NCBI RefSeq assembly: GCF_001194135.2
Contig: NC_068984.1
Span: 51,792,269-51,856,268, forward strand
DNA: 64,000 bases
Source: Octopus bimaculoides
Lineage: Eukaryota
Direction of reading: 5' to 3'
Of this stretch, positions 1 through 64,000 are shown in pieces. The notes under the pieces were generated by a model. That model ran no database searches, had not been told where the DNA came from, and worked only from the letters and a program-made list of their open reading frames with translations. Positions within the stretch are counted from its first letter, which is position 1, and the number at the start of each line of letters is the position of its first letter. The position numbers and the translations under genes are program-made.

Positions 1-554
1 TTAATTTTTTTAATAACTCACCATCCCACTCCTTAAATCCTAAACCTTCCATTCTTTATCGAATTCATTTTTTAAAAATCAGAGTTTAAACTACAGATAG
101 TAATAACTTCTTGCTTTAATCCCAGCAATGGATCACATTTGATGCATCACCATTCCATTACATGTGTTTATGGAGAGAAAAATATTGAAAAACATCAATA
201 GCTATCAGTGTGACAAAAAAAAAAAAACGAGGATGGTCGTGAGATGTACTAAAAATAACAGCTAAATTACACACAAAGTTTTTTGCATAAAAGTATGAAT
301 TCCAGTGTGTAAAACACAAATTTGCAAAAATTTTCGGAAAATTACAAAAAATATAAAAGCTATGAGGGGTTAAACCAGAATTTTACCTTAATAAATACAA
401 TTGTTAGTCACCTGCACAATAAAATTTACAATCTCATTTTCGAAAAGTGCCATAAAATACTCAATTTCATTTGATGGAGCGATTATGTTCTGTGTTCTCT
501 GAAGATATATCAATTGATGATGTCCATCGTTTAAGGATTAAATATCTATGACTG

Positions 555-731
555 CAGTTTGCTTCTCAACCACATGGCTTTGGGTTCAGTCCCACTGCGT
601 GGCACCTTGAGAAAGTGTCTTCTACTATATCCTTGAGCTGACCAGAGGCTTGTGAGTGGCTTTGGTAAACGGAAACAGAAAGAAGCCCGTCATATGCACA
701 CACACACACATACACACACAATGTGTGTGTT

Positions 732-762
<31 letters not shown>

Positions 763-1925
763 CATTGTGTCTGTTTGTCCCACGTCACACCGCTTGACAA
801 CTGGTGTTGGTGTGTAATTCTTCAAAGCAGTGCCCCAGCGTGACCACAGTCTTGTAGTGAAACCTCTCTCTCGGGCATTCAATCATAAATGATAACGAAG
901 CTGCTTACATCTAGCCTTAGGCTGCCTTGGACCCTTCTGTCCACCATCCTGATTGATTCTTATTTGCGTGGCAATTGTCCCCATGTTCTGCTTGCTAAGG
1001 GGACATTACGTCCAATCGTGGCCTTAGGATAGAGTCATGTGAGAGAGAGTTTTTCTGGGTTTCCGGTGAGCCCTATTTCAGCTATAAATAAGCCGATCCA
1101 ACGACGGTAGTCGTCTTCGATTCCAGATCTCTCACAGGTCTGGTCGCTGACCACACATACAGAACACAGCTACAGCCAGTTCCAGCGCCGAGGTCTTCAC
1201 CACCTATGTACTGTCTACCACAATGTCGTGCGCCAGCAACCCCACCACCAGGTACACACCAATATCAACACACTCGGTTTTATATCGACACTGTTTGAGT
1301 GGATTGTTTCCACCACGAGCAACAGTCAGAACTAGNNNNNNNNNNNNNNNNNNNNNNNNNNNNNNNNNNNNNNNNNNNNNNNNNNNNNNNNNNNNNNNNN
1401 NNNNNNNNNNNNNNNNNNNNNNNNNNNNNNNNNNNNNNNNNNNNNNNNNNNNNNNNNNNNNNNNNNNNNNNNNNNNNNNNNNNNNNNNNNNNNNNNNNNN
1501 NNNNNNNNNNNNNNNNNNNNNNNNNNNNNNNNNNNNNNNNNNNNNNNNNCTCACATATTGTACACACACTATTGCTTATATGACTGTCCGTCACTTCACA
1601 TTGTTGTATACATTCTCTTGTACACGAAGGCCTGACTTATCTACTGTGTTATTTATATATGTCGCATGCACGCACACAGACACAAACAGTTTCACTATGT
1701 TAATAAACTTACTCTCATTATAAATCATAACGGTTGTCTGTCCTAAGTTCTTTTACTGGCACTATGGCTCGTATCTCTCACGACGAGCCTTCTATCTTAT
1801 ATATCTTATTTTGTGTTCGACCGTGCGACATGGTAAAAAGGAGCCTTTTCCGTCTACGTCGCCATCTCCTTTGGTTCGCACGGTCGAAGTGTTACAGTCT
1901 AATGACTGAAACAAGTAAAAGATGG
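555..1925 (+). mobile_element. SINE family A (tRNA head, internal microsatellite, aatgactgaaacaagtaaaaga tail), split by a solo LTR
   Basis: Matches the full-length copies at 34433, 46272 and 49911. Confidence 0.8.
853..1896 (+). mobile_element. Solo LTR (Gypsy-like) inserted into a SINE 3' end
   Basis: TGTAGTG...GTTACA termini, 4-bp TSD GTCT, internal ctataaata and aataaa; splits the SINE tail cacagtct|aatgactgaaac. Contains an N gap. Confidence 0.85.
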
Positions 1926-2392
1926 CGTAGATTTAGGTGTCAATAGCAATAAATGTAGATCATTCAGGATGAAAATATTGATCTGTGAGGGGACATTATA
2001 AGAATTAACGAAATACCAAATGAAAATGAGACACAAATCTGCTTGAAATGAAACTATATTAACAGTTTGTAGTACTACGACTTGCAGAGGTACTCTCACA
2101 CGGCCTATTAGGAAATGTCTTCTTCTCCGACAGTTACTGCACCGGAGAGCACTACAGTTACTTTCCTTGTTTGAGTAAGCAAACGTATTAAATAAATAAA
2201 TATGTATGTATGTATGTATGTGTGTTGGGTGGAGTATACTTACATATATGCGCTCGCGCATATATGTCAGTCAGGTCGTTTGCGTCACAGAACTCACATA
2301 CGTATGCGCGCGTTCGCGAGTTCTTTGACGCGAATGACCTTATTCATTCGCGCTGTTCACTTCAGTAACTGACCAGCTTCCTGATTACTTAC

Positions 2393-2556
2393 TATTTATC
2401 AGACAAACACGCGAGCCAAATAGACTTCATATTCACCAGGAAGTGAGACAGACATGTATCGCTGAACCCAGCAAAGTATAACACACAGTAGTTTCTCGCG
2501 TACTTAACCAGTAGTAAAGGGGGCAATACCATCAAGTGACATTCCATTTTAATGAT
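2393..2556 (-). CDS. Candidate internal exon of an unidentified minus-strand gene (IIKMECHLMVLPPLLLVKYARNYCVLYFAGFSDTCLSHFLVNMKSIWLACLSDK)
   Basis: Minus acceptor ttaatttttgtttattttcag and donor |gtaagt; 164 nt with one fully open frame. May instead be UTR. Confidence 0.4.
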
Positions 2557-2882
2557 CTGAAAATAAACAAAAATTAACTAAAATTAACTAGAAAAGAAAC
2601 AAAATAGATTCCAAAATTTAAAAACGCAGTAAATTCCAAAATTTAGAATAACGGCGGGCACTTGGTTACCAACCCAATATAACTAGGAATTTGATTCGAG
2701 AACGTATAGAGATTTTGACATGGCGGCGCGCCCTTGTCTTCTCAGAAATAAATGTATGAAAATATAAAACATTAACTATTCGGTGATTCACGTTTATGAA
2801 CACAACTTCTTACCTCTGCTTCTCATTTCTACCTAGTTATCTTGGCTAACCTAACAAGTTATATAAGGAAATGCTTTCTTCA

Positions 2883-4440
2883 AGGTGAGAGTTAGCTACG
2901 GTTTCAGCGAGAAATTTAGCATGCAGGTAGATGTCCAACAGGGTTCAGTTTTTAGCCCCTTCCTGTTTATTATTATTCTCCTCGCCGTAACAGGAGTTTA
3001 AGGGCCTCACCACCTCCCGGCCATAGGAACTGTAGTGAAACCTCTCTCTCGGGCATTCATTTACAAATGATAACGAAGCGGCTAACATCTAGCTTTCGGC
3101 CGCTTGGACCCCTTGTGTCCATCACTCTGATTGGTTCTTATTTGCGCGGCAATTGTCACCAGTTCTGTTTCGCACCAGGGTGCATACCGTCCAATCGTGT
3201 CCTTCAGATAAGGTCACATGAGAGAGTTTTTCTGCGTTTCCGGTGAGCCCTATTTCATCTATAAATAACAGTTTGTCGCGACCTCAGACCTTTTCAGGTC
3301 TAGTCGTAGACCAGACACAGAACACAGCTCTAGCCAGTTTCCAGCGACGACGTCAACACCACCAATCTACTGTATACTACAGTTCCGTCGCCAGTACCAC
3401 CACCAGAGTACACACCAACAACGACAGCGATTTCATCTCTGCACTGTTCGAGTGGATTGTTTCCACCACGAAGATAACAGTCAGAACAACCATGCGAGAA
3501 CCTTCTGTACCAAGTAACCGGTCTACAGCATCGACGCTCAACTTCCACACAGCATGTGACACTACAGCTCTGCTCCTTGGCCACGACTTCTTGTTCCTTT
3601 ACTGGCACTTGCTCGCATCATCTCACGCGAGCCTTCATATGTCATATTATACGTTTTTGTAGCGACCGTGCGACGCGTTTAAAGGAGCCTGTTTCTCCCG
3701 CACGTCACCATTCTCCTTTGGTTCGCACGGTCGTATATTACAGAACTATTGCATGCAGATGACCTAATTCCCATAGCTGAAATTACCGAAGAATTGGAGA
3801 TGAAATTCCAAACATGAAAGTAAAGCTTAGGATGGAGATGCCTTAAAATAAACGTAGTAAATGCGATAGTTTAAGTTGACGATAAAGAAGAGAAAACTTT
3901 CCTGCCATCTTGGGAAGTCGCCATAGTCAATATGCAGAAAAGGAGTAGAATCGCCAGCAAGCTGGCAGGGAAGACTTCTTATGTAGTAGACGTACAGAAA
4001 CAGTTAATAGTAAAAGCATTATGAAACGAGTTCATTTAAATATATGTACTATTTCTTAAAAGTAGTAAATTTCTGCTTTCTAGGTGATATAATAAGCTGT
4101 GGTGGTAGGTATTCTGAAAGAAGAGTAGTCAGGATAGAGAGGAAAAAGTCGAAGATAATATTAACTCTGCTTTCAGCAAAGATGCTCTTGCAAAAAGATG
4201 AGTAAGTTGTCTAATGTTTATGATGTTGCATGGTAGCGAAACATAGCTACTAAATGCGAAAGATGTGCAATGGGTGGAATGAAATGAAGTGAGCACACTC
4301 TGCTGAGTGTGTAATGTTACCTGCATGAATGATAGAGCACAAATGAGCTGTGAAAAAAATCAAATGAGAAGGAATTTGACGAAAAGGCAGACAAGGAAAG
4401 AAGTGATAAAGAGTGATTTTTACAACCACGCGATGACAAA
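2883..4440 (+). mobile_element. Degenerate RTE-clade LINE RT fragment (interrupted by the LTR at 3031-3742)
   Basis: Remnants of VHQGSVLSP, ELLxADDL and MLHGSETW-like motifs with stops and frameshifts. Confidence 0.7.
3031..3742 (+). mobile_element. Solo LTR of the same family, inserted into an RTE RT fragment
   Basis: TGTAGTG...ATTACA termini, TSD GAAC, homologous to 853-1896. Confidence 0.85.
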
Positions 4441-5596
4441 GGCGGCAAGAACGTACTAGAAAAGGATCCGTCCAACCCATGTAACACGTAAAAACAGATG
4501 TAAAATAAGGACGATGAATGGTAAAGATGATACCTTTACTGTGTTTCCTTGTCATTACCTCCTCCATTCAACATTTTCAAATCTGTCAGCGTTTCTTTTA
4601 GTTTCTCATCACTCTGACCATTGCCGCTCCACTAAAAATTGTTATTTTTCTTTCCCTTCTTTATCACTCCCTCTCACTAATTATAATCTATTTATCCTTC
4701 AATATCAGTTAATATTTTCTCTCTCCGATAAAGTATTGCCGCCTGAAATGTTAAACTTCTCGTTTTTGTCACTACATAAAACAGCCCATTGTTTGAACTA
4801 TTTCCATTAGCGTTTACTGACACAGAATATCACTCGAATACACCGTTTCATCATATTAGTAATGGGATATTACTGTTATTTAATTCCAACTGAGCAGATA
4901 CATAATTAAAGATTCAGATATGACCATCATGCTTTTGTATATCCAGGACTACATTTTTCTCTTAAGGTAAAACATAATAGCCTTAATAATTGAGACCGGA
5001 TCAAGGTGGTTGTAGTTAACAAGAGACTGCAGATGGAACCATTCTGCTGGTGAAGGCTAATACGGCCCTGACTACCCAAATCAGGCGAAGTGCACTGGCA
5101 AAGCGGTGAAACGCTTGTGATTCTGAGACTCCTGCTAAACATAAAGAACGTCTACCAACAATGTAACTGCTTTAGTTGCATTGTTTAATCAAATCAAGAA
5201 AAAAAAAATAAAGCTTGCAGCATCATCGTTATGTAGCTCAATGCAGTTCTTGCTTGGGGCAAGCTTCTCTGGTGTTTATTTCTTGCATCAAGCATATAGT
5301 ATGCATTTTTCGATGTGTAATAATGAACGCTATGCTTTTATTCATTTTAAACATTTATTTATATTTCACTTGCCAATAAAATGATAGGTATTTATTTTAC
5401 AAACTAGCATACCCGTGTCAAAAACGCTGACAGTCATATTAATGATAGAACATGGTATATCAAAACAATAGAAGAAACCATTGATAAATGTCAACAATCG
5501 AGCAAATGTATGTACATATACAGAATTGAAGTACTTTCACAGATAAAGTTTTAATGGCTCGGTTGAAAATATCATCGACGTGATATATAATATATA

Positions 5597-7790
5597 TGTA
5601 GCGTACACTCGAGTGAAATACCTTCCCCCTTTATTATATATACGAGCATTCGAACGCAGCAGATAACAACTAGCCTTTGGCCGCTATTTGGACCCCGTTG
5701 TGTCAACTACTCTGATTGGATGGTATTGGCGCAATTTGCCTCTTACTCTATCGCGCTAATATGCAGCGTATAACCAGTCGGAGCCTCGGATCTTTCTGAA
5801 TTGACGGGAACCACTTGTTTTCTTAACGAAACACTTTCAAACTTGGGATACTGGTAGAATGTGTCATATAAAACAACTTTTTCTCTTATTCTTCTTAACA
5901 AAAAATTGTACATCGCAAGTTATTTCATGTTAAAGTTGTCGTATTTCTGTAATTTCAACCAATCACTGACGTCTATTCAGCTGAATACAGTTACTGCTGT
6001 TTTTGTAAACAATCATTTTTGCCGGTGTCAAGATCGTTATTCCCTAGTAAGGGTTTACGGTTTTAGGGTTAGGGTTCGGGTTTTAGAGTTAGGGTTAGGG
6101 TTGGGGTTATGAGTTATAGGGTTTTAGGCTTAGGGTTATGAGTTATAGGGTTTTAGGGTTAGGGTTAGGGTTACGGTTATGAATGAGGTTATGGCAAAAA
6201 TAATCATAAGCCTAACCCTACAACTAACCCTAACTCTAAAACACGAACCCTAACCCTAAAACCCTTGTAAAAAGTTTGATAGTTGGTTGTCATAGAGACT
6301 TTAGTCTCTCTCTATCACCTTTCAACAGCATTAATATATGAAGAGACATTAGAACAATTAACAACATATTAAAACGGTTTTATTTATGACTATTATGCTT
6401 GGTTTCACAATTACTGTCATTCTGCTTAGCAGCCGCTGATTAGGTTGTAGTTTGGTAATGGAAGGTTAAGGGCTTCGTGGAGGAGCGAGGTGTTGCTACG
6501 TAGGTCTCAGCTCAACTCGCTTAACAAAGTGAAACTCTCTCTATAAGTACGAGTTTTACTACGCATGCGCAACTCGAGGGGCTTCCGGTGGTGCAGTCCT
6601 CTGCGCATGCGCAGAATAGTACTTCTTCAATGGTGGCCTATAATTTCGCGCCACTACACCCTAAAGTTAAAACCAGTACAAACGCACGAACGATGTCATA
6701 AATAACAGTACCACGGATAGTTGTTGTTGACAAAGAACGGCACTAATTTTATTCAGGGGAAAAGATCCCATGATACCGTTAGAACATGTTGTTTACATTC
6801 CACGGCAGTAATTGTTTTCACCTCAATAGACGTCAGTGATTGGTTGAAATTACCGAAATACAAACATTTTTTACATGAAATAACTTCGAATACAAAATTT
6901 TTATCTGTTCTATAACACAAAATATACAAGTATACGAAGTTTGAAAGTGTTTCGGTACCAAAAACACTACATAAAACACAAACGAAAAGTGGTGTCCGTC
7001 AATTCAGAAAGATCCGGAGCCTCTAAATAAGATCACGTGAGACAGCCTGTTCTCAATCCCGTTTGAGCTTACTGTTCCTTATGAAAACTCACCTTCTCCT
7101 CGTCTCGAGGTCTTTGGTTCCAGACCTTTTAAGGTTTAGTCACTGACCACATAAGACACAGGCAGTTCCAGCGACAACACCAGACGACCCGTCCAACAGC
7201 ATGAAGGCAATCTCCGTCTTCGTCGCCACCATCATCTTCTTAACGTCGTCAACATAATTTCTCTACGTACACAGCTCAAGCAACACTGCACAGGTTCCAA
7301 CATAGCACTGTTTGTGAATTACTTCACCATGGTTAACATATACAACCTGCGAGAACTCCTGTACAAGTGACCCAGGTAGCAGCATTACAGCCACAACTTC
7401 GTACATGTACCGCAACTCCGGCTCTGCATCATCGCCGCAACTTCTTTATACAGTATTTCAATTACCGTGTTCAATTGAATACCAATTGGTATCTCTCATT
7501 CTTGTGTCTATGAACATTCGTCTAACTTCTCATTATAGACTTTTTCACTGTCTCTTTCTTCATTGTTATTCTTATATGCAACACACGCATACACCCATGC
7601 CTATACTCACGAACACTTTGTTCTCATGACGGCCCGTCATTTATTCTGTATACATGACGCACACACACACAAGTTAGCATATCAATAAAACCTCTTCTCT
7701 CAAACATTCTACTCGGTTGTGTCTTTCTCTTTTCCAACTGGCACATGACCATCTAAACGAGGAATGAATATGCCTTACTCATCATAACTT
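5597..7790 (+). mobile_element. Diverged LTR of the same superfamily, split by a TIR element
   Basis: 5660-5780 and 7024-7750 match LTR segments of 853-1896. Right end and TSD not resolved. Confidence 0.55.
5788..7015. mobile_element. Non-autonomous Merlin-like DNA transposon with internal telomere-like arrays
   Basis: TIRs GGATCTTTCTGAATTGACGG / CCGTCAATTCAGAAAGATCC, 8-bp TSD GGAGCCTC, degenerate ttaggg/ccctaa runs at 6045-6265. Confidence 0.8.
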
Positions 7791-8868
7791 CAAAATGAGC
7801 TCAAGCTAAGGAATCAAGATAACTTTGACAGATGACCGCATAAATATCCGAGTACCAATGTCAGATAAAAAAGAAAAAAAAAAAGAAAAAGATGTAGGAG
7901 AATAAGGTTTCGATTCTTGCCTGCGAATCCAAGAAACGATCTCTTACAATCTCTTCCTTTCAAATAGGATTTATTCACATTTTGTTTGATTGTATTGCCA
8001 TTTCATTATCAACTAACCAAGAGGAAATTCACATAAATGAATGTTTCAGTTTTCTATTTATAATTTCTAGTTCTTGGTGGAAATATAGTATAATGACTCA
8101 GTCCTCTTGAGAGTGTCACTTACACAATAGCCCAAACTGTTAAAACAGCAGCCCAATCTCCCACAAACCACACACTATTATCTTAATAAATGCAATCTTG
8201 GATACATTACACAAAAACTAGAAAAAAGATAGGACAGTCACGACTAAACTGCTGGTTTGGACAAAGTTTGACCGATTGCATAAGTGTCATAAGTTTGTTC
8301 GATCAGTATTAATCTGGGGGGAGTTAAAGGAAATAAGCTACAGAATCTTTTTTAGAAACTTAGCAGATATTTTGTCTATTTGAAAGACTTTATCAACAAT
8401 TGTTCTTGTGATCCAAATCAACTCAGAACAGATCTAAGATGGATCTTTTCTGTTTGGTTCACACTTTCCAATTCCTCTAATTTTGTTCCAAATGATTTCA
8501 AGTTTGGTGTATTGATGTAGTTTTGCAAAATAATCATTGACATGAACTTCATTTTTACTACAAGTTAATAAATAAAAAGTTAATAGCTTTTAAAGTTTGT
8601 AAATTTGGGGTAATTTTAGCCATAGACATTGGTACCTGTTTCCGTAATAACAAGCCAAGGTATAGTCTGCTTTAGTCAATCGAAAGCCATAGACATACTT
8701 GTTTCCATAGTAACAAGTCAAGATAAAGTCTGCCAAGTGAAGTTTGTTGAGATAAACGAAACAGTCGAGTCGAAACTGATTTCTGAAAACGTAAATACCC
8801 ACACACAACAAGTGGAAAGCACAAGGGCCTCTGTAAAACGAAGTAATAAACGACGCTGTGGCACTCAC

Positions 8869-9130
8869 CATTCTATAGTTGACTCTTATCTCTTCGAGTA
8901 TGTGGTGCAGGAGATACGAAAATTGTAATTTGCTTGACAAACTCCTAGAGTGCATCGCAAACTTTTGTTTTTGAATTTTCGCTACACAATATGCATTATT
9001 TACATGAACTGAACTACAGTTTGCTTTTTGTAATTTAACGTTTTTTTTTGTTTTGTTTTTTCGTAATTCAACGTTTTGTTTAATGTCATAGACAGCTATC
9101 ATGCAGAAGACGCTAGCTTCCAAATCTGGT
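8869..9130 (-). other. Candidate first exon of a divergent minus-strand gene, ending ATG|gtgagt
   Basis: Plus-strand gcactcaccattc = minus gaATG|gtgagtgc, in a CpG-containing region. Upstream boundary uncertain. Confidence 0.3.
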
Positions 9131-9779
9131 TTTCTTACTGGGTAAAATTAATCAAACTTTGAACCTCTGACAGTTTTCTAAAACTTTTCTGGTACTAGTG
9201 AATAGCATGAGATTTAGCGTGAAAATTTACACCAGTATACCAAATATGAAAAATTTTCACTTAATTTTAAAATTTCAAAAAATCTGAGCCAAACAAAAGA
9301 TCCTCGTAGAGTCTTCTCACTTTGTGGTGTGACTTGGAGGAGAGTAAAACAGATAATGAGAAGCATCACATGAATGAATATCGTAGTTCGTACTATATCA
9401 TGAGCGTTGCTTTCTTTGTTCGTGCAAGACACTTTTCTTTCAAATGGACCAGGGCACGTAGCTATAAGTACGTACACTATGTCAGGAAAAAATTACTGCA
9501 GCAAGAAAACATTGAACTCACGAGTATTTCGATAGCTTGCAAAGCAGTATTCAACTCATGAGTATAGCTTGGAGATAGTTAAGTTCTTCTAAGTTGAAGT
9601 AATATAATATGCATTTTATATTAAATTACGTTTTGGTCTTAGTGTTTAAAATGCTTTCTTGGTATGGGCTTGAGATTTTATTAGTAGGCGAGTTCAAACT
9701 TAACGTGCGAAATTTCTCCTATTGACGAAAATTCTCGTAACGCTGCTTTATGTGGTTGTTTAGTTTGCAATATACACCA

Positions 9780-9972
9780 CATAAAAACAGAATCGTCAGT
9801 GCTACTCCTGCAACCCAACTCCGCACACAACTTATCGTTACCATGGAGGATCATAAATCTATAATTATGTGAATGTTAACTCAAGAAAACTATTTCATAA
9901 AAGTTGGATAAATGGATAATATGTGAAAGGTAGATGTGGAGCGGAAATACTAAAGCATGTTTCGTCGTAAGT
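9780..9972 (+). promoter_or_regulatory. Candidate non-coding first exon/promoter of the GAIN gene
   Basis: CpG-containing stretch with donor C|gtaagt at 9967. The signal-peptide exon starts with an acceptor, so an upstream exon is expected. Left boundary approximate. Confidence 0.3.
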
Positions 9973-12059
9973 GCGAGGTCTAATTGTTTTCACGGTTTTA
10001 GAATGGAGAAAGAAGGACCCATTTTCCTCATGTTGTGCTGCTATATGTTTTGGTGTTCGTTTTCCATTGAAGGGGTGTCTAGTAAAATGTCTTAGTCAAG
10101 CATTTGCATGCATATATGTATAAAGCCAATTAGTACGATACATTTTAGATGATGAATTGGCAGAGTACAAAGGTCCAGCGTGTTGGATCTGAGGAATTAT
10201 TAGAGCGTTAGGCGATATATCTAGCGGTATTTGTCTTAGCTAAAGGGCGAGGTACGCCCCGGGCGGAACTACTCTTGGGTCCGCTGTAAGCAATATGTAT
10301 TTTTTGTGGGGTAAACTGAAGGGCCATCCAGGGCAATAGACACTCTAGCTACGCTAGTCGCTCTATACATTCTGAGTTCTTGGGTGGTAGGCTTAATCAG
10401 TCCCTCGATTTAACACCACCGTCTGGCCCTTAGGTGACTTTGTCGGAGTTCACTCTGCTGCAAGCGTTTAGACCAGGTCTCCGATTTGAGGATAACTTGT
10501 TTCTTTCTGAAGAAATAATGGGTTATAACCAGCGCTCTTTCCTCCCCGGAGACAACTATTTATTATACTCGCAAGAAGATAATTAAAGTCAATAAACGAT
10601 GTACTATAAATACATTTTATTTCATTTCCTTTTTTAGATTACCATTCATAGAAAATGTAACATGTTTCTTTTTTTAATTTCAATTTGCATGTTTTGTGAA
10701 ATGTGTCAGGAAGTTCAGTTTGACGTAAAAATGTTTTCCATAACGAAACAAACATAAGATATTGTGTATTCATTCTGAGAGGGAAAAGAAGAGGATTGAT
10801 AGTTTATTGTCAAATGATGCGGAAATAAATAACTCCTTTGTATAGTATGTTAGCTATGTCCTCGTAGGAAAGCAATCCGGATGCGTCCAAAGGAAGGGAC
10901 CGGATGTGACAAACTTGTGTGATGTATACATTTTTTTGAAGTGGGGGTGGTAGGTAGAGAGAGTGGGTGGTTAGCAATTATTCTGTCAGTACGTATTGAC
11001 TTATTACCTGGATTAGGTCCTTTTGCAGATCGGGGATTCTAAAAGAAGAAAGGAAAGAAAATTTAAAGAAGAGAAAGAAAAAATATCCTATTCACGTGAG
11101 TTGTAAACATTGTTTTAAATGGTAGATTTTTATTTTTCATAATTTTAGGCGAAAGATTTGCCATTGTGATAATTGAAAGTTTTTTTTGGTAACTAGTATT
11201 AAAATTATGATTTTCATCATGTATGTATAGTGTATGTATGCGTGTGTGCGATGGTTACACCGAAAGTAATACAAAAGTGGGCATAACTTTTTTAATTAAC
11301 TGATATAAGTCGTTTAATTGCTATTGTTGGTAGAATAACTCTTCCTCAATACACAGTCTCCAACTCAAGCGGTGTCATTGCGCCATCACTCAACCCAACT
11401 AGAATTCTCTTGGAAAAAATTCAAATGCGCACAGTCGAAACCTACCTCTTCAGATACTTTCGCCTCGTCAATGTCCATCAGGGCGGAGGTAAATTATACG
11501 TACACCACTCGTTTTCGGCGTAACAAAAATCCTATTCCTAACCCGAAACCCTAACCTTACACCCTAAACACCAAGTGTGCGTATTCTTTACCTTCCCTGT
11601 CCATCAGATTTGTGTCCCCCAAAACCGTCTTTCATTAGACTGACTAGGTGGGAATCGATGGCGTTTTACAGTGGAGTATGATCACTGACAAGTCCAGTTG
11701 GCTCGATCGCCTCATTTGTTTGCCGAAAATGTGTTTGGTCGCGCATTAACATGGTGAATGAGGATCGTTTTCAGATTCTTGTTCAGTCTCTTCCTCATAA
11801 TAACTTCAGTAAGAATCTTGAATGTTCCAATGCACCACTCACTGTTCACGGTGAAGCCACATTACAGAAAATCAAGGAGACCGACGCACTTGTCATCCTA
11901 TTCTCCACCAAAAAGAACAAACAAAAACAAAACAGTCGCAATGTCTTTCTTTGTCGATTGCTGGGGGAAGATGTATGGCGCCATTCCAAGGAATGGGTCT
12001 TCGTTTCCGGATACACCCACGTTTTATTCCCTTTCACTTGATCGGAAAAAAAAAAAACG

Positions 12060-12262
12060 GGTAAATTTTCAGATTAACACCCACACAATTTTCACTAGGG
12101 TGTTAGGGTTAGGGTTTTACGGTCAGGGTTACGGTTAGGGACGGAATTCTCTAACCCTAACCCTAAAACCTAACCCTGATCCTAACACCGTAACCCTGAC
12201 CCTAAAACCCTAACCCTAACATCCTAGTGAAAATCGTGCGGGTGTTAATCTGAAAATTTACC
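12060..12262. mobile_element. Fold-back MITE (Merlin-like) whose arms carry ttaggg-type repeats
   Basis: Arms GGTAAATTTTCAGATTAACACC... are inverted; 8-bp TSD AAAAAACG. Confidence 0.8.
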
Positions 12263-12773
12263 AAAAAACGTACCCTCATTGGCTTTTAATGCTTTCTACA
12301 GATCGAAGAAGGCTTCCACTCTTCTCTTCTTCAGCTTGATTATCATCTACAGTAGTACCCACTTAGCACATACTTTCCAATATCTGAAGCCTTCCACCTT
12401 CTTCTGCAAGGCATTGTCATTACTGTCCAGTAATGCAACAAGCGCGGTACCCTGTCAAATGTCTTCTACTTTGACTCTGGTCCGACCAATGTCTAGTGGG
12501 TAATTTTTGGTAGACGAAAACTATATGGAAGCCTGTCGTGTGCGTATGTGTGCGCTCGCGCATTTGTTAACCTTCCCCGTTTGACAACCTGTTTTGCTTT
12601 GTTTACGTCTCCGAAACTGGTTTGGCAAAAGAGACAAATGCAATAAGTAACAAACTTAAAAGCGATCCCGTGATTGATGTGTTTGACTAAACACTTTAAG
12701 GATGTGCTTCAGCGTGGCTGCAGTCTAACAACAAAAACAAGTAGAAGAATAAACGGACACACATACACTTTAC

Positions 12774-12822
<49 letters not shown>

Positions 12823-13893
12823 GTATGTGTGTGGGGGTGGGTGCAGAGCAAAATTAGTAACAAGGGTAAAATGAACAATTTCTGATTTCTCGCTATTTTC
12901 TCCCTATCTGTTTGAAAACTATCTGCTGTCTAAGGATGAATATTGATGTGTATGTGTCTGTCTTCAAATGTAATTCTGGAGAATTGAACAGGCAAATTTA
13001 CCTTATCTTGTATAACTTTTCATCAGCTAAATTTGTCTTTTATAAGCTCAAAGAGAATAGAGATAGTTTTCTGAAATACCATTCTGAATATGTTACAGTG
13101 TTTTTAATGCATTTATAGAAGATCATTTGCTTAGTTGATATGGTCTTTGTAAGGGAGTGAACATTTACCAAAAAATGCATTTTTTCTCAGTCAAAAATGT
13201 AGTAAAAACTCGTCATTGTGCCTCCCCCACCATGTATGTGTGTGTGTGACACACACACACACACACATTTAGTGTATTTCGGTGTCCGTTGCAACTGTGC
13301 CGGGAGAGGGTTAAAGTTTAAGTGATCTTACCCCTTCCATGGCATATTGGGAGCATCAGGTAAGGGTACCGAATCTTTAGGGCTGAATCTACTACCACTA
13401 TACGTCTTTCTCCTTCCTTGAGAAAATTTCGAAATTACACTAATTTCAGAGGCATTTTGAGGGAGCATGAAATGGGTATTTGGGCACCTTCTGATTAGGG
13501 GCGCTATTCAATACGTAGTATTAAAATAATATCTATCTTTTACTTGTCAGTAAACTGTGGCCATGCTGGGGCATCACTTTCATATATTTATTATCTGTTA
13601 AAAATAATAAATGATTAACAAGTTATCGATTGTAATTATTATATATTAGTCTTACGTTGAAACTTATAATAGTATTCTTGCTAAATTTGATAATTAAATT
13701 CATAAATTAAACAGATCTGTGTACAAGTATAATTAAGCAGACTTATTCTATTTTATTTTATTCAATTTTCATTAGCTCGATCATTACATTTTCTATACCC
13801 AACTCTTATTTATCGTTATTACGTTTCCCGTCATTTGATGTCGGATTTTGCATGTATGATCTGATCTGAGCACTAATCTGTCTGTATCAATTA

Positions 13894-26643: not shown

Positions 26644-27459
26644 AGATATGTGAAAAGTACCGACCCTGCCATCCATTATAACTTTTGTTGTTCTGTTTAA
26701 TATATACATAGATTATGCCTCCAAACTAGTGGTGATGAAGTGTCAAGGTGGATTTTGGAGGCACTAGATGAATCAAAAGAAAAGAAAGTGGGAGTGGGTA
26801 GAGTTTGAAAGAGTGTATGAAAAGATTGTGGGATGGTTAGAGATGGGGAATGGGTGAGGGAGTGAATATGTTGAACAAAAAAGGGCTGTGGAGTGGTTGG
26901 TGATAACTACATATCATGCATACATAAATACCAATTATTCCAGAGTACCACCCTTTCACTGAACCTAGCACAACCATATGCAGGCATGTGGCTCTTCAGC
27001 CCAGATACCATTCTGCAAGCACATTGACAGATGCAACACTCAAACAGGCTCCTGAAACAACTAGCTGAACTGTGAACTTATGTATTTTTCCATGCCTAGT
27101 CAGGCTGCTAGCTGACTTGCAAATTATGTCACACTCATTACAATTATTTATACAGTGTGTGAATGTATGTGTGATTATACTATGTTTCAAAATTTTTCTT
27201 TTCTTTTTTGTCTCTGGTCAGTAAGTGTTATTTCCTATTTGCTTCCATCTAGAAATCAACTTTACTTTTGTGACCTGGATATCAATGTTTTGAAACCGAC
27301 CTATTTTCCTTTACATTTCAGACAGATTCAGCACTGAGTTGCTGAAGTAGAAATATTGTTATAGCAAATATTCTGCTCAATACTATAGATTTGCTTGTCA
27401 ATTACTTGACCATAACCACTTGATCATGCCCCTTAATGGCTGACAATATATGCATCTCT

Positions 27460-27830
27460 GATCAAAAGCACATAGCTCAGTGGTTAGAGCTTCAGGCTCA
27501 CAATCATAAGGTAGTGAGTTTGATTTCCAGACTGGGTTGTGTGTTGTGTTCTTGAGTAAGACGTTTTATTTCATGTTGTTCCAGTTCACTCATCTGTAGA
27601 AATGAGTTGCAATGTCGCTGGAGCAAAGTTGTATCAACCTTTGCTTTTTTCCTTGGATATCACCAGTGGCGTGAAGAGGAGAGGCTGCTGGTCTTCCACA
27701 AAAACAACCTTACCCAGACTTGTGCCTCAGAGGGTAACTTTGTAGGTGTAATCCCATGGTCATTCATGAGCAGGAGTAGTGGGGGAGCATCATAGCCATG
27801 TGTTGAGAGACATTCTTTGGGGTTTGAATA
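27460..27830 (+). mobile_element. tRNA-derived CORE-like SINE (family E; others about 32490, 41295, 51990, 56615)
   Basis: tRNA head followed by cagttcactcatctgtagaaatgag, similar to the CORE domain. Confidence 0.65.
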
Positions 27831-28034
27831 AATGTAACAAAAGCAAAGTTTGAAGGAAACATTTTTCATAGTTTCTAGGGGTAAGCAGATAGGAAATAAC
27901 AGTTGCCACTTAGGGATAAAAGTTGTATTACACAGTGTTATTTGTATGTTTAAGTGCCTGTAGCCACTCTACAACCTTTTTGTAGAGTATGAAAGGAGGA
28001 CTGTGATGTTGATATGTATCACCTGCTGACCAAC

Positions 28035-28069
<35 letters not shown>

Positions 28070-28259
28070 AGAGAGAGAGAGAGAGAGAGAGTATTCCTCT
28101 GGATACATCATAATCAATTTTAGTAGGGTAATTTTTCAGCTAAAGGACTCAACAGATATATCTGTACATATGCGTACCAAATGACTTCACATGCATACTC
28201 ATAGCAATGCAATTTTATTGAATTTAAGTAATATTATTCTTTGTTTCTTTCTCTTTCAG

Positions 28260-28283
28260 CACAAGAAGAGATTGTTTGTAAAG
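28260..28283 (+). CDS. Exon 4, 24-nt micro-exon AQEEIVCK (phase 1-1)
   Basis: ttgtttctttctctttcag|CACAAGAAGAGATTGTTTGTAAAG|gtaagttaaatgtatatttatt. Confidence 0.8.
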
Positions 28284-28392
28284 GTAAGTTAAATGTATAT
28301 TTATTACTATATTATTGTTCATGAACTTGTGTCATTCTTTTCTCTCTCTCTCTCTCTTCCCTCCCCACCTCTTCTTATTTTGCATCAACTGA

Positions 28393-28612
28393 AAGGTGGT
28401 GAGCTAACAGAATAGTTAGCATGCCAAACAAAATATTGAGTGCTATTTCAGCCATCCTTACCTTCTGAATTCAGATTCTGCCAAGGTCAATTTTGCCTTT
28501 CATTCTTTTGAGCTCAATAAAATAAGTATCAGTTGATCACTGGGGGTGGGGTGTCAGTGTAATCAATTAACCTCTTTTCCGACCAAAATTTCACTATAGT
28601 AGAAGGGGGTTA
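28393..28612 (+). mobile_element. SINE family C inserted into the conserved intron downstream of micro-exon 4
   Basis: ggtggtgagctaacagaat...aagtatcagtt head; tgcatcaa repeated on both sides (TSD-like). Confidence 0.7.
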
Positions 28613-29169
28613 TTATGCATCAATTCAATGAAATTAAATGAAAGAAGCCCATAACATATCATCTATTATATTCATGAACAATATATACCTCAAACCAAGA
28701 TCTTGTAATAAATGTTAGGCCTAACAATTTTTGCCAACCACCCCAGGATGACTCTACACATTTCTTTATACAGAGACACATTCTTTGTACACAATTTTAC
28801 GTTTCCAGAGTATAATTCATTCCATAGGCACCAGCGTGGTTGTGTAGTAAGAAGCTTGCTTCCCAACCATATGGTTCTGAGTTCAATCCCACTGTGTGGC
28901 ACCTTGGACAAGTGTCTTCTACTATATCACCAGGTTTGGATAATTCGACCTGAAGAAAATTCTAACTGTAAAGTCATGCACTGTTTATTTTGATATGAGG
29001 TCACCATGCTGTGCGCATCTGGTTGTGATGCATGTGCCTGGTGTACCCTTATCAGATGGGTAATCACAATGGGTATACTGAGCTTCGTATATTTTGCCCC
29101 AGTGTCACTTTGATGGTATGCACACTGCTCTCTCACTCAATAATAATATTAATAATGATTTATTTCATT

Positions 29170-32100
29170 TGCTACCAGGGTGAAGCATGAGAGGGGCAAT
29201 GCAAAAAACAAAGTATGGGGATTTACATATAATAAATTGATATAAAAAAAAAGAGAAAAACATAATACGTGGTATACAGTAGAAGAAAGGAAGTATACAT
29301 AGTATATAACAGTAAAAAAAGATATACAGGAGGACTTCTCAGGATAATTGAGGAACCCCACTATCCAAGATCTCCCTGAATACCGAGGACAAGTGCTCTC
29401 CGACTCACAGGTCTACACTTAGAGCAGTACCATCCCCTCTTACCATTTTTGCAACTTTCACCCACCTTGAAATAAATTCACTCAAGGACAGCACCTCCCT
29501 CTCCACTCTCATTTTCCTTTTCAAGTGAAACTTGAAAAAGTCAATGAGGGCTCTACTAAAGAGGAATATCTCTGTCCTCATTCCTTTCAGCTTTGTCCAC
29601 CAGACACAATTTCTTTTGCCACAGCCACCAGGCAAAGGAAAACTACCTTGCCTGCCTGACTTGACTGACAGACAGATCTGTCCCACATGTGACAGCAGCT
29701 GTTCAGTATAATTCCACAAGTCAGCAATGCCTGGACACTGAATAAGTGTATGTAGAATAGTTTTGTTGCTTTGTGCACACCTTAAACAAGCCTGTCTGAG
29801 AGCACATCTATGCCTGTAGAGTTTATCCTGAACAGGCAGTGGCCCCCACTAGTTGCACTGCCAGGCCAAAGACATCTGGAAATTATCCATGGTAATCCTT
29901 AACTAGAAAGTCCTCCAGAACAGACTAGCCAGTTCGTTTTTGGCAATGCCCACACTTTCTCTCATGATGTTGTTGCACTTCCAGATCTATAATGTTCTAT
30001 ATATTGCTAAATAGGAACACCTACCAATCTTATTGCTTGACTAGTAGAGAACTGTGAATGCTTGACGACATTCTAGGTGCCAGTCATCAGGCACCCAGTT
30101 TCAGTTTATCCTTCACCCAGGACTGCAGCTCTGTCAAAGAGACAGACTGCAGAAAGTTGTGACTCACAAACAGAGTCATACACGTTTACTGTCTAGAAAT
30201 TGTTGCAGGTGACATGGCCTAAGTGCATGTCTGTTCCTCAGAAGCCAAGGCTTGCCTCAGCTGCCATGCAGAGGGTGGTGACAGCAGACTGACCAGCTGA
30301 CCTTTGGAGCACATGCCTTCCACAAAAAAATAAGTGATGCTTCAACCTGATTGAGCAGTAACTGGGGTAAGGCACAATGCTCAAGCGATAAATCATGATG
30401 GAGGTGATGTAGGCATACACCACATCTGCTGACCTTTCTGAGACAGTTTCCTCTCTGCCTATTTCTGGGTAAGACTGATCACCTTATTCCTCACCTCATC
30501 CCAGTTCTTATCCACCTGGAGGTTGGGACCAAACCAAATCCTGAGTAGTTTAATTGGTCCATCAGTCCAGCATCTGATGATGCCACCCAATGGCATTAAC
30601 CTGCCTCTCCATGTGCCCAGTTGCAAGCCCACCGACTTCTTGATGTTCATTTTGGCTCCTTCAGCTGACTCATATTCTTTTAGAATGGAGCTGACCATCT
30701 CCACTTTGGAGGCATCTGACACCATGATAGTGACATCCACATACACTAACACTGCCCTCCCATGTCCCACTTCAAAAAGAATGTCCCTCAGCTGTTTCCA
30801 CTTCTGCAGCAGTGGCTTGAGAACCAACATGTACAGAAGAGGTGACAGCAGGCAGCCCTGATGGACCGAGTATGCAATGTGAAATGGTTCTGATTGGTGG
30901 CTGTTTACTTTGACCACTGAGCAGGTGCTGCTGTACATTGCAGCGATCCAACTTCTGAAAATGGGTCCAAAACTGGACTCTTTTAGGATGGCTTGCAAGT
31001 ACTGATGGCCAACTCTATCAGATGCTTTTGACTGATCCAAATTGATCAGGGCCTCATTGAAGCCAGCTTCAGTCTCAGCCCTCCCTGTGATGTATTGCAT
31101 AGTGTGGCAGTTGTCATAGATAGACCTGTTCAGAAGTGCACATGTCCGTGTCTCCCTGACCAGACTACCAATGACAAGCACAAGCTTTTTTGCTAACACA
31201 TTGGCCAAAATGTTAAACTCTGTGTTTAGAAAAGACTTATGAACTGAAAATTCCCTAGCATGTTCCCATTGTTGGTGTCCTTTCTCAGCAGTATTACCAC
31301 ATCCTGGCTAACAGCACTAGGAATTCTCCTGTGTTGCTTCCAGTTATGACAGATATCTGTCAAGTGGCTGCCAAATAAATTTGGCATAAAGACATAAAAT
31401 TCATAGAGTAGACCATCCAAACTAGGTGATTTGTGACTTGTGCAATCACTCATCACCTCCCATATTTCAGTGGCAGTTATCAGCTTTTCACAGAACCTTG
31501 TGTCCACTGCTGAAAGCCATGGCAGGCTGTCCACATACAAATTACAGTCTGATCGTGCTGTTGACCTATTGCCCTCTCCAAACAGCTGTGCAAAGTGCTG
31601 CTGGAAAGCTGCATACATCTGCTTGGAACTGAATAGCATGCACCTATGCTGATCCATCAAAGACCTGATTGTGGTTGGTTTCATTGCCATGTCGCATCTC
31701 CACTGTTTGGGCCCATCAGATGGCTTCAGATCTTTCATGTTTTAGCACATGGGTCTTAACTCTGACAATGCAGCCTTTGTGTTTCATCTCAAAGAAATGA
31801 TGAAGGGCCATTCTCACCATTGGCCATTCTCAGTTACAATGCTATTACTAATTGCCCCTTCTAGTTTGTTAACTAGTTCTCTCTCTAATCTATTTCTTTC
31901 TATTGCTAACTCTTTGCTAAGCACTATTCTTCTCTAATCCCCCTCTTCAAAGTTATCCACCACCAGTTGTTGATGATTGCCCCCATCAACTACTGTCTAA
32001 CTAGTTCACTAATCCAGTTCCTGTAATCTTTACATGTCAGAAAGGACATGTTCAACTCCCAATAAGCAGGTCCCTGTCTACAGGTCCTATCTAAATCAAC

Positions 32101-32190
32101 TGTGCAGATCACAAATTTGTGGTCTGTGTAGCCAACCAATTTAAATTGTGGGAAACCTATGCTATCCCTATCCACATACCTCACAAGTTC
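29170..32190 (-). mobile_element. Degenerate Tx1-type (L1 clade) LINE: endonuclease end, RT and 3' region
   Basis: ORF-track fragments INLDQSKASDRV, SVHQGCLLSPLLY, KSPSLDGLLYEFY and TDHKFV...YWELN; multiple stops and frameshifts. Confidence 0.85.
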
Positions 32191-32202
32191 TCAGTATGAC
32201 AC

Positions 32203-32204
<2 letters not shown>

Positions 32205-32248
<44 letters not shown>

Positions 32249-32420
32249 CCTTTCTTCTATAGGCACAAGGTCTGAAATTTTTGGGGAGGAGACTAGTTGG
32301 TTACATCGGCCCTAGTGTTTCACTGGTCCTGAATTTATCAACCCTGAAAGGATAAAAGATAAAGTTGACCTCAGTGGAATAATAATAATAATAGTAATAA
32401 TAATAATAATAATAATAATG

Positions 32421-32472
<52 letters not shown>

Positions 32473-32492
32473 TAATAATAATAATAATAATG
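32205..32492. repeat. (TAA)n microsatellites flanking a SINE C fragment
   Basis: Directly visible. Confidence 0.9.
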
Positions 32493-33071
32493 AACTCTAC
32501 CACTGAAGACGATGTATGAGTGTTCAGCTTTTGCTGAACGACCTGCACAAATGATTTGTTTATAATGATCAAATGTGTGTGCTGTACATTAGCTCACTCT
32601 CTCCATCAAATCAACGTTGCCTGAACACGTCTGACATCGAAATGATTGCAGAGCATCATAAAATGAAGTATTTTGCTCAACACAATGTGCTGCTTGGTCC
32701 GGGAATGAAACCCATGATCTAGCGATCGTGAATGCAACACCCAAACCACTAGGCCACTTATTATCATAATAATAATAATGATAAAAAATACAATCCCTTA
32801 AAATTTGAAATAGGAAGAATATGGAGCATGAGAACAGTAAAGGTCATGCTTATAAGTAATTGGTGTGTTGGGAACAGTAAGTAAATGACTGAAGGAGAGT
32901 GGAATAGATCTCCTACAGAAAGTTTGTCTCTTAGGGACAGCAAGGATTATCAGGAGGGTTCTAAGCACCTGAAACACTGCTGAAAACTTGTGGATACCTA
33001 ATGTTACAGGTAGTAACCCACTACCCACATACACCCTGCAAGGAATAAGACTGAGCCTGAACCAAACCAAA

Positions 33072-33124
<53 letters not shown>

Positions 33125-33470
33125 TGTTTCTAAAATGGACACATGGTCTGAAATCTGGATTAGTCAATTAAATCAATGCTGGTACTTGACTGGTATTTAT
33201 TTTATTGACTCTGGAAGGATGAAAAGCAAAGCAAAATTAAATTCAACAGGATTTGAACTCATGTAGAAATGAAAAGCCAAGTTGGGCCCAGTTCTAACTC
33301 AGGATGTACAAGGAGCAAGACCTTTACTTTCACCCTCTTGCTTTTCTCCTACCTCCATCATTTTCAATTTAAAGAAGTGGTAACAGATTTCGAAGATTCA
33401 GAATATTTCTTTGCCTTTATCCTTTGTAAAATGTTTCTTATTTTAAATAACCCATTTATATTCTTTCCAG

Positions 33471-33532
33471 AACATTTTTCTTCACTTTCCTGCCAAATAG
33501 AGTTTGCGCAGTCTAAAAAATGCTTTGTTCAG
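33471..33532 (+). CDS. Exon 5 EHFSSLSCQIEFAQSKKCFVQ (phase 1-0)
   Basis: atattctttccag acceptor, CAG|gtttgt donor, open frame, phase matches neighbours. Confidence 0.8.
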
Positions 33533-34432
33533 GTTTGTATAAATTACAACCATACACACTTTGAAAAATCACCTGTGCTTCTGAATGACAAAAACCTGAC
33601 AGAGTTTATTAAATTCTCAGTTATAAACGACTTAAAATCAAGTAAGACTTTTTAAAGTAATATTAATGAAATTTTAATCATTTGTTGTGTGTATTTGTAT
33701 GTGTGTGTGTTTCTTTCAGGCATCATCATCATCATCATCATCATCATTAAGCATCCGTTTTCCATGCTGGCATGGGTAGGATGATTTCACTGGCACTGGT
33801 AAGCCAGAGAGCTGCACCAGGCTTCAGTTTGTTTTGGCTTGGTTTCTCTAGTTGGATGCTCTTCCTAACACCAACCACTCCACAGAGCATACTGGGTGTT
33901 TTTTTACATGTCACCAGCATGGGTGCCTTTTATGTGTCACCAACACTGACCACGACTATGATTTCACTTGGCTTGACATGTCTCCTCAAGCACGGCAAAT
34001 CACCAAAGGTCTCGATCACTTGTCATCGCCTCTGTGAGACTCAAGATCTAACAATCGTGCTTCACCACCTTGTCCCACATCTTCCTGCGTGTTGCCAGTT
34101 AAAAAAATAAGTAAGACTGATGCATTGTATGGTGCAGTATTTATATTTTGACAATTATTTGAATGTTTCATCCTATGGTTCATTGACCAGATTTGACCAT
34201 GTTCCTGTTTAACGTCTACTTTTCTACACTTGCATGGATTGGACAGATTTTATTGGGAAAGATTTTCTACAGCTGGATACCCTTCTTGTCATGAACCCTC
34301 ATTTGTTTCTAAGAAAGATAATATTTCACTTTGGCCAAACATGTTTTTGCAGAATATTGGAAATGAATGACACTGCTTGTGTGACAGTAGTACTCATATA
34401 CAAATACCATATGGTATTAAGACAAAGAAATA

Positions 34433-35280
34433 GGCGCAGGAGTGGCTGTGTGGTAAGTAGCTTGCTTACCAACCACATGGTTCTGGGTTCAGTCCCACTG
34501 CGTGGCACCTTGGGCAAGTGTCTTCTACTATAGCCCTGGGCCGACCAAATCCTTGTGAGTGGATTTGGTAGACGGAAACTGAAAGAAGCCCATCGTATAT
34601 ATGTATATGTATATATATATGTATGTGTGTGTATATGTTTGTGTGTCTGTGTTTGTCCCCCCAACTTCACTTGACAACCGATGCTGGTGTGTTTACGTCC
34701 CCGTAACTTAGTGGTTCGGCAAAAAGTGACCAATAGAATAAGTACTAGGCTTCCAAAGAGTAAGTCCTGGGGTCGGTTTGCTCGACTAAAGGTGGTGCTC
34801 CAGCATGGCCACAGTCAAATGACTGAAACAAGTAAAAGAGTAATTGCATACACGCACACACATTTAAGGTGAACGTTAAACCATGATGAGGATGTGATAT
34901 GTATATGTGGTAAAAAGCTTGCTTCCCAACCACATGGTTCTGGATTCAGTCTCACTGCATGACACTTTGGGTAAGGTGTTTTCTACTAAAGTCTCGGGCC
35001 AACCAATGCCTTGTGACTGGATTTGGTTGAAGGAAGCTGAAAGAAACCTGACAGATATACCTATATGTATATATTTATGTGTGTGTGTGGGTCTTTGTTT
35101 CTATGTTTGTCTCCAACCACCACTTGACACAACTGGTGTTGGTTTGTTTACATTCCCTGTATCCTACCAATTTGGCAAAAGAGAGCAATAGAATAAGTAC
35201 TAGGCTTTTAAAAAAAAAAGGGGTTGATTTTCTTTGATTAAAACCCTACAAATGACTGAAACGAGTAAAAGATAAAAGAT
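34433..35280 (+). mobile_element. Two tandem SINE family A copies
   Basis: ggcgcaggagtggctgtgtggtaag...gtcccactgcgtggcaccttgggcaag...gtaaaaga, then a more diverged copy. Confidence 0.85.
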
Positions 35281-37597
35281 TAAAAGTATACATACATGCA
35301 TGCATGCATACATACATACATACATACATACATGCATGCATGCATGCATACATACATACATACATGCATACCTCCACCATACCTGTTAAAATTTAGTGAT
35401 GATTACTGTGACTTTGGAGTTCTCTAATGACTCCTTTCCTTAGCAAAGCTGGTGCTTCTTAGTACCCTAATTATATACATTCTTGAAAAAAGACAAGGTA
35501 GAAAATGCTAAAATACTTTTATAAAAAACATTTCAGTACCGGTTTCAATCCTTGAGATCTTTTCAACTGTAAATAAGGATAACAAATTTTGGAAAAAATA
35601 AATTTTGGCAAATTTAAATGAAAAATCTTTTTAAAAACATATTTGTATAGTATTCAAATAACAGGGGCATTTTCTTTGTTTCTGTCTGTCTCTGTTTCTC
35701 TTGTTAACTCTTGTGGGTTCGATATATNNNNNNNNNNNNNNNNNNNNNNNNNNNNNNNNNNNNNNNNNNNNNNNNNNNNNNNNNNNNNNNNNNNNNNNNN
35801 NNNNNNNNNNNNNNNNNNNNNNNNNNNNNNNNNNNNNNNNNNNNNNNNNNNNNNNNNNNNNNNNNNNNNNNNNNNNNNNNNNNNNNNNNNNNNNNNNNNN
35901 NNNNNNNNNNNNNNNNNNNNNNNNNNNNNNNNNNNNNNNNNNNNNNNNNNNNNNNNNNNNNNNNNNNNNNNNNNNNNNNNNNNNNNNNNNNNNNNNNNNN
36001 NNNNNNNNNNNNNNNNNNNNNNNNNNNNNNNNNNNNNNNNNNNNNNNNNNNNNNNNNNNNNNNNNNNNNNNNNNNNNNNNNNNNNNNNNNNNNNNNNNNN
36101 NNNNNNNNNNNNNNNNNNNNNNNNNNNNNNNNNNNNNNNNNNNNNNNNNNNNNNNNNNNNNNNNNNNNNNNNNNNNNNNNNNNNNNNNNNNNNNNNNNNN
36201 NNNNNNNNNNNNNNNNNNNNNNNNNNNNNNNNNNNNNNNNNNNNNNNNNNNNNNNNNNNNNNNNNNNNNNNNNNNNNNNNNNNNNNNNNNNNNNNNNNNN
36301 NNNNNNNNNNNNNNNNNNNNNNNNNNNNNNNNNNNNNNNNNNNNNNNNNNNNNNNNNNNNNNNNNNNNNNNNNNNNNNNNNNNNNNNNNNNNNNNNNNNN
36401 NNNNNNNNNNNNNNNNNNNNNNNNNNNNNNNNNNNNNNNNNNNNNNNNNNNNNNNNNNNNNNNNNNNNNNNNNNNNNNNNNNNNNNNNNNNNNNNNNNNN
36501 NNNNNNNNNNNNNNNNNNNNNNNNNNNNNNNNNNNNNNNNNNNNNNNNNNNNNNNNNNNNNNNNNNNNNNNNNNNNNNNNNNNNNNNNNAATATGCTGAA
36601 CCCAACGACTTGAAGACAGTGTATCCCGTTGAATTCATTAACTTAATTCATAGCTAAAGTGACAAAAGAAACAAAAAACACACAAAGTACAGGTGTTTAT
36701 GACAAACCATGTTATTTTGACAACCGGGTTTACCAATAAAAGTACAAAGTACATAAGGAATTAGAGAATGAACAAAAGTTTAATCTTACAGCTGTTTCGG
36801 CCTAGCTTTGGCATGCCCCATTCTATCCGAGTAGTTCCTGCCGGAGTGATTAGTGGATGAAATGCTGAAATGGGGGTACATGCACGATTCGCTAGGCTTC
36901 TTCAGAGATTCACAAAGAATTTCATACAAATATAGAGTAAGAGGTAGAAACAAAGGTGAAATAGAAACAAGAACAAAAACAAAAACAAAAATAAAAATAA
37001 AAATAAAAATAAGGGTACAGCAAGAAAAAAAAAATAAATAAATGAAAAATGAAAATATAACATAGAAAATATAAAAATATATAAAAACATAAAAATATAA
37101 AGCACATAAAAAGCCTACAAACAGTACATGAGGTCATACAAATAGCTATAGACACTCCAATACATATATATGAGTCCGTGTGCATAACCATACTCAGATA
37201 TCCCCTCACTCACATGTATACATATACAAGTATATATACACAGGCATTCTAATACGTACTCGGTTCCCGGTATCAACGCTATCTACCGTGTTTTGAAAGT
37301 TGTATGTGTTTTTTAAAAAAAAATTTTTGCTGAGTGTGTGCATGTCAGTTCTATATATTTTGGATGGGTTTATGTGGAGGTTGATTTTACACGAGTTATT
37401 AATGTTAACATTAATAAGGTTCCATGTAGTGGGACTGAACCCGGAACCATGTGGTTGGCAAGCAAGCTTCTTACCACACAGCCATGCCTGCACCTATGAT
37501 TGTTTGTAAAAATATTTGAATTGAATTCAAATGTGATATAGTCTTATATAAAGCAACATAAAATGAGTGTATGCTTTAATTTTTTTCTTTTTTTCAG

Positions 37598-37660
37598 TTA
37601 GGTCAATTTTTTTCGAAAGTTTTTATACAAAATTTAACTTACAACTGTAATTTGCAAAAG
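37598..37660 (+). CDS. Exon 6 LGQFFSKVFIQNLTYNCNLQK (phase 0-0)
   Basis: Long T-tract plus cag acceptor, AAG|gtgaag donor, 63 nt open, NLT sequon. Confidence 0.7.
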
Positions 37661-38280
37661 GTGAAGTAAATTCTTTAACAAAAGGCTAATATTATTTTCC
37701 AGGAAAACAACATTGTTTTGTGACTTGTTGCTTAAAAGAAAATGTCACAACGGAAAATCTTTGTTTTGGCAATAAATGCCAGTATAAACGTATTTACATC
37801 TTAAGTCGCCAAGGTTTCCATTTGAATTCAGCCTCTGACAATGTTTGTCTGTCTGGAAATCAGATAGCTATAAAAAAGGTGAGTGAAACCCCCTCTTTTT
37901 TTTTCTTTTACAATAAATGTATTTCAGTAAAAAAAATTGAAAAGTAAGAATTCCCTCAAACATTTTATAAAGAAAGCAAACAAAACAAGATGAAATAATT
38001 CCTTTAGGAGTGTAGATCTCATAGTTGTCATCTATGAGTTCTTCCCATTGCAATCCTCAAAGAAAAACTATGGCCTGTCATAGAGCACTCAATTGTTTTT
38101 GTTCATAATGTTGTTATGTTGGCACATTGACTGTATTGCGTTAAGTACTGAAAATAAATTAGTTCTTTTCATCTGCACTTGTAATTAGCATTAATCCTGA
38201 TTCATGTGCAAAAGTAGACTGAGTGCACAACTCTTTTCCTTGCTGAATATTTCTTACTCTCAAACACTGCATCTGTGTTG

Positions 38281-39229
38281 TACGAGGTGGTATCAAAAAG
38301 TTCCCAGTCTAATTCTGTAGCATGCTAACAGATGGCAGCGCACAGTTGTATTTGCTGTGAGAGCTAGCAGTGACCTTCATGAGGCAGTGTACCATGTGAC
38401 ATTACTGTGTTTACTTCACAGGTTGTAAAATATGTGTTTTTGTGATCATGTGTATGCTGTAGTCAGCGATTTTGTCATGGACAGAAATAAAGAGCCAACA
38501 TGAAATTTTACGTTACACTTGGGAAGTCTTGTACAGAGTCATTGAGCATGCTTCTGCAAGCTTATAGCAATGAGGCAATGGGTCGTATGCAATGTTTCGA
38601 GTAGCACAAGTGCTTCAAAACCATAACATCCCCAGAAAACTGTGAGTAATATGGAAGACCTGCCACAGGCATCACTCCTGGAAATGTGGTATTGTGCATC
38701 AAGAATTCATCGGCATCACTCCTGGAAATGTGGTATTGTGCATCAAGAATTCATCCTCCATTAATTGAGAGTTCTACTGCAATGTTTTAAAACATTTGCT
38801 GGAGGACATTTGGCGAAAGCGACTAAATCTGTGGAGTGTGAAGAAATGAATTCTTCATTGAGCTCTCTTTACTTGTGAGTTTCTTGCCAAAAACAACATG
38901 GTACCACTTCCACACCTGCACTTTTCACCAGATTTAGAACCTGTGGACTTCTATCTCTTCCCCCAAGATGAAAATGCAGCTCAAAGGTCACTGTTTTAAC
39001 GCAGCTGTCAACAGCCAGAGCAAATCGCAGAATGTCCTCGACTAAGTTATGGAAAACGATTTCCAAAAATGGCAGGAATGCTGGGACCGGTGTAGACTGG
39101 ATGCGTTTTACATGGCACCAGATTACTGTGCAAGGTGACTATTTTGAAGGAGATGATGTCAAAACTTAGGTAAATAAGTTATTTTTTATTAGATATCACT
39201 TGTCTGGGAACCTTTGATACCACCTCATA
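38281..39229 (+). mobile_element. Degenerate mariner transposon
   Basis: TA-flanked TIRs gaggtggtatcaaaaagttccc / gggaacctttgataccacctc; SPDLEPVDFYLFPKMK motif; internal ~42-bp tandem duplication. Confidence 0.85.
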
Positions 39230-39384
39230 CCTGCAATCTTGATATTGCAAGCTAAAGAAAGAGTTTACTTGGAAGCATGACAATGTTCAGTGTTTCCAAT
39301 GTCTAAGTTTACCAATATGTAAATATATTCTGGTATCATCAGTCTAACTTTCAGCTAACTTCTTGAGTAATTGTTGTCTGTTTA

Positions 39385-40010
39385 TCATCATCATTTAAAC
39401 GTTTGTTTTTCATGTTGGTATGGGTTGGACGGTTTTGGCAGGAGCTGGCCATCTGTCCAGACCCCAATTGTCTGTTTTGGCATGATTCTTATGGCTGGAT
39501 ATCCTTCCTAATGCCAACCACCTTATAAAGTGTGCTGGGTGTTTTTTAAATGTCACCAGCACGGGTGCATTTATGCAGCATTGGTACAAGTGCATTCTAC
39601 ATGGCATTGGCATAAGTGCATTCTACATGGCACTGACACTTGTAAAGAACATTCCTGTACGTATGGATGACCACAATTTTACTTAGCTTGACATCTTCTC
39701 AAATACAGCAAATTGCCACAACTCCCAGTCCCTTGTCATTTCCTCAGTGGGGCCAGTATTCAAAGATCTTTTCTCACCACTTCATCTCACATCTTCCTGG
39801 GTGTACCCCTTTCACAGGTTCCTTCCACAATTAGAGTTTGGCACTTCTTTAAGTGGCTGTCCTCATCCATACACATCACATGACCAAACCAGTGCAATCT
39901 TCTCTCTTGCACACAACATCTGAGGCCTCTTATACCCAATTTTCCTCTTAAATCATTGACACTCTGTTGTGTGTGCACACTGACATTACCCGTTCAGTGG
40001 AGCATGCTAG
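39385..40010 (-). mobile_element. RTE LINE 3' end with (GAT)n tail
   Basis: ORF QERRLHWFGHVMCMDEDS...GTPRK followed by the ccaacccatg...gttaaa(tga)n tail. Confidence 0.8.
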
Positions 40011-40757
40011 CTTCATTTCTTTCAAGCCTGTTATTTGACATTTATTGGCTTGACTCAACTTTGTTGTTAATGAAGAGTTACTTTTACATTAATTGTTCCT
40101 GACTGAGGAGGCTGACACTTCTCACTTGCCATGTCTTTGTTCAGTTTCAGGCAAAAGAACCTTTTTAACCTTTATGGTTAGGGAAGACAGTGGGTAAATT
40201 AATAAATGTTATTCCATTCAATATGACAGTGCTTATAATAATGACAATAACCTATTGGATTCACAATACAACAACTATATTTAAAATGAAACATGTTAAA
40301 ATTATACATGTTTGCTAAGGTCACATTTATATGATGAATAGAAAATGATTTAGTTTAGTTGAAGGTAGAAAACTTCTAATTTATATTGTATTGTTTATTT
40401 GTATTCAGTAATTCCAAAGTTCTTGACAAAGATATCAGTTATTGAAGTGTATTTGTTACACATAAATTTCCTTAACATCAGAAAAAATTGCTGCAGGATT
40501 TAGATACAGCTGGCTTCATGGAACTAAATAATGTCTTATCTAATTACAAACTGAATGCTAGGTTTTAAAATTGATCTTATGATCCAACAGATTATTATCA
40601 TTTTTGTGAGCACTGTTATATTGGTTCAAATAAATTCTGTTAATTTACTCAATGTCTTCCTTAACCACAAAGGTTTCAAACAGTTCTGCCTGAAATTAAA
40701 AAAGTCATTGCAAATAAGAAGTGTTAGCGTTCTCTCTTAAAAACAATTTGGCCTCAG

Positions 40758-40790
40758 AATTATTTATATGAGGTTAAGTGTCACATCTGG
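40758..40790 (+). CDS. Candidate extra or cassette exon NYLYEVKCHIW (phase 0-0)
   Basis: Perfect donor TGG|gtaagt and frame-preserving 33 nt, but the acceptor (tttggcctcag) is modest. Confidence 0.35.
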
Positions 40791-41591
40791 GTAAGTGAAC
40801 AGAGTATTGAGCTACCTACTGGCCAAAAAGCTGATGGTGAAATTATTCTGACTTTGGTGCTGTTTTGTGTCCATGACAAAATCATTAATGTTCTATGACT
40901 CAGTCATATGACAATCAAATAGGTTCTTGAAGAAGTAAATATCACTTTTGCAAGCAGTTGAAACAATAAGTAACTGATGAATGTTTTCTTAGCTTATAGA
41001 TCTTTGTCTTGCAAGTTACTTGGCAACCTTGCTGGTGCTGGTGCCATGTAAAAAGCATCCAGTCTACACTGTAAAGTGGTTAGCATTTGGAAGGGCATCC
41101 AGCTGCAAAAAGCACTCTGTCTACTCTGTAAGGTGGTTGGTGTTAGGAAGGGCGTCCAACCATAAAAACTATGCCAAAACAGTGAAACCTGGTGCAGTTT
41201 TCTGCCTAGCCAGCTCCTATCAAACCATCCAACCCATGCCAGTATGGATAACGGATGTTAAATGATGATGAATGATGATGATAGTGTTGTGTATGTAAAT
41301 GCATGTAGCATACTGATTAAGGTATTGCACTCATGATTGCAAGATTGTGGTTTCAATTCCAAGACAGGGTAGTGTGTTGTGTTCTTGAGCAAAACACTTC
41401 CTCTCATGCTGCTCTATGATAACTTTGACATTTCATGTGTGACACATCATGCACCTGTACAGGCAATGTTGATTTGATGGAAGTAGTGAGTTCATGTACA
41501 ATACAAACGTTTAACAGTGATTGGTAAAATGAAAAAAATGAACAAAACAAGTAGAGAATAAGTCAGAAAATAATTCTTTTTTTTTGTGTAG

Positions 41592-41718
41592 GCCTTAAAG
41601 AAGAAGCAATTAGACAAGGAATTAATGATTGTAGGCTTACGGGATAAAGTATACTATGATAAAGAGATATCCATTAAAGAAAATCGACAAGTATGTCAAG
41701 AAGAATGGCAAATCCTAG
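41592..41718 (+). CDS. Exon 7 ALKKKQLDKELMIVGLRDKVYYDKEISIKENRQVCQEEWQIL (phase 0-1)
   Basis: ttctttttttttgtgtag acceptor, CTAG|gtaaga donor, 127 nt open. Confidence 0.85.
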
Positions 41719-42514
41719 GTAAGATTATAACTTTTTAATGTGGTTGTTTAACTTGCAAGAAATAGCACCCAAAGCTCCCTTAGCTCTTTGGCATTCAAAG
41801 AGCTAATGTAATGCTTATTTATTTACATTACTTTGAATTAATCATGCATTGTCTTGTAGCTTTGAGATTTTGATGATGTAATCGTTTAATTTTAGAAACA
41901 CATTGTAGGGTAGGTGTGAAAGGCACAATATGGCTGGTTTGAACAGAGAACAGATAAAATATTTGGGATAGATATGGCCGGTTTAAATGCTAAATGGTTA
42001 GATCATATACTAGTGTCTTAAAATAGAAAAGACACATTTGACACAATGCCTGCAATGAATATTGGTTTCAAATTTTGGTGCAAGACTAGTAATTCCAGGG
42101 AACGGGTAAGTTAGTTACATCAACCCCAGCATTCAACTGGTACATATTTTATTGATTCCAAAAGGACAAAAGGTAAAGATGACATCGGCACAATTTGAAC
42201 ACAGAGCGTACAGACAAATAAAATGCTGTTAAGCATTTTGCCAGCATGCTAACCATTCTGCCAGCTTGCTGCCTTCTATGTTTGCAATAAATATTTAAAA
42301 AAGTAAAAAAAGGCAGCTTGATCAACAGACACAACTGAAACACCTTTCATTATACTTCTGCATGATCAGAGCTGATCTGTGGCATAAAAAAATCATTATT
42401 TTCTCTAGTTTAGTCATGAATGATTATTTTTCAGTTGCCTTTTATATTTTTAAACAGTTAGATGTAACCATGGGCTAACTTTGCTGGAATAGGAAAACTG
42501 ACAATACAATGTAG

Positions 42515-42732
42515 TGATGATGATACTAGTGGTGGTAGTGATAGAGGTGGTAATGGTAGTGGTGGCGATTGTGACTGGTGGTAGTGGTGGTGGTGATGAT
42601 AATGGTAGTAATCATCATTGTCATCGTTGTGGAGGTTATGATGGTGGTGTTGATAGTGTTAGTAGTTGTGGCAGCAGTGGTGATGATAATGATAGTGGTG
42701 GTCATTGTCATCATCGTCATGGTGGTGGTGGT
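42515..42732. repeat. Degenerate (GAT/GGT)n trinucleotide tract
   Basis: Low-complexity; gives poly-V/T/M pseudo-ORFs. Confidence 0.9.
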
Positions 42733-43080
42733 AGAATCACTTGCTTTAAGTTTTGAGTTCAAATCCAGTTGAGATCACTTTTTACCATTCATCACTCTGA
42801 GATCAATAGAATAAAATACCAGTCAAATATTATGAGTTGCTGATTGACAGAATTGTTAAAGCATCTAACAAATGCTTTGCAGTATTTGGTTATGCTACTT
42901 TATATTCTGAGTTCAAATCCTACCAAGATAAACTGCTTTTTGGTAGGTGAGATTGAGAGTAATAAACTTAATCCCATCTGCTTAAATTTGCACAGAAGCA
43001 CTCATGTGTAAAGTGATTATATTTTTCAATATTATTAAATAAACATTTTAGATTCTTTAAAATTGTCAATTATTTCAAAA

Positions 43081-43607
43081 AGCAGAATTCCAGTTTAAGC
43101 ACCACACATAACCACTCGTAACATTTTTATTTTGGGGGATTTTCAGAAGATATTTGCAAGTTTGTGTTCTATACACAGGAATTTATATGATTATGGAAAA
43201 AAATTTTTAAAGTTTTTGAATTGCCTCATCCTAAATCCTAAAAGTTCCACTATTTTTTGAATTTTTTTTTCAAAATCAGAGTTTGAACTATCGACAGACT
43301 AAATTTTTTGCTTAAATCTCAGCAATGCTCCCCTCTTGGGTGCATCATTATCCCATTAAATGTGTTTATGGGGAGAAAAATACTGAAAAACATGTCAGAG
43401 TGACAAAGTGATGAGGAAATTATCAGGTGGACTTGAAACATGCTAAAAATAACAGCTAAATCGCCCTTAAATCACACACACAAAAATAAATTTTTCCCCA
43501 TAGTTGTATGAATTCTTGTGTGACAAATTTTGCAAAATTTTACTGAAAATTCCAAAAATTAAAAAAATTATGAGGGGTTGATGGGGTGCTTAAACCAGAA
43601 TTCCGCC
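43081..43607. mobile_element. Non-autonomous TIR element with 9-bp TSD (Merlin- or MULE-like); partial second copy at about 1-387
   Basis: TIRs gcagaattccagtttaagcacc / ggtgcttaaaccagaattccgc, TSD ATTTCAAAA; interior homologous to the window start. Confidence 0.7.
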
Positions 43608-43710
43608 ATTTCAAAAACTTAATGAAATATCAACATATCTTTTATATGAATTATTTTAATTTATATTCAAATACATTTAATTCATTTATTTTTATACATT
43701 TGGTTTCCAG

Positions 43711-43823
43711 ATTCAAACAGAGAAAAATGGAAGTCAGTCTTTTATAGAAATATAACAAATTGTTTATTAAAACCTAAGCAACCTAATCAAGTTATAAATG
43801 AAAGTTATACTTTGGTCCTTAAA
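43711..43823 (+). CDS. Exon 8 DSNREKWKSVFYRNITNCLLKPKQPNQVINESYTLVLK (phase 1-0)
   Basis: tttggtttccag acceptor, AAA|gtaagt donor, 113 nt open, NIT and NES sequons. Confidence 0.8.
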
Positions 43824-44644
43824 GTAAGTAAAATGATTTTGCATTTTACAAGATAATTTTCCAAGCTAAATAAAAGATTACAATATTCTGAGATGGCATC
43901 CTTGTGATGAACATTAGGTAAATGAGTGTCAGCATACTTAATGCATAGAGCAGTAAAAAAACAAACCAGAATAGAAAAAATTTGTTGAGAAAGAATTGTA
44001 GATGATGTAAGTATAGGAGACAACTCTGGATGTATTTCTGGATTATTTTTACCTCATCAGTAAGTTTATTCACTACAGTAACTTGCTAAGAACAATCATG
44101 GATGTGTGGCTAAGAAATTCACATGTTCTTAAAACTATGTATTCATGAAGATAGTGTCTTAGCATAACCTTGGTCCAATAACAATCCAAAAACCAAGTTG
44201 TATAAAATCAACTTTAATTGATATTGTCTAAAGTTGACTAAAATTCATACCAAATTGTAATCTACTATTAATTGTAATCTACCTTTCATGTTCTTTGCAA
44301 TTCCTTCATTTTGTTATTATAGCTACTGATAATTTCTCACTTTGATAGATCTTAATTTAAATATATGTGTTGAAAACATCACCACCATTGTTTTAAAGTC
44401 CATTTTTTCAAGTTTGTATGGGTCAGATGTAATTTACTGAGGCAGATTTGTACAGCTGGATTCCATCACCACACCTCACATGTTTCCAAGCAAGATAATA
44501 TTTCCTCATGGCCAGACATGTCTTCATGGAAGATTGAAAATGAAGTACTGTGCTTTTATGATGAGGATGCTAATTTATTATTACTATTGCATGTCAAGAC
44601 AAGAAGACCCAAACACACACATGCACGCATGCTCACACACACAT

Positions 44645-44686
<42 letters not shown>

Positions 44687-44956
44687 TTTGGTTCTTAACT
44701 GCCAAATCCACTTAGAAGGCTTTGGTTGACCTGGGATTATACTAGAAGACACCCAAGGTGCCATAGAGTGGGACTGAACCTGAAAGTTTGGGAAGCAAAT
44801 AGCTTAACCGCCCAGCCACATTTGCACCCCGCTTTTCCTAAATTAGAAATAACAAAGTATTTTGATGTGATATATACAAATTGGCAACATCAATTTCATA
44901 TCAATTTAAAATGACAGCATCAATTTAATCAATGAAAAAAACATTTTCATTTTTAG

Positions 44957-45005
44957 GGAAAAAATGGATCTATGGATATTTGGCATTTTCTTGTGGTTAA
45001 ACCAG
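44957..45005 (+). CDS. Exon 9 GKNGSMDIWHFLVVKP (phase 0-1)
   Basis: cattttcatttttag acceptor, CCAG|gttcgt donor; supplies the 0-to-1 phase change needed between exons 8 and 10. Confidence 0.75.
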
Positions 45006-45485
45006 GTTCGTAATTTATTTTTATATGTTTATTTTTATTCCGACCACTCGTATTCTCACAAGATTGTTGTCTCCAGACAAAAATAAATGCACATGTACAC
45101 ACACACACAAGCAAACACACAAAGAAGCATGTGTACACATATGTATAAACACAAATGGCACATACCAACACATATTATTATATACATTTTATGTTTTTCT
45201 TACTATGAACTTTACACTACTGTACAGCACTCCAATAACAATATACATTAATTCATATGTGTTATATACAAAAAAAAAGAAAAGAAAATGAAGGCTCAGC
45301 TTGTCTAGTTTCAACACTTGTTGCTTATCCTCTCTCAGTGAATATTATTTCTTAATCCTTTATTATGATATCTTTGTATTAAATCAGAGAGATCAGTTTG
45401 CAAATATAACATATGCTTGGCAAAGTGTTTACGTTTATTTATTACATATACTGTTGTCTAAAATCTATGCTATGTTCTGATACAG

Positions 45486-45530
45486 GATACCATTTGAAGG
45501 AGGTGTCTCTGTTTCCTTATGATTACATAG
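45486..45530 (+). CDS. Exon 10 GYHLKEVSLFPYDYI (phase 1-1)
   Basis: gttctgatacag acceptor, ATAG|gtattt donor, 45 nt open. Confidence 0.7.
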
Positions 45531-45534
45531 GTAT

Positions 45535-45762
45535 TTAACCCTTTAGCATTCAAACTGGCCATATCTGGCCCAAATATTCTATTTGTTTTATGTTCAAACT
45601 GGCCATATCCAGCCTCTCACACTAAGCAGACAATGTCATTCTAAAAATAAACAATTATGTAATCGAAATCTCAAAGCTGCAATATAATGCAGGATTAATT
45701 CAAAGCAATGTGATCAAATATGCAATACATTTGACAGAGAAATCTGAATGCTAAAGAGTTAA
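45535..45762. mobile_element. TTAA-flanked piggyBac-like MITE (other copies about 21694-22090, 41779-42001, 62540-62711, 63782-64000)
   Basis: TTAA|CCCTTTAGCATT...AATGCTAAAGAG|TTAA. Confidence 0.75.
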
Positions 45763-46271
45763 AATAATTAGTGAATGCAAGCTACCAAGCCATAATTGTT
45801 TTGCAAGTCACAGCTGTTGTTTGATAGCAATATGATATTGAAACAAAGTACTCCTAATGCACCAATAATTTACTAATCAACCTAGCTGCAAAGTATGTGT
45901 TATGTATGCAAATCGCTCTTTTTAATTTACTTAAGTCCTCAGTAATAGCAACCAGTGTCTCTAAGTGGTTAAAGTGGGTACTTGTTCATGAAAGAAATTC
46001 TAATATCAGTTTGATCTGTCTTTACCTCTTCATGAAGATGTTGTATTGCCTGTTATTTCAGCCACCTAATCAGAAATTATGAAACTATAAAAAAACTGAA
46101 AGTGTAAGACAGAAGAAGTGGAAGAGGTAGAATTGTTCACAGGCAGTTTTTTCATCTGGGACTTGAGACATAGTCATTTGGCATACATCATCATCATCAT
46201 CATCATTATTCTAACAACTTTTCCACGTTTGCATGGGTTGGATGTAATTTTTGTTGAGCCTTTTTTACATA

Positions 46272-46851
46272 GGCGCAGGAGTGCCTGTGTGGTAAGTAGC
46301 TTGCTTACAAACCACATGGTTCCGGGTTCAGTCCCACTGCGTGGCACCTTGGGCAAGTGTCTTCTACTATAGCCTCGGGCTGACCAAAACCTTGTGAGTG
46401 GATTTGGTAGACGGAAACTGAAAGAAGCCTGTCGTATATAAATATATATATATGTATGTGTGTATATGTTGTGTATCTGTGTTTGTCCCCCACAACATCG
46501 CTTGACAACCAATGCTGGTGTGTTTAGGTCCCCGTAACTTAGCGGTTCGGCAATAAGAGTCCGATAGAATAAGTACTAGGCTTACAAAAGAATAAGTCCT
46601 GGGGTCGATTTGATTCGACTAAAGGCGGTGCCCCAGCATGGCCGCAGTCAAATGACTGAAACAAGTAAAGGAATAAAGTAAAGGAATGCCCTTCCTTTTG
46701 CCAATCCTCACTTGTTTTCCAAGTAAAGTAATATTTCCCTATGACCAGACATGTTTTTCATGGAAAATGGATGAAGACATCACTTGCATGACAATAACAT
46801 TTGTTTATAACTATCACACAATGTCCAGGCAAGGAGACAGTAACCTACACA

Positions 46852-46909
<58 letters not shown>

Positions 46910-48110
46910 TGGTAGGCTTCTTTTAGTCTCCATCTATGAAATACACTCACAAGGCTTTGGTCAACATACAATGTTGACTAAAATTTATGGATACATTCTA
47001 TTTTATAGTAAATAATTCATTTTAGCCTATTCTTTTAGTCTTTTGTTCTTTTACATGTTTCAGTCATTTGGCTGTGGCCATACTGGAGCACTACCTACAA
47101 CGGTTTTAGTGAAAGGAATTGACCCCAGGACTTATTTTTTGTAAGCCTAGTACTTATTCTATCGGTCTCTTTTGCTGAACTGCTAAGTTATGGGGGATGT
47201 AAGCACACCAACATTGGTTATTAAGTAATGTGGTGGGGACAAGCACAAATACAAAGACACACACACACACACACATACACACGATGGGCTTCTTTCAGTT
47301 TCCATCTACCAAATCTTCTCACAAAGCTTTGGTCAGCCCAAGGTTATAGTAGAAGACACTTGTCTAAAGTGCCACACAGTGGGACTGAACCCAGAATGAT
47401 ATGGTTGGGAAGCAAGCTTCTTAACACACAGCCATGCCTATAAATATAAATTATTTAAAGTACATGAAATTATCCTTACTCAATATATAAAGCAAATTAA
47501 TCAGGCTTTATACTTAGTATTTCAGTCTATATTTTTCTCTTATGTAAATATAATTCCTTATTGTCAGTGTGCATCTTGCAACATAACACTGTACCATGGT
47601 GTATCACGTGGGAGCAACTGCTTACAGAGTCACTTGACTTGGTAGAAATAACAGGCAAATTTTCTTTAAATAATATTAAACCATTTAAAAAACATGTATA
47701 TGAAATTATGTTGGACTGTGGCTGTGTGGTAAGCAGTTTACTTCCCATCCATATTGTTCAGGGTTCAGTCCCACTGTATGACACCTTGGGCAAGTGTCAT
47801 CTACTATAGTCTCTGGATTTGGTAGACAAAAACTGAAAGAAGCCTGTCATACCTATGTGTGTATATATATATATATATATATGGTGTGTGTATGTGCATT
47901 TGTGTTTGTCTCCCACCACTGCTTGAGAACTGGTGTTGGTGTGTTCACATCCCTGTAGCTTATAAGTTCAGCAAAAAAGACCTGTAGAATAAGTACCAAG
48001 CTTAAAAAGAAAACAAGTCCTGGGGTTGATTTGTTCTTCCAGATGGTGCTCCAAAATGGTTGTAATCTAATGAATGAAAGAAAAAAAGTATAAGAATAAA
48101 AGAATATAGA
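46272..48110. mobile_element. Cluster of three SINE family A copies (+46272-46686, -47040-47450, +47716-48110)
   Basis: Same consensus in both orientations. Confidence 0.85.
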
Positions 48111-48159
48111 ATTAAATATACAAGGCCTTCGAACATTAGGCCTCACTGAGGCAATGACT

Positions 48160-48915
48160 AGTGGCCGAGACCTTTGGAAATATGCAGTGTATGAGAAGAA
48201 CCGGCAAGCCAAGTGAGACTATAATCTGTAGCCTCTGCCAGGGGTGTAGCCAGCCCACTTATGCATATCTTTCCTTCATTGGACACTAAACTCCACTTGC
48301 GAAAACCTGTTGAGGCAAGTGAAATCGAAATCGAAATCGAACCAAATTCGACGACTGGCACCCATGCCAACCTCTCCTTCATTGGACACTAAACTCTGCT
48401 TGCGAAGACCTGTTGGGGCAAGTGAAATTGATATCATAATTGAACCAAACTCAATGACTGGCACCTGTGCCAGTGGAGCGCTAACAGCACCGTCCGAGTG
48501 TGATCATTGCCAGAGCAGCTATCTGGCTTTTGGGCCAGTGGCACATAAATAGGACCATTTGAGTGTTATTGTTACCAGCGTCGCCCTACTGGCACTTGTG
48601 CCAGTGGCACATGAAAAACATTTGAGCGAGGTCATTGCCAATGCTGCTGGACTGGCTCCTGTGCAGGTGGTGTGTAAAAAACACCATTTTGAGCATGGCT
48701 GTTGCCAGTACTACCTGACTAGCCTTTGTGCCGGTGGCATGTAAAAGCACCCACTTCACTCTCGGAATGGTTGGCGTTAGGAAGGGCATCCAGCTGTAGA
48801 AACTCTGCCAGATCAGATTGGAACCTGGTGCAGCCATCTGGTTCGCCAGTCCTCAGTCAAATCGTCCAACCCATGCTAGGATGGAAACTGAACGTTAAAC
48901 GACGACGATGATGAT
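48160..48915 (+). mobile_element. RTE-tail non-autonomous retroelement (shorter copies about 16165, 17115, 18690, 21150, 33720, 41005, 51735, 53545, 60630)
   Basis: Shared 3' end gttaggaagggcatccagctgtagaa...ccaacccatgctagcatggaaa...cgttaaa(gat)n. Confidence 0.8.
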
Positions 48916-49079
48916 GATGAAAAATAAAGATGAGATAGTTCTGGTGGGACTGCTTTTGACTTTAGCTTACTGAACAGGAACTGGAGCTGTTCTGGAATAT
49001 AATAGAAACAACTGTACCTATTTAATTGTTTTTTCTTTTACTAAGACATTAAAAAGTTTTGTGTTTCAATTTCTTCCAG

Positions 49080-49099
49080 GTTCTCCAGTTACCGAAAAG
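49080..49099 (+). CDS. Exon 11, 20-nt exon GSPVTEK (phase 1-0)
   Basis: gtgtttcaatttcttccag|GTTCTCCAGTTACCGAAAAG|gtaaga. Confidence 0.75.
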
Positions 49100-49910
49100 G
49101 TAAGATTTTACTGATTTTGTTCTTTTTTAACTTCCTGCTGTAACAGAATTCTGTGGTAAAATTAAATTGGCGATACTTAAGATATAGCATATCTAAGTTC
49201 AGTATTTTTGTTTTACATTATATTTCATCAAACTTATTGATTTTACATTAGTATGTCTATTTATTTAATTCATTGTTTTTTGGGGTTTTTTTGTCCTAAA
49301 TGGCTGCCAAAATATATTTGGAACTAAAATCAAATAGCAAATAAACACTCATTCACTCACATACACGCACACACACACACATGCGTGTGCACACACACAC
49401 ACACACACACATATGCTCAAACACATGCATACACTACACCTAGACACACATACACACAATGTATCGAGAAGAAAAAAGATCTGAGTGGTGAAAGTTTGTG
49501 CATGTCTCTTAGTGGCTGACAATACGTGCATCTTTGATGGTGAGCAGGAATAGTCGAGGAGCATCATAGCCATGTGTTGAGAGGGATTCTTTGGGGTTTG
49601 AATAAATGTAGCAAAAGCAAAGTTTGAAGAAATATTAGCCATTTTCCATAGTTTCTAGGAGTAAGAAAAAAGGAAATAATAGTTGCTACCCAAGGACAAA
49701 AATCATGTTACACAGTGTTATTCCTTAGCCATATAAACTGGCAAGGAGATACCCTTCCATGCAAAATTGTTTTCCTTGAAATTCTACTCTTTCTCTGATT
49801 AATTTGTAAAGGCATGAAATTGTTTTAATCCTTTGGACAATAACTGATGAGGATCTAGTGACATTCAATGTGTGTATTTTCCATTCGTTCCATTTATTTG
49901 TACATATATA

Positions 49911-50358
49911 GGCGCAGGAGTGGCTGTGTGGTAAGTAGCTTGCTTACCAACCACATAGTTCCGGGTTCATTCCCACTACGTGGCACCTTGGGTAAGTGTC
50001 TTCTGCTATAGCCTCGGGCCGACCAAAGCCTTGTGAGTGGATTTGATAGACGGAAACTGAAAGAAGCCCGTCGTATATATGTATATATATGTATATATGT
50101 ATGTGTGAGTGGTGTGTGTTTGTGTCTGTGTTTGTCCCCCCAACATCGCTTGACAACCGATGCTGGTGTGTTTACGTCCCCGTAACTTAGCAGTTCGGCA
50201 AAAGAGATCGATAGAATAAGTACTAGGCTTCCAAAGAATAAGTCCTGGGGTCGATTTGCTTGACTAAAAGGCAGTGCTCCAGCATGGCCGCAGTCAAATG
50301 ACTGAAACAAGTAAAAGAGTAAAAGAGTAAAGAGTATATAATTTTTAAACGAGCACGT

Positions 50359-50394
<36 letters not shown>

Positions 50395-50929
50395 ACACAT
50401 GTAAAATAATGTTTCAGTCTTTATTAATTTTATTTTATTGAACACTTTTGTTTTGTTTCTTAGACCACTACAATTTATAACAACCCAACTATGATGGAAA
50501 GGGATACCGCTGATAAGTTGCAAAATAGAACATCTAATTCAAAGGAGCATAAGCTTGTGAAGTTAATTGATACTGAAAACAATTTAATTGATATCATCAT
50601 GGAAAACAAGGATAACATTCAAGTGAGTATATTAATTCAAACCCTGGAGAATTTAAGATTTTAATGAAAATTTAGATTCATTCATCATCATCATCATCAT
50701 CGTTTAACATCCGTTTTCCATGCTAGCATGGGCTGAACAGTTTGACCAGAGTCTGGGAAGCCAGGAGGCTGCACCAGGTTCCAGCTGGATGCCCTTCCTA
50801 ACGCCAACTACTCCATGAGTGTAGTGGATGCTTTTTACGTGCCACCGGCACAGGGGCCAGAGGAGGCTGGCAACAGCCATGATCGGTAGGTGCTTTTTAC
50901 ATGCCACATACATACATATATATATGTAT

Positions 50930-50988
<59 letters not shown>

Positions 50989-51016
50989 NNNNNNNNNNNN
51001 NNNNNNNNNCATACAT

Positions 51017-51065
<49 letters not shown>

Positions 51066-51435
51066 GGTGCAGGCATGGTTGTGTGATAAAAAGTTTGCTT
51101 CCCAACCACATAATTTCTGGTTCAGTCTCACTGTGTGGCACCTTGGGCAAGTGTTTTCTACTATAGCCTCAGGCCAGCCAAAGCCTTGCGTACAGATTTG
51201 GTTGATGGAAACTGAAAGAAGCCCATTGTATATGTGTGTGTGTGTCTTTGTGTTTATGTTTGTCTACTCCACCACCTCTTTACAACTAGTGTTGGTGTGA
51301 TTATGTGCCTGTAACTTAGGAGTTCAGCAAAAGAAATAATAGAATAAGTACTGGAGTTGATTCATTCAGCTAAAAATTGTTCAAGGTGGTGCCCCAGCAT
51401 GGCTGCAGTCTAATGACTGAAACAAGTAAAAGATA

Positions 51436-51440
<5 letters not shown>
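49911..51440. mobile_element. SINE A copies (+49911-50335, +51068-51440) and an RTE-tail element (-50685-50905) around exon 12
   Basis: Consensus matches. Confidence 0.8.
50464..50622 (+). CDS. Exon 12, stalk and start of helical GAIN-A: TTTIYNNPTMMERDTADKLQNRTSNSKEHKLVKLIDTENNLIDIIMENKDNIQ (phase 0-0)
   Basis: ttttgttttgtttcttag acceptor, CAA|gtgagt donor, 159 nt open. Confidence 0.85.
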
Positions 51441-51479
<39 letters not shown>

Positions 51480-53131
51480 TTATATATATATATATATACA
51501 TACTGCTCTACTCTTCGAAACGCCTGTGTTAGAATGGAGGCAGCTGATGAAGGAGATGTTCTCTATGTGGCCTGTGTGTTTTCTGTACTCGTTTATCATT
51601 TTGTCTATGCTTTGTTTGCAATGTCCTGTACCCAGATAAGCATCTATATATACAGGTAGATGTAAGTACGTACATACATGTACATATATATGCATATACT
51701 CATTTATCATTTGTATTATATATATATATATATCTTATATCTGCTTTCCATGCTGGCATGGGTTGGACAGTTTGACATGGAGCTGGTTTGCAGGGAGTTG
51801 TCCAGACTCCAATCCAACTGTCTGTTATGGCCTGGTTTCTATGGCTGGATGCTTTTCCTAATACCCACCACTTAACAGGGTGTGCTCGGTGTGTCATTGG
51901 TGAATGGTTCTATCATTTGAATATATAGAAATGAATTCCCTTAACCATAGCCATCTGACTGTTGAAAATGAACTAGGAACATTTACCACGTCACATGTAA
52001 TATGTTCACCAGACTATCAGATGTTGTTACACATCACTGGTCACAATGCACTTTTGCATTGTTTTAGCTTTTGAATGATGCCACCCTGCTGACTAGGTGA
52101 GCAGGCCCTAATCGAAGGTGAACTGGAGCAATGTGAAATGAAGTGTTTTGCTCAAGAACACAATGTGTCACCCAGTCAGGGAATCAAACCCACAATCTAG
52201 CAATTGTGAGTGTAACAGCCTAACCACTAGGCTACATGCCTTCGTGGGAACATATATATAAGAAGGAAATAGCAACATATAACTAAAGGTTCAATATAGT
52301 CTTTATCAAACTTTTTGCAAATAAGGGTTATTTTAACTATTCAAAGCATAGTCTTCTTTCTTCCACAACTGCCTACCACTGGCAATTTAGTCACATAACT
52401 CAGCTTGAAGTAAATGTTATTGCCTTCATGCATTCATAGATCAGTCATAATAAACAAAACTATGATGGAAGGCGTTCTAAAGGTAATAATCCTATCTTTT
52501 GTATATCAAGGATTACATTGTTCAATGCAACCTTTATTTAAAATGGTAAGAGACAATTTAGCTGCTAAATTCAGCAGGTTGAGCAACCATGTCTCAGGAC
52601 CTAGGTGAACAAAATTGCCTATAAACAATTCTGTCTCTTCCACTTCGTCTGTCGTTCAGTTTTTTTACAGTTTCTTATCTTCAGATTAGGTGGCTGAAGT
52701 AACAAGCATAGTTCATCAATTGTGTTTAGGAATTGTGTGAGAGGGTCATAGAAGAGAAATTGTTTTTTTTTTCAGCCACATGCATACATATCAACGCTTT
52801 ATCATATATACATAGCAATTTATCTATCACATATACATATATACATATCAACACCTTCGTATCATTACGATGAGATTCTGGATTCACAAATTCACATGGA
52901 AAAATGTGAAAAATAAGAAAAATGTAGAACATCAAAATGTGAAATAAAAGTAAGCTGTATTTGCTGATGAAAGTACAATATTTTTAAATGAAGTTTTTCT
53001 CTTATTAAGACCACTACTTAATTTGACTGAAATAGCTTAATTCTTTACATGTTCGTTATTAGTTTTATCATGAAACTGCATATTTTATTTTTTAACATAC
53101 CTTTGTAATCTTTCTCTTAATTTCTTTCTAG

Positions 53132-53194
53132 ATTTTTGTAGATGTATTAAATAATATAACAATGAAAAATTGTTGGACAAACTTGAACAATGAG
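53132..53194 (+). CDS. Exon 13, GAIN-A helix IFVDVLNNITMKNCWTNLNNE (phase 0-0)
   Basis: tttctcttaatttctttctag acceptor, GAG|gtaaaa donor; resembles the latrophilin-type VxxVxNLL...WxxL helix. Confidence 0.8.
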
Positions 53195-53344
53195 GTAAAA
53201 TTTTTTTCTTTATATTTGTATAACATTGATGTTTTTATTTTGGTTGTTGTTAATTAGCCTAATTGTTGTTATCATAATTATCATTTATGACATTAAAAGA
53301 AAAAAAAAAAAAGGAATAACCTCTCAAACAGAAATGCACTTCCG

Positions 53345-53546
53345 AAGTAGGTAGGCCAACATCCCTTCTTAACAGGACACCAGGCCATTGCAGGGTTACC
53401 CATTTTCAGTTGAGTAGACTGAAGCCACATGAAATGAAATAACACAATGCACTGCTGGTCTGGGAATCAAAATTATGATCTTATGCTCATGAGTGCAACA
53501 CACTAAGAACTAGGCCATGTATGTAGACATATATGTATGTATTTAT

Positions 53547-53582
<36 letters not shown>

Positions 53583-54428
53583 GTTGTTTAACGTCCGCTT
53601 TCCATGCTAGCATGGGTTGGACGATTTGACTGAGGACTGGTGGACCAGGAGGCGACACCAGGCTCCAATCTGATTTGGCAGAGTTTCTACAGCTGGATGC
53701 CCTTCCTAACGCCAACCACTCCGCCGCCATTCGTACGCTCGTACGTATTTATATGTATATGCTTATATATATGTATGTGTATATTTAGGTGTGTGTGTCT
53801 TTGTGTTTGTCCCCACACCACGGCTTGAAAGTGGTTTTTGATTGTAACTTAGTGGTTTGAGAAGAAAAATTGACAGAATAATTATCAGGTTTAAAACCAA
53901 GTACTGGAGTCAATTTGTTCAAGTAAAACCCTCAAGTCCTATGTGAAACGAGGAAAAGATAAAGATAGTATTAATTTTGATTTCTAGAATAGGCACATGG
54001 GCAGAAATTTAGAGGGAGGTGTTAGTTAATTATATCATGCTCAGAATGATTCTAGAAGGATAAAAGGCAAAACTGACCTTAGAAGAATTTGAACACCAAA
54101 TATTAAGAGCTGTAACAGAATGCCAGAAAATATTTTTGTTTACTGCACTATCAAGTGTACCAAGTCACATCTAAATAACAGCTTGTAAATATTGAGTTGA
54201 AACAACCATCTACTCTTTTACTTGTTTCAGTCGTAATACTGTGGCCATGCTGGAGCACTGCCTTGAATTGACTCCAGGACTTATTTTTATAGTCTAGTAC
54301 TTATTCTATCGGTTTCTTGCCAAACTGCTAAGTTACAGAGACATAAACACATCAACACTGGTCATGAAGCAGTAATGGGGGGAACAAACAGACACAAAGA
54401 CACACACACAGGTACACACACGCACGCG

Positions 54429-54460
<32 letters not shown>

Positions 54461-55440
54461 TGCTTTTTTCAGTTTCTGTCTACCAAATCCAATCACAAGA
54501 CTTTGGTTGGCCAAAAGCTATAGTAGAAAACACTTGCCCAGGTGCCACGCAGTTAGACTGAACCTGAAACCATGTGGTTAGGAAGCAATATTTTTACCAC
54601 ACAGCCACACCTGAAAAAATTGCAGTCTGCCCGTGGGACATAATCTCACATCTTTTGTAAACATGACAAACATCCTACCATTGAACCAAGGCAATCCCTT
54701 GAATCTATCCATTTATATTCTATCCATTTATATTCTATCCATTTATATTCTATCCATTTATATTCTATCCATTTATATTCTATCCATTTATATTCTATCC
54801 ATTTTAGAAATTTTATCCTTACTCACTAATTTATACTTTAGCTGCTTCAAGGTTCACCATTCCAAATAAGAATTATTTCATGTTCCCTCAAAGTTTCTGA
54901 ATTCTTATGACACATATGTTTATTTGTGAAAATTCTAAAAGGTTGTAAATATTTCTGAGCCAGAAAAATGTATGTAATAGTTAAAAATGATTATTCAGCA
55001 TTATTAATATTAATTTCAAATTTTGGCACAAGACCAGCCATTTTGCAGGAGAGTATAAATCGATTACATCAACCCCATTGCTCAACTGGTACTTATTTTA
55101 TCAACCCTGAAAGGAAAGTCAACTTTGCCACAATTTGAACTCAGAACATAAAGATAGACAAAATGTCATTAAGTATTTTGCCCAGTGTACTAATGATTCT
55201 GGCAGCTTTCCGCCTTTTAGCAGTTACTAATATTGATTTCAAATCTTGGCACAAGGCCAGTAAGTTCATAGGAGAGGATAAGTCAATTACATTAACCCCA
55301 GTGATCAACTGGTACTTATTTTATTGACCTCAAAAGGATGGAGGGCAAAGTTGACTTTGCCTGAATTTGAATTCAGAATGTCAAGATGGACGAAATGCCA
55401 TTTAGCCTGGTGTGCTAATAATTCTGACGGCTCATCACCT
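53345..55440. mobile_element. Dense SINE cluster (families A, C, E and RTE-tail) between exons 13 and 14
   Basis: Matches to ggtacttattttatcaaccc (family C), ttcttgagcaaaacac (family E) and the family A consensus. Confidence 0.7.
54707..54802. repeat. 15-bp tandem repeat (atccatttatattct) x about 6
   Basis: Directly visible; gives the spurious ILSIY ORF. Confidence 0.9.
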
Positions 55441-55475
55441 TTCAGTTATTAATGTTACAATACTATTTATTTCAG

Positions 55476-55581
55476 AAAAAGTTGTATCCTACAAAGGTAA
55501 TGAAAGTTGTTGACAAATTCCTGGAGAATATAAATACAACAAATTCCTCTGAACAAATCAAAATTGAAAAAGAAAATATAG
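55476..55581 (+). CDS. Exon 14 KKLYPTKVMKVVDKFLENINTTNSSEQIKIEKENI (phase 0-1)
   Basis: tatttatttcag acceptor, ATAG|gtaaga donor; last GAIN-A helix, then the ENI start of GAIN-B. Confidence 0.85.
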
Positions 55582-57431
55582 GTAAGAAGGGCATTTTATT
55601 TCTACTTTTCCATTTTCTTCAATGTCATTATAGCCATCTTTTACCTTTTATCCTTTACTTGTTTCAGTAATTAGACTATGGCCATGCTGGGGCACTGCTT
55701 TGAAGAATTTTTTGTTGAATGAATCGATCTCAGTACTTTTTTTTCTAAGTGTGGGACTTAATCTATCGTTCACTTTTGCTGAACTGCTAAGTTACAGGGA
55801 TGTAAACACATCTACACTGGTGGTCAAGCAGTGGTAGGGGACAAACACAGACATACACATGCACACACACATATGGAATGTATATACTTGGGGGTACTGA
55901 AAAGTTCTTGGCTTTGGATAAAAGAAAATACAGGAGGATCAATTAATTATTTTATTCAACACATTCCCCTCTCAGATTCACACACTTATTGCAGCTTCAG
56001 TTTTTCTAAACCCTCACACAGCCACATCTACACCTCATAATTTTTACATCATTTTTGCCATGCTTGAATGTGTTGGATGGGTCTTTTTGAGGCAGTGTTT
56101 GTCATAGTTGTGTGACAATGAAAATGCTTGCAACACATTTTAATATGCAGAATTGTTCATTATTTGAGTATTTACTCTGTGCTTCATCAATTTTGGTCTA
56201 TTTTCAAGGAAAAAAAAATTATCCTTAAATGTATGGGTATATGCATAATTAGATAATGAATGAATATATTGTATGCATGTAACTGCTAGCTCTTGGAGTG
56301 TAAGTGTCTCTTTGGATCTCCTTGGAGATTTTTAGTTGCAACAGTAGGTCTTTTTACATTTCTGACATCTCAGACACTCTGAGTAGTCTCTCATGACCCT
56401 CTCACAATGCAGTAAAACAAAGATGGAGGGAGAGAAGAAGAACTGGTATTTATTTATTATTGGTACTTTATTTATTGACACCCCTTCCCAAGGTGGTGGA
56501 AAACAAAGCTGTTCACAGGATTTGAACTCAGAATAAATAGAGCCAGAACAAATAAATATCACAAGCCATACTATATTGTAACAACTTCAGCAATTCCTTT
56601 TATATATGTGTGTGTGGGTACATAGCTTAGGGGTTAGAGTGTTGCATTCAATCACTAGATTTTAGTTTTAATTCCTACACCAGGAGGCACATTATGTTCT
56701 TGAGCAAAACACATCATCTCACATTGCTCTGCAATCACTTTGACACCTGACATGATGAAGAGAGTGAGCTAATGTACAGCACAAACATACGATCACTATA
56801 AACAAATCATTTGTGCAGGTCGGTCGTTCAGCAAAGCAAAAGCTAATGAGATAAAAAATCCAAGGCTATGAAAGATTTCAGAACATTTATAAAGAGAAGG
56901 TCTTACAGCTGTTTCTGGGATATTTTATATATCCCTTCATCAGAAATGATGCAAGAAAATGGCTAAGCAATAGTTATTATAGAGAAGATATGAAATACAG
57001 AGTTAACTTGAGGAAGGAAAACAGAAGTAAGATACGTAAGTATATTGTATCCACAGTTCCATTATTTGAGCAGAATGGTGTATATATAAGTTTCCTGTAC
57101 CTTGTGTGTGGGTTCCAGTGTTGCTTATATGTAAATGTTGCTATATATATATAAATACAGAAGGATGGATAGCGCTTCAGTCTTGCCCATCAATCCTCTT
57201 TTAAGGCATAGTATATCCAGCAATCCTTTTTTAAGACAGTACAGAACTTCAGTGATGGCATGAAAACTCCTTCAAAAGCACATGTGGATGAAATTCTTCA
57301 TTGGCATCATACTAACTACGAAGGCTATGCAATATGCTACTTTCTCTTCTTTTTAGTTCATGATCAAATACATGACATGTTTGCAATTACTGATACTTAA
57401 CTTTATAATAAAATCTTATTTATCCTTATAG

Positions 57432-57539
57432 TTTTCCAATTTGATGAATTAAAGAATAAAACCATTTCGGTAAATCTTGGTTCTGATGAATCCCTCCAAG
57501 TTCATATTGATGAGTCAGTAATTAAGAATATATCTTCAG
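57432..57539 (+). CDS. Exon 15 VFQFDELKNKTISVNLGSDESLQVHIDESVIKNISS (phase 1-1)
   Basis: tatttatccttatag acceptor, TCAG|gtaaag donor; alternating beta-strand pattern. Confidence 0.85.
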
Positions 57540-57719
57540 GTAAAGATTATTTTCTCTTTATATCCCATATTGACACATCCTTGTCTGTGTAAAGATTTTT
57601 TAATGTTAGTTTTTATCTTTTATATTGTAAGTTATTAACCCTTTTGCTACCATATTTCTGTTAAAATACAGATATATTTACCAAAATTACATAAAAATAT
57701 CTTGAAATACTAAAGAGTA

Positions 57720-58438
57720 AATTTATTCAATAAAATCGCCATTTGCTTCAACCACGGCTTCCAGACGACTTCAAAATATCTTGCAACTCTCCTGGATTGT
57801 CTCCTTGTCTTAGTTGGTGAATGCTACCATACTCTTGCCTTCAGTTCATCTTTGGTGTTACAAGGAGTTTTGTTAGTTTCTCGCTCAGCTGTACCCCACA
57901 CATAATAATCAAGGGGGTTGCAGTTTGGGGAGTTAGGTGGCCAGATGTTAGGGGTGATGTGGTTGCTGAAATTGTCTGACAGCTATGACTGGGTTCTCCT
58001 GCTTGTGTAGCATGGTGCAAAGTCCTGTTGCTAACATAGGGTCTTCCAGCAGCCACCCTCTTGACCCAGCACTACCTCCTCTAGGCTTTATGTAGGCCTC
58101 TGTGTTGCATCTGAGGCTGTGTGGGAAGATGAATGTAGGCATAATGTCACCATCACTAATGGTCCCTCCAAACACCATGATATTGACTGGATGTTTGATT
58201 TTTATCACTCTTGGTACATGACCTCAGATTACACTGTCCTCAGATTGTCACCCAAACTCTCTGAAATGTTTGTATTGGAGCTTCCAGTGCAACTGCCAAG
58301 CAGCACAGCAAGTCATTTCCAAATTTCTGGCTGAGTGAATTGCGTCATGGTGCTGTTTTTCTCACAGTTGACAAAATAAAAAAAAACATGCCTGACATTA
58401 AAGATATACAATGACAATTTACCCATCGCACCCTGTAT
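57720..58438 (-). mobile_element. Degenerate Tc1/mariner (maT/DD37D-like) transposase remnant
   Basis: MVFGG..SDGDIMPTFIF, plus broken QDSAPCH and WPPNSPDCNPLD-like motifs; TA-cagggtg terminus at the right. Confidence 0.7.
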
Positions 58439-58439
58439 A

Positions 58440-58480
<41 letters not shown>

Positions 58481-59014
58481 ACACGTACATAGATAGAAAT
58501 TAAGTGAAGAGTGGAGTTTATTTCATTACATTTATTTCATGAATCAATTATCAAAAATACAGTCTCATCTAGATGGACTTATCCATTGATATCTGCTGCT
58601 ATATCATGGTGTTTGTGTTTTATTCTTCCTTATTTACTGTAATTATCTCCTATGGTTGAAGATAAAGAGTAGGGTCTTCTTTGGTGCTGTTCCCAAATGG
58701 AAAACTGATATTAAGTCATTCTCCAAAAAAGTGTAATGAAACTAAAATCAAAATTTTTTTTTCATCAGAACTTGATTTTATTGACAGCTTGATATTCTTT
58801 TTGTCAATATCTCAATGTATTAATGTCTAAAATCACTGAGACATCAAAATAGCTGCTAATGATGAGGTAGATGTTAGAAAAATTTCATAAGCAAGCCTAA
58901 TTCATTGTTTCAGTGTACCATTAAAATTAAATCAGTTAAATTTTTATCATTAGAAGTTCAGCTAAACAGTGAAAGTGGCAGATAATAATGTTTCTTTTTC
59001 TTTTTCTTTCTCAG

Positions 59015-59087
59015 ATGACCCCATATTTTACAGTGTTGTCCTCTACAAATCATTAACATACATCATACAAATGACTGAAGCTAACCG
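59015..59087 (+). CDS. Exon 16 DDPIFYSVVLYKSLTYIIQMTEAN(R) (phase 1-2)
   Basis: Long pyrimidine tract plus cag, CG|gtgaga donor; VVLYKSL resembles the GAIN-B xxLYKNL motif. Confidence 0.85.
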
Positions 59088-61210
59088 GTGAGACCACTTG
59101 AGTTATTTCTCATTTTATCTCTTAGTTGTCATAAGTTCAAACCTCAGCATGGCTATTGCATTGTACTCCGAGACAAAAGTATACCACTCTATTTGCCTCA
59201 TTTTGTCCAGAGCAAATCAACAATGGAATAAATGCACCAGTCATATAGCGACGAACAAATTTACAGGAAAAAAAGGGGGGAAGTTTTCACTCAGGTTACA
59301 ATGGAAAATAGATATAAAACTGTTTAAAAATGAAACATAGTATTTAATAAATATACAGTAATTTTTTTTATCTTTCTCATATAATTATTAAGACAGGCAT
59401 CCTCTATGTTACAGAAGTTTTGCATTCATGAAAATCTTGTAATCTGGAATTCTGTAATGCAAAATCTAATTCTCTATTGACTTCCAAGTTATATAACACT
59501 GAAGACAGTGGGAAAATAGAATTCATACTTACAGAATTCCAAATTATAGCAAGATTTTATAGGAATGCAATGCTTCCATGTTGCAGGAGATGCCTTACAA
59601 TAAATATTGTTAAGATTAAGGAATGCAGAGAGCCAGAGTCAGGTGCCAAAGTTAACTAAATTGCATTAATTAGTTTTGTCCTCTGTAGTTTCAAGTTCAA
59701 ATTCTTAGGATTGATTTGACTTTAATTCTGGTAATCTAGAAAAGATCACCTATATCTTACGAAATTGCTGACATGCTCTGAAAAGAAACCCTTATATAAT
59801 GTGGAATACTGATTAGGTAGAGGAAAACTACCAGTGAGCTCTGTCATTTTACTACATTTGTACTACTTAAAACATGAAATTTTCACTGATCTCACCACTA
59901 AAAATATCTTGGGCTTTAGGTCCATAATGCTAGTATAAGAAATAATTGTTGACTGAGACAATATAGAAGCAACTGTGAACATTCAATTTAATAGGTCAGT
60001 ATGAGAATCAGTTCTAGAGTGGACTTAGTCTTTTTAATAAAATAAACAGCTGTAATATATTGTAGTTGATTTAGTTAACTGTAGTAAAGTGGATGCTAAC
60101 ATACTTGATGTAATTTACAAAACATATTAATTAGTTAAAAATGAAATGCATTGGAAAGTGAGCTTGCTCTATAGTGCTTAAGATCTATGGATGCTTTAAA
60201 ATGTTATTTCAGTTAATTAAAATTTCTTGTTTTATAACCTACTTTACTATTAAATTTTCGATGTCAACAAATTTGATTTTGTGTGTTTATTACATGAGTC
60301 ATAAAGTTGTGATGAATTAAGAACACTGAAATTGATACATGTCAGTATTATGTTAAGAACCTAACATCCTGTAGTTGAAAACACCTGGATTAGTGTTTAG
60401 TGTTAATATAAATGTACCAAAATTGATTTTTAAAAAAATTATCCAGATGATGGGTTGTGTCCATAAACTTTGTGGTCCTTTCTAGGTAGAGTTTCATTAG
60501 AGAACAGCAAACATTATAAATTGAAGGATTTTAACTGTGTTGTTCATTAACAGAGAGGATGTAGTGTTGCAAGATTGTTTCCTTCTAAAACAAAGAGAGT
60601 GTATTATTGCAACATTCCTTTTTTATATATGCAGGGTGCTGGTGCCACGTAAAAAGCATCCATGCCGGTGCCATATAAAAGCACCCAAGCTGGTGCTACA
60701 TGAAAGCATTCAGTACACTCTGTAAAGTGGTTGATATTAGGAAGGACATCCAGCTGTAGAAACCACGACAAAACAGACAGGGAACCTAGGCAGCTCCTGT
60801 CAAACTGTCCAAACCATGCTAGCATGGAAAATGGACGTTAAATGAGATGGTGATGATGGTGATGATGATGATGATGCAGCAGCAGCAGGGAGGGTATGGA
60901 GTTGCAAAACTGTGTTCTTGATGTATGCAGGGAAAGTGCAATGCTGTAAGCCTTTTTTTATGCAGGAACTGTTATAGGGCTTTCAAAAATAGAAATAATA
61001 CATTTCTAAATATCTCAGAGAGATTTATGCAGTAGTGATGCGATAAAGTAGTTATGTGCTGTCAACTTAATGTGATAGTCCTATGAAGGGAATAATACTA
61101 CTGCTATTTAGCCCTAGGAAGCAGCACCGCTTCCTGTCGGCCTTGACACATTTCCAGTGTTTTTATGTTTACAAGGGGGAGACAAGCACCTCCACTTAGC
61201 TAAGCCTGCA

Positions 61211-61253
61211 TCCAGAGACATGTTTCTGAATCTTTGCTCATCATCAGTCTGGA
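61211..61253 (-). ncRNA. Minimal type I hammerhead ribozyme motif (antisense copy)
   Basis: Reverse complement tccaga-CTGATGA-tgag caaaga ttca-GAAA-CATGTC-tctgga; stem II fully paired (U-A, G-C, A-U, G.U). Confidence 0.65.
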
Positions 61254-61531
61254 GTAGCAATGGCCTGTCAAGCTCTTGTAAACATATAATACTTCTAGTG
61301 AAACACATTCACTGATTTCAAAAGTAGAAATAATACATTTCTAAATCTCCCAGAGAGATTTATGCAGTAGTGATGCGATAAAGTAGTTGTATTCTGTTGA
61401 CTTAATGTGACAGTGAATGTGTTTCACTAGAATTATTATATGTTTACGAGAGCTTGACAGGCATCTCCAACGAGCAGGCCATTGCTACTCCAGACTGATG
61501 ACGAGCAAAGATTCNNNNNNNNNNTTGCTAC

Positions 61532-61574
61532 TCCAGACTGATGACGAGCAAAGATTCAGAAACATGTCTCTGGA
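61532..61574 (+). ncRNA. Minimal type I hammerhead ribozyme motif
   Basis: tccaga-CTGATGA-cgag caaaga ttca-GAAA-CATGTC-tctgga: 6-bp stem I, palindromic ACATGT stem III, GUC cleavage triplet; C.A at the base of stem II. Confidence 0.65.
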
Positions 61575-62411
61575 TGCAGGCTTAGCTAAGTGGAGGTGCT
61601 TGTCTCCCCCTTGTAAACATAAGGACACTGGAAATGTGTCAAGGCTGACAAGAAGTGGTGCTGCTTCCTAGGGCTAAATAGCAGTAGTATTATTCCCTTC
61701 ATGGGACTGTCACATTAAGTTGACAGCATACAACTATGTTATAGGGCTGTTTTCTTGATATGTGCAAGGAGGGTATAGTGTTGCAAAACTCTATATATGT
61801 GGATAGAGTGTCGTGCTATAAGATTGTATGTGTCATTAGAAATAATTGCAGTTTAATCATTCATGTATAGAAGAAAGTATATAGACAACATAACCAATCC
61901 TTGAGGCATACCAAAGTATATGTCACAGGAAGCCATGATAGCGGATGTTGTGAAGGAGCAGTCTGATAGGAAACTTGCCAGCCAATAAAATAGGGATGGA
62001 GCCCCAAAGTGCACAACTTAGTTAAGAGATTCCCATACCAGATATGAAGACCTTGCTGATGTCGAGGGAAAGAACATTGTTTTCCTGCATGATATACTTG
62101 TGGTAAGAGATCACAAAAATACCACGTAGGAGAGAAAGTTCCCAGAAGGCCAGGTATTATGTGAAATGTACTGATTATGGGAAGGAACCACCTTAGAATA
62201 GCAAACTGATTACATATTTTATATAACTGTCTAGATTTAGTGGCTTACAACATTTCTGTTTGAATCTTACAAAAACAGTCTCTGGATAAGAACAGACTGT
62301 GATAAGAAGGTACCTTCTTAAGGTAGAGATGAGAATAGAAAATCACATTTCTTTCCATTCCAGTTTTGTAGTATGAATCCTATGAATAAACTAAATATGT
62401 TTCTATTTTAG

Positions 62412-62526
62412 GACAAATGAAAACACAAATCACAAAGATCTTCTTTCAGATATTCTAAGTTTCACAATTCACAAAGCAAATTCAAAAAATCTCATAAAAA
62501 ACATAACTTATCGTCTGAACCATAAG
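62412..62526 (+). CDS. Exon 17 (R)TNENTNHKDLLSDILSFTIHKANSKNLIKNITYRLNHK (phase 2-0)
   Basis: tgtttctattttag acceptor, AAG|gtaagt donor; SDILSFTI and ITYRLNH resemble the GAIN-B strands immediately before the GPS. Confidence 0.85.
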
Positions 62527-63041
62527 GTAAGTTTATCATTTAATCCATTAGCATTCAGATTATCCTATCTAATGTAGTGCTTTTTCATTCACATTGTTTT
62601 TAATTAATCATGCTTCGAAATTTTGATGATGTGACTATACTTTTAGAGTGACATTGAAGGGTATGTGTGATAGGCTTTGGGCTGGATATGGTTTAAATGC
62701 TAAAAGGTTCAGTGCTTATATAAGATGGAATGTATCAAAAAGTGTTTAGCCAATCCAATGTTACCTCCAGTGGTCAGTTTGTGATGACTCACCATCTTTC
62801 CTATTTGTTCATTTGTTCAGGACAGTTTTTCACTTGTATTCTAGTTTATATTTTGATGTTATCTACCTGAATTTCTTTTTACCTTTTAATCCCTTGTGTT
62901 AATTTTTAATATGGTTTCTTAGTTTAAAATACTGGTTCTGTTCAAAGTATCTTAGTTTTCATTATTAAATTACTTTCAATTTTCTTTATGGCCATATATA
63001 CAAAGGAAATTAAAACAATGATAATATTATTGTATTTACAG

Positions 63042-63065
63042 ACTAAGATACAATGCAAACTCTGA
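63042..63065 (+). CDS. Candidate exon 18 TKIQCKL* (terminal exon or broken GPS exon)
   Basis: attattgtatttacag acceptor; phase 0 gives TKIQCKL then TGA; AATAAA at 63248-63253. Confidence 0.45.
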   Translation, partial: TKIQCKL

Positions 63066-64000
63066 ACAATCAGAATAAGTGAAAAATTGAAAAAGTAATA
63101 TAAAAATTTAAAATATAGGTGCAGGCATCTCTTTCTCCAGAAACAGAGGCATAGAGTGAAGGCCTAGCAACTAATTTTTGTAGAAAAACTCGTATGCTGC
63201 TGAAGTTGTCTAAGGATGGCTTGATGTATCCTACAACACAAACTGGAAATAAAAATTGAGAAAGAATATAATCAACAAAAATGTATATTTTTTATTAAAA
63301 TGTTCAAACTTCTTTCATAGGGCTGTGTTCAAAGACCTCAGCTGCAGATTTCCCATTCTGTAACCCTGCCATATTAGACAGCTGTGAATTATAGTTTGAA
63401 ATTAGAAGTGATAGTTGTCTTAAAGAGATATATTGTTTGCTCTGCTTTAGCTTGAGTTGGTTGTGTTCAATCCTTTATGTTGTCAATAGTTTAACTAAAT
63501 GACACAAGTAAACACATTTGTAGTATGTTTACCTCTGGTGTGAGGTAGAAAGATAGGATAAGTGATTTATAGAAAGACTGTTGATTACTAGTAACTACAA
63601 TGGACATTTTGGTAAACAAAAAAGATAGGATAAGTGATTTATAGAAGAACTTGATTATTAATAACTACAATAGACATTGTGGTAAGCAGTAATCAGTAAC
63701 TTCTTTCTGAATGAATGACTCATCTTCCCTCTTAATCTACAGAATATCTAGTTGTAACCCAATCCTAACAACTAATGTTGTTTAACACTTTAGCATTCAG
63801 ATTATTCTGTCAAATGTAATGCTTCTTTATTCAAATTGGTTTGAATTAATCATGCATTATCTCATAACTTTGAGATTTTGATGATGTGATTGTTTATTTA
63901 TAGAAAAACACTGTAATGTAGGTGTGAGAGGTCAGGTCTGGCAAGTTTGAACAGAAAACAAATAGAATAATTTGGCTTGATATGGTGAGTTTGAATGCTA

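What the first reader, a model, noticed from the sequence alone, without database searches (positions are those of the whole stretch)
63042..63253. GAIN domain appears to stop at the GPS tryptophan (TKIQCKL-TGA): secreted GAIN-only protein, broken GPS, or stop recoding
Seen: after exon 17 (...ITYRLNHK, phase 0) a good acceptor at 63042 reads T-K-I-Q-C-K-L-stop, with AATAAA about 185 nt later. Known: in GAIN domains the strand ending in H is followed within about 6-12 residues by the GPS motif C-x-F/W-W, so this TGA falls on the conserved Trp. Inferred options: (a) a truncated, secreted, 7TM-less GAIN ectodomain or decoy; (b) a 1-nt deletion or assembly error, since restoring one G gives CKLWNNQN before a weak aa|gtgaaa donor; (c) A-to-I editing of UGA to UGI (Trp), plausible only because coleoids recode extensively; (d) the real GPS exon lies beyond 64000. 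An optional 15-nt exon DSFSL (62821-62835, good acceptor, weak donor) would give a latrophilin-like H-to-C spacing of 11.
Basis: partly seen in the sequence, partly recalled or inferred. Interest (0 to 1): 0.7.

Follow-up and report, generated by a model that had tools for sequence, protein, structure and literature searches.

The report
Intronic look-alike of a GPS micro-exon
The apparent stop codon inside this octopus adhesion-receptor domain lies in an intron; the real next exon sits 530 bases beyond the window and continues into a normal cleavage motif and seven-helix receptor, so the gene is ordinary.

Summary
The sequence is as described: exon ...ITYRLNHK ends at 62526, an AG at 63040-41 opens T-K-I-Q-C-K-L-TGA (TGA 63063-65), and AATAAA follows at 63248. 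The window is Octopus bimaculoides chromosome CM046604.1. The gene is annotated as 'adhesion G protein-coupled receptor L4' (XP_014769618.1, XP_052823013.1). All three O. bimaculoides protein models, and the O. vulgaris, O. sinensis and Argonauta hians orthologues, join ...LNHK directly to KLTSNTKCAYWSSSPT. That peptide is encoded by a 47-nt micro-exon at window-equivalent 64530-64576, 530 nt past the window end. The rest of a canonical GPS (CxCNHLT|SF; Pfam GPS E=4e-13) and a 7tm_2 domain (E=6e-35) follow. The TGA is identical in three independent assemblies, so it is not an assembly error. Both candidate donors are no better than random GTs. No local RNA duplex supports editing. AATAAA occurs every 790 nt here. 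One curiosity remains. In O. bimaculoides, the acceptor flank at 63042 resembles that of the true micro-exon (p about 3e-4). With one G restored the element matches the true exon's phase and W-W spacing. It may be a decayed tandem duplicate. Interest is low.

The parts
50464..50622 (+). Coding exon 11 (residues 266-318, TTTIYNN...KDNIQ), helical part of the GAIN region
   Evidence: Phase-consistent chain built by hand. 100% match to XP_052823013.1.
53132..53194 (+). Coding exon 12 (IFVDVLNNITMKNCWTNLNNE)
55476..55581 (+). Coding exon 13 (KKLYPTK...EKENI + G)
57432..57539 (+). Coding exon 14 (FQFDELK...KNISS), start of the beta-sandwich part
59015..59087 (+). Coding exon 15 (DPIFYSVVLYKSLTYIIQMTEAN + CG)
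62412..62526 (+). Last coding exon inside the window.
   Evidence: (100% over 38 aa to P0001)
62527..64000 (+). First 1474 nt of the 2003-nt intron that separates exon 16 from the true GPS micro-exon (window-equivalent 64530-64576, outside the window)
   Evidence: L001 coordinate + 5833 = window coordinate.
63042..63078 (+). The candidate exon TKIQCKL-TGA. It is intronic and unused in all gene models. It may be a decayed duplicate of the GPS micro-exon.
63063..63065 (+). In-frame TGA, identical in O. bimaculoides, O. vulgaris and O. sinensis
63248..63253 (+). AATAAA hexamer, of no demonstrated significance
   Evidence: 81 copies on this strand of the window. Retained in O. vulgaris.
62821..62835 (+). 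Not used in any model; donor score -5.2.
62539..62675 (+). Copy of an interspersed (SINE-like) repeat in the same intron
   Evidence: self-BLAST of the window
63771..64000 (+). Second copy of the same repeat, running to the window end

Best explanation
Positions 63042-63078 are ordinary intron sequence of an annotated Octopus bimaculoides adhesion GPCR gene (RefSeq name 'adhesion G protein-coupled receptor L4'). The mature mRNA splices exon 16 (end 62526) across a 2003-nt intron to a 47-nt micro-exon. That exon lies 530 nt beyond the window (window-equivalent 64530-64576; phase 0 to 2). It encodes K-L-T-S-N-T-K-C-A-Y-W-S-S-S-P plus the first two bases (AC) of the Thr codon that the next exon completes. 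The next exon supplies DLIGEWKTDGC...CVCNHLT|SFAILM, and the 7TM exons follow. The GAIN domain is therefore complete and canonical. The apparent stop at the GPS tryptophan comes from the window ending inside the intron, combined with a short in-phase reading that happens to show C-x-x-TGA. Shown here: the splice pattern of the gene models, the location of the true exon, conservation of the TGA across three species, and the poor splice signals. Inferred: that the element is not spliced at any appreciable level. No RNA data were available.
For: An index-free HMMER search with the 38-aa exon peptide found P0001 at 100% identity, residues 436-473 of 830. P0001 is XP_052823013.1; isoform X1 is XP_014769618.1. 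Both read ...ITYRLNHKKLTSNTKCAYWSSSPTDLIGEWKTDGCFRTSLNEFYTECVCNHLTSFAILM.... The 2015 model A0A0L8HT54 reads the same. Pfam on P0001 gives GPS 480-523 at E=3.8e-13 and 7tm_2 534-769 at E=5.5e-35. The genomic locus L001 is identical to the window with an offset of 5833. Residues 474-830 have no match in the window. The micro-exon is at L001 58697-58743 and the following exon starts at 59763. Orthologues in O. vulgaris, O. sinensis and Argonauta hians have the same junction. C481, W484, W495, C500, C512, C514 and H516-L517-T518 are invariant. The pseudo-exon with its TGA is 37/37 identical in three assemblies. Donor scores are -3.2 (63078) and -1.8 (63094), the 64th and 78th percentile of all GTs in the locus. 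Eight real donors score +1.7 to +8.1. The acceptor pyrimidine count is the lowest of nine. Chance expectation is given.
Against: No transcript data could be examined, so rare use of 63042 cannot be excluded. Gene models are predictions, although six models from several pipelines and four species agree. Between O. bimaculoides and O. vulgaris the element sits in a 50-nt run of perfect identity. However, the intron is 93% identical overall and true exons only 94-96%, so this says nothing either way. In O. bimaculoides the acceptor flank is unusually similar to that of the true micro-exon. This suggests the site may not be a purely random piece of intron.
Confidence: 0.85

Rival explanations
1. 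The element is a decayed tandem duplicate of the GPS micro-exon, the relic of a former pair of alternative exons. It was disabled by a 1-nt deletion (TGG to TG-) and by loss of its donor before the O. bimaculoides / O. vulgaris split. This concerns origin and is compatible with the element being unused today.
For: The 36 nt upstream of the two acceptors are 24/36 identical in the same register, including TTAAAACAAT ending exactly 22 nt before the exon start in both. Only 1 of 2679 other YAG sites in the locus reaches this. The local alignment score is 19, against 8.4 +/- 1.9 for 21,618 control windows from four loci; 7 controls reach it, p about 3e-4. With one G restored the element is 38 nt, phase 0 to 2 like the true exon. 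It would give W + 10 residues + W exactly as in the true sequence. The same gene carries three tandemly duplicated micro-exon units about 3.07 kb apart at its 5' end, so micro-exon duplication has happened here.
Against: The same test in O. vulgaris is not significant: score 11, with 186 of 1926 controls as good. O. sinensis also scores 11. BLAST with the true exon +/-150 nt does not report the site at E<=1, while chance hits elsewhere score higher, for example window 6863-6898 at 29/36. Similarity is confined to the acceptor flank and the first 20 nt or so. In the best DNA alignment the Cys and Trp/TGA codons are not in register, and four gaps are needed to align them. The 3' half is at chance level. 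Window and flank sizes were chosen after seeing the match.
Confidence: 0.3
2. 63042 is a rarely used alternative terminal or poison exon. Its inclusion gives a transcript ending ...NHKTKIQCKL*. That transcript would either be degraded or yield a 7TM-less ectodomain cut before the GPS strands.
For: A usable though weak acceptor in phase 0, and an AATAAA 183 nt downstream that is retained in O. vulgaris. 7TM-less transcript variants are widely predicted for adhesion GPCRs (PMC6667449; PMC11039983; bioRxiv 10.1101/2023.01.11.521585).
Against: No model in any of four species uses it. AATAAA is expected by chance. The acceptor is the weakest of those compared. The GPS motif is an integral part of the GAIN fold (PMC3321182). 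By inference, a product lacking the GPS strands from the first Cys onward would be unlikely to fold.
Confidence: 0.07
3. A-to-I editing turns UGA into UGG, so the element serves as an alternative GPS exon.
For: Coleoids recode extensively (general knowledge). If the second donor, AAAAA|gtaata at 63094/63095, were used, the exon would be 53 nt, phase 0 to 2, and would read TKIQCKLWTIRISEKLK + K-DLIGEW... in frame (sequence).
Against: It runs into a stop 17 codons into the next exon (sequence). Donor 63094 scores -1.8. RNA folding of 62985-63145 gives z = +0.62, with 143 of 200 shuffles folding as well, so there is no local duplex for ADAR. The edited A has a 5' G, the least favoured ADAR neighbour (established knowledge). 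No model uses the exon.
Confidence: 0.01
4. The stop is an assembly or sequencing error, a missing G.
For: Restoring one G gives CKLWNNQN and the right phase.
Against: CTCTGAACAATCAG is identical in GCA_001194135.2 (O. bimaculoides), GCA_951406725.2 (O. vulgaris) and GCA_006345805.1 (O. sinensis).
Confidence: 0.01

Closest known systems
Adhesion (class B2) GPCR with GAIN domain and GPS autoproteolysis motif; RefSeq XP_014769618.1 / XP_052823013.1 'adhesion G protein-coupled receptor L4' of Octopus bimaculoides
   Same: The window's exons are 100% identical to residues 1-473 of these models. The models carry a Pfam GPS motif with C-x-x-W, W-x-x-G-C and C-x-C-x-H-L-T|S-F, directly followed by a 7tm_2 domain.
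   Different: Nothing about the gene differs from what is annotated. The 'L4' name is an automatic best-hit label; Pfam finds no EGF or other N-terminal domain, and orthology to vertebrate ADGRL4 was not tested.
Intronic pseudo-exons and decayed copies of tandemly duplicated (mutually exclusive) exons
   Same: A short exon-sized stretch in the intron just upstream of a real exon. It has the same entry phase, a similar acceptor flank and a similar encoded motif, but is disabled by a stop or frameshift and by weak splice sites.
   Different: Homology to the true exon is only suggestive: significant in one species, not in two others, and not in codon register.
7TM-less transcript variants of adhesion GPCRs (PMC6667449, PMC11039983)
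   Different: Known variants typically retain a whole GAIN domain or end in other domains. Here the product would be cut inside the GAIN fold, and there is no transcript evidence.

Membership tests
Adhesion GPCR (the gene as a whole) | Secretin-like seven-transmembrane domain | tested here: met
   Pfam 7tm_2 PF00002, residues 534-769 of P0001, E=5.5e-35. It is encoded outside the window.
Adhesion GPCR (the gene as a whole) | GPS motif immediately N-terminal to the 7TM, with four Cys, two Trp and the H-L-S/T cleavage triad | tested here: met
   Pfam GPS PF01825, residues 480-523, E=3.8e-13. C481, W484, W495, C500, C512, C514, H516, L517 and T518 are invariant in four species.
Adhesion GPCR (the gene as a whole) | GAIN fold (helical subdomain A plus beta-sandwich subdomain B enclosing the GPS strands) | tested here: inconclusive
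   AlphaFold2 on a 4-sequence alignment gave mean pLDDT 33, which is unusable, so no fold search was run. Pfam GAIN and PDB phmmer gave no hit on the 220-aa region. The predicted secondary-structure order (helices 264-358, strands 386-526) and the presence of the GPS are consistent with GAIN but do not prove it.
Adhesion GPCR (the gene as a whole) | Autoproteolysis at HL|T actually occurs | not testable with these tools
   Needs protein biochemistry.
Functional GPS-encoding exon (the element 63042-63078) | Open reading frame through C-x-[FY]-W | tested here: not met
   TGA at 63063-65 in three species.
Functional GPS-encoding exon (the element 63042-63078) | Competent donor site in a phase compatible with the next exon | tested here: not met
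   As it stands in the genome, the 63078 donor gives phase 1, which is incompatible, and scores -3.2. The 63094 donor gives phase 2 but scores -1.8 and needs the stop decoded as Trp.
Functional GPS-encoding exon (the element 63042-63078) | Included in transcripts or gene models | tested here: not met
   Absent from six protein models of four species. RNA reads were not available.
ADAR recoding site | Edited adenosine lies in a stable RNA duplex | tested here: not met
   Strand folding on 62985-63145: MFE -15.6 kcal/mol, z = +0.62. Long-range pairing was not tested.
Tandem exon duplicate of the GPS micro-exon | Sequence similarity to the true exon and flanks beyond chance | tested here: inconclusive
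   O. bimaculoides p about 3e-4. O. vulgaris and O. sinensis not significant. Not reported by BLAST at E<=1.

The most novel reading that the evidence does not exclude
The element is the remnant of a tandemly duplicated GPS micro-exon. An ancestral octopod adhesion GPCR could then have chosen between two alternative versions of the first GPS strand (C-x-x-W region), with one copy dying by a 1-nt deletion. It might still be spliced at a low level as a poison exon that down-regulates the receptor.
Probability: 0.3. Interest if true: 0.25.

Novelty: not a real feature. Interest (0 to 1): 0.08.

Why it matters
It matters mainly as a caution. A window that ends inside an intron, together with a short in-phase reading that mimics the expected motif, produced an apparent truncated or recoded GAIN domain. 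In fact the gene is an ordinary, already annotated adhesion GPCR. Two small positive points remain. The first Cys and Trp of the GPS motif are encoded by a 47-nt micro-exon in octopods. The gene also shows tandem micro-exon duplication at its 5' end. A dead duplicate of the GPS micro-exon is therefore a reasonable, cheaply testable idea, though of limited general interest.

Tried and rejected
1. Word-index protein searches with the 50-aa (exon 16 + candidate exon) and 220-aa (six spliced exons) peptides found nothing. This first suggested an unannotated or orphan gene. It was a tool miss: the index-free HMMER search with the single 38-aa exon found the RefSeq protein at once.
2. A Pfam scan of about 9,300 aa of + strand stop-free segments (28.7-63.4 kb) found nothing. 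Pfam and PDB phmmer on the 220-aa spliced peptide gave nothing relevant.
The same rule applies to structure prediction.
4. AlphaFold2 of the full protein with four orthologues gave pLDDT 33, so no fold search was run.
5. A possible extra exon at 52440-52482 was rejected because its phase is incompatible and it is absent from the protein.
6. A motif scan of the whole window for C-x-C-x-H-L-[ST] and W-x-x-G-C found no GPS exon in the window.
7. The Argonauta hians intron is too diverged to align. It shares only a 16-nt 'TTACAGACTAAGA' match (E=0.1) with no C-x-x-W after it.
8. Conservation between O. bimaculoides and O. vulgaris cannot separate exon from intron: 93% against 94-96%.
9. The look-up of encoding contigs on P0001 found no record. 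It worked on isoform X1.

Full report
OBSERVATION. The exon 62412-62526 ends ...ATA ACT TAT CGT CTG AAC CAT AAG|gtaagt (ITYRLNHK, phase 0). After 'ttgtatttacag' the reading is ACT AAG ATA CAA TGC AAA CTC TGA (63042-63065). One added G would give CKLWNNQN before AA|gtgaaa. AATAAA lies at 63248-63253. The window is AT-rich eukaryotic DNA (GC about 0.36) with microsatellites and N gaps, and 31% of it is self-similar repeat.

IS IT MORE THAN CHANCE? No. Of 375 acceptor-like sites in the window read in phase 0, 17 show a Cys three codons before the first stop, and 5 of those stops are TGA. At least 16 candidate acceptors lie in the 1.47 kb after exon 16, so about 0.2 such readings are expected. AATAAA occurs 81 times on this strand, once per 790 nt. 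The 63042 acceptor has 11 of 18 pyrimidines, the lowest of the nine acceptors compared. The two possible donors (63078, 63094) score -3.2 and -1.8. These are the 64th and 78th percentile of all GT dinucleotides in the locus. Eight verified donors of the gene score +1.7 to +8.1.

BUILDING THE GENE. Working backwards by phase, I chained these exons: 50464-50622, 53132-53194, 55476-55581, 57432-57539, 59015-59087 and 62412-62526. Pfam and PDB sequence searches on the spliced 220-aa peptide gave nothing. Two word-index protein searches also found nothing. An index-free HMMER search with the 38-aa exon peptide alone then found P0001, 830 aa, 100% identical over residues 436-473.

WHAT THE GENE IS. 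P0001 is XP_052823013.1, 'adhesion G protein-coupled receptor L4 isoform X2 [Octopus bimaculoides]'. Isoform X1 is XP_014769618.1, 856 aa. P0001 contains my exon chain exactly. After ...ITYRLNHK it continues KLTSNTKCAYWSSSPTDLIGEWKTDGCFRTSLNEFYTECVCNHLTSFAILMSHH..., followed by seven hydrophobic helices. Pfam gives GPS at 480-523 (E=3.8e-13) and 7tm_2 at 534-769 (E=5.5e-35). The two isoforms differ only in the cytoplasmic tail. The independent 2015 model A0A0L8HT54 has the same junction.

WHERE THE REAL NEXT EXON IS. The genomic locus of isoform X1 is L001 (GCA_001194135.2, CM046604.1:51798102-51898200). It is identical to the window with an offset of 5833. The window is therefore CM046604.1:51,792,269-51,856,268. 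Residues 474-830 have no match in the window.

- The peptide KLTSNTKCAYWSSSP(T) is encoded by a 47-nt micro-exon at L001 58697-58743. Its boundaries are tttttcag|AAA CTA ... CCA AC|gtaagc, phase 0 to 2. This equals window-equivalent 64530-64576, 530 nt beyond the window end.
- The next exon starts at L001 59763 (ctctttgtag|G GAT CTT ...). It encodes DLIGEWKTDGC...CVCNHLTSFAILMSHHQV.
- The intron after exon 16 is 2003 nt, and 63042 lies 516 nt into it.

ORTHOLOGUES. O. vulgaris (CAI9721574.1), O. sinensis (XP_029634696.1) and Argonauta hians (GAB1597453.1) all read ...LNHK|KL(T/A)(S/L)NTKC(A/V)YWSS.... C481, W484, W495, C500, C512, C514 and H516-L517-T518 are invariant.

THE RIVAL READINGS OF THE TGA.
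- Assembly error. In the orthologous introns of O. vulgaris (L002) and O. sinensis (L004) the element is 37/37 identical, including CTCTGAAC with a single G. Three independent assemblies rule out an assembly error. If a G was lost, it was lost before these species split.
- Editing. A second donor at 63094/63095 would give a 53-nt, phase-2 exon reading CKLWTIRISEKLKK-DLIGEW. That donor is poor. The RNA around the site has no stable structure (z = +0.62). The target A follows a G, the least favoured ADAR context (general knowledge).
- Truncated secreted GAIN. No model uses the exon. Because the GPS strands are an integral part of the GAIN fold (PMC3321182), a product cut at the first GPS cysteine is unlikely to fold (inference). 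7TM-less variants as such are well known (PMC6667449, PMC11039983).
- Conservation. This cannot help. The intron is 93% identical between the two octopuses and real exons only 94-96%.

A RESIDUAL CURIOSITY. The true next exon is itself a micro-exon covering the first Cys and Trp of the GPS. The candidate resembles it in several ways.
- The 36 nt before the two acceptors are 24/36 identical in register, with TTAAAACAAT ending 22 nt before the exon start in both. Only 1 of 2679 other YAG sites in the locus does as well.
- A local alignment scores 19 against 8.4 +/- 1.9 in 21,618 control windows, of which 7 reach it.
- With one G restored, the candidate has the same phases (0 to 2) and the same W-to-W spacing as the true exon.
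- The gene also has three tandemly duplicated micro-exon units at its 5' end. These are exons 2-4, about 3.07 kb apart, with near-identical flanks.

Several results count against homology.
- The same tests are not significant in O. vulgaris or O. sinensis.
- BLAST does not report the pair at E<=1, while unrelated AT-rich sites score higher.
- The similarity stops about 20 nt into the exon.
- In the best DNA alignment the Cys and Trp/TGA codons are out of register.

I rate a decayed tandem duplicate at about 0.3. Either way the element is not part of the annotated mRNA.

GAIN IDENTITY. The GPS and 7TM are demonstrated. The GAIN fold itself could not be confirmed structurally, because AlphaFold gave pLDDT 33 with only four sequences. 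The inference rests on the GPS being part of a GAIN domain in all studied adhesion GPCRs (PMC3321182). It also rests on the predicted order of helices then strands before the GPS.

VERDICT. The gene is an ordinary, already annotated adhesion GPCR with a canonical GPS. The 'stop at the GPS tryptophan' is not a real feature of the protein.

Noticed in passing
window 22118-22135, 25195-25215, 28259-28282: Coding exons 2-4 of the same gene are micro-exons of about 18-24 nt (AQSSCL, DDEPNCN, AQEEIVCK; each carries one Cys). They are spaced about 3.07 kb apart and have near-identical flanks, including the donor GGTAAGTTAAATAT. They look like tandemly duplicated micro-exon units.
   Followed up: partly
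L001 58697-58743 (window-equivalent 64530-64576, outside the window): In octopods the first Cys and first Trp of the GPS motif are encoded by a separate 47-nt micro-exon. It is conserved in O. vulgaris, O. sinensis and Argonauta hians.
   Followed up: yes
window 6863-6898: A 36-nt stretch upstream of the gene matches the acceptor and 5' half of the true GPS micro-exon at 29/36 (BLAST E=0.001). It could be chance in AT-rich DNA or a hint of a small dispersed repeat.
   Followed up: no
window 62539-62675 and 63771-64000: Two copies of an interspersed SINE-like repeat lie on either side of the finding. Overall 31% of the window matches elsewhere in the window.
   Followed up: partly
window 57827-58223, minus strand: Two overlapping open frames in the exon 14-15 intron look like a Tc1/mariner transposase remnant (...NPLDYYVWG...). 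Pfam gives no hit at E<=0.01.
   Followed up: partly
window 33470-33650: The 2015 UniProt model A0A0L8HT67 (107 aa) reads through the exon-5 donor (...INDLKSSKTF), and A0A0L8HT54 (427 aa) covers only the 3' half. The first annotation therefore split this gene in two.
   Followed up: partly
tools: The word-index homology search failed to return XP_052823013.1, although that protein contains most of both queries at 100% identity. The index-free HMMER search found it with a 38-aa query.
   Followed up: no
P0001 residues 1-265 (window 15834-49099): The Cys-rich N-terminal region of the receptor has no Pfam domain. The 'L4' (ELTD1-like) name is therefore an automatic label, with no EGF domains detected.
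   Followed up: no
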